A stretch of DNA of 62,103 bases from Anaerolineales bacterium. GTDB lineage: Bacteria; Chloroflexota; Anaerolineae; Anaerolineales; UBA11858. The position numbers and the translations under genes were made by a program. Positions 1 through 62,103 of the stretch are shown here, in pieces. Under the pieces are notes generated by a model. The model worked only from the letters and a program-made list of their open reading frames with translations. It made no database searches and was not told where the DNA came from. The DNA lies in assembly GCA_050049875.1 (NCBI GenBank), contig JASFVL010000002.1, positions 1-62,103 on the forward strand, in the 5' to 3' direction. Position 1 is the stretch's first letter. Every line of letters begins with the position of its first letter.

Positions 1-7
1 GTAAGCT

Positions 8-2248
8 GTGGACAACCTCTCCGGCTCTGTTGAGCGCATTACCTACTACAACCCAGAAAACGGGTACAGTGTCGTGCGCCTGCGCCCGGAGGGCGGTGAC
101 ATCCCGCGCCCAATCCAGCATGGTTTGGTGACGGTGGTCGGCAACCTGCCGGAGCTCTCAGCCGGCGAACACTTGAGCTTGCAGGGGAGCTGGGTCAAAC
201 ACGCCAAACACGGCTTGCAGTTCAACGTAGAGATCTGCGAACAAACCCTGCCCGCCACCGTGACGGGCATACGTCGTTACCTGGGTTCCGGTCTGATCAA
301 AGGCATCGGTCCCCGCCTAGCGGAAAACATCGTGGATCACTTCGGTGCGCAGACCCTGGAGGTCATCGAAGAGCACCCCGAACGCCTAAAGGAAGTCGAC
401 AACATCGGTCCTAAGCGCACCCGCAAAATCGCCACCGCTTGGGAGCAACAGAAACAGGTCAAGGAAATCATGCTCTTCCTGCACAGCCACGGCGTGAGCA
501 CCAATCTGGCGATAAAAATCTACAAAACATACGGCGACCAAGCCTTTGAGGTGGTCAAGAGCGATCCTTATCGCTTGGCGCAGGATATCTACGGGGTGGG
601 CTTTAAAACCGCCGACCACCTAGCCCAAGACTTGGGTCTGCCCCCCCACCACCCTTCCCGAATTGAAGCCGGCTTGGTCTATGTGCTCAACGCCATGAGC
701 GATGAAGGTCACGTTTACGCCCCTCAGGACATCCTGAGCGATCGAGCCGCTGAGCTTCTGGATGTCTCGCCCGATCTGATCCCGGAGGCTTTAGAGAGGC
801 TTGCCCGAGAGGACCGCATCCGCTCCGAGCTTTTGCCCATCTTGGGGACGAAAGACGAGGCTCCGCCGGGCGAATCCGGCCTGCTGGAAGTGGCTGAACC
901 CACCGAAACGTACGGCGAACCCGCGGTTTACCTGACCCCCTTCTACTTCGGCGAAGTAAGCGTCGCGGAGCGTCTGCGCCTTCTGAGCAAGAAAGGTTCA
1001 CATCTTAGAGAGCCCTCGACGGCTTCCTTCGAGGAGATCAAGCTCTCATTGGAACAACAATCTGCTATTCAAACCGCCCTATCCCATCCGGTCAGCGTGC
1101 TCACTGGAGGACCGGGTACCGGCAAGACCACCTGTATTCAGCTTCTGATCACCCGGCTAGAATCGAGTTCCAAACACTACGCCTTGGCTTCACCCACAGG
1201 ACGGGCAGCCAAACGCCTCTCGGAAGCCACCGGGCGACCTGCCAGCACGATCCACCGCCTGTTGGGCTACTCCCCCGCTGAAGGTTTCAAGCACAACACC
1301 CGAAATCCCCTGCCTATTGACCTGCTGGTGGTAGATGAGGCCTCCATGCTCGACCTGCTCTTGGCCCATCATCTATTGAAAGCCGTGCCGCCAGAAGCCC
1401 ACCTGCTCCTGGTCGGCGATGTAGACCAGCTCCCCTCCGTGGGCGCGGGCGACGTGTTACGGGATGTGATCGCTAGCGGGATCGCCCCAGTCACCCGTTT
1501 GACGGAGATCTTCCGCCAGGAAGCCGGCTCCGACATCATCACCAACGCGCACCGCATAAACCGGGGAAATATGCCCATCTTCTCCCCAGCCCCCAAAGCA
1601 GGCGACCGGTCGGGCGATTTCTTCCTCTTCCCGGCGGAGGACGCCATCGGTGCTGCTGATTGGATCCTAGATGTGGTTTGCGAGCGTATCCCCCAGACAT
1701 TTAATCTGGAGTCGAAAGCTGATATCCAAGTGCTTGCTCCCATGTACCGCGGTCCGGTGGGTGTCAACGCGCTGAACGAACGACTGCAAGCTGCCCTGAA
1801 CCCCTCGAGCGCCAAAAAGCCGGAGAAAACCCTCTTCGGTCAAACCTTCCGCCGCGGCGATAAGGTCATGCAAACCCAAAATGACTACGACAAAGACGTG
1901 TACAACGGCGATATAGGCTTTGTAAGCGACCTCTCGCTCGTCGAGCACAGCCTATCGGTGACCTTCGACAACCGCCAGGTGTCTTACGACTGGAGCGAGG
2001 CCGACCAGCTCACGCTGGCTTATGCAGTCTCGGTGCACAAAGCCCAGGGATCGGAATTCCCTGCGGTGGTGGCGCCTGTGGTCACACAGCATTACTTGAT
2101 GCTACAGCGCAACCTGCTTTACACCGCAATCACACGCGCCCAGCAACTGTGTGTGCTGGTGGGAAACCGGCGCGCCATTGGCATCGCAGTGCGCAATGAC
2201 CAGGTATCGCGCCGCTACACTGCACTGGATTGGCGCTTGGAGCACTGA
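8..2248 (+). CDS. recD2: SF1B ATP-dependent DNA helicase, RecD2 (RecD/TraA) family
   Basis: 746-aa ORF with GTG start. N-terminal VERITYYNPENGYSVVRL region, Walker A GGPGTGKT, Walker B LLVVDEASM, and helicase motifs VGDVDQLPSVGAG and SVHKAQGSEF. Confidence 0.9.
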   Translation: MDNLSGSVERITYYNPENGYSVVRLRPEGGDIPRPIQHGLVTVVGNLPELSAGEHLSLQGSWVKHAKHGLQFNVEICEQTLPATVTGIRRYLGSGLIKGIGPRLAENIVDHFGAQTLEVIEEHPERLKEVDNIGPKRTRKIATAWEQQKQVKEIMLFLHSHGVSTNLAIKIYKTYGDQAFEVVKSDPYRLAQDIYGVGFKTADHLAQDLGLPPHHPSRIEAGLVYVLNAMSDEGHVYAPQDILSDRAAELLDVSPDLIPEALERLAREDRIRSELLPILGTKDEAPPGESGLLEVAEPTETYGEPAVYLTPFYFGEVSVAERLRLLSKKGSHLREPSTASFEEIKLSLEQQSAIQTALSHPVSVLTGGPGTGKTTCIQLLITRLESSSKHYALASPTGRAAKRLSEATGRPASTIHRLLGYSPAEGFKHNTRNPLPIDLLVVDEASMLDLLLAHHLLKAVPPEAHLLLVGDVDQLPSVGAGDVLRDVIASGIAPVTRLTEIFRQEAGSDIITNAHRINRGNMPIFSPAPKAGDRSGDFFLFPAEDAIGAADWILDVVCERIPQTFNLESKADIQVLAPMYRGPVGVNALNERLQAALNPSSAKKPEKTLFGQTFRRGDKVMQTQNDYDKDVYNGDIGFVSDLSLVEHSLSVTFDNRQVSYDWSEADQLTLAYAVSVHKAQGSEFPAVVAPVVTQHYLMLQRNLLYTAITRAQQLCVLVGNRRAIGIAVRNDQVSRRYTALDWRLEH

Positions 2249-2350
2249 TCCATGGCAGGTTTCTTGCACGAAACGATAACGTCATTCTGAGAAACAAGGC
2301 GAGGAAGAAGCTTAGTTTTTACCAGGAACACAAGTTAAACGTTTAAATGC

Positions 2351-2461
2351 GTGTGCACGCAAGACTTGTCATGAAGAAGAACGTGGGGTGTGTTTTTGGG
2401 CGGCTGAGCCGCCCAAAAACACACCCCACTTAATTCCCTTTGACAACATTTGAGTGCACAC
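2351..2461. mobile_element. MITE-like element, copy A (111 bp), with nested 21-bp-stem hairpin
   Basis: Termini GTGTGCAC...GTGCACAC form an inverted repeat. The element is flanked by an identical 8-bp direct repeat TTAAATGC (2343-2350 and 2462-2469). An internal perfect hairpin lies at 2383-2429. Homologous to 55122-55199 and 11966-12016. Confidence 0.6.
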
Positions 2462-2476
2462 TTAAATGCAAACCAT

Positions 2477-2505
2477 TTGACTATTGCATGGAAAAACTGT
2501 ACACT
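2477..2505 (+). promoter_or_regulatory. Candidate sigma70-type promoter of the FHA gene
   Basis: TTGACT (2477-2482), 17-nt spacer, TACACT (2500-2505). Identified by eye only. Confidence 0.3.
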
Positions 2506-2620
2506 CATAGTACAAATTGGATTATGCAGTGATTTTTGATTAATACCGGGAGAAATCCTGTAATTTAATTAAAAACTGAAACACAAGCACAAACTGTTCT
2601 TGATTCTAAGGAGAATAACC

Positions 2621-3253
2621 ATGGCGTCACAATCCTTCCAACTGGTCACACGGATCGGTCCGACACCAGGGGAGGCCTTCCCGCTGTCTAAGAGTGAGAT
2701 CACCCTCGGGCGTGATGCAAACAACGATATCGTGTTCGATTATGTGGAAGTCTCCCGCCGTCATGCCCGCTTGAGGATGCAAGCTGGCGGCTACGTGTTG
2801 GAAGATCTTGGCTCCACCAACGGCACCTTCGTCAACGAACAGAGACTGATAGGACCGCACTCGCTGCGCCCTGGTGAAACCATCAGTTTGGGGGACGCGG
2901 TGACTTTAATCTACGAAGTCGCCCAATACGACCCCGAGGCAACGGTGGTCTCCACCCCAATCGAAATGCCTCCTCCTCAGAGGCAAGAACAACCTGCTGA
3001 ATCACAACCAAGCAGCTACCCCCAACCCTCCCCTAAGGCACCCGAACCTGCACCTGTTTACTCCGGGCAAGTCCCGGCCGGCCCGACTGCAATTGAGGAG
3101 AAAAAAGGCAGACCCTGGCTGTGGGCCGGGGTGGGATGCGTGGTCGTTCTGCTGTGCGTCGTCGTGGCGGGTGCGTTTATCTTCGACAGCCTCAACCTGT
3201 ACTGCAGCGCCCCCTTCGATCTGCTCTTCAGTTTTCTCTACACCTGTCCATAA
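2621..3253 (+). CDS. FHA domain-containing, membrane-anchored protein
   Basis: Track ORF 2600-3253 trimmed to ATG 2621, which is preceded by AAGGAG (2608-2613). FHA signature ITLGRDANNDIVF..VSRRHARL..LEDLGSTNGTFVN. Pro/Gln-rich linker and a C-terminal TM helix WLWAGVGCVVVLLCVVVAGAFIF. Confidence 0.85.
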   Translation: MASQSFQLVTRIGPTPGEAFPLSKSEITLGRDANNDIVFDYVEVSRRHARLRMQAGGYVLEDLGSTNGTFVNEQRLIGPHSLRPGETISLGDAVTLIYEVAQYDPEATVVSTPIEMPPPQRQEQPAESQPSSYPQPSPKAPEPAPVYSGQVPAGPTAIEEKKGRPWLWAGVGCVVVLLCVVVAGAFIFDSLNLYCSAPFDLLFSFLYTCP

Positions 3254-3299
3254 GGCATTTCAAGGTTATTTCCAGTGATTTCCACTGGAAATAACCATC

Positions 3300-5081
3300 T
3301 TAATCCCCCAATATCTCCCAACCTTCCCCGGTCATGATTACTTCCAGTTCCATCACCTCCGGCGGGGTGGTGCTGACCCACACGCGAGCCTTGCCGCCGC
3401 TGATCTGAATGCGCTGGGGCTGATACCCGTTCCCTAAGAGGACTTCCACAATCGAATAATATGTCTCCGCTAAGGGATTGATGCCAAAGGGATCGGGGAC
3501 TCCCTGATCCAGCGCGTCCAGTACAGCGTTCACCGCCTCTAGAGACCGATCGGTTTGCGCGTAGCGTCCCGCGCGCAGGTGCTCATCGGCATTCACCAAA
3601 AGTGTTTCCAAAGTCAAGTTCTCGATCCTAGTGGGGTGGCGCAGGTAATCGGCCACAATCTCGCGTTCGCGCATCTCCTTGGCGGACGGCAGCCAGGCGG
3701 TTAGGAAATACGCTGAGGGGTCCAGCACCTGCTGGTAGCGGCGCGCCGTGTCGAAGAATCCCACCGTCAGACGCACATCATCATATAGATCCGGGGTGAC
3801 GGTCTGCTGGCGGAGAGCCTCCAGGAAACGCTCCTCCAACTGGGCGAAGCTCAGGTCGAAGTGCTTCTCCAAGGCCACACTGATGGCTTGAGATGACTCT
3901 CCGCTGGGGTGAGGTCGGATATCACGGTAGAAGTCCGAAAAGGCTTCCCAACCCCAGGTCTCCACCATGTACTCCACCAGCGCACCAGCCTGCAGGTAGC
4001 CAATCTCGTGCTGGGACCGGTAGAAGTTGTCCGAAAGCGGCTCAAGATCCAAGTACCACCCTAGACCTAATACGGCCTCCTGCTCATCAGAGTCCAGCAG
4101 GGCTGCGGTGCGCGGAATGAGCGGCTCGGGTTTGAAATGACCCCCCGTCAGGTACACAGCTAAGCCTTCCACTAGCATGGAGGGGCGCAGTTCCCCTCCC
4201 AGCTGCCCGTCCAAAACGTGAACCAATTCGTGATGCAATACCATCCCCACGTCGCTTCCGGCGTAGTTGCGGTCCAGGTAAGAGACCGCTATCTCACCGC
4301 TGGCGAAGCCACCGTGCCCTAGGACGCGAGGCAGCAGGGTGACAGTGATCGGTTGGCTGAAATCAGGGCTCAGAAGGGAGGCCACATCCTCAGCCTGCGC
4401 GTCGACCTCCTCCAGCAACAGAGATAAATCGCGTTCTCCCGCTGTTTCAGTAACGTAGTACACCAGGCAGCAATCGCTGTCCGAGACAGCCCAGTGCGCC
4501 TGCGCCTGAGCTGGCGGCAGAGCGCTTTCAGATTGTAAGGTGACCGTTTGCTGCCAGTCAATTCCCTGGGGCTGGATCGAAAACGCCAGACTGTGAGCAC
4601 CCGCTTCCAGGTCTGAGGTATCCCACGCCCAGGTCAGGGTGGCTTGTCTGCGACCGCCGATACCGAAGAAACCAAATTCCACTTCCCCAAGCGAAGTTCC
4701 AGAGGGGATCAGACTCACCGAGACCTGACTTTCGTTTAGATCTAAGTCCTCCTGGGGTGGGGCAATGATCTCCAAGCTGACCTGGTCCCCAACGTACAAC
4801 TCGCCATCAGGGTGATAGCGCACGCTGAAACCGGCAGGGGGGGTCGAGGTGATCGTAGGCGCGAGGCTGGGGGTGAGTGTGGCTGGCGGAGAGGTGAAGG
4901 TTGGAGGTGGGGAGGTAAACGTCGGCGGAAACGAAGTGTGGCTGGGTGCAGACGTTTGGGTTGGGAGCGCCGTCTCCGAGGCGCGTGTGGTGTCCGTTGG
5001 CAGCGGTGTGGTGGGCGCCAGCGTCTGGCAGGCGCTTACCCCAAAGAGAAGCACCGTTAAGGCGAGCTGAAATTTTTGCAT
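3300..5081 (-). CDS. Secreted lipoprotein with HExxH (putative zinc metallopeptidase-like) motif
   Basis: 593 aa. Signal peptide with lipobox LFGVSAC, Pro/Thr-rich tandem PPTFTSPP repeats, and HHELVHVLD (HExxH) in the central domain. I do not recognise a precise family. Confidence 0.6.
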   Translation of the reverse strand: MQKFQLALTVLLFGVSACQTLAPTTPLPTDTTRASETALPTQTSAPSHTSFPPTFTSPPPTFTSPPATLTPSLAPTITSTPPAGFSVRYHPDGELYVGDQVSLEIIAPPQEDLDLNESQVSVSLIPSGTSLGEVEFGFFGIGGRRQATLTWAWDTSDLEAGAHSLAFSIQPQGIDWQQTVTLQSESALPPAQAQAHWAVSDSDCCLVYYVTETAGERDLSLLLEEVDAQAEDVASLLSPDFSQPITVTLLPRVLGHGGFASGEIAVSYLDRNYAGSDVGMVLHHELVHVLDGQLGGELRPSMLVEGLAVYLTGGHFKPEPLIPRTAALLDSDEQEAVLGLGWYLDLEPLSDNFYRSQHEIGYLQAGALVEYMVETWGWEAFSDFYRDIRPHPSGESSQAISVALEKHFDLSFAQLEERFLEALRQQTVTPDLYDDVRLTVGFFDTARRYQQVLDPSAYFLTAWLPSAKEMREREIVADYLRHPTRIENLTLETLLVNADEHLRAGRYAQTDRSLEAVNAVLDALDQGVPDPFGINPLAETYYSIVEVLLGNGYQPQRIQISGGKARVWVSTTPPEVMELEVIMTGEGWEILGD

Positions 5082-5150
5082 AGCGCTATATTATATCCCT
5101 CCCTTTGCCCCCTTTGTAACCCCTGGTACAATCTCAAAACAAGAACCTTA

Positions 5151-5209
5151 AGACTTACGCAGTTAAAGGTGGAGGGTGGGGAATACCTCCCCAACTGCGC
5201 AACTCCTGA
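5151..5209 (+). repeat. Gene-proximal dispersed element, copy S3 (family ACTTACGCAGTT..AGGGTG..TCCCCAACTG..ACTCCTGA)
   Basis: Aligns by eye with the reverse complements of 41216-41265 and 55253-55307. Ends 29 nt upstream of the aminotransferase ATG. Confidence 0.6.
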
Positions 5210-5237
5210 CCCAAATAAGTTTATTGCGGAGGCACTT

Positions 5238-6317
5238 ATGGCACCCATGTTCATCCCCGGTCCGGTGGACGTAGACCCCGATGTATTGAACGCCCAGACT
5301 TCCCCCATGCTACCACACCGCAGCAAGGAGTACGAGCAGATTTTTCACCGGGCGGAGAACCAAGCGCGCAAGTTGTTTGCCACCCAGATGCGGGTCTTCC
5401 TGACCGCTTCATCCGGTACGGGGTTGCAGGAGGCCGCTGTACGTAATTTCGCCAAAGAGCGGGTGCTCTCTTGTGCCAACGGCGCCTTCGGCGAGCGTTG
5501 GTATGAAGTAGCCTTGAACAACGGGAAGCAGGCGGACAAACTGGAGACCCCTTGGGGGCAGCCCATCACACCGGAGATGGTCGCCGAGGCGCTCCAAGCG
5601 GGGGATTACGACGTGCTCACTTTGGTGCACAACGAGACCTCAACCGGATTGACAAACCCTGTAAGCGAAATCGCTGCAGTCACCCGCGAAGTCAGCCCAC
5701 AGACGCTCATCTGCGTGGATGCGGTCTCCTCCCTAGCCGGTGTAAAAATCGAGATGGACGCCTGGGGTCTGGATTTCGTGCTGAGCTCATCCCAGAAGGC
5801 ACTGGCTCTACCTCCGGGTCTGGGTCTGGGTGCTACTTCGGACCGGGCGCTGGAGCGCGCTGAGGCGATCGACGACCGAGGCTGGTACTTCGACCTGGTG
5901 CGCATGGAACGTTACCGCATCAAGAACTCCACCCCGGCAACCTCCGCTATTTCCTTAATCTACGCCCTGGATAAGCAGATGGAGCGTATTCTGCAGGAAG
6001 GGTTGGAGGCGCGCTTCATCCGCCACAGCAATTTAGCCCAACGGGTGCAAACCTGGGCGCTAGCCCGCAACTTCGAACTGTTCGCAGCCCAAGGCTACCG
6101 CTCCCACACAGTTACCACAGTGAAGAACACTTACAATATCGACGTGGCCGCCTTGAACGAATTTCTGCTGGAACGCGACATGCGCATCGCGAACGGCTAC
6201 GGGCCGCTGAAGAACAAGACCTTCCGCATCGCTCACATGGGTGAAGTAAAGATGAACGACCTCGAAATTCTGTTGGCAGCTATTGATGTCTTTCTGATGC
6301 GTCGCGAACCGAAATAA
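5238..6317 (+). CDS. Class V PLP-dependent aminotransferase (serine-pyruvate / alanine-glyoxylate type)
   Basis: Track ORF 5076-6317 trimmed to ATG 5238, which follows GGAGG (5228-5232). N-terminus MFIPGPVDVDPDVL, PLP-lysine context VLSSSQKALALPPGLG, and C-terminal FRIAHMG. Confidence 0.85.
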   Translation: MAPMFIPGPVDVDPDVLNAQTSPMLPHRSKEYEQIFHRAENQARKLFATQMRVFLTASSGTGLQEAAVRNFAKERVLSCANGAFGERWYEVALNNGKQADKLETPWGQPITPEMVAEALQAGDYDVLTLVHNETSTGLTNPVSEIAAVTREVSPQTLICVDAVSSLAGVKIEMDAWGLDFVLSSSQKALALPPGLGLGATSDRALERAEAIDDRGWYFDLVRMERYRIKNSTPATSAISLIYALDKQMERILQEGLEARFIRHSNLAQRVQTWALARNFELFAAQGYRSHTVTTVKNTYNIDVAALNEFLLERDMRIANGYGPLKNKTFRIAHMGEVKMNDLEILLAAIDVFLMRREPK

Positions 6318-6319
6318 TA

Positions 6320-7561
6320 GTGGACTCCAAGACCTTTGAGGTAACCCCGACCACCTTCACCTACGGCGGCGAAGTCCTGGGCCGCTTGTCAGACGGGCGC
6401 GCTGTGTTCGTGCCCTACGCCCTGCCCTCCGAACGCGTGCGGGTGCGATTGGTCGAAGAGAAGCGCGGCTACGCCCGCGCCGAGCTGCTGGAGGTGCTGG
6501 AGAGCTCTCCCGAGCGCATTGAGCCCCGCTGCCGCCATTTCGCCACCTGCGGGGGCTGCCACTACCAGCACATGCCCTACCAAGCGCAGCTTAAAGCCAA
6601 AGCCGAGATCCTGAGCGACCAACTGGAGCGCATTGGCAAGCTAGAAAATCCACCCGTGGAGCCCACCATCCCCTCTCCCCAACCGTGGTACTACCGCAAC
6701 CACATCCAGTTCCACCTCACCGAACAGGGACAGCTCGGTTTCCAGGGCGCCCGCTCCCAAGGAGTGATCCCCATTCAAGAGTGCCACTTGCCCGAAGAGC
6801 CCATCAACGCCATCTGGCCGCTTCTGGATGTTGAACCTATTCCCGGGCTGGAGCGGCTAGGATTACGATCAGGAACGGAGGGGCCTCTTCTGATTCTGGA
6901 AAGTCACGACCCCCAACCGCTGGTGTTCAGCGTCGATCTGCCGGTTTCGGCCGTCCATTTGGGTCCGGGTGGCGCCCTGGTTCTAGCGGGGGATGATTTC
7001 GTCTTCATTGAGGTCCTAGAGCGCTCTTTCCGGGTTTCGGCGGGGTCCTTCTTCCAAGTTAATACGCCGATGGCTGCCGCGCTTGTGGAGTACCTGCTGG
7101 CACACCTTCATCTCACGCCGGATACCTCCCTGATAGAAGGATTCTGCGGCGTCGGGCTGTTCAGCGCCTTCCTGGCTCCCCAAGTGGGAGAGTTAATTGC
7201 GATCGAATCGCACCCCAGCGCAGCGGAGGATTTCGTCGCCAATCTGGACGATTTCGACAACGTAGCGCTCTACGAGGCGCCAGTGGAGGACGTTCTGGGC
7301 ATCTTGAAAGTCCAGCCTGACATCATCCTGGTGGACCCGCCCAGAGCGGGGCTGGGACGCCAGAGCCTGGACGCCATCCTAACTCTAAAGCCTAACCTCG
7401 TGGCTTACGTCTCCTGCGACCCCGCCACCCTAGCCCGGGACGCTAAAAGGCTGACCAAAGGGGGCTACCGCTTGACCCAGGTTACGCCCTTCGATCTCTT
7501 CCCCCAGACATACCATATCGAGAGCGTCAGCTTGTGGGAGAAGAGCGAAGAAAGAGATTAG
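6320..7561 (+). CDS. rlmD: TRAM-domain 23S rRNA (uracil-5)-methyltransferase, RlmD/RumA family
   Basis: 413 aa with GTG start. Fe-S cysteine cluster CRHFATCGGCHYQH, SAM-binding GFCGVGLFS, and C-terminal YVSCDPATLARD with PFDLFPQTYHIESV. Confidence 0.85.
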   Translation: MDSKTFEVTPTTFTYGGEVLGRLSDGRAVFVPYALPSERVRVRLVEEKRGYARAELLEVLESSPERIEPRCRHFATCGGCHYQHMPYQAQLKAKAEILSDQLERIGKLENPPVEPTIPSPQPWYYRNHIQFHLTEQGQLGFQGARSQGVIPIQECHLPEEPINAIWPLLDVEPIPGLERLGLRSGTEGPLLILESHDPQPLVFSVDLPVSAVHLGPGGALVLAGDDFVFIEVLERSFRVSAGSFFQVNTPMAAALVEYLLAHLHLTPDTSLIEGFCGVGLFSAFLAPQVGELIAIESHPSAAEDFVANLDDFDNVALYEAPVEDVLGILKVQPDIILVDPPRAGLGRQSLDAILTLKPNLVAYVSCDPATLARDAKRLTKGGYRLTQVTPFDLFPQTYHIESVSLWEKSEERD

Positions 7562-7571
7562 GTCGTCACCC

Positions 7572-7619
7572 TCATATCCCCCCAACCCCCTTTTCTCCCA
7601 CGTCTAGGAGAAAAGGGGG
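7572..7619. repeat. G/C-rich hairpin repeat (inverted copy at 19352-19398), likely terminator of rlmD
   Basis: TCATATCCCCCCAACCCCCTTTTCTCCCACGTCTAGGAGAAAAGGGGG. The stem pairs CCCCTTTTCTCC with GGAGAAAAGGGG. About 90 percent identical by eye to the reverse complement of 19352-19398. Confidence 0.6.
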
Positions 7620-7649
7620 CGCGACGCAAGCATAACCCGCGAGTGAAAA

Positions 7650-7674
7650 CCCCTCTCCCAGTGTGGGAGAGGGG
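7650..7674. repeat. Perfect 11-bp-stem G/C hairpin
   Basis: CCCCTCTCCCA-GTG-TGGGAGAGGGG. Same style as the hairpins at 33068-33092 and 33111-33135. Confidence 0.6.
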
Positions 7675-7785
7675 TCGCGTAGCACACCCGAAACATCACG
7701 TAGTGAGTGGAGGGTGCTACCGCCACCTCTCAAAAGGGGTGAGGGGATTCCAGAGATCCAACAACCACCAATTCCAAATTAACCC

Positions 7786-7813
7786 TTGACAAACTTAGGT
7801 TTTTGATTAAAAT
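7786..7813 (+). promoter_or_regulatory. Near-consensus sigma70-type promoter
   Basis: TTGACA (7786-7791), 16-nt spacer, TAAAAT (7808-7813), 70 nt upstream of ATG 7884. Confidence 0.6.
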
Positions 7814-7827
7814 AGAACATATGTTCG
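7814..7827. promoter_or_regulatory. Predicted LexA (SOS / Cheo-type) box
   Basis: AGAACATATGTTCG contains a perfect GAAC-N4-GTTC palindrome and matches CGAACATATGTTCG at 13/14 positions. It directly abuts the -10 hexamer, so it would cover the transcription start. Confidence 0.6.
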
Positions 7828-7883
7828 AAATACGTTAATTTCTTGGCACCATCAAAGGAGTTTTTTTAAAGGCTTTTTACAAT

Positions 7884-8726
7884 ATGAAATCTGATCAACA
7901 CCAAATCACGATCTACCAGCAACCTAAAGAGCGCGCAACGCCTGTTCCCTTCGAGATCGCGCCCCAGACTGCACATTGGGAGAGATCCCCCAGGGTACCA
8001 ACACTGCAAACGATCATCGCCCAAACGAAACCCTTACCACCCTACTCGGTTTTGATCGGAGCGTGTGATGATGGTTACCATTTCTTCTTCGATTTAGATG
8101 ACCCTAACCCAGGATCGCTTCTGATCACTGGAGAACCACACACCGGGAAATCCATACTTCTTAGATCGATTATGGAATCAGCTAGCTTGCTGAACCCACC
8201 CAATCAGGTGCGCTTCAGCTTGGTTGCTACACGCCCCCATGAATGGCAAGATGCCTCCGTTTTCCCAAATCTTGACCTCATAGCAGCCCCATACCAGCGT
8301 GAGTCTAACACCTTGGTAATGAAATTTAGCGAAATCGCTAAACAACGACGCAGTGGGCGCTTACGAGGACCCGCGTTGATCTTGTTTATTGAAAACTTGG
8401 CAAGATTCTTGGAACGTATAGATCGGGACGTTGAACTATTCTTGGGTTGGCTGATCCGGGAAGGTCCCAAATCAAAAGTATGGACGGTCGTTACGCTTGA
8501 TATCTTTGAGAGCCCAAAAATCAACAAGAAATTACTCTCTTCTTTCGGCACAAAAATGATCAGCATGACCAGTTTAATTTACACCTTACCCCCTCCAAAT
8601 GGAGGACCTGACTCTTCTCCAAATTTATCAAATGCGCATGGTCAGGTATCGATCTCAGATCCGATGTTCAAAGTCTATTTGAGAGACGAGGGTTGGATTC
8701 GATTTTCAGTTCCTCGATTGGAATAG
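7884..8726 (+). CDS. Stand-alone degenerate FtsK/SpoIIIE/EssC-like P-loop protein (hypothetical)
   Basis: 280 aa. Domain order resembles the FtsK ATPase core: YSVLIGACDDGYHFFFDLDDPNPGSLLITGEPHTGKS (Walker A), then ALILFIENLA where the canonical IDE is IEN, then KSKVWTVVTLD. No TM segment and no gamma domain. The gene is visibly AT-richer than its neighbours. Confidence 0.5.
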   Translation: MKSDQHQITIYQQPKERATPVPFEIAPQTAHWERSPRVPTLQTIIAQTKPLPPYSVLIGACDDGYHFFFDLDDPNPGSLLITGEPHTGKSILLRSIMESASLLNPPNQVRFSLVATRPHEWQDASVFPNLDLIAAPYQRESNTLVMKFSEIAKQRRSGRLRGPALILFIENLARFLERIDRDVELFLGWLIREGPKSKVWTVVTLDIFESPKINKKLLSSFGTKMISMTSLIYTLPPPNGGPDSSPNLSNAHGQVSISDPMFKVYLRDEGWIRFSVPRLE

Positions 8727-8736
8727 GAGAACCCTG

Positions 8737-9009
8737 ATGGACGTAGGTATGTTATGGTTTGACAACGATTCAAAATCTGATCTACCATCCAAAATTACAC
8801 GCGCGGCATCATATTACAACAAGAAATATGGCGTAAAGCCCAACCTTTGTTACGTGAACCCAAAAACGGTCTCAAACGGACACGCCAAGGAGGGCTTTAA
8901 GCAAATTGAGGCCAAATCAGGTGGCATCGAACTGCGAACCACTGAGTTGGTGCTTCCTAACCACTTCTGGATTGGTATTAACGGCAAGAACAACCATCCT
9001 GAAGAGTGA
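8737..9009 (+). CDS. Small hypothetical protein (90 aa), operon partner of the FtsK-like gene
   Basis: ATG 8737 lies 10 nt after the upstream stop and is preceded by AGGAG. Sequence begins MDVGMLWFDNDSKSDLPSKITRAASYYNKKYG. I do not recognise a domain. Confidence 0.55.
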   Translation: MDVGMLWFDNDSKSDLPSKITRAASYYNKKYGVKPNLCYVNPKTVSNGHAKEGFKQIEAKSGGIELRTTELVLPNHFWIGINGKNNHPEE

Positions 9010-9077
9010 AGCACTCGGGTTTTGCCAATTTGACTCCAATGCACGCCCCATGGCGCTATCGGAATCCTGTTTTGGAC

Positions 9078-10238
9078 CTACTTGCAGTAGATCAAGGCCG
9101 CTTGAGCCAGCAGTTTTGCGAGCTGGGAGAGGGATTCTAAATCAACCCATTCCTGATGAGCGTGTGCACCGCCTCCCACCGGTCCGATGACAACTGTTTC
9201 TATCCCAACCCCTGACAACAGCGCCGAATCCATCCAATAAGTCTCCCCAGTATATGGGGGTATGTCACCCAGCACATTTTTAGCAGCAGTCTCTATCACA
9301 TGTACAATTTCCGCATCGGGGGATACTTCAAAAGGTTCACGTACGAAAAATGACTCAACACCTGCTTTAAATTTAGGATCCGCACCCGATAGGCGGTCGA
9401 TGATCGCTTGAATCTCAGCGACCACCTGTTCTTCGCTCTCACTTGGCAGGGTACGACGCTCGATCAGCGCCGTGCAGGCAGCCGCATACATGCTCAGCTC
9501 TGTACCCCCTTGGATTTTAGATACATGCATCGACGGAGGACCGATCAGTGCATGTCTCTCACGGCGGGTCAGCTCCTGTATCAAAGCCTCTAGTTCGAAT
9601 AAAAAACGCCCCATCATAAGGTTAGCGTCAATCCCTTCCTCGAAACGGCTGCCGTGAGCAGCACGCCCCACTGTTTCCACTTCCAACCAGCTAAAACCCT
9701 TATGCGCCAGACAGATCTTCATCTGAGTTGGTTCCGTGACGATGGCACCATCTACTGAATAACGCTGCACCAAGTCAGCAGTGCCAATGCTTTCATACTC
9801 TTCGTCAGCCACCGCCGCGACCAACAGGTCACCGCCCAGTTCCACCCCCTCACCCACTAAGGCCTTGACCGCCGCCATGCAAGCCGCCAAGCTGCCCTTC
9901 ATGTCGTAAGCCCCACGTCCGTACAGCTTGCCTGCTCGAATATGCGGAGAAAATGGAGCTTTCATCCCTTCCACACCGACAGTGTCGGTATGGGCATTCA
10001 GCATCAGCGAACGACCGCCGCCACGCCCTTTCAGCTTACCCACCACGCTGATACGCCCAGGCTGCGGCTCGTGGGTTTCCACCCTTAAACCGAGTTGGCG
10101 CAGGTTATCAGCTACATAATCGGCTATCTCACTCTCACCCGCACCGCCAGTTGAAAGTGAAGGGTTTATCGAATTGATTTTCACCAAATCCGAGAGGGTT
10201 CGCACCAAGTATTGGCTGTCGACGCGCAAATTGTCCAT
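9078..10238 (-). CDS. M20 family metallopeptidase (ArgE/DapE-type deacylase)
   Basis: 386 aa with motifs LNAHTDTV, GRGAYDMKGSLAA, ADEEYES and GGGAHAHQEWV. Confidence 0.85.
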   Translation of the reverse strand: MDNLRVDSQYLVRTLSDLVKINSINPSLSTGGAGESEIADYVADNLRQLGLRVETHEPQPGRISVVGKLKGRGGGRSLMLNAHTDTVGVEGMKAPFSPHIRAGKLYGRGAYDMKGSLAACMAAVKALVGEGVELGGDLLVAAVADEEYESIGTADLVQRYSVDGAIVTEPTQMKICLAHKGFSWLEVETVGRAAHGSRFEEGIDANLMMGRFLFELEALIQELTRRERHALIGPPSMHVSKIQGGTELSMYAAACTALIERRTLPSESEEQVVAEIQAIIDRLSGADPKFKAGVESFFVREPFEVSPDAEIVHVIETAAKNVLGDIPPYTGETYWMDSALLSGVGIETVVIGPVGGGAHAHQEWVDLESLSQLAKLLAQAALIYCK

Positions 10239-10295
10239 AAATCAGCTCCCGCTAGTCATTTACGGTTGCTGCGCCGCAGAAGGGCGCTCAACCGG

Positions 10296-11300
10296 TTATT
10301 GTGCGTTGGTTAAATCCACGATCAGGGTATCTAAAGCCAGGTCCCCCTCCATTTGACCGGTCTTTATGGCCTCGTCCACTTCCAGCAAACGGTGGTAAAT
10401 GTCCTCCAAAGTGGGTAGTGAAAAATGGTGGACTTGAGTTATCACCTTACGGGCAACAAAGGGGTGGATCTTCAAACGTTGAGCGACCTCGTCCTGCTTA
10501 AAGCCAGCGTTGAGCAACTCCCGGGTGAGCAGCAGCAGTCGGAATTGGCGCACAACCATCCCAAACAAACGCAAGGGATCATCCTCCACCAGCAAACGGT
10601 GCAACATTCGCTGCGCTACTTGCCCGTTTTTATTCCCCAAAGCATCCACCATGGCGAAGACATCTCCGCGCCCCAGGTAACCGGTCAGGTGCTCCACATC
10701 ATCCACGTCCACGGGGCGACTGTAGTTCACATAGGCCAATAATTTCTCGACCTCTTGAACCGCCTGGCGAGGTTCATCAGCTACCATGCTGGCCAGCAAG
10801 GCGGCAGCCTGCGGACTGAACTCCCCGCCCCTAGCTCTGGCTTCTTCCTGGATCCAATGTCCCATCTGCGCGCCGCGCGGGATTGAAAATTCACGCACGA
10901 AAGCACGTTCCCCCGCGGCACGTGCCCATTTCTCCAACCAGTGGCTTTTGCCTCTCCTGCGGGCGCGGTAGTCCACCAAGGGGCGATTGATCACCAGCAC
11001 CAGTGCCGCGCTAGGTGGCAATTCATCCAGAAGAGTCAAGAATTTCTCCCGCAGGGGTTGGCTCTTCATTTGGGCGAGCGGGTCGCTCAGCACCACCATA
11101 CGGCGATTAGCCAGGAAAGGCGCAGCGTGAGCAGCTGCAACCAGTTCTTCCAGGCGCAAGGAACTACCATCCATATAGGTAATATTCATCTCCGCAGTGG
11201 CTGCATCCTCATAATTCGCCTGGATGTCGGCCAGGAACTGGGAGATGGCGTATTCGTTATCCCCATGCAGGATGTAAACCACCGGGGCTTTCTCAGCCAT
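10296..11300 (-). CDS. holA: DNA polymerase III delta subunit
   Basis: Track ORF trimmed to ATG 11300, because the GTG at 11306 overlaps the upstream stop. N-terminus PVVYILHGDNEYAISQF is HolA-like. Length is about 334 aa. Confidence 0.8.
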   Translation of the reverse strand: MAEKAPVVYILHGDNEYAISQFLADIQANYEDAATAEMNITYMDGSSLRLEELVAAAHAAPFLANRRMVVLSDPLAQMKSQPLREKFLTLLDELPPSAALVLVINRPLVDYRARRRGKSHWLEKWARAAGERAFVREFSIPRGAQMGHWIQEEARARGGEFSPQAAALLASMVADEPRQAVQEVEKLLAYVNYSRPVDVDDVEHLTGYLGRGDVFAMVDALGNKNGQVAQRMLHRLLVEDDPLRLFGMVVRQFRLLLLTRELLNAGFKQDEVAQRLKIHPFVARKVITQVHHFSLPTLEDIYHRLLEVDEAIKTGQMEGDLALDTLIVDLTNAQ

Positions 11301-11302
11301 TC

Positions 11303-11839
11303 TCACCCCCGGGTCAACACTCGATGCGCTTTCATGCGCCCACGGCGGGTGGGGATGATTTCAACTACTTCCAAACTGCCGATCTCACCCGAGGTGGTAA
11401 GATTTTTCTGTGCCAAAAGTCCTAATGGCTGCGCCAGCATCAGCGCCAGGGTCGCTAAGGTCACCACCAGTGGAAAACGATCTAACTTATCGCGCCAGCG
11501 CTGACCGGCACCCCACATTCCAGCCACCCCCGCCAAACCAGCCAAGATTCCTGCGGTGACGAAATTGGTGCCGCAGTTGGGGTGGATTGCCAGATTGTGC
11601 TCTCCCGCCCGTAGGCGCTCCGCAGCCTCGTGGATTGCTGAGCGCAGTTCCTCCGTAGGGATGTCTCCCAATAACCAGAAACCCTGGACATCAGAATGTC
11701 CAGCCATATTGTGACCTGGCTTGCGCTGTGCCAAAAGATGCAGGGTGGCGTGTTCCAGCCCATGATTGCGGCGCACACGCCAAACGAATGGGATATTGAG
11801 AATAGTTTGCAACCAACTCGAATCAGAAATAGAAGACAT
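11303..11839 (-). CDS. Conserved hypothetical membrane protein (RRNHGLEHAT / HPNCGTN motifs; possibly DUF6391-like)
   Basis: Start moved to ATG 11839, which has GGAGG 5 nt upstream. Two conserved His/Cys motifs and hydrophobic C-terminal helices. Stop overlaps the holA start region. Confidence 0.6.
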   Translation of the reverse strand: MSSISDSSWLQTILNIPFVWRVRRNHGLEHATLHLLAQRKPGHNMAGHSDVQGFWLLGDIPTEELRSAIHEAAERLRAGEHNLAIHPNCGTNFVTAGILAGLAGVAGMWGAGQRWRDKLDRFPLVVTLATLALMLAQPLGLLAQKNLTTSGEIGSLEVVEIIPTRRGRMKAHRVLTRG

Positions 11840-11965
11840 GCTCACCTCCAATGTACCCGATTATACCCGCAGATTAAGACGCAGAGCGATCAATAGCATT
11901 AAGGAGATTTGTTACCATGCCCACACCAACATAGATATTGGGGGATGGGCTTGGCTTCGGTTCGG

Positions 11966-12016
11966 CCCCAAAAACACACCCCACGTTCTTCTTCCTGACA
12001 AGTCTTGCGTGCACAA
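11966..12016 (-). repeat. Truncated copy C of the MITE-like element (left half only, inverted)
   Basis: The reverse complement reads TGTGCACGCAAGACTTGTCAGGAAGAAGAACGTGGGGTGTGTTTTTGGGG. This matches the left arm of copies A and B. I found no right arm. Confidence 0.5.
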
Positions 12017-12080
12017 CAACACTAAAATATACTTTCTTTTGGTATTTTCCTGAGTATAATGTACGCCAAAGGGAAACCCT

Positions 12081-12917
12081 ATGCACAAACTCGTAATCTT
12101 GATTGAAGCTTTGGACGACTCATACCAACTGGACGAGAAGTGGCCCCAGTTCCTGCAATTGGCTGAGGACATGCCGGACTTGAAACGCGAGGCTACCATT
12201 CGAGTGAACACGCTCCTTTATGGGGATTGGAACGTGGGGATGATCCACGAACTGTATTTCGACTCGCTGGAGGAATTGCGTAAAGCGATGTCCTCACCCC
12301 AAGGGCAAGCTGCGGGTCAAATTCTCCAGCAGATCACCGGTGGTCGCGTGACGCTGCTCATCGCCGACCACAAAGAGGATACAATCGAGAATCTGCGCCG
12401 GCATAAAGGTGCAGCCGGGGAGATCTTAGAACTCACTCCCGAAGATTTGCAAGCATACATGCAAGCCCATGAGATCCAAGGCGAAATACTACAAATGGAC
12501 GCCCCTACCCCCACCGTGACGACCGCCGCCCAAGCAGTAGGCGCCAGCCCGGAGCAGATTGTAAAAACGCTACTCTTCATCGTTGACGACAAAGAGGGTG
12601 TGCTAGCCATCACCTGCGGCACGGTCACCGTAGACCGGCGCGTCATCGCTGGGCTTTACGATGTCGGGCGCAAAAAGGTCAGCCTAGCCTCCCCTGAGAA
12701 AGTCTTGGAGATGACTGGGTATCCGGTGGGCACCGTTCCTCCTTTCGGTCTCCACCAATCCTTACGCGCGTTGATGGACCCGCGCGTTTTGGAACACGAG
12801 CAAGTGTACGCCGGCGGTGGTTCCAAAAGAACTTTGGTGCGCACCTCACCCGAGGACATATTGCGAGCAGCCCAGGCTGAAATTATGGACTTGCACACAC
12901 CCCCTAGCGAAGACTAG
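12081..12917 (+). CDS. Fusion protein: EthD-like (TIGR02118-type) N-domain + YbaK/ProX-type aminoacyl-tRNA deacylase C-domain
   Basis: N-terminus has HELYFDSLEELRKAMSSPQGQAAGQILQQITGGRVTLLIADH. C-terminus has IVKTLLFIVDDKEGVLAITCG..TGYPVGTVPPFG..VYAGGGS. Confidence 0.7.
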   Translation: MHKLVILIEALDDSYQLDEKWPQFLQLAEDMPDLKREATIRVNTLLYGDWNVGMIHELYFDSLEELRKAMSSPQGQAAGQILQQITGGRVTLLIADHKEDTIENLRRHKGAAGEILELTPEDLQAYMQAHEIQGEILQMDAPTPTVTTAAQAVGASPEQIVKTLLFIVDDKEGVLAITCGTVTVDRRVIAGLYDVGRKKVSLASPEKVLEMTGYPVGTVPPFGLHQSLRALMDPRVLEHEQVYAGGGSKRTLVRTSPEDILRAAQAEIMDLHTPPSED

Positions 12918-12945
12918 CTCTGCAGGGTCGTGCACTGAATTTCCA

Positions 12946-13689
12946 ATGAGATCACCCACCTCGCGCTCCAAATCAACACTGCGCATTGTGCTTTCCGTTG
13001 CCTTCGTGGTCTTCCTGGTGGTGGGTTATTTTGTTTACCGCTGGTACCATCTCAGCGGCAGGCGCACCACCAACCTGATGCTCTGGCTGCGGAATCCCAA
13101 CGCTTACCCCGATTGGGAAGTGCCCGCCAAGACGCGTTGCGGAGAAGCTCCTTTCCTGATGCCCACTAGCGGGTACATCGGCTTCGTATGGGGTGATTCC
13201 TTCCGCCCAGGACACAACCATCAGGGGCTGGACATTTTCGGCGGTCAAGAAGCGGGTTCGACCCCTGTTTACGCAGCCCACGACGGCTACTTGAGTCGCC
13301 TGCCGGACTGGAGGTCATCCCTGATCATCCGCATCCCCCAGGACCCCCTCTCCCCCAGCCGGCAGATTTGGACGTACTACACCCACATGGCCGACCGCAG
13401 GGGGGAATCCTACATCGCCCCTAAATTCCCTCCGGGCACATCGGATGTCTTCGTCGAGGCCGGCACCTTGCTCGGCTACCAGGGGGACTACTCAGGCGAT
13501 CCCAACAACCCGGTGGGCGTGCACCTGCACTTTTCCATCGTATTGGACGATGGGCAAGGTTCCTTCCGCAACGAACTGAAATTTCAAAACACCCTCGACC
13601 CTTCTCCCTATCTGGGCATGCCGCTGGACGCCCGTACCAACCGCGCTCAGATTCCGATTTGTGATGAGTCTATGCCCATCAGCAACTAG
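12946..13689 (+). CDS. M23 family (LytM-type) metallopeptidase with N-terminal TM anchor
   Basis: Track ORF 12817-13689 trimmed to ATG 12946, which avoids overlap with the upstream gene. Motifs HQGLDIFG, PVYAAHDGYL and GVHLHFSI. Confidence 0.85.
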   Translation: MRSPTSRSKSTLRIVLSVAFVVFLVVGYFVYRWYHLSGRRTTNLMLWLRNPNAYPDWEVPAKTRCGEAPFLMPTSGYIGFVWGDSFRPGHNHQGLDIFGGQEAGSTPVYAAHDGYLSRLPDWRSSLIIRIPQDPLSPSRQIWTYYTHMADRRGESYIAPKFPPGTSDVFVEAGTLLGYQGDYSGDPNNPVGVHLHFSIVLDDGQGSFRNELKFQNTLDPSPYLGMPLDARTNRAQIPICDESMPISN

Positions 13690-13699
13690 AGGTAAAACT

Positions 13700-14257
13700 A
13701 TGACAAAAATCCCCGAACACTTGAAAAAAGAAGTGATGAAATGGCGCAGCTTGGAACGGGAGCGTCCGAAAGAGATTGAAAAGCCAGGACCCGGGCAAGA
13801 ATCGGTCTGGGATTACCCTAGACCGCCGCGAGTCGAAGCCTGTGAGCATCTCATCCGGGTTGAATTCGCCAATTTGGTCATCGCGGAGAGCAGGCGCACA
13901 TACCGGGTTCTGGAAACCTCTAGCCCGCCGGCTTATTACCTCCCCCCACAGGACATTAAGAGTGAATATCTACAGGCCAGCAACCATACCACCCTGTGCG
14001 AGTGGAAAGGGGTCAGTCAGTACTGGTCCGTACGCGTTGGAAAGCGCCGCGCCACAAACGCCGTTTGGAGCTATCCCAACCCATGGGAGGGCTTCGAGGC
14101 GATCAAGGACTATCTGGCCTTCAACGCCAGCAAGATGGGCGCCTGCTACGTGAACGACCAGCGGGTCACCCCCCAACCGGGAAATTATTACGGCGGGTGG
14201 ATCACCCCTGAGATCGTGGGCCCCTTCAAGGGCTCCCCCGGAACCGAGCACTGGTGA
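13700..14257 (+). CDS. DUF427 domain-containing protein
   Basis: Trimmed to ATG 13700. Motifs WDYPRPPRVE, YYLPPQDI, CEWKGVSQYWSV and DYLAFNASKM. Confidence 0.8.
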   Translation: MTKIPEHLKKEVMKWRSLERERPKEIEKPGPGQESVWDYPRPPRVEACEHLIRVEFANLVIAESRRTYRVLETSSPPAYYLPPQDIKSEYLQASNHTTLCEWKGVSQYWSVRVGKRRATNAVWSYPNPWEGFEAIKDYLAFNASKMGACYVNDQRVTPQPGNYYGGWITPEIVGPFKGSPGTEHW

Positions 14258-14296
14258 ACCCTCAAAAGGGAGAAAAAAAGCGAGGCAGAAGCTTTC

Positions 14297-15046
14297 ATGA
14301 GCGAGTTTAGCGACCAAATTGTCCTGATCACTGGAGCAGGGCGAGGGACAGGCAGAGTGATCGCCCTGGCATTCGGGGAACAGGACGCGGTTGTGGCAGC
14401 CAACGACATCACTCCCATCAACGCGGATCAAACGGTGGAAAGCATCACGACTGCCGGGGGGCGCGCTAAAACCTACCTGGCGGACGTAGCTAAGAAAATG
14501 CCCACCCAACGCATGATCAGCGAAGTTCTGGAGGACTGGGGCAGGATTGACATCTTGGTGAACAACGCGGGGGTATCACCACACGCCGAATTCTTGAACC
14601 TGGACGAGTGGGATTGGCGGCGGGCGCTGGACGTCAATCTCTCCGGACCTTTCTTCACCATGCAGTCCGTGGGGCGCGTCATGCGGGAGGCTGGCGGCGG
14701 GGTGATAGTCAACATCGCTGCGGACACCCGGCAAGCTTGGAGCGACCAAGCCGCTTTCGTCGCCAGCAAAGCCGGCCTGATCGGCTTGACCCGTCAAGCC
14801 GCCCAAGAGCTGGCAGCCTACAAAATTCGCGTCAACGCCATCTGCCCACAAGCCCTCTATCCCGACAGCGGCTCTCAAGGGGAAGGTAGACCCACAGCGC
14901 CTACGCCTCGCCATCTTAAAAGCCAAGTTGCCAATGCGGACGAAGTCGCCCAGCAAGTTCTCTTTTTGTGCAGCCAAGCCGCCAGTCACATCAGCGGACA
15001 AGTCATCGACCTATCCGAGAGCCTTGATCCGCCTGTGGATGTATAA
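14297..15046 (+). CDS. SDR family oxidoreductase (FabG-like)
   Basis: 249 aa with ITGAGRGTGRVIA, NNAG and a catalytic S..Y..K-type region (ASKAGLIGLTR). Confidence 0.88.
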   Translation: MSEFSDQIVLITGAGRGTGRVIALAFGEQDAVVAANDITPINADQTVESITTAGGRAKTYLADVAKKMPTQRMISEVLEDWGRIDILVNNAGVSPHAEFLNLDEWDWRRALDVNLSGPFFTMQSVGRVMREAGGGVIVNIAADTRQAWSDQAAFVASKAGLIGLTRQAAQELAAYKIRVNAICPQALYPDSGSQGEGRPTAPTPRHLKSQVANADEVAQQVLFLCSQAASHISGQVIDLSESLDPPVDV

Positions 15047-15132
15047 TAATGAAACCCAAAGTCCATTTGAGAACAGGGAGAACAGGAATCTCAAATTAAC
15101 TCTTCAAAAAGACAACCTCACCGGAGACCAAT

Positions 15133-15909
15133 ATGCCCAGCGAAAAAAACGTCCTAACCGAAACCCACGAGCGGGTTGGTTTGATCCGTCTCAATCGCCC
15201 GCAAGCCTTGAACGCTCTCAACAGCGCGCTGCTACAGGAATTGATGGATGCGCTAGAAGCCTTCGACGCGGACGAAGCCATCGGAGCGATGGTCATCGTC
15301 GGCAACGATAAAGCTTTCGCCGCCGGCGCGGACATCAAGGAGATGGCGACCGCCTCCGCAGTGGAGATGCTGAAGAGCGATTTCATCCCCGCTTTTGCAC
15401 GCATCCATGAGATTAAAAAGCCCATCATCGCAGCGGTCTCGGGCTGGTGCCTGGGGGGTGGCAACGAACTGGCCATGGCTTGTGACATGATTGTGGCCTC
15501 TGAAAAAGCCCGTTTTGGGCAGCCCGAGATCAACCTGGGCGTGATCCCCGGAGCAGGCGGCACCCAGAGGCTGACCAAAGCGGTCGGCAAAGCCATCGCC
15601 ATGGAGATGGTGCTCAACAACCGCACCTTGAACGCTGAGGAGGCCCTGGGCTTCGGGCTGGTCAACCGTGTAGTCCCCGTGGAGCGCTATTTGGAGGATG
15701 CCTTGGAACTGGCGAACGAGATTGCAGTGCGTGCTCCCTTAGCCGTCCAATTCGGCAAAGAAGCGGTTAACCACGCTTTTGAATCCTTCCTCTCCGACGG
15801 GCTCGCTGACGAGCGCCGGTCTTTCTTCTTCCTGTTCGCCTCACAAGACCAAAAAGAGGGCATGTCCGCTTTTGTCGAAAAACGCAAACCCGAATGGAAA
15901 GGGGAGTAG
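15133..15909 (+). CDS. Enoyl-CoA hydratase/isomerase (crotonase) family
   Basis: 258 aa with KAFAAGADIKEM, GWCLGGGNELAMACD, FGQPEINLGVIPGAGGTQRL and EGMSAFVEKRKPEW. Confidence 0.9.
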   Translation: MPSEKNVLTETHERVGLIRLNRPQALNALNSALLQELMDALEAFDADEAIGAMVIVGNDKAFAAGADIKEMATASAVEMLKSDFIPAFARIHEIKKPIIAAVSGWCLGGGNELAMACDMIVASEKARFGQPEINLGVIPGAGGTQRLTKAVGKAIAMEMVLNNRTLNAEEALGFGLVNRVVPVERYLEDALELANEIAVRAPLAVQFGKEAVNHAFESFLSDGLADERRSFFFLFASQDQKEGMSAFVEKRKPEWKGE

Positions 15910-15954
15910 CGGAACAGCTCTTAAAAACCTAGGCATGCGCTCCCTAGGCCAATC

Positions 15955-16752
15955 ATGGTCACATACCGAGATCTCAACGCAGCCCTTCGACAGCTCTCTC
16001 TGGACCGCACAAAGCCAGTGATCGCCCACGCTTCCCTGTCGGCGTTCGGCAAGGTGCAGGGCGCCGCCGCCACGCTGCTTGGGGCTACCCTCTCGAACGT
16101 TGAGGGCCTGATCATGCCCACCTTCACTTACAAGACCATGGTCATCCCCCAAGTAGGCCCCCCAGATAACGGATTGTCCTATGGGAGCACCCCCAAAAAG
16201 AACCGCTTAGCCAAATTCTACTGGCCCGACATGCCCGCTGACCGCCTGATGGGGGTGGTGGCGGAGACCTTGAGGCAACACCCGCGGGCACAGCGCTCCA
16301 ACCATCCGATCTTATCTTTTGCAGGGATCAACGTCGATCACACCCTGGAAGCTCAAACGTTGACTAACCCTTTGGGCGTGATCGAACAATGCCTGGAAGA
16401 TCAAGGCTGGGTGCTGCTTTTAGGTGTGGACCACACTGTCAACACCAGCATCCATTACGGCGAGAAAGTGGCAGGGCGCAAACAATTCACACGTTGGGCG
16501 CTAACTCCGCAGGGGATGGTGGAATGTCCGGGGTTCCCGGGCTGTTCGCACGGTTTCAACGCCATCGCGGCGCACCTGGAGAGCTGGACCCGCCAAACTC
16601 AGGCCGAAGGCGTCGTGATCCAAGCCATTCCGTTGGTTGAGTTAATCCATACAGTTGTAGAATTGATTTCAGAAGACCCTCAAGCCCTGCTGTGTGATAA
16701 AGTTGATTGCCAGCGCTGCAGTTCGGTGCGCGCTGGGGTCGCGACAGCTTAA
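15955..16752 (+). CDS. AAC(3) family N-acetyltransferase
   Basis: 265 aa. N-terminus L..LGL..G..VIAHASLSAFG, then LIMPTFTY, and NTSIHYGE in the middle, all typical of the AAC(3)/YokD family. Confidence 0.75.
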   Translation: MVTYRDLNAALRQLSLDRTKPVIAHASLSAFGKVQGAAATLLGATLSNVEGLIMPTFTYKTMVIPQVGPPDNGLSYGSTPKKNRLAKFYWPDMPADRLMGVVAETLRQHPRAQRSNHPILSFAGINVDHTLEAQTLTNPLGVIEQCLEDQGWVLLLGVDHTVNTSIHYGEKVAGRKQFTRWALTPQGMVECPGFPGCSHGFNAIAAHLESWTRQTQAEGVVIQAIPLVELIHTVVELISEDPQALLCDKVDCQRCSSVRAGVATA

Positions 16753-16775
16753 CGCAAAATCGGAGCAGTGTCATC

Positions 16776-17726
16776 ATGGCAAAGAACAACAAACCTCGAA
16801 TTCGTCTGCGTCTACCTTCCACGAGAGCCTTCACCCAAGAAGCTCGAAAGACCGAAGACTACTCTCTCTTCGATTTGCTGCACGGGTACGTCTACCTGCG
16901 CTGGCCCTATCTGTACATCGGCGTGGGCACAAGCGCGCACCCCTTGACGCGTTATCTGCGCCCTTTAGCTAATTTTTTGGGAAAGCTTTTCCTACCCCAA
17001 AGCGATAACGGCTCGCCCCGGGAGGATTTCGCCGACACCTACCACGGCAAAGTAGTCCCTTTGGAAGCCGCCACGCAGTTGGTCAGCGTCCAGGAGGACA
17101 TCCGTCTGACAGATCTGGAGCACATCATCCCTTACCAGCGCGCCCGCGACATCATCTTGAAGAACCCAGATCACATCGCCGTCCTGGAGTGTCCCTGCCG
17201 GGCATCCCGGGAGGATCCGTGCCTGCCCCTTGACGTCTGTCTGATCATTGGCGAACCCTTCGCCAGCCTGGTTACCGAGCACCATCCCGAACGTTCCCGC
17301 TGGATCAGCTCAGGGGAAGCAATCGAGATTCTGCAAGCGGAGCACGAGCGCGGCCACATCCACCACGCCTTTTTCAAGGATGCCATGCTGGAGCGCTTTT
17401 ACGCCATTTGCAACTGCTGTTCCTGCTGCTGCGGGGCGATGAAAGCCTGGCAGAATGGAACCCCTATGCTGTGCTCATCCGGGTACGTCAGCCATGTTGA
17501 TATCGATTTATGCATCCAATGTGACACGTGCAGCCAGCTGTGCCAATTTGAAGCTATCACCCGGGATGAATATGACTATCCCGTTGTGAACCAGGAAAAA
17601 TGTATGGGGTGCGGTGTTTGTGTGTCGCATTGTCCTGAAGAGGCTTTTTCATTGGTTAGGGATACATCCAAAAGTGAACCGTTGGTGATAGAAGATCTCA
17701 TCGCTGGTCAGAAGTTGTTAGATTAA
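16776..17726 (+). CDS. Cys-rich 4Fe-4S dicluster domain-containing protein
   Basis: Trimmed to ATG 16776. Contains ECPCR, CNCCSCCCG and two ferredoxin motifs (CIQCDTCSQLC and CMGCGVCVSHCP). Confidence 0.75.
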   Translation: MAKNNKPRIRLRLPSTRAFTQEARKTEDYSLFDLLHGYVYLRWPYLYIGVGTSAHPLTRYLRPLANFLGKLFLPQSDNGSPREDFADTYHGKVVPLEAATQLVSVQEDIRLTDLEHIIPYQRARDIILKNPDHIAVLECPCRASREDPCLPLDVCLIIGEPFASLVTEHHPERSRWISSGEAIEILQAEHERGHIHHAFFKDAMLERFYAICNCCSCCCGAMKAWQNGTPMLCSSGYVSHVDIDLCIQCDTCSQLCQFEAITRDEYDYPVVNQEKCMGCGVCVSHCPEEAFSLVRDTSKSEPLVIEDLIAGQKLLD

Positions 17727-17727
17727 A

Positions 17728-18173
17728 TTATCCACTTGTCATTCTATATATATTAAATAGTAGTCTTAGTAGAGGTTGGGGATATGTGGACAAATCGATT
17801 CTCGGCCCTTGAGATACCCATGTGTGGGGGAGTGGGCAAAGGTGATGCGTATATGTTAGGGGGGATAGGATGCCGTTTCTCCCCACCCTAGGTGGGGAGA
17901 AATTGTGCAAGGTGCGGACAATTTATCCACAGTTTTTGACGATTCCAATATATGGAGCTTAAAAAAGAGGACCCCCCATATATGGGGGTAGTGCATTTGT
18001 TGGAACATAGAACAAAAATGAGAGTTTTCCCCAGTTTGGGCTAGTTATCCACATATTTTCGCAAGTTATCCACAGGACAGAGCTTCTCGCAGAACATCCA
18101 TGTCACGAGAATACCCCTAATTGTGGGTTTGAAGTTCGCCGATGGCAGCCTGTTTCTGATTGACAAATCCACA
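17728..18173. promoter_or_regulatory. DnaA-box cluster (candidate oriC or DnaA-binding locus)
   Basis: Perfect TTATCCACA at 17923-17931, 18045-18053 and 18066-18074. TTATCCACt at 17728-17736, TTgTCCACA on the opposite strand at 17785-17793, and aaATCCACA at 18165-18173. AT-rich tract at 17741-17760. Confidence 0.55.
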
Positions 18174-18201
18174 GGTTAATGATATTCTATTACTAGAATA
18201 T
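18160..18201 (+). promoter_or_regulatory. Candidate padR promoter with overlapping 20-bp palindrome
   Basis: TTGACA (18160-18165), 17-nt spacer, TATTCT (18183-18188). Palindrome ATATTCTA-TTAC-TAGAATAT at 18182-18201. Confidence 0.4.
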
Positions 18202-18221
18202 TATAGTTAAAGGATATATGT

Positions 18222-18755
18222 GTGACGAATGCGGAACTGGCGGTTCTTGGCTTGGTTGCGGAGCAGCCTCGCCATGGCTATGAAATCGAGCAAGTCATTG
18301 CAGAGCGCGGCATGCGCGATTGGACGGAGGTGGGCTTCTCTTCCATATACTACCTGCTCAACAAGTTGGAAGAGGATGGGCTGGTGGAGAGCGAGCTTGA
18401 GAAAGCGGAGGGCCGCGGCCCTGCTCGTAAGGTGTACCACCTGACGCAAAAGGGCTGGCAAGCGCAAATCGAGGCCACGCTGGAGGCCCTCTCAACGCCC
18501 CAGCGGGGTCCGGTCCCTTTCCTCTTGGGCTTGTCCAACCTGCCCATCGTCCCCCGGGAGGGGGCTTTGGAAGCCCTGGACGCCCACATGGGACAGTTGG
18601 AGGAGCGCTGGCAGCACCTGGTGAAGCGGGTCGAAGAGCAGCGTCCCTTGCCGCCCTTTGTGGAAGCGATGTTTGACTACAGTCTGACGCTGGTTGAGGC
18701 TGAACTTAATTGGATGCGCAAATTCAAACGTGAAATGGAGGCTGGATATGTCTAA
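18222..18755 (+). CDS. PadR family transcriptional regulator
   Basis: 177 aa with GTG start. Begins ELAVLGLVAEQPRHGYEIEQVI..SSIYYLLNKLEEDGLVE. Confidence 0.9.
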   Translation: MTNAELAVLGLVAEQPRHGYEIEQVIAERGMRDWTEVGFSSIYYLLNKLEEDGLVESELEKAEGRGPARKVYHLTQKGWQAQIEATLEALSTPQRGPVPFLLGLSNLPIVPREGALEALDAHMGQLEERWQHLVKRVEEQRPLPPFVEAMFDYSLTLVEAELNWMRKFKREMEAGYV

Positions 18756-19365
18756 ATTTAATTTCAAGAAGGAAATGAAACCGTTGTACAACCCTCCTAA
18801 GGGCAAGTTCACCATGGTGGAGGTGCCGGAGATGAACTTCCTGATGGGCGATGGGGCTGGCGATCCCAACGACAATCCCCAGTTTCAGGCGATCACCGAA
18901 GCCCTGTATGGGTTGGCTTACACGATCAAATTCAAGTGCAAAGCGATGGAAAAGGACTTCGTCGTCCCGCCGCTGCAAGGTCTGTGGTGGATGGAGAACA
19001 TGGAGGAGTTCAGCCAGGAGCGCAAGGATGAGTGGCTGTGGACTTTGATGATCGCCATGCCCCCATGGGTTACCCCCGAGATGGTGGAAGAGTCGCGCCA
19101 AGAGGTGGCGCAAAAGAAAGACCTGCCCGCCTTACCCCAACTGCGCTTTGAGGGCTACCAGGAGGGGCTGTCCGTGCAGATCATGTACCTGGGAGCCTAC
19201 GCCGACGAGGGTCCAACCATCGCCGCTATGCACGATTTCATCGCGCAAGAGGGTTATGTCACCAACGGTAAGCACCACGAGATCTATTTGGGGGACCCGC
19301 GGCGCAACCCACCGGAGAAGCTCAAGACCGTCATCCGCCAACCGGTTAGCCCCACTTTCTCCTAG
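18748..19365 (+). CDS. GyrI-like small-molecule-binding domain protein
   Basis: Trimmed to ATG 18748, which overlaps the padR stop by 8 nt (translational coupling). Motifs FNFKKEMKPLYNP..MVEVPEMNFL and HHEIYLGDPRR. Confidence 0.8.
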   Translation: MSKFNFKKEMKPLYNPPKGKFTMVEVPEMNFLMGDGAGDPNDNPQFQAITEALYGLAYTIKFKCKAMEKDFVVPPLQGLWWMENMEEFSQERKDEWLWTLMIAMPPWVTPEMVEESRQEVAQKKDLPALPQLRFEGYQEGLSVQIMYLGAYADEGPTIAAMHDFIAQEGYVTNGKHHEIYLGDPRRNPPEKLKTVIRQPVSPTFS

Positions 19366-19398
19366 GCGTGGGAGAAAAGGGGGTTGGGGGGATATGAA
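19352..19398. repeat. Inverted copy of the 7572-7619 hairpin repeat
   Basis: CCACTTTCTCCTAGGCGTGGGAGAAAAGGGGGTTGGGGGGATATGA. Overlaps the last codons of the GyrI-like gene. Confidence 0.6.
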
Positions 19399-19446
19399 GG
19401 CGAGCGCCCCAGCATCTTAAAGTACAGTTTTCCTCATTAAAACCTC

Positions 19447-19475
19447 TTGACAAGCGGGGTGTGTTAGATTATAAT
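19447..19475 (+). promoter_or_regulatory. Consensus sigma70-type promoter
   Basis: TTGACA (19447-19452), exactly 17 nt, TATAAT (19470-19475). Confidence 0.65.
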
Positions 19476-19529
19476 CTAATTAGATAAACATCTAACTTAG
19501 ATGATTGTCTTGTTTAGATAAGTGTCTAA
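19464..19529. promoter_or_regulatory. Four tandem 16-bp palindromic operator candidates TTAGAT-N4-ATCTAA
   Basis: Perfect sites at 19464-19479 (overlapping the -10) and 19480-19495. A degenerate site at 19497-19512. TTAGAT-AAGT-gTCTAA at 19514-19529. Period is 16-17 bp. Confidence 0.6.
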
Positions 19530-19619
19530 TGGTATCAAGAGCATCAATTTCTAGTGTAGTTATAGAGCGAAACGAGCGGACCAATTGTCATAGCTCTATC
19601 CTCATTGAAGGAGGCTGAG

Positions 19620-19844
19620 ATGTTATTTCATGATCTGAACTTGGCTAAGGCAATTCAAGAGCAAAGATTACAATCCCTTCCCGATAATCCAGGTGCTGGA
19701 CCTTCGTTTGACGACGAACTCACCATACGCGAAAGAGTCCTATTGAGGGTCAGCGATCTACTGATCACCGCAGGTAACAGCTTGAGAAAGAGCGTTCAGC
19801 CCCAAACCTGTGTATCCGTGCACCTCTCTTACGGAAAGCGCTAA
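19620..19844 (+). CDS. Small hypothetical protein (74 aa), first gene of the ArsR-like operon
   Basis: ATG 19620 lies 6 nt after AAGGAGG. The stop TAA abuts ATG 19845 of the next gene. No recognisable domain. Confidence 0.45.
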   Translation: MLFHDLNLAKAIQEQRLQSLPDNPGAGPSFDDELTIRERVLLRVSDLLITAGNSLRKSVQPQTCVSVHLSYGKR

Positions 19845-20930
19845 ATGGATACGCCGAAGATTACCTGGGAATGGGGTACAGCTTACGATCTATTTGCCAG
19901 CCTACACGTATTGCACGAACCGGACAGCTTTGGGTTGCGCGCCTCCTGGGCGGCAGGGGTGCGCTCCCGGCTGCCCTCCGAAGAGCGGGAACTCCTGGAA
20001 GCTACCAAAAACTTAGTTTTCATCCCGCTCCATTGGATCCACGACCTTCCCGACCCGAAGGACAGCACCACCGCGCTGTGGGCTCTGGCGCAGATCCCCC
20101 GGGAAGAGCGCTTGGCGGCCTTAACCTGCTGCCCGGATATGCCCAGTAAGAGTGATGACATCTTTCAAACGGTGGCAGCCAAGGGGTCCTGGGACTCCCA
20201 GGATCTGGAGGCTCTCCAGGCGCAGTACAAAGCGAAGTACAAAGAGAAAGGGAAATCAACCAAAACTAAGGAATTAACGTCCATTCTGGACTTATGGGCT
20301 CAACCGGGGGAGTTTGGGGAGCGCTACTTAAACGCCCTGCGCGCTTATCATCAGGCTTTCTTCGCCGAGGAGGAGAAACGCATCACCCCGGCTTTGAAGA
20401 CTGCACTCAACAGGGCGCAGGAACTTGCAGAGCGCTTGAGCTTTGAGGATTTAGTCGAAGAATTATCCCAAGGGCTGCGCCTTGAAGCGGAAATGAAGTT
20501 CAAAAAGATGATCTTCGCCCCCTCTTACTGGATCACGCCGCTGGTCGTTTGGGATCGTATTGCTGAGGACGAGGGCCTGTTTTTGTTCGGGGCGCGACCG
20601 GATGACGCTTCTCTGGTACCTGGCGAGGTCGTGCCAGACAGCTTGCTGCGGATGCTTAAAGCGCTCGCCGATCCCACCCGTTTGAAGATACTGCGCTATC
20701 TGGTCGAAGACAGCCTCACCCCAGCAGAACTCGCCCGTCGCCTCAGGCTGCGCGCTCCCACAGTGACCCACCACCTAAAAACACTGCGTCTGGCTGGACT
20801 GGTTCACATCACCTTTGAGGAAAGAGGCGAGAGGCTCTACGCCAGTCGTTTGAGCGCGGTGAGCGGCATGTGCGAGAGCTTATACAAGTATATAGGGGCG
20901 GATGTTGAGGCTATTGTAGGGGAAAAATGA
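19845..20930 (+). CDS. ArsR-type winged-helix regulator with large N-terminal domain of unknown function (DUF5937-like arrangement)
   Basis: 361 aa. C-terminal LKALADPTRLKILRYLVEDSLTPAELARRLRLRAPTVTHHLKTLRLAGLV is an ArsR/SmtB HTH. The first ~260 aa are not recognised. The stop overlaps the next start (ATGA). Confidence 0.8.
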   Translation: MDTPKITWEWGTAYDLFASLHVLHEPDSFGLRASWAAGVRSRLPSEERELLEATKNLVFIPLHWIHDLPDPKDSTTALWALAQIPREERLAALTCCPDMPSKSDDIFQTVAAKGSWDSQDLEALQAQYKAKYKEKGKSTKTKELTSILDLWAQPGEFGERYLNALRAYHQAFFAEEEKRITPALKTALNRAQELAERLSFEDLVEELSQGLRLEAEMKFKKMIFAPSYWITPLVVWDRIAEDEGLFLFGARPDDASLVPGEVVPDSLLRMLKALADPTRLKILRYLVEDSLTPAELARRLRLRAPTVTHHLKTLRLAGLVHITFEERGERLYASRLSAVSGMCESLYKYIGADVEAIVGEK

Positions 20931-22204
20931 AGCCTAACTTGTTCTCCTCAGCTACCCAGGTGGCGGGAGATTACGCCCATAAGGTGCGGAGCTTCCGTCC
21001 CAACGCGCGTTTGTATTTAATCAACGTGCTAATCTCCGGTGTCTCCATCGGGGTGTTCCGACTGTTATTCAATTTCTACGTACTCAGTTTGGGCTTCGAT
21101 GAGGCTTTGCTGGGTAAGCTGATTACCACCAGCAGTCTGACCGCACTGATCGTGGCTCTGCCGGTCGGGTACGTATCCGATCTGCTGGGCCGCAAGCGGG
21201 CGCTCATCCTGGGGGGCGCGCTGACGGGTTTTGCCACCTTGGGCATGGTGCTGTGGCCCAGCGAGCCGGTATTTTACGCCATGAACGTGCTCTCGGGCTT
21301 GGCTCAGAGCCTATGGAGCATCACCATGGGTCCGTTTATTATGGAAAACAGCGGCGACGAGGAGCGCACCTACTTGTTCAGCTTTGGCTTTGGCCTACAG
21401 ATGCTTTCTGGTTTTGCCGGCAACTGGATCGGCGGCTACTTGCCCACCTGGATGGGGAATTGGCAAGGTGTCTCCGCCGGTGACAGCCTCGCCTACGCCT
21501 GGTCGCTGGCCGCAGTCTCGGCCACTTTCACCCTCGGCCTGATCCCGCTATTGGCGCTGCGCCGCCAGCGGAATCCGGGGGAGGAGCGCTCGATTTTCGC
21601 TCCCTTGACTTACGCTGCAGAGCACCCCAAGATGCTCGGCAAGTTGGTTACCCCCATGCTGGTCACATCGATTGGTGCCGGCCTGATCATGCCTTTCATG
21701 AATGTGTTTTTCCGCGTCGTACACAACCAGCCGGACCCGGTGATCGGTTCGCTGTTCGCCTGGGGGTCTTTAGCCATGGGGCTGGGTTTGCTGGCAGCTC
21801 CGGCATTGGCTGACCGCACCGGCAAGATCCAAGTCGTGGTCGTCACCCAGGCTCTCTCTGTCCCCTTCTTGATCTTATTGGGGTTCGCTCCTTGGTTCTG
21901 GTTGAGCGCGGCAGCTTACTACGTGCGCCTAACCCTGATGAACATGAGCAACCCGGTTTATCAGACCTTTGTTATGGAGCAGGTCGAGCCGGAGGCGCGC
22001 GCCACGGTGGCCAGCCTGGTGAGTATGGCCTGGAGCTTTGGGTGGGCTTTTAGCCCCACGATCAGCGGGAGCTTGCAGGTGAGCTACGGGTTTGGCCCCC
22101 CTTTTCTGGGGACGATCACCCTGTACGTGATCGCCATCACGCTGTATTGGGCGTTTTTCTGGCGGGGGCGCCGCGAGGTTGTCCCTGCACCGGTGGGGGA
22201 CTGA
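20927..22204 (+). CDS. MFS transporter (paralog 1)
   Basis: 425 aa, about 12 predicted TM helices. Shares long identical blocks with the next gene (FRLLFNFYVLSLG, EALLGKLITTS, YYVRLTLMNMSNP). Confidence 0.88.
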   Translation: MKPNLFSSATQVAGDYAHKVRSFRPNARLYLINVLISGVSIGVFRLLFNFYVLSLGFDEALLGKLITTSSLTALIVALPVGYVSDLLGRKRALILGGALTGFATLGMVLWPSEPVFYAMNVLSGLAQSLWSITMGPFIMENSGDEERTYLFSFGFGLQMLSGFAGNWIGGYLPTWMGNWQGVSAGDSLAYAWSLAAVSATFTLGLIPLLALRRQRNPGEERSIFAPLTYAAEHPKMLGKLVTPMLVTSIGAGLIMPFMNVFFRVVHNQPDPVIGSLFAWGSLAMGLGLLAAPALADRTGKIQVVVVTQALSVPFLILLGFAPWFWLSAAAYYVRLTLMNMSNPVYQTFVMEQVEPEARATVASLVSMAWSFGWAFSPTISGSLQVSYGFGPPFLGTITLYVIAITLYWAFFWRGRREVVPAPVGD

Positions 22205-22219
22205 TACAATAACATTCTT

Positions 22220-23515
22220 ATGATCCTAGACCTAGTCTCGGCATTGCGGAGGACTTTGCGCGTTTACACTGCGCGGGTCGGCGCCTTCAGCCGCAACGCG
22301 CGTCTGTACTTGCTCAGTGTGCTGGTCACCGGGGCGACGATGGGGGTTTTTCGCCTGTTGTTCAATTTTTACGTGCTCAGTTTGGGATATGACGAAGCGC
22401 TGCTGGGCAAGCTGATCACCACCAGCCAGCTCACCGGTTTGCTGCTCTCCCTACCGATGGGATATCTGGTGGACCTGGGTGGACGCAAGGGGGCGTTGAT
22501 GGTGAGGAGTGCACTCTTGAGCGTGGCTGTAGTGGCCATGGCGTTGTGGCCCTCAGTGGCTGTGTTTTATGCCATGAACGCGCTATTCGGCGTCTCGCGC
22601 AGCTTGTCTGCGGTGGCGATGGCGCCCTTCCTGATGGAGAACAGCGGGGAGGAGGAGCGCACCTACCTGTTCAGTTTCAGTTCCGGGCTGCAGATGGGCT
22701 CGGTTTTCGTCGGTAACTGGGTGGGCGGATACCTCCCCACTTGGGTTGCCCGTCTCCAAAGCGTGGAACCCACCAGCAGCATGGCTTATGGAGGCGCTTT
22801 GCTGGCTATCGGGAGTGCAGCCATTTTGGGGCTCGTGCCTTTGATGATGCTGCGCACAACGGGATCCAAAGGGTTAAAGAAAATCCAAGAAGGGGATGGT
22901 TTTGCCCCCTTCAAGTACGCCCTGGAGAACCCAAAACTGCTCACCAGGCTGCTGCTGCCCTCGCTAATCATATCCATCGGGGCAGGTTTGTTCATGCCCT
23001 TCATGAACGTGTTCTTCCGCGTGGTCCACCAGCAGTCCGACCAGGTCATCGGCACGCTATTCGCCTGGGGCTCGCTGGCTATGGGGGTTGGGTTGTTGAT
23101 TGCCCCACCCATCGCTGACCGGATCGGCAAAATCAAACTGGTGGTGGCGTCCCAAGGGCTGGCGATCCCCTTCATGATGGTGTTGGGCTTTGCGCCCACC
23201 TTCTGGATGAGCGCGGCGGCCTATTATGTGCGCCTGACCTTGATGAACATGAGCAACCCGATATACCAGACCTTCGTCATGGAGCAAGTGGGCGCATCGG
23301 CGCGCGCCACGGTAGCCAGTTTGGTGAGCATGGTGTGGAGTTTTGGCCGCGCCCTCAGCCCCTCCATTAGCGGGGCTCTGCAGGTTAAATATGGGTTCGG
23401 TCCGCCCTTCGCGGCGGCTATTGTTCTTTACGCGCTTGCGGTGACCTCTTATTGGGTCTTCTTCCTGCGCCGTGGTGAGAGAGTCAAGGGCACGCTGTCG
23501 GTGCCTGGGGATTGA
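22220..23515 (+). CDS. MFS transporter (paralog 2)
   Basis: 431 aa. Tandem paralog of 20927-22204. Confidence 0.88.
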   Translation: MILDLVSALRRTLRVYTARVGAFSRNARLYLLSVLVTGATMGVFRLLFNFYVLSLGYDEALLGKLITTSQLTGLLLSLPMGYLVDLGGRKGALMVRSALLSVAVVAMALWPSVAVFYAMNALFGVSRSLSAVAMAPFLMENSGEEERTYLFSFSSGLQMGSVFVGNWVGGYLPTWVARLQSVEPTSSMAYGGALLAIGSAAILGLVPLMMLRTTGSKGLKKIQEGDGFAPFKYALENPKLLTRLLLPSLIISIGAGLFMPFMNVFFRVVHQQSDQVIGTLFAWGSLAMGVGLLIAPPIADRIGKIKLVVASQGLAIPFMMVLGFAPTFWMSAAAYYVRLTLMNMSNPIYQTFVMEQVGASARATVASLVSMVWSFGRALSPSISGALQVKYGFGPPFAAAIVLYALAVTSYWVFFLRRGERVKGTLSVPGD

Positions 23516-23561
23516 TTAGGGCGTCGCTGTTAACGGGCGCCTACTCAGCACACATTCCCCC

Positions 23562-24062
23562 CTATTCTACAGGCTCGCTGATTCGTGAGGCGATGCTGCG
23601 GTCCAGCTTTTCAAGGCGCGCCACGGTTCTTCGAAACCAGGTGGCAGTTTTAGGATCCATTTTGGATGCGGTTCTGGCTTGCCGGCAGCGGATTTTGAGG
23701 CTCAAGTTCTCCCGGTAAGACATTTTCGCCACGCCCAAGCGCAGTTTGAACTTGACCTCCATGTTGACCAGCGTGTCCCCCGTCTGAAATAGCCGGTTGA
23801 CCTGGTCGAAAAACACGCTCTTATATTTATCCCAGCGGTCCGAGACCGGGGGCAGCAGGTGCTCTTTTAATTTCAGATTGAGGTGAGGATAAGCGCTTGC
23901 TGAGCCGGGGCGGCGGTCGCTGTGCCCTTCACAAATGCTGATCAGGTCGAAACACCCCAGTTTATTGAGCCTATCTAGCCATTCGTCCGCTAGGTTCTTA
24001 TCGATGCAGTGGCCTTCCCACAGCCTTTCGTATTCTTTGCAGGGCGGTTTGGTTGCGTTCAT
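23562..24062 (-). CDS. Hypothetical protein
   Basis: 166-aa ORF with codon-like composition. Contains CFDLISICEGHSDRRPG. I recognise no family. Confidence 0.5.
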   Translation of the reverse strand: MNATKPPCKEYERLWEGHCIDKNLADEWLDRLNKLGCFDLISICEGHSDRRPGSASAYPHLNLKLKEHLLPPVSDRWDKYKSVFFDQVNRLFQTGDTLVNMEVKFKLRLGVAKMSYRENLSLKIRCRQARTASKMDPKTATWFRRTVARLEKLDRSIASRISEPVE

Positions 24063-24114
24063 AGGATTGAACGGGTGCCTGTCCCTTGAAGGCTGTATTT
24101 GAGAGAGGGGGCGC

Positions 24115-25374
24115 TCATTCAGGACCGATCACAGTGCCCGGGGGCAGTAGCGTGTTTTTGGGGATCACCACAATACCGTCACACACCGCCCAATCCTCTG
24201 CGTCGATGTCGGTGCCGCGCGGGTAGTTGCGCACGATCACCCCTGGCGCGATGCGAGCGTTTTTGTCGATAATCGCGCCAGCGATGTGCGCCCCTGCCCC
24301 GATACCGATGGGGATGCCCCCCTCCGGCGGGTTCTCAGGGCGCTCGTAGTAATCCGCGCCCATCAAGTAGGTATCGCGAACCGTGGCGCCCTCCTTGACT
24401 TGGCTGCGCAGTCCAATGACTGCGTTGGTGATCTCGGCGCGGCCGATATTGCAGCCGTCGGCCAGGAAGACATTCTCCAATTTTGCCCCCTCCACCATCG
24501 TGCCGGGCAGGAAGCGGGCGTGGGTGAAGATCGGTTTTTTGGGATCGTGGAACCTGAAGGGCGGGTTAGGGAAAGCCAGCCTCAAATTGGTGTCGTAGAA
24601 GGAGCGAATCGTGCCGATGTCCTCCCAGTAATCATCGAAATCGAAACCGTAAACCTTATGGGTGTGGATCGCTTTTGGGATGACCTCGCCGCCGAAATCA
24701 TCATCGCTAGTGCTTCTTAAAACGTCGACAAGAACATCGGTTTTAAACAAGTAAATGCCCATCGAGCCCAGATATGGGCGTTCGGGGTCATCCCGGCTGA
24801 TGAATTGAGCCTGTACGTCAGGGTCTGTGGGTTTTTCGACGAAATCGGAGATTGTCCCATCGTGCTCTCGTTTCAGCAAGCCGAAGCGGGGGGCCTGGTC
24901 TCGTGGGATGGGCTGCACAGCGACACTGATGTCGGCCTCCTGCTCCCAATGATAGCGGGCCATCTCCTCGTAATCCATGCGGTACAGGTGATCTCCGGCT
25001 AGAATCAGGGTGTAATCCGTGCGGGCGGAGCGGATTTCAAGCAGTTGCTTGCGCACCGCGTCGGCAGTGCCCTGGTACCAGGTGTGGCTGTGCAAGGTTT
25101 GTTCGGCGGCCCAAATCTGGACCCAGCCCTGGTGGAAGGGATCGAAGTTGTAGGTGCGGGTGATGTGGCGGTGCAGTGAGACCGAGTTGAACTGGGTCAG
25201 CACGGCGATGCGATAGATGCCGGAGTTGATGCAGTTGCTTATGGGGATGTCGATCAGGCGGTATTTTCCGGCAATGGGGACGGCGGGCTTAGCGCGGTCG
25301 CGCGTCAGCGGGTAGAGCCGCGTACCGCTGCCGCCCCCCATGATAACACCAAGGATGTCGTTGGTGGATGGCAT
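24115..25374 (-). CDS. glgC: Glucose-1-phosphate adenylyltransferase
   Basis: 419 aa. Begins GVIMGGGSGTRLYPLTRDRAKPAVPIAGKYRLIDIPISNCINSGI and has a C-terminal left-handed beta-helix region. Confidence 0.92.
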   Translation of the reverse strand: MPSTNDILGVIMGGGSGTRLYPLTRDRAKPAVPIAGKYRLIDIPISNCINSGIYRIAVLTQFNSVSLHRHITRTYNFDPFHQGWVQIWAAEQTLHSHTWYQGTADAVRKQLLEIRSARTDYTLILAGDHLYRMDYEEMARYHWEQEADISVAVQPIPRDQAPRFGLLKREHDGTISDFVEKPTDPDVQAQFISRDDPERPYLGSMGIYLFKTDVLVDVLRSTSDDDFGGEVIPKAIHTHKVYGFDFDDYWEDIGTIRSFYDTNLRLAFPNPPFRFHDPKKPIFTHARFLPGTMVEGAKLENVFLADGCNIGRAEITNAVIGLRSQVKEGATVRDTYLMGADYYERPENPPEGGIPIGIGAGAHIAGAIIDKNARIAPGVIVRNYPRGTDIDAEDWAVCDGIVVIPKNTLLPPGTVIGPE

Positions 25375-25541
25375 GGAATCCCTCCCGAGGATGGTCTAAT
25401 CTATTGGTTTAAATGTATCACATTTTCTTTTCAAGGCGGTATCCTATAACACTTTTTTTGATACTATCCCGATCTTTTTCTTTAAAATTTTGGGGTCATT
25501 TTTCGAACCCCCACCCCTCCCCCAAAACAATTTCAAATCTT

Positions 25542-25634
25542 TCCCCATTCCTAGGAGGGAGGGAAAAGTTGGGAGAGGATCCGAATAATACTACTGGGTG
25601 GCAAATCATTCAAAACTGTCCGGTGACAAGATAC
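25542..25634. repeat. Dispersed ~95-nt repeat, copy R1 (homolog at 33152-33246)
   Basis: TCCCCATTCCTAGGAGGGAGGGAAAAGTTGGGAGAGGATCCGAATAATACTACTGGGTGGCAAATCATTCAAAACTGTCCGGTGACAAG aligns by eye with 33152-33246. Confidence 0.55.
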
Positions 25635-25707
25635 TATCCCAAGGAGGTGGTGATAGGGAGTGTGGGGGCTTTCTAAGCAGTTGCAACCTTGACGATCGTC
25701 AAGCCCT

Positions 25708-25743
25708 CCCAAAACAGAACGAGCCTCCCACGACAGGGGAGGC
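25708..25743 (-). terminator. Intrinsic terminator downstream of tRNA-Leu
   Basis: Minus-strand hairpin GCCTCCC-CTGTCGT-GGGAGGC (25723-25743), followed by TCGTTCTGTTTT. Confidence 0.55.
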
Positions 25744-25784
25744 CTGTTATAATCAACCTGTTTGTTCGCATTTTCCCGTAAAAG

Positions 25785-25868
25785 TGCCGAAGGTGGGAGT
25801 CGAACCCACACGCCCGCAAGGGCATGGCATTTTGAGTGCCACGTGTCTGCCTGTTCCACCACTTCGGC
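25785..25868 (-). tRNA. tRNA-Leu (anticodon CAA)
   Basis: The reverse complement folds as a class II tRNA. Acceptor stem GCCGAAG/CTTCGGC, anticodon loop CTCAAAA, long variable arm, T-loop GGTTCGACTCC, discriminator A. No CCA is encoded. Confidence 0.9.
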
Positions 25869-25879
25869 GCTGTGGGCTA

Positions 25880-25907
25880 ATTTTACCAAAGATCATCTTC
25901 TGGTCAA
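25880..25907 (-). promoter_or_regulatory. Candidate promoter of tRNA-Leu
   Basis: Minus strand reads TTGACC (25907-25902), 16 nt, TAAAAT (25885-25880). The -10 ends 11 nt before the tRNA 5' end. Confidence 0.5.
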
Positions 25908-25944
25908 GATGGATACCGTTGGGAAGGTATATGGAGGCCAAAGC

Positions 25945-26520
25945 ATGACGCAAAATTATCCTTTTCAGGCGGAACACGTCTTCCTGCGGGCTTTTGAGCC
26001 TGAGGACGTTCCCGCTTTATACGCCTATCTCAACCATCCGGAATTAGCCGGGCGCCGCTATATCTCCTGGCGCTTCCCCAGCGAACTTCCGCTTCCTAAG
26101 GGAAAGGTGGAAAGCGTACTCGAAAAGTGGCAGGAGGATGAAAAGGCTTTCCATCTGGCGGTGATCCTGCGGCCGGAGGGGGAGTTAATCGGTCACGCCA
26201 GTTGCGATTGGGGATGGGACCCACATTGTCCGGGGGTGGAGCTGGTCATCGATCCGGAGTATCAGCGCTTGGGTTACGGGGGTGAGGTTCTGGAACTTTT
26301 GCTCCAATATCTATTTGGCAACACCGCCGCCCACAACGTCTCGATCTGGATCGCTGACTGGAACCAAGGTGGGCTGGCTTTCGCCCAGCGGCACGGTTTT
26401 ATAGAGGCTGGCAGAATGCGGCGGGCAGGATTTCGGGGAGGGGAATACTTCGATGTGGTGGTCATGGACATTTTGCGCCCTGAGTGGGAGGTGCGAGGAG
26501 GTGGTGACAATGACGCTTGA
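25945..26520 (+). CDS. GNAT family N-acetyltransferase (RimJ/RimL-like)
   Basis: Track ORF 25762-26520 trimmed to ATG 25945, which follows GGAGG 25933-25937. The longer form would overlap the tRNA. Contains QRLGYGGEVLELLLQYLF. Confidence 0.82.
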   Translation: MTQNYPFQAEHVFLRAFEPEDVPALYAYLNHPELAGRRYISWRFPSELPLPKGKVESVLEKWQEDEKAFHLAVILRPEGELIGHASCDWGWDPHCPGVELVIDPEYQRLGYGGEVLELLLQYLFGNTAAHNVSIWIADWNQGGLAFAQRHGFIEAGRMRRAGFRGGEYFDVVVMDILRPEWEVRGGGDNDA

Positions 26521-27112
26521 AGGAGAACGAATCCTGCTGCGCGAGGAGCGGCCCGGAGATATGCAGTTTTTGGCAGACCTGCGCAATGACCTGGCGACCC
26601 AGGCTTGGAGCAAAACACTGCCCCCGGATTACACCGAAAAGATGGTCATGGGGCGCTTTGAGAAGCGCGAATTTTCCTACGACCGCAACGATGGGCGCTT
26701 CATGATCGAGTTAAAAGAGACCGGTGAGTGCGCCGGCAGCGTGGTGTACTCCGGTTTGGATCCTCGCTGGGACGTGACCATCGGCATCCAGATCGCAAGA
26801 CCCTTCTGGGGCACGGGGGTGGCATACGACACGCAAGAGGTGCTGTTGGCGTTCCTCTTCCAAGAGTTGGGGCTGCGAGTGGTGCGCCTGTGGACTCACA
26901 GCGGCAACCCGCGCGCCGTAGGGCTGGCGGAAAAATCAGGCTTCAAAGTCTCCGTGCGGCAGCGCCAGTCCATCTTCAAAGGCGGTCAATTGTACGATAA
27001 CCTGATGATGGACCTGCTGCGAGAGGAATATTACGCTTTATACCCAGAGCTGACGGATAATCTGCCCCCATTGGGGTTGCTACTCCAGTCAGAAACGCGG
27101 CGTACCAGCTGA
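26510..27112 (+). CDS. GNAT family N-acetyltransferase (RimJ/RimL-like), tandem to previous
   Basis: ATG 26510 follows GAGGAGG and overlaps the upstream stop by 11 nt. Contains FWGTGVAYDTQEVLLAFLFQELGLRVVRLWTHSGNPRAVGLAEKSGF. Confidence 0.82.
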   Translation: MTLEGERILLREERPGDMQFLADLRNDLATQAWSKTLPPDYTEKMVMGRFEKREFSYDRNDGRFMIELKETGECAGSVVYSGLDPRWDVTIGIQIARPFWGTGVAYDTQEVLLAFLFQELGLRVVRLWTHSGNPRAVGLAEKSGFKVSVRQRQSIFKGGQLYDNLMMDLLREEYYALYPELTDNLPPLGLLLQSETRRTS

Positions 27113-27190
27113 ACTTTCGTGTATAATGGACGCCGGATTTTTCTAACCATTTAACCAAGAAACACTTTTTAAGGAACGAGAGAGACAATT

Positions 27191-28966
27191 ATGACCACAA
27201 CGTACAACCTAACCCGCTGGAGCCTTGATGACCTTTTCCCTGCCCACGACAGCTCAGAGCTGGAGGCGGCCTTTGAGGAGTTGGAGACCAAAGTCGGTCA
27301 ATTCGAGGCCCTGCGCGAGGATTTAGTCCCCGAGATCGACTTTGAGGAGTTCATGGACGCCGTCAAGGGGATGGAGAAGATCACTGCCCTGTTTCAGCGC
27401 GTGAGTTCCTACGCCGGACTTTTGTTCTCTGAGGACACTCAGAACCAGGAAGCGCAGGCTTTGGAAGCCCGCGTCCAGCAGTTCACGGCTGAACTTTACA
27501 ATCGCGTGCTCTTCTTTGAGCTGTGGTGGAAGGAGCTCGACGACGAGAACGCCGAGCGGCTGATGGCCCGATCTGATGGTTACCGCTATTGGCTGGAGGA
27601 GATGCGCCACTTCAAGCCGCACACGCTCACAGAGCCCGAGGAGAAAATCGTCAACATCAAGAACGTAACCGGCAACAACGCCCTCGTCAGGCTTTATGAC
27701 TCGATCACCAACCGCTACGTCTTCAAGGTGGAGGTAGATGGCCAGGTCAAAGAGATGACCCGCGGTCAACTGAGCGTCTTGGTTCGCAGCCACGACCCTG
27801 ACTTACGGGCTGCGGCTTACCAAGAACTGTATCGCGTATTTGGGGACGACGGACCGATCCTGGGGCAGATGTACCAGACGCTGATCCGTGATTGGCATTC
27901 CGAGAATGTGGGGTTGCGCAATTACACCAGCCCGATATCTAAGCGCAATCTGGTCAACGACCTGCCCGATGAAGTCGTCGATACGCTTTTGGATGTTTGT
28001 GAGCAGAACGCGCCCCTTTTCCAGCGCTTCTTCAAGCTGAAAGCCAAGTGGCTGGGAATGGAGCGTCTGCGCCGCTACGACATTTACGCCCCGGTCGCTG
28101 AATCCGACAAGAGCTATGATTTCAACGAGGCGGTCCATCTGGTGCTGGAGTCGTTCCATGATTTCGAGCCGCGCATCGCCCAACTAGCCCAGCGAGTTTT
28201 CGAGGAAGAGCACATCGACAGCGAAGTCCGCAAAGGCAAACAAGATGGGGCCTTTTGCGCCTCCGTTGAGCCTGGGGTGACGCCTTGGGTGCTGCAGAAT
28301 TTCCAAGGTAAAGCAGACGATGTAGCTACTTTGGCTCACGAACTGGGCCACGCCATCCACTCGATGATGGCTGCCCACCACACCATGTTCACTTTTCACT
28401 CGGCGCTGCCTTTGGCGGAGAACGCTTCCACCTTCGGCGAGATGCTGCTGATCGACCGCCTGCTGGAAGAGGAGGACGACCCCGACGTGCGCCGCGATAT
28501 CCTCTTCCGCCAGGTGGATGATGCTTACGCCACCATCATGCGCCAGGCTTTCTTCGCCCTTTTCGAGCGCACCGCCCACGACATGGTTCAGGAGGGCGTC
28601 ACAGTGGATGGCTTGTCCGAGGCTTACATGGAGAACATCAAGACTCAATTTGGAGACGCTGTTGAGTTGAGCGAGGAATTCCGCTGGGAGTGGGTTTCCA
28701 TCCCCCATTTCCTGCGTGTGCCATTCTATGTGTATGCCTACGCTTTTGGACAGCTGCTGGTGCTCTCACTTTACCAGCAGTACCGGGAGGAGGGCGGAGC
28801 CTTCAAACCCCGCTACATCAAAATCTTGGAAGCCGGCGGCTCCGATTCCCCCATGCGCATCTTGGGGGAAGCCGGCATCGACATCAGCAAGGCTGAGTTC
28901 TGGCAGGGCGGCTTCAACGTGCTCGAAGACATGATTGAGCAGTTGGAAGCCATCCCGGTAACCTAG
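27191..28966 (+). CDS. pepF: M3B family oligoendopeptidase F
   Basis: 591 aa with zinc motif TLAHELGHAIH and typical PepF length and architecture. Confidence 0.9.
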   Translation: MTTTYNLTRWSLDDLFPAHDSSELEAAFEELETKVGQFEALREDLVPEIDFEEFMDAVKGMEKITALFQRVSSYAGLLFSEDTQNQEAQALEARVQQFTAELYNRVLFFELWWKELDDENAERLMARSDGYRYWLEEMRHFKPHTLTEPEEKIVNIKNVTGNNALVRLYDSITNRYVFKVEVDGQVKEMTRGQLSVLVRSHDPDLRAAAYQELYRVFGDDGPILGQMYQTLIRDWHSENVGLRNYTSPISKRNLVNDLPDEVVDTLLDVCEQNAPLFQRFFKLKAKWLGMERLRRYDIYAPVAESDKSYDFNEAVHLVLESFHDFEPRIAQLAQRVFEEEHIDSEVRKGKQDGAFCASVEPGVTPWVLQNFQGKADDVATLAHELGHAIHSMMAAHHTMFTFHSALPLAENASTFGEMLLIDRLLEEEDDPDVRRDILFRQVDDAYATIMRQAFFALFERTAHDMVQEGVTVDGLSEAYMENIKTQFGDAVELSEEFRWEWVSIPHFLRVPFYVYAYAFGQLLVLSLYQQYREEGGAFKPRYIKILEAGGSDSPMRILGEAGIDISKAEFWQGGFNVLEDMIEQLEAIPVT

Positions 28967-28991
28967 ATGACTTTTTAGGCGGAAATTGAAG

Positions 28992-29020
28992 ACGCCCCGC
29001 TGATGTGTGGGGCGTTTTCT
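28992..29020. terminator. Hairpin between convergent pepF and GTPase genes
   Basis: ACGCCCC-GCTGATGTGT-GGGGCGT, followed by TTTTCT on the plus strand. Confidence 0.55.
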
Positions 29021-29087
29021 GGTTAAGGAAGCGCGGATCTGTGTCTTAAGCTCGATCCGGTTGGGCGGTTCTTGTTCGGAGATGGGA

Positions 29088-30083
29088 TTAGATGCTCAAT
29101 TCGATCACATCCCCGTCCTGCAGTTCATGGTCGCGGCTGACCATTTGCCCTTCAAAGGCGGCGCTCTGCCCCCAGATGCGAGCAGCCTTCAGGTTTTCGT
29201 AGAAATCTTGATGCACTTTGCGAGCGAATTCGGCAACTGTGCTGCCCTTGGGCATCACGAAGGGGGAGTTCAGATCTGGCTCTTGACCCGGTGCTTTTGA
29301 ATACACCCGGATGATGCCTAAGCGCTGGTAGATGGTTTTTTTCATCTTCTTCAGGTTGCGGCCGCTCTTTACCGAGACGGGCATCATGGGGCAATCCCCT
29401 TCCAGGAGTTGGCGAAAGATTTCGTATAGCTCGAAATCGTATTCATCGTCGCATTTATTGGCCAGCACCAGACAGGGCTTGAAGAAATAGCGGCGCAGTC
29501 CCCCCTCGGAGTACTCATCCGCCATATGCTGGGGGATGATGCGCTGGGCGCGCAGCAATGCGAGCGAATCTTCAAGCTGTTGGACGGGGTCCGTTTCAAG
29601 GTCCACCATCAGCAGCAGTAAGTCAGCTTTACGCAGCAGGTTGAACATATCCGCTTCAACGTACTCAGGGTTCAGGGGCGGGGTATCGATCAGTTGCACC
29701 TGGATGTTTCTGATGGGCATCATCCCTGGGGTGGGCTGCCACGTGGTGAAGGGCGCTTCGGAGACCTCTGGGCTGGCGTTTGTCAGCTTATCAACTAGGG
29801 AGGATTTGCCCACGTTGGCAGGGCCGATCACCACCACCTGCCCGGCGCCTTCCTTGCTGATGTTGTAGACTGAGACTTGCCGGCTGGTGCTTTTTTTGGA
29901 GCGCGCTGCGGTCTTCAGTTTGGAGAGCTTGCGGCGCAGGTTAGCCCGCAGGTGGTCGGTGCCCTTATGCTTGGGGATGGTGCTGAGCAGCTCTTCTAGC
30001 AGGGTGGCTTTTTCAACCGCGTCCGTGGCGGCTTTATACTGCTTTTCGACCTCGTAATATTCCGGCGGTAGGTTGGTAGGCAT
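29088..30083 (-). CDS. OBG-class GTPase of the DRG/Rbg type with C-terminal TGS domain
   Basis: 331 aa. N-terminal helical region KHKGTDHLRANLRRKLSKLK, G1 GPANVGKSS, G3 DTPP, G4 NKCD, and a C-terminal TGS-like segment GQMVSRDHELQDGDVIEL. Confidence 0.82.
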   Translation of the reverse strand: MPTNLPPEYYEVEKQYKAATDAVEKATLLEELLSTIPKHKGTDHLRANLRRKLSKLKTAARSKKSTSRQVSVYNISKEGAGQVVVIGPANVGKSSLVDKLTNASPEVSEAPFTTWQPTPGMMPIRNIQVQLIDTPPLNPEYVEADMFNLLRKADLLLLMVDLETDPVQQLEDSLALLRAQRIIPQHMADEYSEGGLRRYFFKPCLVLANKCDDEYDFELYEIFRQLLEGDCPMMPVSVKSGRNLKKMKKTIYQRLGIIRVYSKAPGQEPDLNSPFVMPKGSTVAEFARKVHQDFYENLKAARIWGQSAAFEGQMVSRDHELQDGDVIELSI

Positions 30084-30227
30084 GACTTCAGTTCGTTTCA
30101 GGTTGTTCCTGAAGGGTTGATATCGTTTGTTTCCGTCCGCAGATAGATTTTACCCTGATTTTCTCCCCATTGCTGCAAAAAACGCCCTCAAAACTAATCA
30201 CCATTGTTTTACATGGGGCTTTGTAAA

Positions 30228-30431
30228 TCAAACATCTCTCGTGGAAGTTGACGAATTTGAACCGCCACTGGGGGGTTTTTGTTTTAATTGAGCTTTCAAT
30301 CGCTCTAGCTGCTCCTCCAGGTCCTCCAGTTGCTGGAGCAAAGCCGGGCTGACCGAATGGGCCGGCCACTGCTGTTTCAATTCTTCGATTTCACCCTCTA
30401 GCTGGCGAATTTTGTCCTCTATATGGCTCAT
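30228..30431 (-). CDS. Small coiled-coil protein (67 aa)
   Basis: Track ORF trimmed to ATG 30431. Begins MSHIEDKIRQLEGEIEELKQQWPAHSVSPALLQQLEDLEEQLERLKAQL. Heptad-rich. Function unknown. Confidence 0.5.
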   Translation of the reverse strand: MSHIEDKIRQLEGEIEELKQQWPAHSVSPALLQQLEDLEEQLERLKAQLKQKPPSGGSNSSTSTRDV

Positions 30432-30493
30432 GTGTAGATACGATCCTTCTCTTGTGAAGTGTTGATCCCTGTGAATAAATAAAGAAAATCGCC

Positions 30494-30520
30494 CACGAAT
30501 TCCACGAATTGACACGAATT
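30494..30520. repeat. Triple direct repeat CACGAATT
   Basis: CACGAATT occurs at 30494, 30503 and 30513 (period 9-10 bp), upstream of the small coiled-coil gene on the minus strand. Confidence 0.6.
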
Positions 30521-30789
30521 ATCGTAAACTGGCCTTCGGCAGATGCGTGCCCTGGTCTTCAAACCAGGGATTCTGCACCAACGGTTTGCGAAGTCGCCCT
30601 GCGGGGGCAGGCTTCGTAATAGTTGCCCGCGAAGCGCTCCCGTTCTCTTTGAGAACGTAGTATCTCAAAGAGAGAAAGGGAGATTCCATTGATAATCAAC
30701 GACTTTCGCGAAGCACCCAGAGGGCAGTCGCCGGGTATCTCGATAGACTCATATCCAACTGATGCGGAGATTGACTCATTCAATATGTC

Positions 30790-31425
30790 CTAAATCCAAC
30801 CCAGTGCCACCCCGAAAACCAGGATAGCGAGGATATCCACCGCGTAGATGATCCCCACCGTGATGGTTTTCTTCCTGACCGTATCCATATCGTGCACCCA
30901 GAAGGAGACCAGGAAGAAGTGCAGGTAGCCGAAGAGGAAGATCAACCAGGGAGAGTTGGCGTCCCACCAGGGCCAATCCCAGGTCAGCGCCCCGACTGCG
31001 TTCAGCAGCACTTCCACAAAAACGGCAAACGCTGACCCGGCGATGGCGATGAACAAACGGTTGGGGATCCCCAACACCTTGATGCCTTTATCGGGGGGCA
31101 GCATCTTGCCGAAGGCGATCCCGGCAATGGCGAACATGAAGCTAATTTCGATGTTCAACCCGATCAGGATCAGGTAGGCTGTGTCGCCCGGAGCTCCCCA
31201 TACCGGGGCTTCACCCGAAAAGTGGAAGAACAGCGAGTTCCAAATCTCGTTGAACCAGTCCATCCCCCAAAAAGCCAAACCGGCGAAGACCAGGTTCCAG
31301 TTGCGCCGCTCGACCTCCACGGCGTAGATGTAGACTACGAAAGCGAAGAGCGGGATGACGTACCATTGGAATTGGCTCCCATCCCGCAGGATGCTGAGGG
31401 CTTGTGTGGCAGATTCGGTAGGCAT
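30790..31425 (-). CDS. Integral membrane protein, unknown function
   Basis: 211 aa with about 6 hydrophobic helices and Trp-rich loops (WDWPWWDANSPW). Lies 27 nt downstream of the HMG-CoA reductase gene on the same strand. Confidence 0.65.
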   Translation of the reverse strand: MPTESATQALSILRDGSQFQWYVIPLFAFVVYIYAVEVERRNWNLVFAGLAFWGMDWFNEIWNSLFFHFSGEAPVWGAPGDTAYLILIGLNIEISFMFAIAGIAFGKMLPPDKGIKVLGIPNRLFIAIAGSAFAVFVEVLLNAVGALTWDWPWWDANSPWLIFLFGYLHFFLVSFWVHDMDTVRKKTITVGIIYAVDILAILVFGVALGWI

Positions 31426-31452
31426 GGTAGCGCTCCAAAAATTTGTGGAATA

Positions 31453-32994
31453 TTAGCGGTTTCGTCCATAGCGCTCGTGGCTGGAAACCCAATCGGTGGA
31501 AATGATGGCAGCAGCTAAAGAGATCTCTCCAGCCATCACTGCCCCCGCTACAATCTCGGCGAACTTGTTAACTTTGCCCTTCCCGTAGCAGCCCAGCAGT
31601 TCCAGGCACTCGCGCTGGGTTGCCAGACCAGTCCCGCCGCCGTAGGTGGCCACGATCAGCGAAGGGATCGTGATGGAGAGGTAAATATCGTTCTTGGGGG
31701 TCAGTTCGGTGTAGATGATCCCGGCGGAGGACTCTGAGACGTTGGCTACGTCTTGACCGGTGGCGATGAACATGGCAGTGATGGCGTTGGCTGAGTGCAG
31801 ACCGTTATTGTTGGCTCCGGAGAGAATCGCTCCCACGTTAGAAATCCCATGCAGGTAGGTAAAGCTCTCCGGTTCGACGCGCATGTGCTGGATGAGCACT
31901 TCGCGCTTGACCGTGGCCTCGGCGGTGACGCGCTTGCCGCGCGTGCGCATGATGTTGATCTGGGAGGCCTTCTTGTCGGTGGCAAAATTGGATTCCAGGT
32001 AGAAGTGCTTGACCCCGGCGTAATTGTCAATGATCCAACTGCAGGCCGCGAAGGTGGCGCGCCCCACCATGTTTTGCCCGGCGGCATCCCCGGTTCGGAA
32101 GTTGAAGCGCAGATAGACGAATTTGTTCGCAAGGTAGGGATCCACATACGCCAGTTCGGCTACGTTGGAAGTCGCTTCGGCTTCATCCCGGATTTGAGGC
32201 ATATTTTCTTGTACCCACTTGACGAACTCGCGCCCCTCGCGAGCGTCGTTGAACACGAAAACCGGCGCCCGCTGCATGACGTCGTCCACCACGGTGCACT
32301 TGACGCCGCCGCTCAGGTTGAGCACCTTCATGCCGCGGTTATAGGAAGCCACCAGCGTCCCTTCTGTGGTGGCTAGGGGGATCAGGAACTCCCCCTGGGA
32401 GTGCTCGCCGTTGACCTGGAGCGGGCCGGCGAAACCGATGGGCACCTGCGCCACCCCGGTGAAGTTCTCAATGTTCCCCTTGGTGGTATGGGGGTCGAAG
32501 GAGTATTGAGTCAGGTGCTCCAGCTTTTTGCCAGTGTAGGTCTCGACGAAACCCTGCCGCTCTCGGATAATGCTCTCCTGGTAATCGTCTGTGCTGTCAC
32601 GCGGGATACGCACGAGATGCTCGTCCGGCTCGGTGATGGCGTCATCCACACTGAAGCTCAGCTTCCCGAAGGGCTTGGCCTTGAAGGTGATCTCGATCTT
32701 GTGCTTGCCCATCTCCAAGGCAGCAATGTCCACTGAAATGTCCACAATCCTGCGCAGGGGGAAATCCACCGGGTTGTCGGGGGATATTTGATCGGGTTTG
32801 AGTCCTTCCCCATCCCCCAGGTCCATGCGGATGGCCTCTTTAGGGATCGATTTCCCATCGATCTTAATGCTCACTAACTCGGTTAAACTGGCGTCGCTGA
32901 GGCGGTTCTTGAGGGAGAATTTGATCCCCCTCTCCAAGTTCTCCAAGCTCCCGAAAGTATAAAGTTGTTTGAGGATCAGACTGGGGATGAACAT
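31453..32994 (-). CDS. Class I hydroxymethylglutaryl-CoA reductase with ~120-aa N-terminal extension
   Basis: 513 aa. Catalytic-domain motifs LATTEGTLVASYNRG, TGDAAGQNMV and ATYGGGTGL match the class I (eukaryote/archaeal type) enzyme. Residues 1 to about 125 are an unrelated, beta-rich-looking domain. Confidence 0.85.
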   Translation of the reverse strand: MFIPSLILKQLYTFGSLENLERGIKFSLKNRLSDASLTELVSIKIDGKSIPKEAIRMDLGDGEGLKPDQISPDNPVDFPLRRIVDISVDIAALEMGKHKIEITFKAKPFGKLSFSVDDAITEPDEHLVRIPRDSTDDYQESIIRERQGFVETYTGKKLEHLTQYSFDPHTTKGNIENFTGVAQVPIGFAGPLQVNGEHSQGEFLIPLATTEGTLVASYNRGMKVLNLSGGVKCTVVDDVMQRAPVFVFNDAREGREFVKWVQENMPQIRDEAEATSNVAELAYVDPYLANKFVYLRFNFRTGDAAGQNMVGRATFAACSWIIDNYAGVKHFYLESNFATDKKASQINIMRTRGKRVTAEATVKREVLIQHMRVEPESFTYLHGISNVGAILSGANNNGLHSANAITAMFIATGQDVANVSESSAGIIYTELTPKNDIYLSITIPSLIVATYGGGTGLATQRECLELLGCYGKGKVNKFAEIVAGAVMAGEISLAAAIISTDWVSSHERYGRNR

Positions 32995-33067
32995 CGCTTT
33001 CCTCCGTATCGGTCATAACGACGAGAATTCCATACCATTAGGGTATTTTTTGGAACCCTCACCCCAA

Positions 33068-33135
33068 CCCCTCCCCCAATTCGGGGGAGGGGCTAATGGC
33101 GCTAGGTGTTTTTTGGGCGGTAAAACCGCCCAAAA
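33068..33135. repeat. Two perfect 10-bp-stem hairpins
   Basis: CCCCTCCCCC-AATTC-GGGGGAGGGG at 33068-33092. TTTTGGGCGG-TAAAA-CCGCCCAAAA at 33111-33135. The second has the same core as the hairpin inside MITE copy A. Confidence 0.6.
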
Positions 33136-33151
33136 TTACCTTTATATCCTG

Positions 33152-33246
33152 TCCCCCACTCCTGGGAGGAAGGGAACCGTGGGGATGGGATCCGATGAAT
33201 ACGATTGGGTAATGAATCATTTAAAACTGTTCGCTGTCAAAATTTC
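33152..33246. repeat. Dispersed ~95-nt repeat, copy R2
   Basis: TCCCCCACTCCTGGGAGGAAGGGAACCGTGGGGATGGGATCCGATGAATACGATTGGGTAATGAATCATTTAAAACTGTTCGCTGTCAAAA. Homologous to 25542-25634. Confidence 0.55.
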
Positions 33247-33267
33247 TGGTACCAAATATTAGATGAT

Positions 33268-34020
33268 CTAGTCGTCCTCGTATGACACCATGATCGGCAG
33301 TTTGCGGGCGTGATCGACGGTGTAGCGGGCTTCGGCGGGCAGCGTGGCGATGCCCTCAAAGCCAGTCCGTTCGACGAACTCAACCACCATAGTGCGCAAC
33401 TCGTGCGGGTCCCAAGAGGCCATCTTCTCGACGCTGTCCACGCCGGCGTCGACGTAAAGCCGGGCGCGCACCCCCTTCACCCCAGGGATGCGCGCCAGAT
33501 CGGACAGCCTGACCAATTCCAGAATGCTCTCCAACGGGACGCCGCTTTTTTCTGCAAGAGTTTTTCTGTCTGCGGGCGTTTTCCCTGCTTTTAACATCTG
33601 CTTGATGTTTCTGATGCCAACGGCAGCCAGTTTCTCGACATGCTCGCTTTGCACGCCGCGAAAATCCTTAAGCGCGAAGGGTTTGCGCTGGATGCGCTCC
33701 TGGCGCAGTGCGTTGGATAGATGCTCCAGGTCATCATTCTCTACGAACTGGTAGTAGTAGCGCAGCGCCCACAGGTGTGTTTTGGCGGACGTTTTCGAGG
33801 CGCGCTCGACCCAATCCACGTAGCTCCGCAGTTCTTCATCGCCGGCATCATCCAGAGCCGCCCCGTGCGCCTCCAAATATCCCTGGTACTCCTTGAGGTG
33901 GGCGATGACCCGCTTGATGGCGCTGGGAGAGCGCCCGCCTCTTTTTAGAAAAGTTCGAAAATCCGCTTCCTTCACCGCTTGTCCCTCCAACCCCTCATGT
34001 TTGACAATCATCACGACCAT
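33268..34020 (-). CDS. DUF4332 (helix-hairpin-helix) domain-containing protein
   Basis: 250 aa. The C-terminal half has HhH-like LAAVGIRNIKQML..LARIPGVKGVRARLYVDAGV. The N-terminal region resembles a SAM-like core-binding domain, but there is no recombinase catalytic domain. Confidence 0.6.
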   Translation of the reverse strand: MVVMIVKHEGLEGQAVKEADFRTFLKRGGRSPSAIKRVIAHLKEYQGYLEAHGAALDDAGDEELRSYVDWVERASKTSAKTHLWALRYYYQFVENDDLEHLSNALRQERIQRKPFALKDFRGVQSEHVEKLAAVGIRNIKQMLKAGKTPADRKTLAEKSGVPLESILELVRLSDLARIPGVKGVRARLYVDAGVDSVEKMASWDPHELRTMVVEFVERTGFEGIATLPAEARYTVDHARKLPIMVSYEDD

Positions 34021-34223
34021 CTCGGATGGCCTCGCCCGACCCTAATTTTACTCCAGCCCGGCGCTTACCACCACAAATTTCCAGGGCTGATCCAGTCCGA
34101 TGGGGCGCGCCAGCACCAGGTCCGCAGGTGGATCTGGGACCTGATTTGTTAACAATAAGCTTTCAGAGAGTTTTGCGTTCCAGGTTGACCTCGATCTGAG
34201 GTCGCAATCAGAGTAAGCCCTTG

Positions 34224-34589
34224 TTATTCGGCTGTTTCCTCTGGCAGTTCTGGCTCCTCCGGTTTGCGGTCGAGCATTTGCATTTGATTGGCGATCACTT
34301 TGGTGTAATATTGAGTTTCACCTTCACGCTCGACGCGATCGGTCTGCAGGCGCCCTTCGATGAACACCAGGCGCCCTTTGCTGAGGTACTCCTGGCAGAT
34401 CTCCCCCAGGCGTCCCCAGGCATCCACGTTGAACCAGTCGGTGGCTTCTCTGGCTTCCCCTTCGCTGGATTTCCAGCGGCGGGTGACCGCCACGCTGAAG
34501 TTGCACACTTTGCTGCCGGTGGGCGTGAAGCGCGTTTCTGGATCCCTTCCCAGGTAACCAATGAGTTGGACGCGATTTAGTCCGGCCAT
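34224..34589 (-). CDS. ssb: Single-stranded DNA-binding protein
   Basis: 121 aa. Begins LNRVQLIGYLGRDPETRFTPTGSKVCNFSVAV..WFNVDAWGRLGE. Acidic C-terminal tail EEPELPEETAE. Confidence 0.92.
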   Translation of the reverse strand: MAGLNRVQLIGYLGRDPETRFTPTGSKVCNFSVAVTRRWKSSEGEAREATDWFNVDAWGRLGEICQEYLSKGRLVFIEGRLQTDRVEREGETQYYTKVIANQMQMLDRKPEEPELPEETAE

Positions 34590-34790
34590 ATTTCCTCCTT
34601 ATATGATAGGTATCATTTTGAGGCAATTCAATTATAATGCAATAAGTGTGATTAATACGCCAGGCGCGAGTCAGGCGTTTTTCCAACGTGAGACTCCCTC
34701 TCCCTGTTGCAGCCTGCGCCAAAGACTGGTATCCTTACGGTGGGTAACACCGGCACGAAAATCTTCAAGATTAAGGATCACCAATCTGCT

Positions 34791-35438
34791 ATGTACATCG
34801 CAATCGAAGGCGCCATCGGCGTTGGTAAAACCACCCTGGCTCGACTTCTGCGCCCTGCGTTTGAAGCCAATTTGCTGCTCGAAGTCTTTGAGGAAAACCC
34901 CTTTTTAGCAGATTTCTACACGGACCGCGAACGCTTCGCTTTTCAAACCCAGATCTTTTTCCTGCTCAGCCGCTACCACCAGCAGCGGGCGGTGCCCGAG
35001 TTGTTGACAAGGGGCGCTCACCTGATCGCCGACTACACCTTCGATAAAGATGCCCTCTTCGCGGGTATCAACCTCGCCGGCGATGAATATGAAACCTACT
35101 ACCAGGTTCACCAGGCGCTGGCGGAGAAGATTCCATCCCCCGACCTGATCGTTTACCTGCGAGCCGACACCGAAGTGCTCATGCAGCGCATCGCGCTGCG
35201 CGACCGGCCTTACGAGCGTGAGATGGAGATCGCATACATTGACCAGCTCAACCGAGCCTATGAGGATTTCTTCGGTGAAGATCATCTCGGTGTGCCGGTC
35301 TTGGGTATGGACACAAACAATTTGAATTACGTCGCCGACCCCCAGAGCTTGAAGTGGGTGGAGAACCGCATCCGTCAGAGCTTGAAGCTGCCCCCCTTCC
35401 AGCGGGAACTGCCCTTGGAAGTTGAAGCGGGTAGCTAA
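34791..35438 (+). CDS. Deoxynucleoside kinase
   Basis: Trimmed to ATG 34791. P-loop MYIAIEGAIGVGKTTLARLL, then EENPFLADFY and the ERS-like motif FLLSRYHQ. Confidence 0.82.
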   Translation: MYIAIEGAIGVGKTTLARLLRPAFEANLLLEVFEENPFLADFYTDRERFAFQTQIFFLLSRYHQQRAVPELLTRGAHLIADYTFDKDALFAGINLAGDEYETYYQVHQALAEKIPSPDLIVYLRADTEVLMQRIALRDRPYEREMEIAYIDQLNRAYEDFFGEDHLGVPVLGMDTNNLNYVADPQSLKWVENRIRQSLKLPPFQRELPLEVEAGS

Positions 35439-35466
35439 TCTGCACGAGTAGAGCGGAGTCGATTCC

Positions 35467-36465
35467 ATGCGCGTCACCCCTGAAATCCTGACTAAAGTTG
35501 CCGAAGAGACCGTGAGAAAGCGCGCCCGTGCCGATCGCGGCTTGATCGCCGCATATCTGCACGGCTCTGTGCTCTATGAGAGACCACTTTTGGGGGGCGC
35601 CGGCGATGTAGACCTGGTTTTCATCCATAATCAAGCCCCTCAGGTAAACCGGGAGATCGTGCGCCTGACCGAACATGTGCACCTGGACATCGCCCATCAT
35701 TTTCAAGGGGATTATCGTGAGACGCGCGAGCTGCGTTTGCACCCCTGGTTGGGCCCCACCATTTGTGATGCCACAATCCTACACGACACGCGCCACTTCA
35801 TGGATTTCACCCAAGCCAGTGTGCGGGGGATGTTCCACCGCCCCGATATGGTGCTGGAGCGCGCTCAGGGACAGGCTGAACACGCCCGTCAAATCTGGTT
35901 GGGATACCAGTTCAACCCGCCCACCGCGGACCGTGAGGAGATCACTGCCTACCTAAAAGCGGTGGACCACGCTGTCAACGCCGTCGCCGGCCTGACGGGA
36001 GTGCCGCTTGCTGAACGCCGTTTTCTGCTTGAATTCCCAGCGCGCGCACAGACAGTGGGGCAGCCCGGATTGTACGCCGGGGCTCTAGGGTTGCTGGGGG
36101 GACCCAATGTGGACTCCCAGACCCTGGAAGGGTGGACTAATGAGTGGGGAGCGGCATTGGATGCTCTGGATGACTCGCGCCCCGTGCGACTGCATCCGCA
36201 CCGGCGAACGTATTACACGCGGGCGTTCGACTCCATACTGGCTTCAGAGCAGCCGCTGGATATGCTCTGGCCTTTAATGCGCACCTGGACGTTGGTGATC
36301 TGCTCTCTGTCTGATGAACACCCCGCTGTTACAGCTTGGCGGGAAGCCTGCCAGCAGCTGGGTTTGATGGGGGAGGCTTTCGCCGAACGCATTCAAGCCT
36401 TAGACGCCTATCTGGATTTGGTGGAGGAGACGCTAGAGGACTGGGGACGCCAACAAGGAGCTTAA
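35467..36465 (+). CDS. Hypothetical protein with minimal nucleotidyltransferase-fold signature
   Basis: 332 aa. HGSVLYERPLLGGAGDVDLVFIH fits the Pol-beta-type G[SG]-x(9-12)-DxD pattern. The remainder is not recognised. Starts 28 nt after the kinase gene. Confidence 0.5.
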   Translation: MRVTPEILTKVAEETVRKRARADRGLIAAYLHGSVLYERPLLGGAGDVDLVFIHNQAPQVNREIVRLTEHVHLDIAHHFQGDYRETRELRLHPWLGPTICDATILHDTRHFMDFTQASVRGMFHRPDMVLERAQGQAEHARQIWLGYQFNPPTADREEITAYLKAVDHAVNAVAGLTGVPLAERRFLLEFPARAQTVGQPGLYAGALGLLGGPNVDSQTLEGWTNEWGAALDALDDSRPVRLHPHRRTYYTRAFDSILASEQPLDMLWPLMRTWTLVICSLSDEHPAVTAWREACQQLGLMGEAFAERIQALDAYLDLVEETLEDWGRQQGA

Positions 36466-36577
36466 TGGGGGAGAAGTACGAAATACAAAATATATTGCAC
36501 TACATAATATAATTACAATATAATATGTAATTTGGATTGATGGTTGGGTCCTATTCCAGTTACGGCTTTAACTGACC

Positions 36578-37330
36578 TCAATCATCGAAGCGCGATTCAT
36601 CGAGCATGCGCCGTAAACGCTGCTCCTCGCTGGGCGCTTCCAGCGTACCCTGGCTTTCTTGAGCCAGGCGGGCCTCGGCTGCCTCCAGCTCGGCGGCGGA
36701 GGCTCTGGGGAGAATCCCCCATTTGCCACAGTGCGGGCAGCGCACCAGTTTGCCCACCATCAGGTTGGGCGACAAGAAATTTCGAGAGAAGGGGAAGCCG
36801 CAGCGCCGGCACACCGTCCCACCGGCCATACCATACTCACCCGGCTTGTGCTCCTTCTTGCGGCCAAACAGCGCGGAGCCCAAAGTGCCTACAACTGCTA
36901 GGACAGCGATGACCAGCAGGAGCGGCACCAGGATATTACGCACGTCATCCCAGGCGCGCTGCGAACTGATCATTTCCCGGCTGAACTGGTTGGAGCTGAT
37001 CTGCGAGCCGTCCGCCGTGTAGCCCTGGGCGGAGAAGGTGTGGGAGCCAACTGCGTAGCTGGCGGTATTGAATTGGTAGCGGTATGGGGCTTCTTCATCG
37101 GTTGCGACCACCTCGCCGTCGATCAAGAACTCCACGCGCACCAGGTCTTCTGGGCCTGTAGCCTTCAGGCTAAAGGTTCCCTGGATTCTGTTCCCACCGC
37201 CGTAGCCAAAATTCCTGGAAAGGCTTAAAACGAGCGCCTCGTCGGATTCTTGGGCGGCAGCGGGGAGCGCCAGCAGGATGAGCAGTAGCGCGACGATCAA
37301 TGAGGCGTAGGGTTTTATCTTATCTCTCAT
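36578..37330 (-). CDS. Membrane protein with extracellular Ig-like domain and cytoplasmic zinc ribbon
   Basis: 250 aa. Signal peptide, Ig-like segment VRVEFLIDGEVVATDEEAPYRYQFNTASYAVGSHTFSAQGY, a TM helix, and CRRCGF..CPHCGKWG. Confidence 0.6.
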   Translation of the reverse strand: MRDKIKPYASLIVALLLILLALPAAAQESDEALVLSLSRNFGYGGGNRIQGTFSLKATGPEDLVRVEFLIDGEVVATDEEAPYRYQFNTASYAVGSHTFSAQGYTADGSQISSNQFSREMISSQRAWDDVRNILVPLLLVIAVLAVVGTLGSALFGRKKEHKPGEYGMAGGTVCRRCGFPFSRNFLSPNLMVGKLVRCPHCGKWGILPRASAAELEAAEARLAQESQGTLEAPSEEQRLRRMLDESRFDD

Positions 37331-37571
37331 CTATTATGATGGCCTTAAAAAGGTGCTTCTAACCCCATTCTACCTTAGAAAGCAGGTTTTGGTTTTTTTT
37401 AGTGGATCTGTCTATGATTGCCTATCGGGGGCGTGTGCTGCCGGGCGGCGTGAACCTGAAACAACCTTTGCACGTAACCTTTTGTGATTTTTCGCGCCGT
37501 GTACCCTCGGGCGTCAGCCCGGTCAGCACCACGCGGGGTTGTGCGGCATTTTGTCTCGTTTGATACACAGT

Positions 37572-38114
37572 CTAACTCTCTCGAATAAAGTATAGAAGAC
37601 TATCTTGTACTCGATACATTAGCGGGGCCACAATGACTTTCGGATATCGCAATCGAAGCCGATTGGTCTCACTCTTTACAAATTCGATCTCGCTTCCGAT
37701 TTCAAACATCGGCACATAATGCCAAAAATGTTCTTCGGCTCTCTGCTTTTCCCAACCCCCATTCTCTACCAATCCTTGGACGAATTGCTTTCTTTTCGAG
37801 TTCAGGTTTACCATCCCACATTGATTGTGACCAATAAGTGCCAGTGCTTTGACCCCTCCCACTGCAATCGCATAGGATACTTTGAACTCACTATATCGCA
37901 AATTCGCACCCCCTGTCCGAATGATATAGGCAAAATTATCCGGCAATCGCAATCGCTTGCGATGATCCATGCACATCCCAATCAACAGTGCTGCCTTGTT
38001 GTATTCGTCCAGTGGTCGGCCTAAATTATGATATTCCAACAATGAACTGATTGGTGTATTCCGATAGGCTGATTTGATATCTTCTGTTTTCTCAACTGCT
38101 TCTAATTGATCCAT
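37572..38114 (-). CDS. Beta-class carbonic anhydrase-like protein
   Basis: 180 aa. Zinc-ligand pattern CMDHR ... GHNQCG (CxDxR / HxxC). Visibly AT-richer than the flanking genes. Confidence 0.6.
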   Translation of the reverse strand: MDQLEAVEKTEDIKSAYRNTPISSLLEYHNLGRPLDEYNKAALLIGMCMDHRKRLRLPDNFAYIIRTGGANLRYSEFKVSYAIAVGGVKALALIGHNQCGMVNLNSKRKQFVQGLVENGGWEKQRAEEHFWHYVPMFEIGSEIEFVKSETNRLRLRYPKVIVAPLMYRVQDSLLYFIRES

Positions 38115-38167
38115 AGAATTTCAGATTTCATTCTCTCCAGATACTTGCCTTTTGCCGCACAACGGGC

Positions 38168-38965
38168 TTATTTCCAGCGCGTTAGGATCGTCTCACGTTG
38201 GAAGAGTTGGGTAGCGAAGGCCAGCAGCCCGGCGTCGATGACCAGCAATCCAGCCGCCATCCACAGGATCAGGCTTTCGTTGACGAAAATCAGGCCGGTG
38301 GATTGCCCGATGAACAAGCCGATCAGCGGAAGTACGAAGAGCGCTGAGATTTGTTCAGCCACGCGCGGGTCGTTCACCCGCGAGGAGATCATCACCGCGA
38401 TGCTGACGGCGGCGATGGAGAGTAGCGGCCCGACCACGAATACTGCCGTCAGCCAGAGGGGATTGAAGAGCTTGCTCAACACCTTAGGGCTGACGGCCAA
38501 CAGGCGCGTTCCGATGGCGTAGAGCGCAAAGCTGAGCCAAGTGGCTCCCACCGCCGGGATGGTCGCCGCCAGGGCTTTACCGGTCAGTAGTTCCATTGTG
38601 GTGATGGGTGTGGCGAGCAGTGGCTCCAGGGTGCGGGTGGTTTTTTCCCCCACGATGCTGTAGGAGGCGAAAGTGATCGGGACAATCATCGGCACCAGCA
38701 TGAAGAGCAGCATGAACTGGGTAACGATGAAGTACTGCATGCATTCGCTGCCGCTCAACCCCCCGCACAACTCGGTGAACTGCGGGGGCATGTCCGTCCC
38801 GGAGATGCCAGCTAAATCGCCCGAGGTGCCGCTGAAATAGAGTATCACGAGGGGCAGCACGGTGAAAAGCAGGGGTAGAAAAGCCACGGTAAAAAAAACA
38901 AACCGGTTTTTGAAAACCTCCCCCCATTCTTTGCGCACCAGAACCCATATTTTTCTCATCGTCAT
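38168..38965 (-). CDS. ABC-2 type transporter permease
   Basis: 265 aa with about 6 TM helices. Its start overlaps the stop of the upstream ATPase gene by 4 nt. Confidence 0.8.
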   Translation of the reverse strand: MTMRKIWVLVRKEWGEVFKNRFVFFTVAFLPLLFTVLPLVILYFSGTSGDLAGISGTDMPPQFTELCGGLSGSECMQYFIVTQFMLLFMLVPMIVPITFASYSIVGEKTTRTLEPLLATPITTMELLTGKALAATIPAVGATWLSFALYAIGTRLLAVSPKVLSKLFNPLWLTAVFVVGPLLSIAAVSIAVMISSRVNDPRVAEQISALFVLPLIGLFIGQSTGLIFVNESLILWMAAGLLVIDAGLLAFATQLFQRETILTRWK

Positions 38966-39897
38966 TTCACCAGTTGCAGATAAACATCTTCTAACCTGCG
39001 GCGTAGTTCGCCCAGGAATTGGATTTCAGCGCCAGTTTCCACCAAGGCTCGCACCAGGATGGGGTTGTTGCCCTCGGGATCCTCCAGTGTGACCACCAGT
39101 TTGTCCTCCACGGCTTCAACATTTTGAACGAAGTCATAGCCGCGGATGATCTCAGCAAGCTCCGCATTCGCTTCGCGCAAGTGGAAAACCACCGCCCGCC
39201 CGTACAGCTTGCGCCGCAGGGCTGTGGGTGTGTCCAGCGCTACCAAATGGGTTTTAAAGACCGCGATGCGGTCGCATAGGCGGTCAGCTTCGTCCAGATT
39301 GTGTGTGCACATCACGATGGAGCGCCCCTCGCGCTTCAGCTCGGCGATGAACTCGCGCACCAGGCGAGCCGCTTCGGGGTCCAGGCCGCTGGTTGGTTCA
39401 TCCAAAAAAAGCACTTTCGGCTCGTGCAGCAGGGCGCGGGCGATGGCTAGTTTCTGGCGCATACCTTTGGAGAAGGTGCCCACAGCTTCGTAGCGCCGCT
39501 CCCACAGCCCGAGCATGCGCAGATAGCGCTCAACCTGGCCGGGGATGTCGGCTACCTCGTACATCTCGGCGAAAAAAGACAGGTTACGCTCGGCGCTGAG
39601 CTGGTCGTAGAGGCCTGGCGCTTCGGTCAGGATACCCACAATGCGGCGGATCTGGCGATCTTGCGCGCCGATTTTGTAGCCGGAGACCCAGGCGTCGCCG
39701 TTTGTGGGGGCGATCAGCGCGCTGAGCATGCGGATGGTGGTGGTTTTACCCGCCCCGTTGGGCCCCAGTAAGCCAAAAATCTCACCGGCGCGCACGCTGA
39801 GCGTCAAGCGGTCGACCGCCAGCACCTTGCCGAAGGATTTGCTGAGCTCCTTAAGGACGATCATCTCGTTATTGTGTGACGTTGAAATCTCAGACAT
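38962..39897 (-). CDS. ABC transporter ATP-binding protein
   Basis: Trimmed to ATG 39897. Walker A GPNGAGKTT, signature FSKGMRQKL, Walker B VLFLDEPTSGLD. Confidence 0.92.
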   Translation of the reverse strand: MSEISTSHNNEMIVLKELSKSFGKVLAVDRLTLSVRAGEIFGLLGPNGAGKTTTIRMLSALIAPTNGDAWVSGYKIGAQDRQIRRIVGILTEAPGLYDQLSAERNLSFFAEMYEVADIPGQVERYLRMLGLWERRYEAVGTFSKGMRQKLAIARALLHEPKVLFLDEPTSGLDPEAARLVREFIAELKREGRSIVMCTHNLDEADRLCDRIAVFKTHLVALDTPTALRRKLYGRAVVFHLREANAELAEIIRGYDFVQNVEAVEDKLVVTLEDPEGNNPILVRALVETGAEIQFLGELRRRLEDVYLQLVK

Positions 39898-39926
39898 AGT
39901 CAATATCCGGAAAAGACGCAATGCGC

Positions 39927-40787
39927 CTAAGTATACCTGCTGTCCTCCAGATTCTCCAGGGTGGGTTCGGGCGGTTGGATTTTGATCGCGGTTCGTTCAG
40001 CTGGCGGGGGTGCTTGCTGAACCGGTTTCTCAGGGTCACGCAGCAGGAAGATCAGCGTTAGGCTGGCCAGCCCAAACGCTGTAATCAGCAACTCGGCGAT
40101 ATAAACGTTCCAGTTTTGAACGGCGAAGACCCCCACGGCGTTGATTGCGGTATGCCAGCCAATCGCGGCACCCAGCCAAAGCGGGTTGCGCCGGGTGATG
40201 GATCGCAACACCAGAACAGCCGCGCTGAGGTGGAAGAGCAGGGCGGCAGCGCGCTCCACTGCGCCCAGCAGGGCCGCGTACCACGGAGCTCCCCAATAGG
40301 CTTCCAATTGCAAGCGGGCGAGTTCGACGCTCTCCGGCGGGTAGATGGCGCTGAGGTCCACCCCACGCAGCGAGAGCGCCTGAACCAATGCGTAGAGCGC
40401 CAAACCCCCTAGGATCACGGCTTCGATACCCCCGTGCCCCGCCCCGAACATCAGCCCAGCTCCCCACGAACGGGCCTCCTTAACACCGAAGCGGTAAACA
40501 AGATAGCGGAAGGATTCCTCAAAGAGACCGGCGGACAACCCGTAGAGCAGGGCTAAGAGAGCCAAGGGCCATCCGGCGCGGGCTTCTGCCAACCCGAGAG
40601 AGCGCACTGCTGGCGCTAGCACCCAGGCGTTGAAGGGAATGTGGAGCACTTGGGAGGCCACAAAGGTCAGCGCTCCAACGCCGTACAAGCGCCATTCGGC
40701 CTTCAGCCGGCGGGCTAGATAGACGCCCAGCGCCAGCGGCATGGCGACTATCAAGGAGGCGTTGAGAATGCGAGCGGCGATGTCCAT
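39927..40787 (-). CDS. YhfC/CPBP-like intramembrane glutamic protease family protein
   Basis: 286 aa, polytopic. Motifs GLFEESFRYLVYRF (EExxR-type) and GAGHGGIEAV. First gene of the ABC operon. Confidence 0.6.
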   Translation of the reverse strand: MDIAARILNASLIVAMPLALGVYLARRLKAEWRLYGVGALTFVASQVLHIPFNAWVLAPAVRSLGLAEARAGWPLALLALLYGLSAGLFEESFRYLVYRFGVKEARSWGAGLMFGAGHGGIEAVILGGLALYALVQALSLRGVDLSAIYPPESVELARLQLEAYWGAPWYAALLGAVERAAALLFHLSAAVLVLRSITRRNPLWLGAAIGWHTAINAVGVFAVQNWNVYIAELLITAFGLASLTLIFLLRDPEKPVQQAPPPAERTAIKIQPPEPTLENLEDSRYT

Positions 40788-40831
40788 AGCTTTTGAAACA
40801 AGTATTATCTAATCACAGTTTACCAGCATAG

Positions 40832-40851
40832 CATGTTTCACGTGAAACATG
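40832..40851. promoter_or_regulatory. Perfect 20-bp palindrome CATGTTTCACGTGAAACATG
   Basis: Lies 45 nt upstream of the yhfC-like start. Its 14-bp core recurs at 40927-40940. Confidence 0.5.
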
Positions 40852-40926
40852 ACAAGTCTTGAGTTGGATTGAATACTGAAAAGTTTATTGTCTCTAATCC
40901 GTTTTCCGGATTAAACGCTGCTTCCC

Positions 40927-40940
40927 GTTTCACGTGAAAC
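40927..40940. promoter_or_regulatory. Second copy of palindrome GTTTCACGTGAAAC
   Basis: Centre-to-centre distance to the first copy is 92 bp. Confidence 0.5.
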
Positions 40941-40965
40941 ACCCAAGAATGGTAAAAAAAGCTGC

Positions 40966-41193
40966 TTACCATTCCCAACCGGGCCGGCTGCGCCGTCGCC
41001 GCTCTGTGCTGCTCAACGGGCGTTTGGCGACGACGCGAATCTTGTTACTGCCCGAGGCTTGGAAAACGCTGATCGCTTCCCAGCCCTCTTCGCCCCATTC
41101 ATTCAACACGCTCTCAAGTTCCTCTTCTTTTGGGCTCCGCAACGCGGAGCCGAACATCTCGACGCGGTACTCCCATTGGATCGCTTTGGTCAT
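40966..41193 (-). CDS. DUF4177 domain-containing protein
   Basis: 75 aa. Begins WEYRVEMFG..EEELESVLNEWGEEGWEAISVF. Confidence 0.72.
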   Translation of the reverse strand: MTKAIQWEYRVEMFGSALRSPKEEELESVLNEWGEEGWEAISVFQASGSNKIRVVAKRPLSSTERRRRSRPGWEW

Positions 41194-41215
41194 ACTTTGG
41201 ATCCTCCAAAAAATT

Positions 41216-41265
41216 CCAGAATTTACTCAGTTGGGGACACCCTTACCCTTGATCTGCGTAAGTCC
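41216..41265 (-). repeat. Gene-proximal dispersed element, copy S1
   Basis: The reverse complement reads GGACTTACGCAGATCAAGGGTAAGGGTGTCCCCAACTGAGTAAATTCTGG. It ends 22 nt upstream of the DUF4177 ATG. Confidence 0.6.
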
Positions 41266-41316
41266 TAATCTCATTATCTTGTGGATGCTGCCCGCCTCAT
41301 TGTTAGGCGGTGGTGA

Positions 41317-41496
41317 TCATTTCGTCAAACGGCGCAGGCCGCCTCCCAGCAAGATGATGGTCGCGGCGGCACCGCCTCCAAGGATAATCAACAATTTGGA
41401 TTTGTAAGCTGTGCCGTTCAGGATGCTGGAAGCGGCAAGAATCACGCTTGCCCACACCAAGGCAACAGCAAGGATTAAGATTCTTATCCGTTTCAT
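41317..41496 (-). CDS. Small two-helix membrane protein (59 aa, below ORF-track cutoff)
   Basis: Translated by hand as MKRIRILILAVALVWASVILAASSILNGTAYKSKLLIILGGGAAATIILLGGGLRRLTK. Starts 19 nt downstream of the SPFH gene stop. A hairpin CCGCCT-AACAATG-AGGCGG follows its stop. Confidence 0.4.
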   Translation of the reverse strand: MKRIRILILAVALVWASVILAASSILNGTAYKSKLLIILGGGAAATIILLGGGLRRLTK

Positions 41497-41515
41497 GATG
41501 AAAGTCCTGATACGT

Positions 41516-42469
41516 TTACTCTTCCGGGTGTTGATGGGTTAGACCCTTAGCTCCAGCCGCCATCGCGGTGGTACCCATCAGGCCTCCCAGATTCATGGTG
41601 TCCACCGCACTGCTGGGTACGATCACCATGGCGCCTTTCTCTTTCAACCCCTCGAAGAGCATGTTCATCGCCCGCAGGTGCAAGGCGGTGGGGTTATCGG
41701 CATAAGCTTTGGAGGCCTCGGAGAAGGAATCGGCGATCTGTTTTTCGGATTCGCCTAAGATCACTCGCGCCTGGCGCTCGCGCTCGGCTTGTGCTTGGCG
41801 GGACATGGTGTCCTCCAATTCCTGGGGGATGACGATGTCGCGAATTTCCACCGACTGCACCGAGACACCCCAGGGGGTGGTGCGCTCGTCGATGATCCTC
41901 TGCAGGTCGGCGTCCATCCTGGCGCGCCCCACCAGGATATCGGCCAGGTCCATCTGCCCGATGATCTCTCGTAGGGCGGTCTGGGCGGCCCAGGCGATGG
42001 CGGACCTGTACTCCTCCACCTCCAGGGCGGCTTTCTCGGCGTCCCAGACCATCCAGAAAAGCACCGCGTCTACGTCTACCGGTACGGTGTCCTTGGTGAG
42101 CGTCTTCTCGGCGCTGAAGGGCGTCACCATCACGCGGTGGTCGATCCACGCCGGAACCCTGTCCACAACCGGCACGATCCAGAATAGACCGGGCCCGAAC
42201 AAGCCGCGGTAGCGCCCGAGGCGCAGCACGACGCTCTTTTCCCACTGGTCGGCGATTTTCAGAGCGAACAAGAGGTACAGGCCGATCAGAACCATGATGG
42301 TCATATAGGCGACGCTCAGTCCAATGTTTACTTCACTGATGAGCAGCAAGAACCCGCCAACGAACGCCAGCAGGGTAAAAATGCTGAACAGGATAGCAGC
42401 AACGCCGTTCACGCGCAGGTTGGTGTCCATGCCTTCGAATTGATTTATTTGGGCTTTGATCCTTTTCAT
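41516..42469 (-). CDS. SPFH/band 7 (stomatin-like) family protein
   Basis: 317 aa with N-terminal TM helices, EKSVVLRLGRY, an SPFH core and a coiled-coil QAERERQARV. Confidence 0.9.
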   Translation of the reverse strand: MKRIKAQINQFEGMDTNLRVNGVAAILFSIFTLLAFVGGFLLLISEVNIGLSVAYMTIMVLIGLYLLFALKIADQWEKSVVLRLGRYRGLFGPGLFWIVPVVDRVPAWIDHRVMVTPFSAEKTLTKDTVPVDVDAVLFWMVWDAEKAALEVEEYRSAIAWAAQTALREIIGQMDLADILVGRARMDADLQRIIDERTTPWGVSVQSVEIRDIVIPQELEDTMSRQAQAERERQARVILGESEKQIADSFSEASKAYADNPTALHLRAMNMLFEGLKEKGAMVIVPSSAVDTMNLGGLMGTTAMAAGAKGLTHQHPEE

Positions 42470-42593
42470 AGCTAACCTCTTTTAACAAACAATCTTAATG
42501 GTGGGTGAGAATTCTTTTGTATGGTTACGCCGCAGCGCAGCGTGTCTCGTCGACAAGCCAATCTCTTCGTGCAGTTGGGTGCGAAACGGGTTT

Positions 42594-43007
42594 CTAGCCC
42601 TCGTGTTCCGGCGGGGGTGAGCCGCGTTCGAGCCACTGGTTGAGGTAGCGTTCGAAAATTTCGCGCACCTCTGCGGCGGAGTGGTCCAGTTGAGCCGCTT
42701 CGTTCAGGTAGTGGCGGGTGAGCCACTTCAAATCTTGGCGGCGCAGCCTGTCTGAACTTTCTTCGGAGGGACGGGGCAGGATGTAGGTGCCGCGGCCGTG
42801 TTGGGTGGAGATCAAGCCTTCTTCATCCAGCAGGCGATAAGCGCGCGCCACAGTGTTGAAATTCACTCTTAGGTCTGCCGCCAATTGGCGAACGGTGGGA
42901 AGTTGGTCGTCAGGTTGCAAAGCGCCCGTGGCGACTAGGTGTTTAATTTGGTCCATAATCTGCACGTAGATTGGGATACCTGAGCGCAGGTCTACTTCAA
43001 TTCGCAT
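42594..43007 (-). CDS. GntR family (short, YtrA-like) transcriptional regulator
   Basis: 137 aa. Begins IPIYVQIMDQIKHLVATGALQPDDQLPTVRQLAADLRVNFNTVARAYRLLDEEGLI. Confidence 0.88.
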   Translation of the reverse strand: MRIEVDLRSGIPIYVQIMDQIKHLVATGALQPDDQLPTVRQLAADLRVNFNTVARAYRLLDEEGLISTQHGRGTYILPRPSEESSDRLRRQDLKWLTRHYLNEAAQLDHSAAEVREIFERYLNQWLERGSPPPEHEG

Positions 43008-43080
43008 GTCTCCGGCTCGTCAGGGAAGTCGTTTTCTGGATTTTTTAGAGATTTGGGGATCATTGTGGCTCCCTTTGATA

Positions 43081-43128
43081 ATTGTATTATTGTACGATTG
43101 TATAATTGTATCTTTGTATAATTGTATA
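43081..43128. repeat. Six tandem 8-bp units (ATTGTATN)x6
   Basis: attgtatt attgtacg attgtata attgtatc tttgtata attgtata, starting every 8 bp from 43081 to 43121. The array contains two TATAAT hexamers and a GTATAC palindrome. Confidence 0.75.
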
Positions 43129-43422
43129 CCAAATTTCGATTTTGTCAAGGGGGAATTTTTAAGTTTTCCCCAGGTTGTTTTACCTGACGCTTTGTTTTGT
43201 AGCCCCTGAAACTGTTTGCCCTGCTGCGCGACCCCCATCCGGCCGTACGACAATTGTCAAAACCTTGTCAGCGCTATATCAAGCGGGCATCGCTGCGCCG
43301 TGCTACCCTCCAAAGCAAAGATCAAATTGACTCTCACACCGAGTTTTTGAAGACGGTCAAAGCACCGCTTTGCGCACCCGTGTGGGATATCTTCGAGAAC
43401 ACAGGCGAAGGAGGATGCCTGC

Positions 43423-44067
43423 ATGAACGTCAAACAACGTTGCTTTTTTTATATTTTAGTGCTGGTATTAGTTGCGGGTTGTTCTGGGAACGCCCCCGAG
43501 TTGATCGCCTCCCACCCGCTCAGCACGCCGATCGCGGCTTACCCGGAACACCCACCAGCCCCTCGCGATCCGCTGGTGGTGTACAACGCCACCTTGGAGC
43601 TAGCGGTCTCCAACGTAGATCGGGTCACTGAACGGGCGGTCAGCCTGATATCCGAGTACGGTGGCTACCTAATCAGTTCCCAGTCTTGGTTCATCCAAGA
43701 CCGCAAGCACGCCACGTTACTGCTGGCAGTGCCAGCGGCGAATTTCGATGTTGCCAAGCGCGGATTGCTTGGATTGGGGTCATTGATTAGCGAAAAGGTC
43801 TCCGGAAGGCTAGTAGAGAGCCGCCATTGGCAAAGCGTCGAATATTCCCACATCACTCTGCATCTGCGCCCCAAGGAATCCCTTTGGCCCGACTTGAGAC
43901 TCCCAAACTGGCGACCAGCGCGCACCTTGGCCGACGCTTGGGGGGTCTTCACGGCCATCTTCGGTTTTATCTTGGATGTTTTGATTTGGGTAATCGTGGT
44001 GATTGGGCCGTTTGCCCTGATGGGCTGGGCGCTGAGCGCGTGGATTCGCCGCCGCAGGGCGACTTGA
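43423..44067 (+). CDS. DUF4349-like lipoprotein
   Basis: 214 aa. AAGGAGG RBS, lipobox LVAGCSG, NATLELAVSNVDRVTERAVSLISEYGGYL, and a C-terminal TM segment. Confidence 0.7.
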   Translation: MNVKQRCFFYILVLVLVAGCSGNAPELIASHPLSTPIAAYPEHPPAPRDPLVVYNATLELAVSNVDRVTERAVSLISEYGGYLISSQSWFIQDRKHATLLLAVPAANFDVAKRGLLGLGSLISEKVSGRLVESRHWQSVEYSHITLHLRPKESLWPDLRLPNWRPARTLADAWGVFTAIFGFILDVLIWVIVVIGPFALMGWALSAWIRRRRAT

Positions 44068-44090
44068 GCGAGGTGATTTGCGAGAGCGGT

Positions 44091-45317
44091 CTACTCGTAG
44101 CGCAGCGCTTCCACAGGCTCCAGGCTGGCAGCCCGGTTGGCGGGGTAGATGCCGAAGAACAGCCCTACGGCAGCCGAGAACAAGGTCGCCAGCAGGATTG
44201 CATCCAGACCGACCACTGGGGTGATGTCAGCGTCGTTGGCTGCTGCAATCTGCCCCACCAGGGCGGCGATTCCCCAACCCAGGGCGATGCCCAGCAGACC
44301 TCCGATCAGGCTGAGCAACGAGGATTCGGTCAGAAACTGGATCAAGATGTCGCGTTTGCGGGCACCTAAGGCTTTGCGCAGGCCGATCTCGCGAGTGCGC
44401 TCCATAACCGAAACCAGCATGATGTTCATGATGCCGATCCCGCCGACCAGCAGGGATATGGCTGCGATCCCGCCCAGGAAGATGGTCAGAACACCGGTGA
44501 TGGAGGCGGCTACGTCCAGGAAGTCCTGCTGGTTGAAGATGGTGAAATCGTCGGCGCCGATCGCTGTACGGTGGCGGGTGCGCAATATTTGAGACACTTC
44601 CTCGGCGGCGAGCGGCACACTTTCGGCGTCGACAGCTTGAAGGTAAATCACGTCTACCCGATCGCGCGTCGAACGGCGTAGAAGCCTTGACTGGGCGGTG
44701 GTCATCGGCACCAGCACCTGGTCGTCTTCGCTGCCGAAGGAGGAGCCGCCTTTTTCTTCCAGTACGCCGATCACTCGAAAAGGCTGCCCCTCGATGCGTA
44801 CAGTTTCGCCTTCCAGCCCCGATGTGCGCCCGAAGAGATCTTCGGCGACATCGGTGCCCAAGAGCACGACCGCTGAGCGGCCCAAAATGTGCCCCTCGGT
44901 GATGAATCCGCCTTCGCTTACTGGGGTGTTGCGGACGTGCTCATATTCAGGGGTGACCCCAATCAACGTGGTGACTGTGCTCTCCCCGGAGAAGGAGACC
45001 TCAGCACTGCCCCTCAAAATTGGGGCCACGCCGGTCACTGAGGGTGCCTGGAAGGGATCGGCGATGGCGTCAACGTCGCCCAGGGTCAGGGGCTTAGGGT
45101 TGCGTACGTCCTCACCCCCACCCGAGAAAACGAATAGTAAATTCGTGCCAATGTCTTGGATTTCGCCGGTGATGGAGTTCTCCGCCCCGGTGCCGATGGC
45201 TAACATAGCGATCACCGCACCTACACCGATGACGATTCCCAGAATAGTGAGCCCAGAGCGCAGCTTGTTTGCTGTTAGGCTTTCAAGTGCTTCGATGGTA
45301 GATCTCCAATAATTCAT
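44091..45317 (-). CDS. MacB-type (FtsX-fold) ABC transporter permease
   Basis: 408 aa. N-terminal TM helix, a large extracytoplasmic domain, and C-terminal FtsX helices with the LRKALGARKRDI motif. Confidence 0.9.
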   Translation of the reverse strand: MNYWRSTIEALESLTANKLRSGLTILGIVIGVGAVIAMLAIGTGAENSITGEIQDIGTNLLFVFSGGGEDVRNPKPLTLGDVDAIADPFQAPSVTGVAPILRGSAEVSFSGESTVTTLIGVTPEYEHVRNTPVSEGGFITEGHILGRSAVVLLGTDVAEDLFGRTSGLEGETVRIEGQPFRVIGVLEEKGGSSFGSEDDQVLVPMTTAQSRLLRRSTRDRVDVIYLQAVDAESVPLAAEEVSQILRTRHRTAIGADDFTIFNQQDFLDVAASITGVLTIFLGGIAAISLLVGGIGIMNIMLVSVMERTREIGLRKALGARKRDILIQFLTESSLLSLIGGLLGIALGWGIAALVGQIAAANDADITPVVGLDAILLATLFSAAVGLFFGIYPANRAASLEPVEALRYE

Positions 45318-45998
45318 CTACTCTCTCTCCTCAATCTTACCGTCCAGGATGTGCACGGTGCGTTGGGTCAACTTGGCGATCTCCGGATCGTGGGTGACGA
45401 TGATCAAAGTTGTGCCGCGCTCTTCGTTCAGATTGAGCAGCACTTTCATAACCTCCTCCCCAGATTTGGTGTCCAGGTTACCGGTCGGTTCGTCGGCCAT
45501 CACAATGGCTGGGTTGTTCACTAGGGCGCGGGCGATGGCCACTCTCTGCTGCTGACCGCCAGAGAGTTCGTTTGGACGGTGGTGCACGCGGTCTGCCAGC
45601 CCGACGGCTTCCAACGCATCCAGCGAACGCTGACGGCGGTTCCTCCCGTTGCTGGCATAGCGCAGGGGCAGTTCAACGTTCGCCAGGGCTGTGGAGCGCG
45701 GCAGCAGGTTGAAGGTCTGGAAGACAAAGCCCACCTTGCGGTTGCGGATGTCCGCCAGTTGATCATCGCTCATATCGGCCACGCTTTCTTCCTCCAGGTA
45801 GTATTCGCCGGAAGTCGGGCGGTCGAGGCAGCCTAAGATGTTCATCAGCGTGGATTTTCCGGAGCCGGAGGGCCCCATAATAGCCAAGATCTCACCGGAG
45901 GTGATTTCAATGGACAAGCCGCGCAAGGCGTGCACCTCCACCTCGCCCATTTTGTATACTTTTGTGATCTCCTTTGCAAGCACAACTTGATCGCTCAT
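45318..45998 (-). CDS. MacB/LolD-type ABC transporter ATP-binding protein
   Basis: 226 aa. Walker A GPSGSGKST, signature LSGGQQQRVAIARAL, Walker B IVMADEPTGNLD. Confidence 0.93.
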   Translation of the reverse strand: MSDQVVLAKEITKVYKMGEVEVHALRGLSIEITSGEILAIMGPSGSGKSTLMNILGCLDRPTSGEYYLEEESVADMSDDQLADIRNRKVGFVFQTFNLLPRSTALANVELPLRYASNGRNRRQRSLDALEAVGLADRVHHRPNELSGGQQQRVAIARALVNNPAIVMADEPTGNLDTKSGEEVMKVLLNLNEERGTTLIIVTHDPEIAKLTQRTVHILDGKIEERE

Positions 45999-46000
45999 GG

Positions 46001-47563
46001 TTAATCCTGATTTCTCACAAAGGGAGGAGGCCCGTTAAAGTCAAAGTTTACTGGGGGATTCAGCACGACCGCATCATCCTCTTGTAGGTCGCCATCCAGT
46101 ACTTCGCTGTGGGTATCGGAGCTGGCACCCAGTATAACCGGGATCGGCTCCAGCTCACCGGTCGAGCTTAAAGTGTAGACCACCCGCTGTCCCTCCAGTA
46201 CCCGCACAGCCCGGTTGGGAACCAGCAGGGCCTCTTCCAGCTGGCTGACCACGATGTTAACCGCCGAGGTCATCCCTGGTTTCACGCTCTCATCGGGGTC
46301 CTGCAGCTCAACAGTCACATTGAAGTTGACCACACCTTGCTGTTCTGAACCGACCAGGGCGACCTCCAGCACGTTGCCAGTGTATTCTTGCGCTAAAATC
46401 GCGTCGAAGCTCATCAGTACCTGCTGTCCAACTTCGATTTGGTTGATGTCAATCTCGGAAACTTCCAAGTCGACCAGCAGGCGGGAGAGGTCATCGATGC
46501 GGAAAGCGATTGTTCCAGGGTTGACTTGATCTCCGGGCTTGCTGATCACATCGGTGACGATTCCCTCGAAGGGTGCGGTGATGTGAGCTTGGTCCAAAGT
46601 TGCTTGAGCTGCGGCGATGCGGGCTTCAACCACAGCGATGTCCGCTGGATCGGGACCGTCTTGGAGGCGCTCCCACTCGCGTTGGGCTTCTTCCAGTTGG
46701 GCTTCCAGCAGGGCGATGTCCGCCGGGTTGGGGCCGTCTTTGAGGCGTTCGTATTCCCGCTGAGCGTCGAGCAGCTGCGCCTGGGCGGTGTTCAGGTCGG
46801 CCTGCGCCACCGCGATCTCCGTGGGGGAGCCCGTGCCCAAGAGGCTGTTCAGATAGCGCACCGCAGCGTCATATGTCTGCTGGGCTTCGGCTAATTTGCT
46901 CTGTAGGTTGGCGCGCGTCAGGTTATCTTCGGGTTTGTTAGCGTAGGGCTCGTATTTCTCCCTGGCTTTTTCTAGGGCGTCTTCCGCTAGCACAACCTGC
47001 GCCTCAGCTGCGTCAATGTCTGCCTGGCTGGCAGTGGACTGCAGATTCCTCAGCCTTCGCTCAGCCAACTCGACCGCTTTCTCCGCGTCGGCGATGGCTT
47101 CCTGGGCGCGCGCCTGGGCAAGCTCGGGGTTGAGGGCGTCCTCGAGGGCCTGTTGGGCGTCTTCGACGGCTTGCAATGCTTGAGCCTGCTGCAGGCTGGA
47201 ATTCAGCAGATTATCCAGTTCCCTTTGGGCGCTGACCAGATCAGCCTGCGCTAGGATCACGTTTTGGGGCAGGGAGGTTTGGGAAATGGAGGCTAACTCC
47301 TGATCCTTGACGATTTGGTCGCCGACCTCAACGTTAACCTGCTCGACCGTCCCAGAGGTTTGCCAAGAGAGCAGTGCGCTCTGATTGGAGTGCACTTTCC
47401 CCGTTGCCCCGATGGTAGCGACCAGGGTGCCGCGCTCGATATTCGCGGTTTGTAGCTCGGCTAGCATGGCTTCCTGCTGTTGTTGGGCGCTGAATCTGCG
47501 GTAGGCGAAGAAGGCGCCCCCGAGCACTGCCAGCACCACGATAGCGATGAGAACTCTTTTCAT
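46001..47563 (-). CDS. HlyD/MacA-type periplasmic adaptor (paralog 1) with long coiled coil
   Basis: 520 aa. N-terminal TM helix, a lipoyl-like domain, and an internally repeated coiled coil (REYERLKDGPNPADIALLEAQL / REWERLQDGPDPADIAVVEARI). Confidence 0.85.
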   Translation of the reverse strand: MKRVLIAIVVLAVLGGAFFAYRRFSAQQQQEAMLAELQTANIERGTLVATIGATGKVHSNQSALLSWQTSGTVEQVNVEVGDQIVKDQELASISQTSLPQNVILAQADLVSAQRELDNLLNSSLQQAQALQAVEDAQQALEDALNPELAQARAQEAIADAEKAVELAERRLRNLQSTASQADIDAAEAQVVLAEDALEKAREKYEPYANKPEDNLTRANLQSKLAEAQQTYDAAVRYLNSLLGTGSPTEIAVAQADLNTAQAQLLDAQREYERLKDGPNPADIALLEAQLEEAQREWERLQDGPDPADIAVVEARIAAAQATLDQAHITAPFEGIVTDVISKPGDQVNPGTIAFRIDDLSRLLVDLEVSEIDINQIEVGQQVLMSFDAILAQEYTGNVLEVALVGSEQQGVVNFNVTVELQDPDESVKPGMTSAVNIVVSQLEEALLVPNRAVRVLEGQRVVYTLSSTGELEPIPVILGASSDTHSEVLDGDLQEDDAVVLNPPVNFDFNGPPPFVRNQD

Positions 47564-47639
47564 AATTTATTCAACCTTTACACAAATACGTTACTTTTGG
47601 ACTAGGGATTTCATTAAGCACTCCTAAGCCCAGTATTTT

Positions 47640-49232
47640 TTATGGATGGCCCGGGGACCCTGGACCTGTCGGAAGAACCGCCGGGGGATTGAGAACGATT
47701 CGATCCCCGACTTGTAGGTCCCCCGCCAGGACTTCGCTGTGGGTATCCGAGGTTGCTCCCAGGCTGATTTCTATCTTGTCTAGACTGCCGTCATTCTTCA
47801 AGATGTGGATTGTGTGTTTACCTTGCTCGAGACGGACGGCTTGGTTGGGGACCAGCAAAACATCAGGATGTCGGCTGATCACGATGTTGGCCGATGAGGT
47901 CATGCCCGGCTTGATGGTTTCGTTAGGGTTCATTAACTCAACGGTAACTTTGAAATTAACCACGCCAAGCAGTTCTGTTCCTGCGGTGGCGACCTGAACG
48001 ACCTTTCCATTATATTCTTTCGCCAGTATGGCGTCGAAGGTCAGCACCACAGCTTGCCCAACCTCGATCCGATTGATCTCTACTTCGGAGATTTGCAGGT
48101 CCACGAACAGGTGGGAGAGATCGTCCAAGCGGAAAGCCGGGCTTCCGGCGCTGACCTGATCACCGGGCTGGTTCTCGACGCGGGTGATCGTTCCGCTGAA
48201 GGGTGCGCTGATGTGAGTCTGCTCTAAGGTAGCTTGAGCCGCGGCGATGCGGGCTTCTGCCACCGCAATGTCGGCGGGATCCGGACCATCGCGCAGGCGC
48301 CGCCATTCACGCTGGGCATCCTCGAGCTGGGCTTCCAGCAGGGCGATCTCGGCCGGGCTGGATCCATCCTTGGTACGTTGCCACGCTCGCTGGGCCTCTT
48401 CAAGCTGCGCATGAGCTGTCGTTAGCTCTGCCTCGGCGACGGCAACGTCATTTTCGTTGGGTGGTTCGAGCAGTTGGTTGTATTTGGATACCGCCTGCTC
48501 GTAATTGATTTGATCCTCGGTCAGCTGAATCTGCACCCTTTTGAGGATTTTTCGATAAAGTGATTTGCTTTCCCAGGGTTGGTAGGTGCTGACGTGCCTT
48601 TTCATACGGTTTTCGATGCGGGTGATGATTTCACGAATTTGATCCAGTTTGTTCTCTGCCAGCAACATGTTAGCGTACGCTTGGTCAACGCTGAATTGAG
48701 AAGGGCGCTTGGTGAGAATCTCCAGGCGCTGCTGGGCATCCTCGAGAGCCTGTTCGGCTTCGGCGAGGGCTTGGAGCGCTGTGGCCTGTGCCAAAGCGGG
48801 GTTTTGAGCTTCCTCCAGAGCTAACTGGGCTTCATCGACGCCCTTCCATGCCCTAGCCCTTTGTAGATCGGAGTTCAGCAAATCGTCTAGGGCTCTTTGG
48901 GCGCTGATCAGGTCAGCTTGAGCTTGGAGGACGTGCGGTGGCAGGGATGCGGTATCTAAGGTGGTCAGAACCTGTCCGGATGCGACCTGGTCCCCAATTT
49001 GAACGTCAACCTGAGCGACTGTACCGCGCGTCTTCCAGGTCAGCAGTGCAGTTTGGTTCGCTCGTACCGCGCCCGTAGCGTTCACCGTTGCGTTTAGCGA
49101 CCCGCGCTCGACTGTTACGGTGTTCAGCTTACCCATTTCAGCGAGACGCCCCTGCGAGCGATACCACTGCAGGGCGAAGAAGCTGCCTATGAATGTGATA
49201 GCGATAAAGCCGATAATGAGGTACTTTTTCAT
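47640..49232 (-). CDS. HlyD/MacA-type periplasmic adaptor (paralog 2)
   Basis: 530 aa. Same architecture as paralog 1, with long blocks shared (REWRRLRDGPDPADIAVAEARIAAAQATLEQTHISAPF). Confidence 0.85.
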   Translation of the reverse strand: MKKYLIIGFIAITFIGSFFALQWYRSQGRLAEMGKLNTVTVERGSLNATVNATGAVRANQTALLTWKTRGTVAQVDVQIGDQVASGQVLTTLDTASLPPHVLQAQADLISAQRALDDLLNSDLQRARAWKGVDEAQLALEEAQNPALAQATALQALAEAEQALEDAQQRLEILTKRPSQFSVDQAYANMLLAENKLDQIREIITRIENRMKRHVSTYQPWESKSLYRKILKRVQIQLTEDQINYEQAVSKYNQLLEPPNENDVAVAEAELTTAHAQLEEAQRAWQRTKDGSSPAEIALLEAQLEDAQREWRRLRDGPDPADIAVAEARIAAAQATLEQTHISAPFSGTITRVENQPGDQVSAGSPAFRLDDLSHLFVDLQISEVEINRIEVGQAVVLTFDAILAKEYNGKVVQVATAGTELLGVVNFKVTVELMNPNETIKPGMTSSANIVISRHPDVLLVPNQAVRLEQGKHTIHILKNDGSLDKIEISLGATSDTHSEVLAGDLQVGDRIVLNPPAVLPTGPGSPGHP

Positions 49233-49529
49233 TTCGTATCAAGTGGTCTCTCAGCGGTATCTGGACCTATGGCTTGATGGTACAAGAGGCCATACACTGG
49301 CTGAGATTACCGAAAACCTGCAAGATTATACCCAATAATTCGTGGTCAAAAGGGGTTGAAAATTCATTCACCTGCTTTGGGTCCAGGGTACCCAGTTAGG
49401 CAATTTTTTGCAGTTCAAGGATAGCATGGTATTGTGAAAAAATGATGAAGACCAGATGCTGGTGTCGTGTGATGTGTTTTAGATATTCCATGATCAGATT
49501 CTATCGTATTCCAGCAAAGTTGTCCCACT

Positions 49530-49545
49530 TGTGACAACCATCACA
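49530..49545. promoter_or_regulatory. Perfect CRP/FNR-type palindrome TGTGA-N6-TCACA
   Basis: TGTGACAACCATCACA lies 135 nt upstream of the gltD-like ATG. ACTTGTGACA is repeated at 49527-49536 and 49571-49580. Confidence 0.5.
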
Positions 49546-49679
49546 GCAATTGGTGACATCTGCGATAGCAACTTGTGACATTTTCCACTTAATTAAAACC
49601 TCTTTGCTCGTTATTATCAGGTTTAGCATCCGAATGGAACTTTGGATCTTTTTAACAGCGAAGAGGAGAACAAAACCTA

Positions 49680-51110
49680 ATGCAAGCTATTCCCAGCGAG
49701 TTATTGGCCATTGACCGCAAAGCCCGCGCTCGAGTTCCTTTCGAAGATGTGGAGCTGCGTCCGCCCGAGGAGCGGGTGTGTGATTTTGATGATGTGGTTA
49801 TCCAGTTGGACGACGAACGTGCCATGTTGGAAGCCGCTCGCTGTATCCACTGTCCTGACCCAGCCGCCTGTGTCGTTGCCTGCCCGGCGCACAACGATAT
49901 TCCCTCAGCGATGTGGTTGATCGAGCAAGGGCAATTTCTGGAGGCTGCCAAATTGTACCGCCAGACTAGTTCCCTGCCTGAGGTCTGCGGGCGGGTCTGC
50001 CCTCACGAGCAAATGTGCCAAGGCTCATGCGTGCGTAACAAATCAGAGGGGCCAGTGCTGACCGGCGCATTGGAGGCCTTTGTGACCGATTACCAGCGCC
50101 GGGTTGACGGTGTAGCATTCCCCACGGAAGGGCAGTCGGGTAAGCAAGTAGCCATCGTAGGAGCGGGGCCGGCCGGTTTAGCCTGCGCTGAGCAACTTCT
50201 TCTCAAAGGGCACGATGTGACGATCTTTGAGGCTAAACCTGGCCCTGGTGGTCTGTTGACCTACGGGATCCCAAATTTTAAGCTGCCCAAAGATGTGGTC
50301 TTCGAGCGCATTGGCGACTTAGAGAAGAGCGGTGTCAAGTTTGTATATAGCACCTACATCGGCAAGGACAAAAGCATTGACGACTTGTTTGAAGGTGGCT
50401 TCGATGCCGTCTTCGTGGGTGTGGGGACACAGGTCGATGCCCCGCTGAAGGCTGAAGGTGTGGACCTTCCTGGGGTTTACCAAGCCACGGAGTTCCTGAT
50501 TCGAGCGAACGTCGCCGAAGATTTGCTCCCTCCCAAGGTGGGTGGCAAACCCGAGGTGGGGCGCAAGGTTGTGGTGATCGGGGGCGGGGATACAGCTTCC
50601 GATGCGCTCCGATCTGCACTGCGCTTGGGCGCTGAAGAAGTGGTTTGTTTGTACCGCCGTACGGAGAACGAGATGCCAGGTGGGGTCAAAGACCGAAAAC
50701 TGGCTCGCCAAGAAGGTGCGCAGTTCCAGTTCCTCACCCAACCGATTAAGTTCATCCCTGGAGAGGATGGACGCCTCGCACAGGTGGAATGCCTGCGCAT
50801 GGAGTTGGGTGAGCCAGATGAGTCGGGTCGCCGTCGTCCGGTACCGATTGAAGGGTCCAATTTCATCGTGGAAGCTGATACCGCTGTTCTAGCTCTAGGT
50901 TATTGGCCCGACCCCACGATCGGCGAAACCACCCCTGACATAGAAACCCATAACTGGGGTCTGATTGTTGTGGATGAGAGCACCGGGGCCACATCACGAC
51001 CTGGGGTTTACGCCGGTGGAGACGCCGTCACAGGACCCGATTTGGTGGTAACGGCTATGGTCGCGGGGCGCAAAGCTGCTGCTGCGATTGATGAATATCT
51101 AAACGCTTAG
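49680..51110 (+). CDS. Glutamate synthase small-subunit (GltD)-like NAD(P)H-dependent Fe-S flavoprotein
   Basis: 476 aa. N-terminal Fe-S cysteines CIHCPDPACVVACP and CGRVCPHEQMCQGSC, two Rossmann motifs VAIVGAGPAGLACA and VVVIGGGDTASD. No large subunit is adjacent. Confidence 0.85.
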   Translation: MQAIPSELLAIDRKARARVPFEDVELRPPEERVCDFDDVVIQLDDERAMLEAARCIHCPDPAACVVACPAHNDIPSAMWLIEQGQFLEAAKLYRQTSSLPEVCGRVCPHEQMCQGSCVRNKSEGPVLTGALEAFVTDYQRRVDGVAFPTEGQSGKQVAIVGAGPAGLACAEQLLLKGHDVTIFEAKPGPGGLLTYGIPNFKLPKDVVFERIGDLEKSGVKFVYSTYIGKDKSIDDLFEGGFDAVFVGVGTQVDAPLKAEGVDLPGVYQATEFLIRANVAEDLLPPKVGGKPEVGRKVVVIGGGDTASDALRSALRLGAEEVVCLYRRTENEMPGGVKDRKLARQEGAQFQFLTQPIKFIPGEDGRLAQVECLRMELGEPDESGRRRPVPIEGSNFIVEADTAVLALGYWPDPTIGETTPDIETHNWGLIVVDESTGATSRPGVYAGGDAVTGPDLVVTAMVAGRKAAAAIDEYLNA

Positions 51111-51168
51111 AAGATCACTTTGGGGTATTGAATCTTATCTACGATTAACCTCTCCTCCTTTCGCTAAT

Positions 51169-51200
51169 GCGAGCGGCTCCGTTTTTGCGGAGCCGCTCGC
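51169..51200. terminator. Perfect 13-bp-stem hairpin after the gltD-like gene
   Basis: GCGAGCGGCTCCG-TTTTTG-CGGAGCCGCTCGC. There is no strong U-tract, so it may be a REP-like element rather than a terminator. Confidence 0.45.
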
Positions 51201-51506
51201 CAATTTAAACGGGCTGGGGTAATTTGGGTTTGGGTAATGGACGGTTTCGCCGCCCATTACCAAACCAACAGGATATCATTTAAGTGCCCACAAAACGCCC
51301 CCAACTAAGGGTTTTTTAATGGAAAAAGGGTATAATTAAGCTTGGGCGCGCCAGTACTTGGGCGCATTTTTTAACGTGGTCAAGACCGCCCCTGTGATCA
51401 TGAAATTATGCAATTTACTAGATGGAGAGGTGGTGTAATCGGGGAGCAAAGACCCCCGCCCTATCCCTTCAAATACGTGAGTTTTAGATAAAAACTTGGT
51501 CAAAAA

Positions 51507-53978
51507 ATGGAAATAGGAATAGTTCAATCCGTAGACATTGACGATCAAATGCGCTCAGCATACCTGGATTACGCCATGAGCGTGATTGTGTCGCGTGCCC
51601 TGCCGGATTCCCGCGACGGGCTCAAACCGGTCCATAGGCGCATTCTATACGCCATGCACGATATGGGAATCCGCTCCAACAGCAGCTATAAAAAATCCGC
51701 CCGCATCGTTGGCGAAGTGTTGGGGAAATATCATCCCCACGGCGATAGCGCGGTGTACGACGCCATGGCACGGATGGCTCAAAGCTTTTCCATGCGCTAC
51801 CCTCTGGTGGATGGACAGGGCAACTTCGGCTCCATCGATGGCGATTCCCCCGCGGCCATGCGTTACACCGAAGCCCGTATGGGGCGTATGGCTGAAGAGA
51901 TGCTCACCGATATCGAAAAGGAAACCGTTGACTTTGTAGATAACTTCGACGGTTCGCTGGAAGAGCCTGATGTCCTGCCCGCCCGCTTGCCCAACCTGCT
52001 GCTCAATGGTTCATCGGGCATCGCGGTGGGTATGGCTACCAATATCCCGCCGCACAACTTGAGAGAGTTGGTCAAGGCCCTCACCTACCTGATCGATCAC
52101 TATGACAACATGGATGAGGTCACCATCGAGGATTTGTTGGAGTTCATTCCCGGTCCCGACTTTCCCACGGGAGGGGTGATTGTGGGGGATGAAGGCATTC
52201 GCCAAGCCTACAGTACCGGGCGTGGGCGCATCATTTTGCGGGGTATGGCGGTCATCGAGGAGATGTCGGGCGGGCGCTACCGCATCGTGATCACCGAGAT
52301 CCCCTTCCAGCTCAACAAGACCACCCTTATTGAACGCATCGCTGATCTTTACCGCAGCGGCAGGATCAATAGCATTTCCGACATGCGCGACGAGTCTGAC
52401 CGGCGGGGCATGAGCATTGTGGTCGAACTCAAGCGCACTGCGCAGCCCCGCAAGGTGCTCAACCAGCTCTATAAATACACACCGTTGCAATCCACGTTTG
52501 GTGCTCAGGTATTAGCCCTGGTCGATGGTAAGCCGCGTTTGCTGCCTTTGAAGCGCGCCTTACAGATATATATCGAGCACCGTTTGGAGGTGCTCACCCG
52601 CCGCACCCAGTTCGAGCTGGATAAAGCCCGCCACCGCGCCCACATCTTGGAGGGGTTGCTCATCGCTTTGGCGAATTTGGACGATGTAATTCAGACCATT
52701 CGACAATCTCCGGACGCGGAGGTGGCTCGCCAGAGTTTAATCAGCCGTTTTGAGCTCACCGAGGTACAGGCTCGGGCTATCTTGGATATGCAGTTGCGCA
52801 GGCTGGCTGCTTTGGAGCGTCAAAAGATTGAAGATGAGCATAGCGATCTGCTCGAACGGATCGCTTATCTGGATGACTTGTTAGCTCATCCCAAGAAGCT
52901 GCTGGTTTTGATCAAAGAAGACCTGCAGGATGTGGCTGATAAGTACGGTGACGAACGCCGCACCCGCATTGCCCCCGACGCCAGCAGTGATCTGCGTGAT
53001 GAGGACCTAGTCGCCGACGAGTCCGTGCTCATCAGCATAACCGAGCGCGGATATATCAAGCGCGTCTCAGCGAAGACCTATCGCTCCCAAAGGCGGGGAG
53101 GACGTGGTGTTAAGGGGCATACCACGCGCGACGAAGACGAAGTCCTCATGCTGCTCCCAGCCCGCACGCTGGACACGATTCTCTTTTTCTCCGATCGCGG
53201 CAAAGTCTACTCCGAGAAGACTTACCAGATTCCCGATGCTGGGCGCACGGCGCGCGGCATTCCCATTGTCAATGTGCTTGCCATCGATCCAGGGGAAACA
53301 ATCACCGCGGCTGTGACTGTGCCCGATTTCGATGCGGCTGAGTACTGCACGATGGTCACCCGCCACGGGCGTGTTAAGCGCGTCGGTCTCTCGGAGTTTG
53401 CCTCCGTGCGTCCCTCCGGTCTGATTGCCATTAGCCTGGACGAAAATGATGAGTTGGGGTGGGTGCGACCGACGCGTGGTTCGGATGAGATTATCATCGT
53501 CACTAAGCTCGGTAAAGCCCTGCGTTTCTCCGAAAAAGAAGTCCGCCCTGTAGGAAGAACAGCCAAAGGGGTAATCGGGATTCGGCTTCAGAAGCGTGAT
53601 GAAGTCATCGGTATGGAGGTGATAGAACCGGGAGGGGATTTGCTGGTGGTCACAACCAAAGGTTACGGTAAACGCACCCCCTTGAGCGAGTACGCCGCCA
53701 AGAGTCGCGCTACGCTGGGTGTCTTGACGACGGTTCGTAAAGCGCTTCCCAAGATCGGCACCATCGCCTTGGCTCGGGTTGTGCAGCCGGAGGAAGATCT
53801 CATCACCTTAATCTCATCTAACGGCATTGTGCTGCGCACTAAGGCGGATGCGATCACTCAGACGGGTCGGGCTACTCGCGGTGTGCGGGTGATGGATCTA
53901 AAAGAGGGGGACACGGTCGCTTCCTTAGCTCGAATTGCTGCGGCTGATTTGCGGCGAGTAGGAGCAGCGAACGATTGA
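51507..53978 (+). CDS. gyrA: DNA gyrase subunit A
   Basis: 823 aa. Begins [32 protein letters not shown], active-site region [10 protein letters not shown], and a C-terminal beta-pinwheel repeat region. Confidence 0.95.
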
Positions 53979-53983
53979 ACCAT

Positions 53984-54034
53984 GGCTGCACAATCGTCAT
54001 GACGATGGATAGCGGCTTGTGGGGTTGTGCAGCC
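53984..54034. terminator. Hairpin between convergent gyrA and small membrane gene
   Basis: GGCTGCACAA (53984-53993) pairs with TTGTGCAGCC (54025-54034). The loop contains the palindrome TCGTCATGACGA. Confidence 0.4.
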
Positions 54035-54041
54035 AGCGGTT

Positions 54042-54266
54042 CTAAAACAATTGTGGGGGCAAAACTCTCTCTGTCACTAACAAACAAAATGCGCTGAGGA
54101 TGCATATAATAAAAAGCAGCATCACAGCGATCACAAACCGCTGCACTGGCGTCATCCCCAGGAAGAGCTGCCTGTCCTCAGGGGTTTCCTCAAAATCTGG
54201 GGTCGGCTCCTCCTCGTCCATGAAAGACATCTCGCCGCCTTCCTTGCGTAAATCATCTAACATCAT
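54042..54266 (-). CDS. Small membrane protein (74 aa)
   Basis: GGAG RBS, acidic N-terminus, and a single TM helix FVIAVMLLFIICILSAFCLLV. Lies 27 nt downstream of birA. Confidence 0.5.
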   Translation of the reverse strand: MMLDDLRKEGGEMSFMDEEEPTPDFEETPEDRQLFLGMTPVQRFVIAVMLLFIICILSAFCLLVTERVLPPQLF

Positions 54267-54293
54267 TGATCTCCATTGTGGGGGCGTTTTAGG

Positions 54294-55094
54294 TTAGTTT
54301 AGCGTATTTTTGTAATCTGTCAACAGCCTCAGGCGGATTTCACCGAAGCGGAGCACACGCTCTTCCCCAGTGTGGGGACGAATCCGCAAGCCACCATCCG
54401 GGGTCAGACCGACCAATTGCCCTTTCAGAGGTGACTCAGAATCGGGAATCGCTTGGACCCAGTTGCCCAAATATGCCAGCTTGGCTTCCCACGCCTGGAC
54501 GAATTCCGGTGTGCCCAATCGCTCTCGCCATTCCAGTGCCTCAGCCAGCACTGCGCTCAGCAACTCCCATCGCTCAACCTTGCGCCCAAGGGCGCTCTCC
54601 ACACAGGTTGCTGGAAAATCGAGCCGCTCTGCCTCCGGTACGGAGGTTGGCGAAACATTGATGCCCATACCTAGTACAACCCGCTTCAAGCGCTCACCTG
54701 ACCATTGTGCTTCCACCAACACGCCGGCTAATTTTTTCCCTGCCACCAGTACGTCATTGGGCCACTTCACCTGCGTGGGAAGGGCGTAAAGATCTTCCAA
54801 CGCATAGCTCACTGCTAGGCCTCCCAACCCGGTCAGATGGGCCGACCTGCTCCCCTGAGCAATATCTTTTAGTATCAAACTGAACGCTAAGGCGGAACCC
54901 GGGGGAGTGTACCATCGGCGATCCCCTCGCCCGCGGCCGGCAGTCTGTTCGTCAGCGACCACCAGTGATAGATTGGGGCAGCCTGCCTCAGCCCAGGATA
55001 GAGCTGCGACGTTGGTAGACCCGATTTGTTCGTAGAAGCGCACCGCCCCCAACGGCAGTTCGGCTAAAGCGCTTTCTAGGCGGTCTTGATCCAT
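54294..55094 (-). CDS. birA: Biotin--[acetyl-CoA-carboxylase] ligase (group I, no HTH)
   Basis: Trimmed to ATG 55094. Motifs STNVAAL, QTAGRGRGDRRW and KWPNDVLVAGKKLAGVLVE. Confidence 0.85.
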   Translation of the reverse strand: MDQDRLESALAELPLGAVRFYEQIGSTNVAALSWAEAGCPNLSLVVADEQTAGRGRGDRRWYTPPGSALAFSLILKDIAQGSRSAHLTGLGGLAVSYALEDLYALPTQVKWPNDVLVAGKKLAGVLVEAQWSGERLKRVVLGMGINVSPTSVPEAERLDFPATCVESALGRKVERWELLSAVLAEALEWRERLGTPEFVQAWEAKLAYLGNWVQAIPDSESPLKGQLVGLTPDGGLRIRPHTGEERVLRFGEIRLRLLTDYKNTLN

Positions 55095-55121
55095 GCTAAG
55101 GATTTTACCCCTTATCGCCCT

Positions 55122-55199
55122 GTGTGCACGCAAGACTTGTCAGGAAGAAGAACGTGGGACACCCCACTTAATTCCCTTTGACGACATTTGAGTGCACAC
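55122..55199. mobile_element. MITE-like element, copy B (78 bp, no nested hairpin)
   Basis: GTGTGCACGCAAGACTTGTCAGGAAGAAGAACGTGGGACACCCCACTTAATTCCCTTTGACGACATTTGAGTGCACAC. Flanked by the identical 8-bp direct repeat ATCGCCCT (55114-55121 and 55200-55207). Confidence 0.6.
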
Positions 55200-55252
55200 A
55201 TCGCCCTAATGAGCTTGCCGATTCCGCTCATTTCCTATACAATTTTATTGCT

Positions 55253-55307
55253 TCAGAAGTTATGCAGTTGGGGAAGTACCACCCTTACTCTAGAACTGCG
55301 TAAGTTC
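55253..55307 (-). repeat. Gene-proximal dispersed element, copy S2
   Basis: The reverse complement reads GAACTTACGCAGTTCTAGAGTAAGGGTGGTACTTCCCCAACTGCATAACTTCTGA. It lies upstream of birA, separated from it by MITE copy B. Confidence 0.6.
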
Positions 55308-55411
55308 TATGTTTTTTAGCACGCACAACGTGAGGGCTGCTCACCGCTGATGGTTGGGTAGCCTAAATGTGAGCGCCTTGCTCACATCTCCAAACCTGCA
55401 ACCGGGGCTTT

Positions 55412-57217
55412 ATGCGCACAGTTCGCCGTTTGTACCTCTATGCGGTTGCCATGATCTCGCTGGAAGTGGTCTTGTGGGGGTTGGTAGAGTTCGCGCGTTC
55501 CCTTTTATCTGACCAACTCGGAGGGGATAACCTCCAACAACTATCTGAGGTGCTGTCGCTCTCCTTGGTGGGGGTGCCGGTGTTCTCCCTCCACTGGTGG
55601 TTGGCACAGCGCGGCGCCCGACAGGACGAACAGGAGCGCTCCGCGGGACTGCGTGCAATGTTCCTATATGGGATGCTAGCTGTAACCTTGATACCCGTGT
55701 CGCTGAATGCTTTAGCGCTGGTTAATCGGGCATTTCTGCAGGCTTTTGGGCTGCCGCCTCAGCTAGCCTTGGTTGGGGGCGACCAATCTTGGCGCGATAA
55801 CCTATTTGCTGTGGCTGTCAACGTTTCGGTGGCGGCTTATTTTTTCTCCGTGCTGCGAGATGATTGGGAAGAAGGGGTCCAGGGAGAGGCTTTCTCTCAC
55901 GTTCGCCACCTCTACCGCTACTTTTGGGTGCTCTATGGTCTGGGGATGAGCGTTTTGGGAATCCAGTTGATATGCCGGCATCTTTTGCTGCTGGTAGCGT
56001 ATGGATCGATCGAGTCGCTGGTCGAAGGGCTTGCTTTGTCTGTGATTGGGCTTCCCGTAGGAGGGTTCGCCTGGTGGTGGGTTGAGCGCTGGCTTGATCA
56101 ACCGCTGGAGCGTCAATCTGTCTTGCGTTATGGGGTGCTTTTCGGTGTCCTTATGGTGAGTGTGGCCGGTTTGTTGGTTCCAGCGGGCGTGATTGTGGCG
56201 TCTGCACTGCGTTTCCTATTGGATGGCAGCCTGGACTTGTCCCCCTTTTTGGTGGAGGTCAGTGAACCGCTTTCAGTGGCTATACCCTTTGGCATCGTAT
56301 TCGTGTATTTCAGAGGCAGGCTGCGGGATGATGATTTGCCGTCCTCGAACCGACGCCACATTCAATTTCGGCGATTGTATGGATATGTTGGCGCGGGTTT
56401 TGGGCTGGGCGCATTTTTTATCGGTGGGGAGTCGCTGACCTCCGTTCTGCGAGAGTTGGCGCTTAGTGATCCCTCGGTCTTGGGGCAGGCCTCTCAGGAG
56501 CAGTTCGCTACGGCAATTGCGACCTTGTTGGTTGGTATCCCCTTGTGGGTTTTTACCTGGCGGGCGCTGAACCGCGCTGCTGCTGGCGCGGATGAGGCTG
56601 GGAACGCCGCCCGTAGATCCACGATCCGCAAAGGCTATCTCTATCTGGTGTTGTTTATCGCGCTCATCGGGCTGGTGTTCACGGCCGGGGATTTGATTTA
56701 CGATCTTTTGCAAAGTTTTCTAGGGGAATCGACGGAGGACTCATCTCAGGCTGCTTTAGAGGCTCTTAAAAACCTGTTGCTCTTTGGTCTGCTTCTGGGA
56801 TACCACTGGATGACGCTGGGGGTCGATCGGCGCCGGACGGAGCGCTGGCTGGCTGAGCACCACAGCGAATTTCCGGTTTTGGTGTTGGCGAAGGGTGTGA
56901 GTGAATTTACCCAAAGCTTGGTCGCGGCTCTGCAGCAGGAAGCTCCCTCGATGCCGGTCGCTGTACACCTCGTAGATCAAGGTGCCCCTGATGAGGTCCT
57001 CTCCGAAGCTGAAGCCGTCATCTTGCCAGCCGAAGTTTGGACTCAGCCCCCCGAGGCGATCCGCCTGTGGCTGCTGGGCTACGCAGGACACCGCGTCGTG
57101 GTGCCTCTGCCGGTTGAGGGTTGGTCCTGGGCTTTTAAAGGAAAACGGAGTATCGCCACCCTTACCCGGGAGGCGGCCGAAAAAGTTTGCCAGTTAGCTG
57201 AGAGGGGTTACGTGTAA
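55412..57217 (+). CDS. Large polytopic membrane protein with C-terminal soluble domain, unknown function
   Basis: 601 aa with at least 12 hydrophobic helices in apparently repeated modules. The C-terminal ~130 aa are soluble (EFPVLVLAKGVSEF...). Confidence 0.6.
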   Translation: MRTVRRLYLYAVAMISLEVVLWGLVEFARSLLSDQLGGDNLQQLSEVLSLSLVGVPVFSLHWWLAQRGARQDEQERSAGLRAMFLYGMLAVTLIPVSLNALALVNRAFLQAFGLPPQLALVGGDQSWRDNLFAVAVNVSVAAYFFSVLRDDWEEGVQGEAFSHVRHLYRYFWVLYGLGMSVLGIQLICRHLLLLVAYGSIESLVEGLALSVIGLPVGGFAWWWVERWLDQPLERQSVLRYGVLFGVLMVSVAGLLVPAGVIVASALRFLLDGSLDLSPFLVEVSEPLSVAIPFGIVFVYFRGRLRDDDLPSSNRRHIQFRRLYGYVGAGFGLGAFFIGGESLTSVLRELALSDPSVLGQASQEQFATAIATLLVGIPLWVFTWRALNRAAAGADEAGNAARRSTIRKGYLYLVLFIALIGLVFTAGDLIYDLLQSFLGESTEDSSQAALEALKNLLLFGLLLGYHWMTLGVDRRRTERWLAEHHSEFPVLVLAKGVSEFTQSLVAALQQEAPSMPVAVHLVDQGAPDEVLSEAEAVILPAEVWTQPPEAIRLWLLGYAGHRVVVPLPVEGWSWAFKGKRSIATLTREAAEKVCQLAERGYV

Positions 57218-57237
57218 GGGCACACGGCATTGTGCTC

Positions 57238-58350
57238 CTACTTCACGCTGCTGATACCCGCCCAAACGTCCAGTTTGGCATTCACCCGCTGGATGACTTC
57301 GTCAGTGAATTCGGCGGTGGTCATGCTGCCGCCCAAATCTGTGGTGGCGTGACCGGCGTGCACGGCCTCGAAAACCGCCTCGTAGATGGCCCGCGAAGCC
57401 CGTTCCGCTTTTGCTGTCCCTGCGTAAGACAAAAGAGCGGCACCAGCCAGGATCATGGCGATCGGGTTGGCGATATTCTTCCCCTCCAGGGCTGGCGCAG
57501 TGCCGTGGGGAGCTTCGGTCATCACCACCTGGACATCATCTGCCGTTTTGCCAAAACCAAGAACCAAACTCTCGGAGCCGGCGATGCTGCCGAACATCTG
57601 CAAGATCATGTCGGAGAGCAGGTCACCGTCCCGATTGAGCGCCGGGACGACCAACGATTCACCCCCCGTTTTCATCAGCAATGCAAAGGTGGCGTCAATC
57701 AGCAGTGGTTCGTACGGCACGTCAGGATGGCGGGTGGCGGCAGTATCGAGTTCCTCTTTGAACATGCCCTCATAAACTGGGCTGACGGTGTATTTAGGGC
57801 CGCCGAAGACCCTAGCCCCCATGCGCTCAGCCAGTCGAAAAGTGAATTCTGCTACATGACGGCATGTAGAGCGCCGGATTTTGGCGGTGCGGAAGGCAAT
57901 TTCGTCACCGTTCTCTGTGCGCTCGCGCCACTCCTTGGCGCCGTAAGCATCGTCCACCGCCATACGCACCACCGCGATTGGGGCGTGTACGCCCCCAATG
58001 GCGTGTACGCGCGGCAGCCTCCGCCCCACACGCAAGATCACCTCGCCATCAATCAAATCGCGCAGCAGGGCATTCGGGCTGCCCACGTCATCAGGATCAC
58101 CAGGGGTGATCGTCGCTGCTTTGAACCCCAAACCGGTCCGGCACATGGCTTTGGCTGCCTCGCGCACCACCTGGTTGCGGGTGACTCGGCGGTTTTCCAG
58201 GCTTAGATCGAAGTGCTCATAAGCTAGCTTCATACGGATCACTTCTGGATTGAGCACGCGCAGGGCTTGCTCCAGCAGCTCTTCGCCGGTCTGGTCGCCG
58301 TGCATCACCGCCACGGTGGGCGTGGGGGTCGCGTTCGCTTGTTTGGTCAT
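57238..58350 (-). CDS. Isocitrate/isopropylmalate dehydrogenase family protein
   Basis: 370 aa with motifs NRDGDLLSDM, EAPHGTAPALEGKNIANPIAMILAGA and TTDLGG. Confidence 0.88.
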   Translation of the reverse strand: MTKQANATPTPTVAVMHGDQTGEELLEQALRVLNPEVIRMKLAYEHFDLSLENRRVTRNQVVREAAKAMCRTGLGFKAATITPGDPDDVGSPNALLRDLIDGEVILRVGRRLPRVHAIGGVHAPIAVVRMAVDDAYGAKEWRERTENGDEIAFRTAKIRRSTCRHVAEFTFRLAERMGARVFGGPKYTVSPVYEGMFKEELDTAATRHPDVPYEPLLIDATFALLMKTGGESLVVPALNRDGDLLSDMILQMFGSIAGSESLVLGFGKTADDVQVVMTEAPHGTAPALEGKNIANPIAMILAGAALLSYAGTAKAERASRAIYEAVFEAVHAGHATTDLGGSMTTAEFTDEVIQRVNAKLDVWAGISSVK

Positions 58351-58422
58351 GGTTAATCCTCACAGGGGTTTGGGGTGTTACTCAAAAATTTCTTTCCCAA
58401 CACCCATTATACTCATTTGTAG

Positions 58423-58510
58423 GGGCACAACACGTTGTGCCCAATCATGTCCATGACATCATTTGGATTGATGTATCGGATGTAGGGGCACGACGGCGCC
58501 GTGCCCCTAC
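58423..58510. repeat. Two hairpins sharing the motif TGTAGGGGCAC
   Basis: GGGCACAA-CACG-TTGTGCCC at 58423-58442. GTAGGGGCACG-ACGGCGC-CGTGCCCCTAC at 58482-58510. Both lie directly 3' of the tRNA-Gln pair on the minus strand. Confidence 0.55.
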
Positions 58511-58517
58511 TGCCAGG

Positions 58518-58588
58518 CTGGGAAGGAAGGATTCGAACCTCCATTGCCTGATTCAAAGTCAGGTGTCCTACCATTAGACGACTTCCCA
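58518..58588 (-). tRNA. tRNA-Gln (anticodon TTG)
   Basis: The reverse complement reads TGGGAAGTCGTCTAATGGTAGGACACCTGACTTTGAATCAGGCAATGGAGGTTCGAATCCTTCCTTCCCAG. Cloverleaf with anticodon loop CTTTGAA. Confidence 0.88.
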
Positions 58589-58604
58589 ATGTAGTATTGC
58601 TAGG

Positions 58605-58675
58605 CTGGGAAGGAAGGATTCGAACCTCCATTACCTGATTCAGAGTCAGGCGTCCTACCATTAGACGACTTCCCA
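58605..58675 (-). tRNA. tRNA-Gln (anticodon CTG)
   Basis: Same scaffold as the neighbouring tRNA, with anticodon loop CTCTGAA. The spacer between the two tRNAs is 16 nt. Confidence 0.88.
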
Positions 58676-58710
58676 AAAAGAAAAAAACTGCGAGCTTTGC
58701 AGCCCGCAGT
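58676..58710 (-). terminator. Intrinsic terminator on minus strand abutting tRNA-Gln(CTG) 5' end
   Basis: The minus strand reads ACTGCGGGC-TGCAAA-GCTCGCAGT (one mismatch), followed by TTTTTTTCTTTT. Confidence 0.55.
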
Positions 58711-58851
58711 AAAAACCAAGATGGTAAAAACCGTTGCCTCGCTACCGAGGGCTACACACGTGTCTGTATCTCCATTCGCTGGCTTTGCTGTTGCTGGAAA
58801 TCTACGCTGTGTAGTAAACGGTAATTCATGATCTTCTCGTTCAAAGATGTG
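58711..58851 (-). ncRNA. Candidate small RNA (unassigned family)
   Basis: A minus-strand promoter-like TTGACA (58886-58881), 17 nt, TAGATT (58863-58858) lies upstream and the terminator lies downstream. Nested complementary segments: 58718-22/58831-35, 58730-35/58817-22 and 58752-58/58808-14. Confidence 0.3.
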
Positions 58852-59255
58852 GGTCAAAATCTACCATTAAAGGTCGGAGGTGTCAATATTACAATACCTT
58901 TCGTGTGTGCTCAAATGTTGTCAGAAGGAAAAACGTTGGTTTGGGGTAGTATATTGAAAACGAGGGAAATGAAATCTTCTGAGGAATGAAGGGATAATTA
59001 ATTCGTAATGCTTTTCGTAACGTTTAGGATACGATTCTGGAGTAAAATAGACGAATATTATAAAAATTGGAAGGTATTTGCTGAGATTGGACGGGTTCTG
59101 CCCGCAAAGTCTCCTCACTCTTCCACTTGCCTTAATAGATCTTATGCAGGGATTTTTGTCTGTAAATTACGGGTGAAAATCAGTAATTTATTGGCAAATT
59201 GAATAGATCTGGAAAGTGAAAACGAATACCTGTTGCGTGACGCAGGAGGTGCAAA

Positions 59256-60158
59256 GTGAGCAATTTCTTTAAATGGGTAGGTATTGTCGCCGGTGTGATA
59301 TTGGGATTAGCCCTCGTAGCCCTTGGATTGGCTTATTACAATGTCGAAGCGCGTTTGAACAAGGATTACGATATATCGGTGGAGAGCATTCCTATTCCAG
59401 CATCGGTCAGCAAAAATGAGGGCGAGTGGCCGTTGGCTTTGTTGGGTTTCTGCTATGATTGTCATGGCGAAAACCTGGCTGGGCAGGTGATGTCGGACGA
59501 CAGCATTGGTCTCCTGGCCTCCTCAAATCTAACTGCAGGGGAGAGCGGCGTTGGCAGTTGGTACACGGACGCCGATTGGGTACGTGCCCTGCGGCACGGC
59601 GTCCGCCCAAACGGTAAACCGTTGCTGGTTATGCCAGCCCATGTCTTTTCAAAACTCAACGCTGACGACCTGGGTGAGATCATCGCCTACGTCAAGAGTG
59701 TGCCGCCGGTGGACAACGAGATGCCCCACAGCGAACTGAGATTAATGGGTCGGGTCATGCTCGTTGCTGGAATGATACCGCCTGCGGATGCCATCCCCGC
59801 GGAGGAGATTGATCATGACGCCCCTATTCCGCCGAAAATTCCGCCCAGCGTGACCGTTGAGCATGGCGAATATATCGCCTCTATGGTCTGCGCTGTATGT
59901 CACGGCGAAGACCTAGCCGGCGGGATGCTCGAGGGAGAGGGGGTGAACCTCACCCCTGCGGGGGACCTAGCGAATTGGACGGAGGAAGATTTTATGAAGG
60001 CAATACGAACGGGCGTCACCCCGGATGGCGAGGAACTTGACCCAGAGTTGATGCCTTATGAGGATTTTAAATTTCTCGGCGGCGATCAACTAAAAGCCAT
60101 CTGGCTTTACCTACAGACGCTGCCTCCAGTGGAAACACCGCAAGGTGTCGAGCAGTAG
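59256..60158 (+). CDS. Membrane-anchored dihaem c-type cytochrome
   Basis: 300 aa with GTG start following GGAGG. N-terminal TM helix and two CxxCH motifs (CYDCHG, CAVCHG). Confidence 0.85.
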   Translation: MSNFFKWVGIVAGVILGLALVALGLAYYNVEARLNKDYDISVESIPIPASVSKNEGEWPLALLGFCYDCHGENLAGQVMSDDSIGLLASSNLTAGESGVGSWYTDADWVRALRHGVRPNGKPLLVMPAHVFSKLNADDLGEIIAYVKSVPPVDNEMPHSELRLMGRVMLVAGMIPPADAIPAEEIDHDAPIPPKIPPSVTVEHGEYIASMVCAVCHGEDLAGGMLEGEGVNLTPAGDLANWTEEDFMKAIRTGVTPDGEELDPELMPYEDFKFLGGDQLKAIWLYLQTLPPVETPQGVEQ

Positions 60159-60236
60159 GGACGCGCAACCTCGTGGTAAACTCGATAAGTATGGACATGA
60201 TGACACTAAACCCACCGGCGATGTCGCAACGGCATT

Positions 60237-61571
60237 GTGACTCACAATACGATAGGGACAATGATGACAACGAACGCTGAGACGAACATCGAAATAAACA
60301 GGAATGACAAATCATCCTCGAACAGGGGCTGGCTTATAGCCGGGCGATTCGCATGGCTGGGCGTGACCCTCTTGACCCTCGCCCTCGTCCTAGTTGGCGA
60401 GCCTGAGCGTTACAGCCAACTCTTGGCGCAGTCCCAAGCCGACCGGATCACCCTGATAAATCTCGGAATAGCCTCTTCCACCTACGCGGGATTTATGACC
60501 GGGCTCGATCTCATTGTGGTTTTCGCTCACTTGATCGTTGCCCTGGTCATCTTCTGGCGCTGTAGAGTTGACATGTGGGCAGCCCTGTTGGTTATGTTTG
60601 CCTTGGTGACGAGTGGATCGCTCATCCCTTTGTCCCGCATGTACGCACCGGCAAGCTTACACCCGCTTTGGGAACTGCTGATCAACAGTGTGATCTATGC
60701 TGGGTTAGTCTCGGGCAGCGGACTGTTGTTCCTCTTTCCCGATGGGCGTTTTGTGCCGCGCTGGACCCGCTGGCCCTTTTTTATTTGGGCGGCGATCGTC
60801 TTTTTTGCGATCTTCTTTCCCAATCTCTCATTCAGTTTTCCTAATTGGCCTCTTCCCACGCAAATTTTAATCCTGCTGCTGGTGTCTGGGTTAGGGGTCT
60901 TCGCCCTAATATACCGCTACTACAACGTTTCGACTTTGCTCCGTCGGCAGCAGATCAAGTGGGCGCTGATTGGCTTGGTCGCTTCGATTGCGGGTCCATT
61001 TGTCTATTTTTTGCCTTTTGTGATCCTACCAAATCTTGACCTTCCCGTCGTCCCGAATTTCATGCGCAACTTGATTGGGCCGGCATTCTTCAGTTTCTCG
61101 CTGGTTTTTCGCATGATCACGGCATCCACTTTCACCCTTCTTTTGCTGATTCTTCCCATTACCTTCGCCATTGCCATCATGCGCTACCGGCTATGGGATA
61201 TTGACATCATCATCCGGCGGACATTAATCTACACGAGCCTGACGGCGTTCCTGGCTTTGGTATATTTTGCGAGTGTGGCGATCCTGGAGAGACTGTTTAG
61301 CGCGATCAGCGGTCAGCAATCAGCGATTGCCACGGTGCTCTCCACACTGGCAATTGCCGCTTTATTTAACCCGCTGCGCCGCTGGGTACAAGAGATCATC
61401 GACCAACGCTTTTACCGCAGTAAGTACGACGCTGAGAAGACCATGGCTGCTTTTGTGGCTACTTGTCGCGATGAGGTCGAATTGGAACGGCTGGCGGACG
61501 AATTGCTGCGTGTCACAGATAAGACAATGCAGCCTGAGCACGCTTCGCTGTGGTTGATTCGTGGTCGCTGA
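60237..61571 (+). CDS. Polytopic membrane protein with sensor-kinase-like input module, no kinase domain
   Basis: 444 aa. The motif block RYRLWDIDIIIRRTLIYTSLT...LFNPLRRWVQEIIDQRFYRSKYD is typical of N-terminal membrane modules of some sensor kinases. The start codon is uncertain. Confidence 0.6.
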   Translation: MTHNTIGTMMTTNAETNIEINRNDKSSSNRGWLIAGRFAWLGVTLLTLALVLVGEPERYSQLLAQSQADRITLINLGIASSTYAGFMTGLDLIVVFAHLIVALVIFWRCRVDMWAALLVMFALVTSGSLIPLSRMYAPASLHPLWELLINSVIYAGLVSGSGLLFLFPDGRFVPRWTRWPFFIWAAIVFFAIFFPNLSFSFPNWPLPTQILILLLVSGLGVFALIYRYYNVSTLLRRQQIKWALIGLVASIAGPFVYFLPFVILPNLDLPVVPNFMRNLIGPAFFSFSLVFRMITASTFTLLLLILPITFAIAIMRYRLWDIDIIIRRTLIYTSLTAFLALVYFASVAILERLFSAISGQQSAIATVLSTLAIAALFNPLRRWVQEIIDQRFYRSKYDAEKTMAAFVATCRDEVELERLADELLRVTDKTMQPEHASLWLIRGR

Positions 61572-61925
61572 CAGACGAATGTCAAGTGGCAGAGTGTGAA
61601 CTCGACCCTATCGGGGGGTATATTCAGAACAATCCCCAACAATGGGATCACGACCGGGAAGACTCAGGCTTCCTATCAGCCAACCGAGAAATTAATAATG
61701 GCTGAAGCTAAGGCTCTACCGAGAATCGGGCTAAGGGGAAACCCCCAATAACTTCGCCGTCCCCTGTGCGCGGTCTGGCTTCACTTAGGTCTTGGTATTA
61801 TTCCTTCTGAAAACATTTTAACGCACACAAATTTCCGTGACCGTAACAAAATCGGTGGGTTTTAGATAAATGGCAAGCTCCTTGCATGATGGAAACGATC
61901 AAACCGCCATCAAAAGGAACCTGCC

Positions 61926-62103
61926 ATGTCTATTATTGTACTCCGACTGCCAGATGTCAAGCAAAAAACAGAAGAACGACCACAAAAATGCCCCTATTGC
62001 GGTGGTGAAACCTTTCAAGGCTGGGGTGGGGTATCCAAAGCGGTAAAAGATAGTCGTCACCGTCGTGTCAGGGTACATCGCTATCGCTGCTGTCATTGTC
62101 GGC
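61926..62103 (+). CDS. Partial ORF: zinc-ribbon N-terminus resembling an IS transposase (runs off window)
   Basis: ATG 61926 follows AAGGAA. Translated by hand as MSIIVLRLPDVKQKTEERPQKCPYCGGETFQGWGGVSKAVKDSRHRRVRVHRYRCCHCR, with a CxxC...CxxC pattern. Family not assigned. Confidence 0.3.
   Translation, partial: MSIIVLRLPDVKQKTEERPQKCPYCGGETFQGWGGVSKAVKDSRHRRVRVHRYRCCHCR

Follow-up and report, generated by a model that had tools for sequence, protein, structure and literature searches.

An AT-rich two-gene operon on an Anaerolineae (Chloroflexota) chromosome, located in a 62,103-nucleotide (62 kb) stretch of DNA referred to here as the window, is a real transcription unit and not a chance arrangement, and it is very probably under LexA control by way of a predicted operator that abuts its promoter (Table 1). 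The constant core of the operon is its second gene, which encodes a small basic protein; the FtsK-like protein encoded by the first gene is an accessory, not always present and in the process of being lost, which reverses the emphasis of the first-pass annotation of this DNA. The reading that we consider probable is that of a LexA-repressed effector that acts on machinery of division or of the cell wall and that has, optionally, a partner derived from FtsK. The regulatory part of this reading is well supported, and the biochemical function is what we infer.

The promoter, palindrome, gene and ribosome-binding-site positions of the first-pass annotation all stood up to a recheck of the sequence, as did the position of the gene 2 start, but the N-terminus quoted for the gene 2 product began at residue 5, and the true one reads MDVGMLWFDND. 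The stop codon of gene 1 and the start of gene 2 are 10 nt apart in the window, and the spacing ranges from -4 to about +90 nt in orthologs, where it is often 10-28 nt or the genes overlap. A scan downstream of gene 2 found no intrinsic terminator, and no Rfam families were found within positions 7400-9200.

Table 1. Coordinates of the promoter, operator and coding features of the operon (window numbering).
Feature	Position	Strand	Basis or remark
-35 hexamer TTGACA	7786..7791	+	11/12 promoter scan; ccTTGACA kept in most orthologous promoters
-10 hexamer TAAAAT	7808..7813	+	16-nt spacer from -35; promoter scan and orthologs
Predicted LexA operator AGAACATATGTTCG ("site B")	7814..7827	.	directly 3' of -10; spans expected transcription start
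Gene 1, 280 aa, soluble degenerate FtsK/EccC-like P-loop protein	7884..8726	+	profile and fold
Walker A GEPHTGKS, aa 83-90, intact in window copy	8130..8153	+	motif alignment
Walker B-like strand LILFIENL, aa 165-172	8376..8399	+	family consensus hhhIDD; intact relatives VDEL
Shine-Dalgarno AGGAG for gene 2	8725..8729	+	overlaps gene 1 stop TAG (8724-8726)
Gene 2, 90-aa basic soluble protein, undescribed Chloroflexota family	8737..9009	+	family alignment

The sigma-70 promoter of the operon agrees with the consensus at 11 of 12 positions in a consensus scan, and AGAACATATGTTCG begins at the first base past its -10 hexamer. This operator matches the Gram-positive LexA box, CGAACATATGTTCG, at 13 of 14 positions, a match that was seen in none of 100 shuffles. 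The bare GAAC-N4-GTTC core, which occurs once in the 62 kb window, is by itself no proof of an operator, because chance gives about one per window (0.95 expected; at least one in 65 of 100 shuffles). With a matrix trained on 76 orthologous sites (training median 25.9 bits) the window operator scores 27.7 bits, and the runner-up in the window, which lies within an ORF, scores 11.4 bits. An AAAC-TTAG-GTTT element in the -35/-10 spacer (7791-7802) resembles a decayed second operator, but its matrix score is below zero; the window thus has a single operator. The single GAAC-N4-GTTC palindrome with a 13/14 match that was described in the first-pass annotation is borne out both by its one occurrence and by the shuffles. 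Its motif is that of the Cheo box and of the Firmicutes consensus, TACGAACATATGTTCGTA (PMC2248561, PMC3323433). The 62 kb window contains no lexA, recA or uvrA, and E. coli LexA, used as a query, matched none of the ORFs in the window or in the first 84 loci.

Eighty-three gene 2 loci were analyzed, a number that includes the window and a few redundant loci, and a site of at least 12 bits was found at the operon promoter in 31 of the 36 loci that have gene 1 and in 44 of the 47 that do not. Loci without a promoter site are mostly contig edges; at L029 and L063 a site lies about 600 nt upstream, ahead of a different intervening gene, and at L031 a site lies immediately ahead of an extended gene 1. 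Across 602 kb of related loci there are 106 sites of at least 15 bits, every one of them at the operon promoter. In orthologs the operator occupies one of two fixed positions, either within the -35/-10 spacer or 1-7 nt past the -10 hexamer, and about one-third of the loci have both positions occupied. The operator is in this way kept across about 100 orthologous promoters.

Loci bearing lexA itself came from a later metagenome set. In these loci, which belong to other Chloroflexota (L122/L124, L127 and L174), the order is box, lexA, FtsK-like gene, (DinB_2-like gene), gene 2; the lexA product carries the Pfam domains LexA_DNA_bind and Peptidase_S24 and matches E. coli LexA at 7e-30, and the lexA promoter of L122 reads TTGACA-17-TATACT-AGAACAAAGGTTCG, a design the same as that of the window. 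Four independently ascertained gene 1 homologs have gene 2 directly downstream and the box upstream in six of six places. The SOS (LexA) control proposed in the first-pass annotation is supported both by the operator in about 100 orthologous promoters and by the presence of lexA in the operon of relatives, and the operon is very probably switched on by DNA damage. Operon neighbors in relatives include DinB_2-like and bleomycin-resistance-like genes.

Gene 1 and gene 2 have GC contents of 47.0% and 44.7%, respectively, against 56.9% in the flanks, so that the unit lies 10-12 GC points lower than its surroundings and an AT-richness that had been estimated by eye is confirmed by the count. Across loci, gene 2 is low in GC in 90% of cases. 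The gene order (rlmD-like, [gene 1], gene 2, then convergent holA and DUF6391) is conserved in dozens of species, and because of this conserved synteny the AT-richness is no sign of a foreign island. Phage and plasmid collections hold no match to the unit, and the presence of gene 1 tracks phylogeny, with a nearest-neighbor agreement of 0.85 compared to 0.51 by chance. The operon is chromosomal and vertically inherited. Some distant relatives of gene 2 occur in mobile-element-like contexts, with ParM- or ParA-like genes and an adjacent FtsK-like gene.

The gene 2 family comprises at least 2048 sequence clusters from at least 542 species, and its alignment follows the pattern MxxGMLWFDND ... 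YYxxKYG ... C ... LPxHFWIG. Its members are basic (median pI 9.2). The window protein has no TM segment (maximum Kyte-Doolittle 19-residue mean 0.47), and its model is an alpha/beta fold of moderate confidence (pLDDT 73). Searches against Pfam, NCBIfam (E up to 1), PHROGs, PADLOC and a PDB sequence profile gave no match. Foldseek gave no credible match in PDB, where the best E value was 0.05; the HK97-type capsid fragments found at that level were judged meaningless as fold relatives, and the sole match in BFVD (7e-4), a 78-aa unnamed viral protein, is uninformative. One family member, P0231, has a long lysine/alanine-rich tail that is histone H1-like. Gene 1 never occurs without gene 2, whereas 47 of the 83 loci have gene 2 alone, so that co-conservation of the pair holds in one direction only. 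The weight that the first-pass annotation gave to the two genes is to be reversed: the supposed 90-aa partner is the conserved, presumed effector, and the FtsK-like protein, for which a decoy role is hypothetical, is optional. The proposal that the module is of a type not described before stands, as no account of it was found in the searchable literature; the same literature likewise yielded nothing on SOS regulons in Anaerolineae, on soluble FtsK proteins under SOS control, or on a small gene placed between mraY and murD.

Gene 1 passes the Pfam cut-off for FtsK_SpoIIIE (PF01580; 24.9 bits, cut-off 24, in a match confined to aa 74-115), and the same family matches 19 of 28 gene 1 orthologs, at best with 7e-13. 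The gene 1 family profile matches EccC5 (5.8e-20) and FtsK (1.4e-6) in PDB, the AF2 model (mean pLDDT 76.6, core mostly >90) retrieves EccCb1-D2 at 4e-12 and EssC and the FtsK motor at about 1e-9 with Foldseek, and comparison with intact SOS FtsK-like proteins gives an hhalign E value of 1.2e-27. The FtsK-like fold claimed in the first-pass annotation is hence established by profile and structure search alike. The protein consists of the beta/RecA-like core only, with residues 1-35 predicted to be disordered and with its end just past the beta core; Pfam finds neither an FtsK_alpha nor a gamma domain, and the maximum Kyte-Doolittle 19-residue mean of 1.05 indicates no TM segment, so that hydropathy, Pfam and model agree with the earlier description on both points. 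The degenerate catalytic site is likewise seen across orthologs: the Walker A GK[ST] is kept in 15 of 28 and its lysine is lost in 11 of 28, and the Walker B catalytic glutamate is not found in the window copy (LFIEN), where the family consensus is IDD and intact relatives have VDEL. Those intact relatives consist of FtsK alpha and beta domains only and retain the FtsK motifs. Gene 1 is missing from 47 of 83 orthologous loci and diverges faster than gene 2 (on one contig, 52% versus 75% identity). Two longer variants of gene 1 (L031 and L056) were examined for extra domains, and that of L031 has only a proline-rich low-complexity extension. Gene 1 evolves fast and is a degenerate version of a soluble FtsK alpha+beta protein that is intact in relatives.

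Of 80 metagenome loci with a close sister subfamily of gene 2, 49 have it between mraY and murD, without a LexA box. These dcw-located relatives are also from Chloroflexota; the array around them is ftsI-murE/F-mraY-X-murD-ftsW-murG, and the full dcw order was checked by Pfam in L106, L096 and L091. In the window, gene 2 is outside the dcw cluster, flanked by the rlmD-like gene and by M20 peptidase/holA. The link to division and the cell wall is one of guilt by association, drawn from the sister subfamily in other genomes and not from the window genome. As gene 2 has relatives within the cell-division gene cluster, it is therefore a testable candidate for a link between division and damage. 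Constitutive expression alongside essential dcw genes is hard to reconcile with a pure inhibitor.

In an undamaged cell, a LexA dimer bound to AGAACATATGTTCG would block RNA polymerase, because the site adjoins the -10 hexamer and overlies the start of transcription. DNA damage would lead to RecA-stimulated self-cleavage of LexA and to transcription of both genes. The effector would be the basic cytoplasmic gene 2 protein acting on the septal or peptidoglycan-precursor machinery, a target suggested by the fixed place of the closest subfamily in the dcw cluster, and it could make division depend on chromosome state after damage, with a division delay or checkpoint as the likeliest direction. 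For a division or cell-wall role of gene 2 we put the chances at about even; that it is specifically a division inhibitor is doubtful. Gene 1 would be what is left, in degenerate form, of a soluble FtsK alpha+beta motor that in other Chloroflexota is intact and co-transcribed with lexA and gene 2. With Walker A kept but with no catalytic glutamate, no alpha or gamma domain and no membrane anchor, the window protein is most likely a non-motor binding partner or modulator, dispensable in about half of the lineage.

A palindrome that arose by chance, or that serves another regulator, would leave the operon without damage inducibility, and the bare core is indeed expected about once per window. 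We give this very little credence, as the extended site is absent from 100 shuffles, its position is conserved essentially completely across about 100 loci, the same site stands at the lexA promoters of relatives, and the motif equals the Cheo box/Firmicutes consensus (PMC2248561, PMC3323433). If the operon is SOS-induced, gene 2 might still be DNA- or nucleoid-associated, or modulate RecA/LexA in a role like that of DinI, RecX or YebG, with the FtsK-like partner acting on DNA (e.g. in chromosome clearing or in dimer resolution after recombinational repair) and with no regulation of division or cell wall. The basic gene 2 proteins, the H1-like tail of P0231, the DinB_2-like and bleomycin-resistance-like neighbors in relatives, the true FtsK alpha+beta motors among the intact relatives of gene 1, and the SOS induction of E. 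coli ftsK itself from the dinH promoter (PMC4080785) all speak for such a role. It is nonetheless rather unlikely, given that gene 2 matches neither DinI nor RecX nor any DNA-binding fold by sequence or structure, that the mraY-X-murD position is the strongest context signal of the family, and that most Anaerolineae have a degenerate motor or none.

The low GC of the unit (by the same 10-12 points), the occurrence of distant gene 2 relatives beside ParM-/ParA-like and FtsK-like genes, and PADLOC hits of gene 1 to mad8 (1.6e-9 for the window protein, and 16 of 28 orthologs) and SspH (11 of 28) might suggest a horizontally acquired island or anti-phage module, in which gene 1 would be a mad8- or SspH-type FtsK-like ATPase and the AT-richness would be explained. 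Such an origin is very improbable: other MADS or Ssp genes are absent from a neighborhood that is housekeeping and syntenic, the chromosomal synteny is common to dozens of species, phage and plasmid collections lack a match, the presence of gene 1 follows phylogeny (0.85 versus 0.51), and low GC accompanies gene 2 in 90% of loci. Nor does a type VII secretion-like pair, composed of an EccC/EssC-type ATPase domain and a substrate of about 90 aa, seem at all credible. The top PDB matches by sequence and structure are indeed EccC/EssC D2-D3 domains and a small gene does adjoin gene 1, but gene 1 is single-domain without a TM segment, its intact relatives have FtsK motifs together with an FtsK_alpha domain, gene 2 is predicted to be alpha/beta with no helical hairpin and no WXG100 match, and the neighbors are rlmD-like, M20 peptidase and holA and include no other T7SS genes. 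In E. coli several toxin-antitoxin modules are LexA-regulated, which counts in favor of an SOS-controlled toxin-antitoxin-like pair, as does the tight repression of two small adjacent genes, which in many species have double operators; since gene 2 is alone in 47 of 83 loci, has a sister subfamily in the dcw cluster, and neither protein matches known toxin or antitoxin families, we consider this extremely unlikely.

The LexA of Dehalococcoides has reportedly been the subject of an earlier study. The closest known regulatory system is the Gram-positive LexA (Cheo/SOS) regulon, with GAAC-N4-GTTC operators of consensus CGAACRNRYGTTYC, to which the window palindrome corresponds at 13/14. The likeness extends to an operator placed over the core promoter, to single or double operators, and to the autoregulation of lexA by the same design in relatives (PMC2248561, PMC3323433), whereas the families controlled here were not found recorded in any SOS regulon. 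E. coli ftsK, which is transcribed from the SOS promoter dinH (PMC4080785), similarly places an FtsK-family protein under LexA control and so links segregation and division to damage. Gene 1 differs from it in being soluble, in lacking the N-terminal membrane domain, the linker and the gamma domain (the window copy also has no alpha domain and no catalytic glutamate), in being distinct from the housekeeping FtsK, and in its pairing with a small protein. The D2/D3 domains of EccC/EssC, the best sequence and structure matches of gene 1, share with it a RecA core of FtsK type whose catalytic motifs are weakened and which is used for regulation or binding and not as a motor; gene 1, however, is a stand-alone single domain without membrane anchor or T7SS context, and its intact relatives resemble FtsK alpha+beta proteins.

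Among SOS-induced division inhibitors, yneA, chiZ, divS and sosA are lexA-adjacent, and gene 2 is similarly found in one operon with lexA in relatives. Like SulA, YneA, ChiZ, DivS, SidA and SosA, the gene 2 protein is small, lineage-restricted and under predicted tight LexA control; it differs from them in having no sequence or fold similarity, no TM segment and no LysM domain, and in having a sister subfamily that is constitutively encoded within the dcw cluster. The well-studied bacterial lineages each have their own SOS-induced brake on division, and to our knowledge none is known from the Chloroflexota, a large phylum of filamentous bacteria that have an atypical envelope and are mostly uncultured. 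Gene 2, which is unannotated, tied to LexA by regulation and tied to mraY/murD by gene order, is a concrete candidate for this phylum. Recruitment of an FtsK motor into a lexA operon, followed by its decay to a pseudo-ATPase, is in turn a clear case of gain and loss in an SOS regulon. More tentatively, the gene 2 family may be an unrecognized, Chloroflexota-wide component of the division and cell-wall machinery, with a housekeeping copy at a fixed place between mraY and murD and a LexA-controlled copy that serves as SOS division checkpoint effector, once the partner of a lexA-co-transcribed FtsK motor that the Anaerolineae are now losing. If this is true, the checkpoint would have arisen from a paralog of a core dcw protein and not from an unrelated inhibitor.

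Re-reading of the sequence finds the promoter, operator, genes and spacing all as the first-pass annotation had described them, and the promoter scores 11/12 in a consensus scan. By itself the GAAC-N4-GTTC core carries no significance, because its single occurrence in the window compares with 0.95 expected and at least one is present in 65 of 100 shuffles; a match of 13/14 to CGAACATATGTTCG, as found at the operator, occurs in 0 of 100 shuffles. With a matrix derived from the operators of orthologues (76 sites) the operator reaches 27.7 bits, and the runner-up in 62 kb, at 11.4 bits, is probably nonfunctional. The sequence AAAC-TTAG-GTTT in the -35/-10 spacer occupies the exact place of a second site in many orthologues; its matrix score is below zero, and it thus looks like a decayed operator. 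Between an rlmD-like gene and the promoter lie two perfect GC-rich hairpins (one with 13-nt arms and an 8-nt loop, the other with 12-nt arms and a 3-nt loop), neither followed by a T-run and the second unique within the window. The upstream gene may use them as terminators, or they may form some other structured element.

Features of the operon and its surroundings in the window
Feature	Position	Strand	Remarks
RecD2-type helicase	8-2248		OB_YrrC, HHH_RecD2, AAA_30, SH3_13
FHA-domain protein	2600-3253
Hairpin	7586-7619
Hairpin	7649-7675
-35 hexamer TTGACA	7786-7791	+	direct sequence reading
AAAC-TTAG-GTTT	7791-7802		-35/-10 spacer
-10 hexamer TAAAAT	7808-7813	+	16 nt after -35 hexamer
Operator AGAACATATGTTCG	7814-7827		abuts -10 hexamer, zero gap
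Gene 1	7884-8726		280 aa
Gene 2	8737-9009		90 aa; start 10 nt after gene 1; AGGAG overlapping gene 1 stop codon
M20-family peptidase gene	9078-10238	-	between gene 2 and holA
Second-best matrix site ACAAGAACATCGGTTTTAAA	24728-24747		within 419-aa minus-strand ORF
GyrA	51507-53978

The AT-richness of the unit, earlier estimated by eye, is borne out: gene 1 has a GC content of 47.0% and gene 2 one of 44.7%, versus 56.9% for the flanks. The window is ordinary core chromosome, with the RecD2-type helicase and FHA-domain genes 5-8 kb upstream of the operon. The M20 peptidase gene, also present on the contig of the closest relative, looks like a local insertion, because many related loci have gene 2 and holA-DUF6391 directly facing each other in convergent orientation.

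Conservation was evaluated over 83 gene 2 loci (the window included, a few redundant). A site of at least 12 bits is present at the operon promoter in 31/36 loci with gene 1 and in 44/47 without it, and those lacking one are mostly at contig edges; at the stricter threshold of at least 15 bits, the 602 kb of loci contain 106 sites, every one of them at an operon promoter. The promoter itself is kept across orthologues (ccTTGACA, 16-18 nt, TATAAT), and the operator takes two fixed positions: site A, which fills the spacer, and site B, which begins 1-7 nt past the -10 hexamer. Both are present in about a third of loci, and site B alone in the window. The operator motif corresponds to the Cheo box, the LexA consensus of Gram-positive bacteria (PMC2248561; PMC3323433). 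In metagenome loci of a sister lineage (L122/L124, L127, L174) an operon with this promoter design, which in L122 reads TTGACA-17-TATACT-AGAACAAAGGTTCG, begins with lexA; next come a gene 1 homologue, in some cases a DinB_2-like gene, and gene 2. The lexA product contains LexA_DNA_bind and Peptidase_S24 domains, and its match to E. coli LexA is at 7e-30. In two further loci (L131, L130) the first position is held by a glyoxalase/bleomycin-resistance-like gene. The leading position of lexA in the sister lineage is the decisive link by which the operator is predicted to belong to LexA. LexA regulation, proposed earlier from the window only, is strongly supported by these lexA-headed operons and by operator conservation. 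In one locus (L085) recO (2070-2798, minus strand) stands divergently beside the operon, so that recO and gene 1 share the intergenic region in which both LexA boxes are found. One MAG (MFD00709.bin.2.142) carries two gene 2 copies on separate contigs (L050 and L051), each with a box at -111, which are either a duplication or assembled strain variants.

The FtsK-like assignment of gene 1 proves correct. The window protein itself scores just 24.9 bits against Pfam FtsK_SpoIIIE (cut-off 24), in the P-loop region only; a profile of 28 orthologues matches EccC5 (5.8e-20), T. curvata EccC (4.6e-18) and FtsK (1.4e-6), and the best structural matches of the AF2 model, which is confident in its core, are EccCb1-D2 (4e-12), EccC/EssC D2-D3, the FtsK motor and TcpA. 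With identities of 23-40% the family evolves rapidly: GK[ST] is retained in only 15/28 members, the Walker A lysine is gone in 11/28, and the Walker B position reads IDD (IEN in the window), without the catalytic glutamate. The lexA-linked relatives (353-361 aa, mutual identity 69-84%) have FtsK_alpha and FtsK_SpoIIIE domains with GSGKT and VDEL motifs, and no TM segment or gamma domain. Alignment by hhalign joins the two groups (probability 99.8, E 1.2e-27, 236 columns), from which we infer that window gene 1 is what is left, in decayed form, of the beta domain of a soluble FtsK-like motor under SOS control. A subset of orthologues shares a short N-terminal motif, h-G-h-K-x-L-E-R-L-K-P, before the disordered linker; this motif is absent from the window protein (A2 alignment). 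In a long-read MAG (L004/L079, 3098-3996) gene 1 is two overlapping ORFs of 128 and 182 aa, either a frameshift error or a pseudogene.

Of the 83 loci, 36 have gene 1, with a distribution that tracks clades, and every independently ascertained homologue has gene 2 after it and a box before it. Other proteins can hold its slot. In two Anaerolineae (L029, 3334-3939; L063, 3457-3960) a 167-201-aa protein with weak DUF3052 resemblance (E about 0.02-0.05) lies between LexA box and gene 2; in these two, which are among the loci without a site at the operon promoter, the site is ~600 nt upstream, ahead of this different gene. In another Chloroflexota lineage (L144, 3098-3991) the LexA box precedes a multi-TM protein of 297 aa, which has a proline-rich tail and matches no Pfam family, and then gene 2, as also in L140, L142, L143, L145, L146 and L150; in L144 an SLT lytic transglycosylase follows gene 2.

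The constant element of the operon is gene 2, with homologues in at least 542 species genomes; the best 80 are all from Anaerolineae or other Chloroflexota, including Anaerolinea thermophila, Longilinea arvoryzae, Levilinea and Bellilinea. An exhaustive profile search, clustered at 50% identity, gives 2048 clusters; almost all of the proteins stand alone and are 70-115 aa long. Family members are basic, with a median pI of 9.2, lack TM segments, and keep M1, G4, MLWFDND (residues 5-11), Y26, Y27, K30, Y31, P35, C38, P74, H76, W78, I79 and G80 invariant, most of which recur in a sister subfamily. The family has no match in any library searched, its members are hypothetical in public records, and no description of it was found in the searchable literature; the AF2 model (pLDDT 73) shows a small alpha/beta unit, disordered in its central loop, for which there is no significant structural neighbour.

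Genomic context is the sole functional clue for gene 2. Two divergent members, P0231 and P0267, are positioned between mraY and murD. Of the 80 loci obtained from a metagenome scan with their subfamily as seed, 49 have the gene in this mraY-murD position (ftsI-murE/F-mraY-X-murD-ftsW-murG in full in L106), with a LexA box in 0 of the 49; in 15 it follows a gene 1 homologue, and in 7 the membrane protein behind a LexA box. These context types are separate sequence groups with high GC in common and from the same samples, compatible with paralogues. P0231 (L091, 2143-2715, dcw-type) carries a ~110-aa lysine/alanine/proline-rich, histone H1-like C-terminal tail; tails or loops of low complexity are seen in other long members. 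Distant homologues (L092/L093, 3001-3423; L095, 2418-2717) lie within runs of small same-strand genes, one with a ParM/Alp-like actin and the other with both an FtsK_SpoIIIE protein of 490 aa and a ParA/MipZ-like ATPase. Such surroundings resemble those of mobile elements, and a scan of L092/L093 gave no LexA box.

The finding is real. Computation shows the geometry of promoter and operator, its conservation in orthologues, the lexA link, the descent and degeneration of gene 1 and the dcw position of gene 2 relatives. LexA would block the operon promoter until its RecA-stimulated self-cleavage, the gene 2 protein may then act on the septal or peptidoglycan-precursor machinery, and the FtsK-derived gene 1 protein would be a non-motor partner, discarded by much of the lineage. 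The main alternative is a role centred on DNA or RecA, which is favoured by the basic charge of gene 2 proteins, the occurrence of a true FtsK motor in relatives and the precedent of dinH-ftsK (PMC4080785). A defence module or mobile island, to which matches to mad8 and SspH would point, is unlikely given that synteny is conserved and that phage and plasmid collections hold nothing similar. T7SS, toxin-antitoxin and chance readings each fall short in defining tests. The operon is rated a predicted lineage-specific SOS effector module, and the centre of gravity of the finding shifts to the gene 2 protein, whose Chloroflexota family has no annotation and is tied both to LexA and to the dcw cluster.

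Follow-up and report, generated by a model that had tools for sequence, protein, structure and literature searches.

A probable replication origin located away from dnaA in Anaerolineae contains a putative tandem NrdR operator

We identified positions 17728-18129 of a 62,103-nt stretch of DNA from an Anaerolineales bacterium (the window, meaning the whole stretch that was analysed, at its full length) as the probable DnaA-dependent chromosomal origin of replication (oriC), physically apart from dnaA. Judged from the sequence, we give this reading a probability of about 85%. An earlier note on this DNA had proposed an oriC placed away from dnaA and dnaN, and this main claim is supported by the GC skew, by a skew switch in a relative (G008) and by the absence of a DnaA-box cluster at dnaA. 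The locus combines a box cluster with an adjacent AT-rich element and a skew switch, and it is present in one copy; adjacency to dnaA and dnaN, which is typical of origins but not obligatory, was not found. The boxes and the AT-rich tract of the earlier note stand, but it had missed the trio-bearing unwinding module at 17758-17793, the conservation of the element across the class and the NrdR-type identity of its palindrome.

The element lies in a gene-free gap of 495 bp (17727-18221) between the stop codon of a Fer4 ORF (17726) and the GTG start codon of padR (18222). With three perfect and two one-mismatch DnaA boxes in 347 bp, this gap is the highest-scoring DnaA-box cluster of the 4.6-Mb Anaerolineales MAG. 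A re-check of the coordinates located the three perfect TTATCCACA boxes at 17923, 18045 and 18066, each on the + strand, the one-mismatch boxes at 17728 (+, TTATCCACT) and 17785 (-, TTGTCCACA), the AT-rich tract at 17741-17760 and the 16-bp palindrome at 17973-17988, all as originally described. The remaining near match, AAATCCACA at 18165-18173, has two mismatches, overlaps the -35 region of the padR promoter and is not conserved. The whole 4.62-Mb assembly contains 61 perfect DnaA boxes, and the number of three-box clusters within 152 bp to be expected in the whole genome is about 1.2e-4, in agreement with the initial view that the clustering is not a matter of chance. Many equivalent clusters elsewhere would have spoken against an origin, and we found one other comparable cluster in the assembly, on contig C475. 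We weighed this array of three boxes as a rival origin and set it aside, since its 16-kb contig showed no match to the conserved element and no GAT-type trios by eye.

Three of the DnaA boxes form a direct array about 230-290 bp from the unwinding module. The first is the variant TTTTCCCCA (18025-18033, +), which reads TTWTCMMCA in all relatives; the second, perfect box (18045-18053, +) follows at 20 bp start-to-start and has TTnTCCACA invariant in 19 genomes; the third, also perfect (18066-18074, +), follows after 21 bp and is conserved better than any other site of the element, with TTATCCACA in 18 of the 19 family genomes and in most class members. Because 20-21 bp corresponds to about two helical turns, the array boxes are placed on one face of the helix. 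The remaining perfect box (17923-17931, +) is semi-conserved and appears as TTWTCCAC in some relatives. Candidate low-affinity DnaA sites are provided by an inverted box-like pair at 17876-17902 (TTTCTCCCCA and TGGGGAGAAA, 7 nt apart, with TTCTCCCCA on both strands), for which the family consensus is TTTTnTCCCCA...TGGGGAnAAA. At the left flank, TTATCCACT (17728-17736, +, one mismatch) points to the AT-rich tract and is represented by a box-like TTWTCCMCA in most relatives.

Together with the AT-rich tract, positions 17758-17793 appear to have the layout of a basal unwinding system (BUS), with tract, trios, G-rich spacer and inverted box in this order. The candidate DNA unwinding element (DUE) at 17741-17757 is AT-rich at the same position in all aligned genomes, and only one other 20-bp duplex in the window is less stable than 17741-17760. 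It is followed on the + strand by the DnaA-trio tract TAG TAG TCT TAG TAG (17758-17772; 3'->5' GAT GAT TCT GAT GAT), the predicted single-strand binding track for a DnaA filament, in which the two proximal TAG trios are invariant across 19 genomes. Next come a 4-nt spacer, AGGT (17773-17776), which is GGGn in most relatives and the counterpart of the BUS GC cluster, and two minus-strand boxes that abut each other: the degenerate ATATCCCCA (17777-17785, two mismatches), of which TGGGGATA is nearly invariant, and the BUS box TTGTCCACA (17785-17793, one mismatch), which points to the trios and has GTGGA invariant in 19 genomes. The 12-bp spacer between TTGTCCACA and the first trio thus holds the second, degenerate box and the G-rich 4-mer. 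A BUS box should have at most two mismatches and lie within 16 bp of the trios, and both TTGTCCACA at 12 bp and ATATCCCCA at 4 bp do so. The strand also agrees, as on the minus strand the box is followed by the spacer, CTA CTA AGA CTA CTA and then AT-rich DNA. The published rule further asks for at least three consecutive trios of the form 3'-NAN-5', with the consensus 3'-GAT-5'. In the 3'->5' direction the tract runs GAT GAT, TCT, GAT GAT AAA, so that the proximal run consists of two trios followed by a conserved non-NAN triplet, and three in a row are reached only if one counts the distal run, which lies 13 bp from the weaker box. Three uninterrupted proximal trios are present in three relatives (G004, G017 and G036).

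The element is widely conserved. Two conserved blocks were detected by blastn in 24 of 41 relatives, and the full architecture could be aligned in 19 genomes from many genera despite their differing flanking genes, the length from block 1 to block 2 being 341-345 bp in 11 of the 19. A model of block 1 matched 142 of 301 genomes of the class Anaerolineae, with exactly one copy in 136 of these 142 and a single match in the source assembly, and in closed genomes the two blocks lie side by side. Conservation in the alignment columns corresponds exactly to the DnaA boxes, the trios and the NrdR-type boxes.

The unexpected part of the element is a conserved tandem NrdR-type operator inside the origin, with a copy of the box upstream of dnaA. 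NrdR operators consist of two partly palindromic 16-bp boxes with conserved C4, A6, A8, T9, T11 and G13 (PMC13584703, PMC9110341). Linkers of 15-16 bp predominate in such operators and 26-27 bp are tolerated. All six positions are matched in box A (TTCCAATATATGGAGC, 17943-17958) and, after a 14-bp linker, in box B, which is the palindrome CCCCCATATATGGGGG (17973-17988). A perfect CCCCATATATGGGG occurs just once in the 4.6-Mb assembly, as the 14-nt core of box B, which has the same sequence as the box in the nrdR promoters of relatives. A degenerate NrdR-like pair occupies 17815-17861 (TACCCATGTGTGGGGG at 17815-17830 with five of the six positions, a 15-bp linker, and 17846-17861 with four) and is better preserved at the equivalent place in G009, G011 and G016. 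One further NrdR-like box, CCCCTAATTGTGGGTT at 18114-18129, matches five positions, and an CCCCAnATnTGGGG-like site recurs at this place in several relatives. NrdR itself, with its Zn-ribbon and ATP-cone, is encoded on contig C406 (4441-4890) and is followed by an RNR. The tandem operator of this nrdR-RNR locus has boxes at 4373 and 4404 with a 15-bp linker and carries CCCCCACATATGGGGG; the same box is present in the nrdR promoters of relatives. A copy also lies 200-400 bp upstream of dnaA in the source genome and in 7 of 12 relatives, where about 0.013 would be expected per locus. A CArG-box/MADS-type protein had been a candidate for binding CC(A/T)6GG until the NrdR match emerged, and the pattern CCCCNATATNGGGG turned out to be off-register and uninformative.

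Based on these sequence matches, the tandem boxes are probably genuine NrdR sites, a view that we hold with less assurance than the oriC assignment itself. The alternative is that the locus is oriC but that the CCCCATATATGGGG-type palindromes are the sites of another dimeric factor, or hairpins, cruciforms or a minus-strand terminator, their likeness to NrdR boxes being coincidental or due to a shared AT-core bendable motif. Several observations fit this reading, which we consider rather unlikely, though the most probable of the alternatives. The 14-bp linker deviates from the predominant 15-16 bp, but a linker of 14 bp is on record for the NrdR boxes of Thermotoga maritima nrdJ (PMC13584703). 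The six-position criterion is weak alone, with 1337 matches in the genome; against this, the same 16-mer is the promoter-proximal box of the tandem nrdR operator in the source genome and in relatives, and 19 of 27 origins contain a box pair with a 14-16-bp linker, compared with 17 of 5400 shuffles (0.3%), the pair having the same position and a 14-bp linker in 15 genomes. On the minus strand, the palindrome together with the T-run CCTCTTTTTT scores as terminator-like in the source genome, yet conservation does not extend to the adjacent A/T run, and there is no covariation beyond a 4-bp stem. On contig C93, two copies of the palindrome separate a tRNA from an integrase gene, and we found no report in the literature of NrdR boxes inside a replication origin. 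NrdR-type boxes are absent from the origins of G008, G014, G024, G038 and G143, and because some lineages have the origin without them, they are not essential to origin function. In two of these genomes, G008 and G014, the box is missing at oriC, upstream of dnaA and upstream of nrdR alike, which argues against this alternative.

The GC skew check proposed at the outset gave a V-shaped cumulative curve for the contig itself, with its minimum at 17423. Left of this minimum the window has a skew of -0.062, right of it one of +0.027, and the T/A skew flips as well; in the right arm, between 32 and 46 kb, the skew is flat or slightly negative. Most other large contigs, including the one that carries dnaA, show a monotonic cumulative skew. 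In the 1.3-Mb contig of G008, the skew changes sharply from negative to positive precisely where the homologous element lies: on its left side, all of nine 20-kb samples range from -0.043 to -0.084, and on its right side six consecutive samples range from +0.033 to +0.084. The skew of G158 is weak and noisy, but it is consistent with origin polarity at the element.

No dnaA is encoded in the window, as the earlier note had remarked, and the dnaA of the bin is on contig C406. In most (closed) relatives the gene lies 166 kb to about 1.8 Mb from the element. The statement that dnaA is elsewhere leans mainly on these relatives because the MAG is compositionally heterogeneous, with contigs of 40-60% GC (55.6% for the window and 42.8% for the dnaA contig). 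The search for a second box cluster at dnaA revealed neither a cluster nor a skew switch there, both in the source assembly (G000) and in G008. It is very unlikely that the locus is a datA-like or DARS-like site or a secondary DnaA-box cluster, with the true origin elsewhere, for instance in an unassembled part or near dnaA. The distance from dnaA and the 88% completeness of the bin would accommodate such a site, and secondary three-box arrays with 21-bp spacing do exist in the class, on C475 and as partial matches to block 2 (R2) in G038, G118, G158, G169 and G202. However, a BUS with trios and a DUE is foreign to datA and DARS, the element is conserved class-wide as a single copy, and the skew turns at the element both here and in G008. 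Moreover, in the closed genome G036, and only there, a full-length dnaA has this module directly at its 3' end, and DoriC places the origin of a cultured relative at the homologous locus. The datA-like, DARS-like and DnaA-regulated promoter readings that had been kept in reserve alongside oriC have become unlikely.

Even less probable is that the locus serves as a promoter/operator region for the flanking genes (padR-GyrI-like, or the ArsR-MFS operon), with DnaA and NrdR as transcription factors. Both proteins are known transcription regulators, and a sigma-70-like promoter (TTGACA-17-TATTCT) with a 20-bp palindromic operator (18182-18201) is present at 18160-18207 (+), just upstream of padR. 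This promoter/operator is specific to the source genome, though, and lies outside the origin and the conserved blocks, while no promoter-like site overlaps the conserved boxes. In relatives the neighbours of the element include GlgC, an Mrp antiporter, an OYE, a histidine kinase and dnaA, and padR and Fer4 are absent, yet the sequence and length of the element are kept. The orientation of the flanking genes shows no clear divergence, as already noted. A conserved structured non-coding RNA gene, for which the high non-coding conservation across genera could be cited, is hardly credible, given that an Rfam scan of 17000-19000 returned no match at E<=1, that RNAalifold detected nothing on block 2 apart from the 4-bp stem of the palindrome, essentially free of covariation, and that the conserved columns coincide exactly with the boxes and trios listed above.

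For the oriC reading, initiation can be pictured as follows. DnaA would occupy the same-orientation boxes at 18025, 18045 and 18066 and also weaker TCCCCA-type sites (17877-17901, 17923). From DnaA bound at the inverted boxes 17777-17793, an ATP-DnaA filament would extend over the 4-nt G-rich spacer onto the + strand 3'-GAT-5' trios (17758-17772) and melt the AT-rich tract at 17741-17757, where the helicase would be loaded. DciA (PF05258) was not found in the 88%-complete bin. The putative NrdR tandem operator (17943-17958, 17973-17988) would sit between the two DnaA modules, and the boxes suggest a dNTP-sensing control of initiation. A dATP/ATP-loaded NrdR tetramer, a sharp DNA bender, probably binds the oriC operator, upstream of dnaA and upstream of nrdR-RNR, and its presence at these three places would tie initiation to the nucleotide pool. 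More tentatively, NrdR may be a direct regulator of initiation in Anaerolineae, its dATP/ATP-loaded tetramer, on an oriC operator of fixed position between the unwinding module and the DnaA-box array and on the site upstream of dnaA, either blocking DnaA-driven opening or licensing it through sharp bending, depending on the dNTP pool, so that oriC, dnaA and nrdR-RNR would form one regulon; we regard this as possible but somewhat doubtful.

If correct, the present assignment fixes oriC for the large and mostly uncultured class Anaerolineae and makes the separation of origin and dnaA the rule in this class. The sequence model of the element locates the origin in draft MAGs, which aids growth-rate (peak-to-trough) estimates. 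What is understood of how bacteria adjust initiation to the supply of dNTPs mainly concerns E. coli, where DnaA acts on nrd genes, and to our knowledge NrdR is known only as an ATP/dATP-sensing repressor of ribonucleotide reductase genes. A nucleotide sensor at the origin, if true, would be a direct link and the reverse of the control that DnaA exerts on nrd.

The closest known counterpart of the element is DoriC entry ORI94030346, the predicted oriC of Anaerolinea thermophila UNI-1 (NC_014960), which was used by Pelliciari et al. 2021 (PMC8287927, Table S2). Bases 460-421 of G349 (3,532,378 bp) match exactly the complement of the BUS string given for this entry, and the locus aligns with the element, dnaA being 2.14 Mb away. 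It carries the trio tract, a GGGG spacer, tandem TGTGGATATGTGGA boxes, a CCCCCCGTATATAGGGGGG palindrome and, spaced by 20-21 bp, three direct TTATCCACA boxes. Since the UNI-1 homologue is already a DoriC-predicted oriC, the origin as such belongs to a known kind, of which it is a new member. The entry differs in being a computational prediction for one genome, and NrdR boxes are not noted there. The published BUS call for UNI-1 (PMC8287927) reads the tract on the opposite strand, with a left-hand TTTTCCCCA box, a 16-bp spacer and a low score, whereas the class-wide alignment supports the right-hand inverted boxes and a 12-bp spacer, which would correct the strand and box assignment of that call.

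Compared with the BUS of Bacillus subtilis oriC (boxes 6/7, GC cluster, DnaA-trios, AT-rich DUE; Richardson 2016/2019, Pelliciari 2021), the element has the same order, strand and spacing, its 12-bp spacer falling within the published peak of 10-13 bp. It differs in not lying between dnaA and dnaN and in a trio run that is broken by the conserved non-NAN TCT. The BUS entry of Geobacter (AATAGGGGT|ATAGGTGT|CGGG) has the same geometry, and there, too, the boxes adjoin each other or share one base; the Deinococcus entry has the same order and strand, and the trio tract of C. difficile (5'-CACCTACTACTATTACTACTATGA-3') has the strand layout of the element's minus strand.

The oriC of E. coli is likewise remote from dnaA, with IHF, Fis and SeqA bound between its DnaA sites and SeqA/GATC also at the dnaA promoter. 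The resemblance extends to opposed DnaA-box arrays and to a non-DnaA site inside the origin whose motif recurs at dnaA, but the candidate accessory factor of the element is NrdR, a nucleotide sensor, and the element has no GATC clusters or 13-mer repeats. MtrA of Mycobacterium tuberculosis and Spo0A of Bacillus subtilis bind both oriC and the dnaA promoter, and CtrA binds in the Caulobacter origin. As with the NrdR-type box, the sites of one regulator are found inside the origin and upstream of dnaA; those regulators, however, are phosphorylation-controlled and serve the cell cycle or development, whereas NrdR reads the ATP/dATP ratio directly through its ATP-cone. Finally, the NrdR operators of RNR promoters (S. 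coelicolor nrdRJ, E. coli nrdAB/nrdHIEF/nrdDG, T. maritima nrdJ; PMC13584703, PMC9110341) share with the element an arrangement of two 16-bp boxes, and the lineage-specific box of the element is itself also present at the nrdR-RNR promoter. Unlike these operators, the pair described here lies inside a probable origin and has no RNR gene nearby, and its linker is 14 bp in place of the predominant 15-16 bp.

The 495-bp gap between the stop codon of a 4Fe-4S protein ORF (17726) and the GTG codon of padR (18222) carries three perfect TTATCCACA DnaA boxes at 17923, 18045 and 18066, all on the plus strand, together with one-mismatch boxes at 17728 (plus strand) and 17785 (minus strand), AAATCCACA at 18165, an AT-rich tract at 17741-17760 and the palindrome CCCCCATATATGGGGG at 17973-17988. 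All of these features had been described in an earlier note made from the sequence alone, which also held the clustering to be beyond chance. This is borne out by the numbers: the whole 4.62-Mb assembly holds only 61 perfect boxes, about 1.2 × 10−4 equally tight three-box clusters are expected genome-wide, and the gap cluster scores highest of all box clusters in the assembly. The AT-rich tract is the second least stable 20-mer of the 62-kb window. The sole comparable cluster in the assembly is an array on contig C475 (12464-12514), where three perfect TTATCCACA boxes lie on the minus strand exactly 21 bp apart, in a 225-bp gap with minus-strand membrane-protein ORFs on both sides; neither GAT-type trios nor a match to the gap element were found there. 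Similar secondary three-box arrays appear in five relatives (G038, G118, G158, G169 and G202) as partial matches to the model of the right-hand block, and such arrays may serve to titrate DnaA or act as DnaA-regulated promoters.

Two blocks of the gap are conserved in 24 of 41 related genomes (blastn), and the whole element could be aligned for 19 loci from many genera. The consensus of this alignment begins on the left with a box-like TTWTCCMCA, followed by an AT-rich tract, TAGTAGTCTTAGTAG, GGGn and TGGGGATATGTGGAnAA, which comprises TTnTCCACA and a degenerate second box on the minus strand. Then come CCCCAnATATnGGGG-type palindromes, the inverted pair TTnTCCCCA...TGGGGAnAA, the strongly conserved CCCCCATATATGGGGG and three direct boxes, TTWTCMMCA-N11-TTnTCCACA-N12-TTATCCACA. 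From block 1, on the left, to the end of block 2, which contains the three direct boxes, the element measures 341-345 bp in 11 of the 19 genomes, the sequence between the blocks being variable. A sequence model of block 1 matches 142 of 301 genomes sampled across the class (95 of 176 genera), with exactly one copy in 136 of the 142, and the two blocks are neighbours, in an unchanged arrangement, in closed genomes. In two genomes of family f49 (G114:C1 and G155:C2) block 1 is present and the best three-box match lies about 200-250 kb off; the origin may be organised differently in this family. Among the named genomes in an exact-pattern scan, about 60 of the 80 matches listed are assigned to Anaerolineales, Anaerolineae or Chloroflexota, and they include Leptolinea, Bellilinea and Anaerolinea MAGs. 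Exact matches to TAGTAG-N4-TGGGGAWAWGTGGA are also present in some Selenomonadaceae, cyanobacteria, Actinomycetota and Clostridia (L081, L083, L093, L112, L115 and others), where they may belong to those organisms' own origins.

Block 1 has the layout of a basal unwinding system (BUS). As published, a BUS consists of a DnaA box with up to two mismatches, a spacer no longer than 16 bp (peak at 10-13 bp), at least three trios 3'-NAN-5' with the consensus 3'-GAT-5', and AT-rich DNA beyond, DnaA oligomerising on the trio-bearing 5' tail; the top strand of Clostridioides difficile shows boxes, a GC cluster, CTACTACTATTACTACTA and the DNA unwinding element in this order. The minus strand at the gap reads TTGTCCACA, TATCCCCAACCT (12 bp), CTA CTA AGA CTA CTA and TTTAATATATATAG, which in the 3'-to-5' notation of Pelliciari et al. 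(PMC8287927, Table S2) becomes AACAGGTGT, ATAGGGGT, TGGA and GAT GAT TCT GAT GAT AAA. The spacer-side run comprises two trios before a conserved non-NAN triplet, and at least three are reached via the distal run and the weaker box; three uninterrupted proximal trios are found in G004, G017 and G036.

Between the inverted boxes and the three direct boxes lie two candidate NrdR boxes, 17943-17958 (TTCCAATATATGGAGC) and 17973-17988 (CCCCCATATATGGGGG). NrdR boxes are partly palindromic 16-mers in which C4, A6, A8, T9, T11 and G13 are conserved, and they are paired with a linker of 15-16 bp, or 14 bp for the Thermotoga nrdJ boxes (PMC13584703); both sequences in the gap match at 6 of 6 positions, with a 14-bp linker. 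Such a pair (at least 11 of 12 positions, 14-16-bp linker) is present in 19 of 27 origin elements, compared to 17 of 5400 shuffled sequences, and is equally placed with a 14-bp linker in 15 genomes. CCCCATATATGGGG has a single perfect copy in the assembly, in the gap, and five copies at one mismatch or fewer. One copy of this type lies on the dnaA contig C406 (4404-4419), 21 bp upstream of an ORF identified as NrdR by its Zn-ribbon and ATP-cone (Pfam), the next gene being a ribonucleotide reductase; the tandem site at this promoter consists of a 5/6 box, a 15-bp linker and the box CCCCCACATATGGGGG. The same proximal box is found at the nrdR promoters of relatives, for example CCCCCATATATGGGGG in G011 and CCCCTATATATGGGGG in G006. 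A further copy is located about 200-400 bp upstream of dnaA in the MAG (C406:29084) and in 7 of 12 relatives, with about 0.013 expected per locus. In the MAG this is the 6/6 candidate box CCCCAATATATGGGGG, and the surrounding 811-bp divergent dnaA/dnaK intergenic region (C406:28692-29502) also contains box-like inverted repeats of the TCCCCA type, similar to those of the origin, and a weaker partner 15 bp upstream of the 6/6 box.

Judged by these motif matches, the origin palindromes are fairly likely to be genuine NrdR sites. The main alternative is that they bind another factor. In the MAG a minus-strand terminator-like hairpin is another possible reading, but the A/T run flanking the palindromes is not conserved. 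The box is absent both at the origin and upstream of dnaA in G008, G014, G024 and G038, and G008 and G014 encode NrdR yet lack it upstream of nrdR as well; the genus g9 (G008, G014 and G024), which has kept the origin module without these boxes, may have lost or changed the operator. Elsewhere in the MAG, a pair of NrdR-type boxes separated by 15 bp (CCGGCATATATGGGGG, TCCCCCATATACAGGG; C93:170-216) has a tRNA gene on one side and a tyrosine-integrase-like ORF on the other, possibly an integrative element under NrdR control, and a 6/6 + 6/6 pair (CTCCCATATATGGTGA, 15-bp linker, GGGCAATATATAGGGG) lies between convergent ORFs (C241:31310-31356). According to the literature, nrdR genes cluster with replication genes; our literature searches returned no report of NrdR boxes within a replication origin, and a candidate operator conserved both within the origin and upstream of dnaA has, to our knowledge, not been described before. 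Rodionov and Gelfand (2005) reportedly noted candidate boxes upstream of a few replication genes.

A GC-skew switch mapping elsewhere had been named in the earlier note as a finding that would speak against an origin. The cumulative skew of the window is lowest at 17423, some 300 bp away from the gap, and rises thereafter (−0.062 to the left, +0.027 to the right), the T/A skew flipping as well; most other large contigs of the MAG, including that with dnaA, are monotonic. The relative G008 has the element at 443.7 kb of a 1.30-Mb contig, which was sampled in 20-kb pieces. All 9 pieces sampled to the left (0-443 kb) have skews of −0.043 to −0.084, six consecutive pieces to the right (444-604 kb) have skews of +0.033 to +0.084, and the sign changes between 443.0 and 444.0 kb; no switch was found around dnaA. 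One 20-kb piece within the otherwise positive-skew replichore (G008:C2:624001-644000, L043; skew −0.051, GC 45.5%) is probably an island or inversion. The closed 4.40-Mb genome G158 shows a weaker but consistent change across the element (−0.031 to +0.042), with +0.035 at 1.5 Mb, −0.045 at 4.0 Mb and nothing clear at dnaA.

That dnaA is not near the gap, as the earlier note had stated, holds: in the MAG it is located on C406, divergent from dnaK, with no box cluster around it on that contig. The MAG consists of 579 contigs (4.62 Mb, 88% complete), and the window is the entire contig C552, with ordinary chromosomal genes (RecD2, holA, a tRNA methyltransferase and similar). Contig GC ranges from 40 to 60% (median 50%), with 55.6% for C552 and 42.8% for the dnaA/ftsZ/nrdR contig C406, which points either to an unusually heterogeneous genome or to a bin that combines related organisms. 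The lineage-specific NrdR box common to both contigs argues for related DNA. Because this heterogeneity means that the remoteness of dnaA is not provable from the bin alone, we turned to relatives: dnaA and the element are on different contigs in all 8 draft relatives tested, and on long contigs or closed genomes they are 166 kb (G038), 352 kb (G143), about 640 kb (G189), 702 kb (G282) and about 1.8 Mb (G158) apart. In the closed 6.37-Mb genome G036 the module lies immediately past the 3' end of a full-length dnaA, with a holB-type (delta-prime) clamp-loader subunit gene upstream; this classical position is presumably the ancestral one. DciA (PF05258) was not found in the bin, and a second, weak DnaA-like AAA+ match is present on C360.

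The skew switch at the element, the BUS, its conservation as a single copy and the copy next to dnaA in G036 contradict a reading as a datA/DARS-like locus or a secondary box cluster. A promoter region serving the neighbouring genes is contradicted by the change of neighbours between genomes: enoyl-CoA hydratase and GlgC, an Mrp antiporter and OYE, a TIM-barrel protein or histidine kinase and ArsR-MFS and, in one case, dnaA. With flanking genes that differ in this way, the element is not the padR control region; the padR promoter (TTGACA-17-TATTCT) and operator at 18160-18207 are peculiar to the MAG and lie outside the origin. This promoter carries a 20-bp perfect palindrome, ATATTCTATTACTAGAATAT, which is probably a PadR auto-operator and is not conserved in relatives. 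An ncRNA gene is contradicted by the lack of any Rfam match or covariation. The architecture, conservation, single-copy status, skew polarity and motif identities of the element are direct observations, and we regard the locus as oriC, the reading of the earlier note, with a probability of about 0.85.

At such an origin, DnaA would assemble on the three phased direct boxes (18025-18074) and weaker TCCCCA-type sites, and DnaA on the inverted boxes at 17777-17793 would polymerise onto the plus-strand 3'-GAT-5' trios, the filament opening 17741-17757 for helicase loading. NrdR loaded with dATP/ATP might occupy the tandem operator midway between the DnaA modules, and that upstream of dnaA, and could act in one of two ways, by impeding communication between the modules (repression) or by bending the DNA to join them (licensing at sufficient dNTP levels). 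A phased or looped complex would fit the fixed length of about 343 bp. The candidate operator at both origin and dnaA makes the locus worth bench testing.

The probable origin belongs to a known kind and is homologous to an existing DoriC prediction. In G349 (contig of 3,532,378 bp), the sequence at bases 460-421 is exactly complementary to the BUS string listed for Anaerolinea thermophila UNI-1 at 460-420 (NC_014960, DoriC ORI94030346; Pelliciari et al., PMC8287927). This locus has every part of the element, with dnaA at 2.14 Mb, so for the type strain a database already predicts the origin at the homologous locus. The published UNI-1 call differs from ours in placing the trinucleotide tract on the opposite strand, with the left-hand TTTTCCCCA box and a 16-bp spacer (score 7), whereas the class-wide alignment favours the inverted boxes on the right as the probable BUS boxes. 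The gap shares its geometry with two other entries of the same Table S2, those of Geobacter (AATAGGGGT, ATAGGTGT, CGGG, GAT GAC...) and Deinococcus (AATAGGTGT, CAAAGGTGT, CGGG, AAT GAT...).
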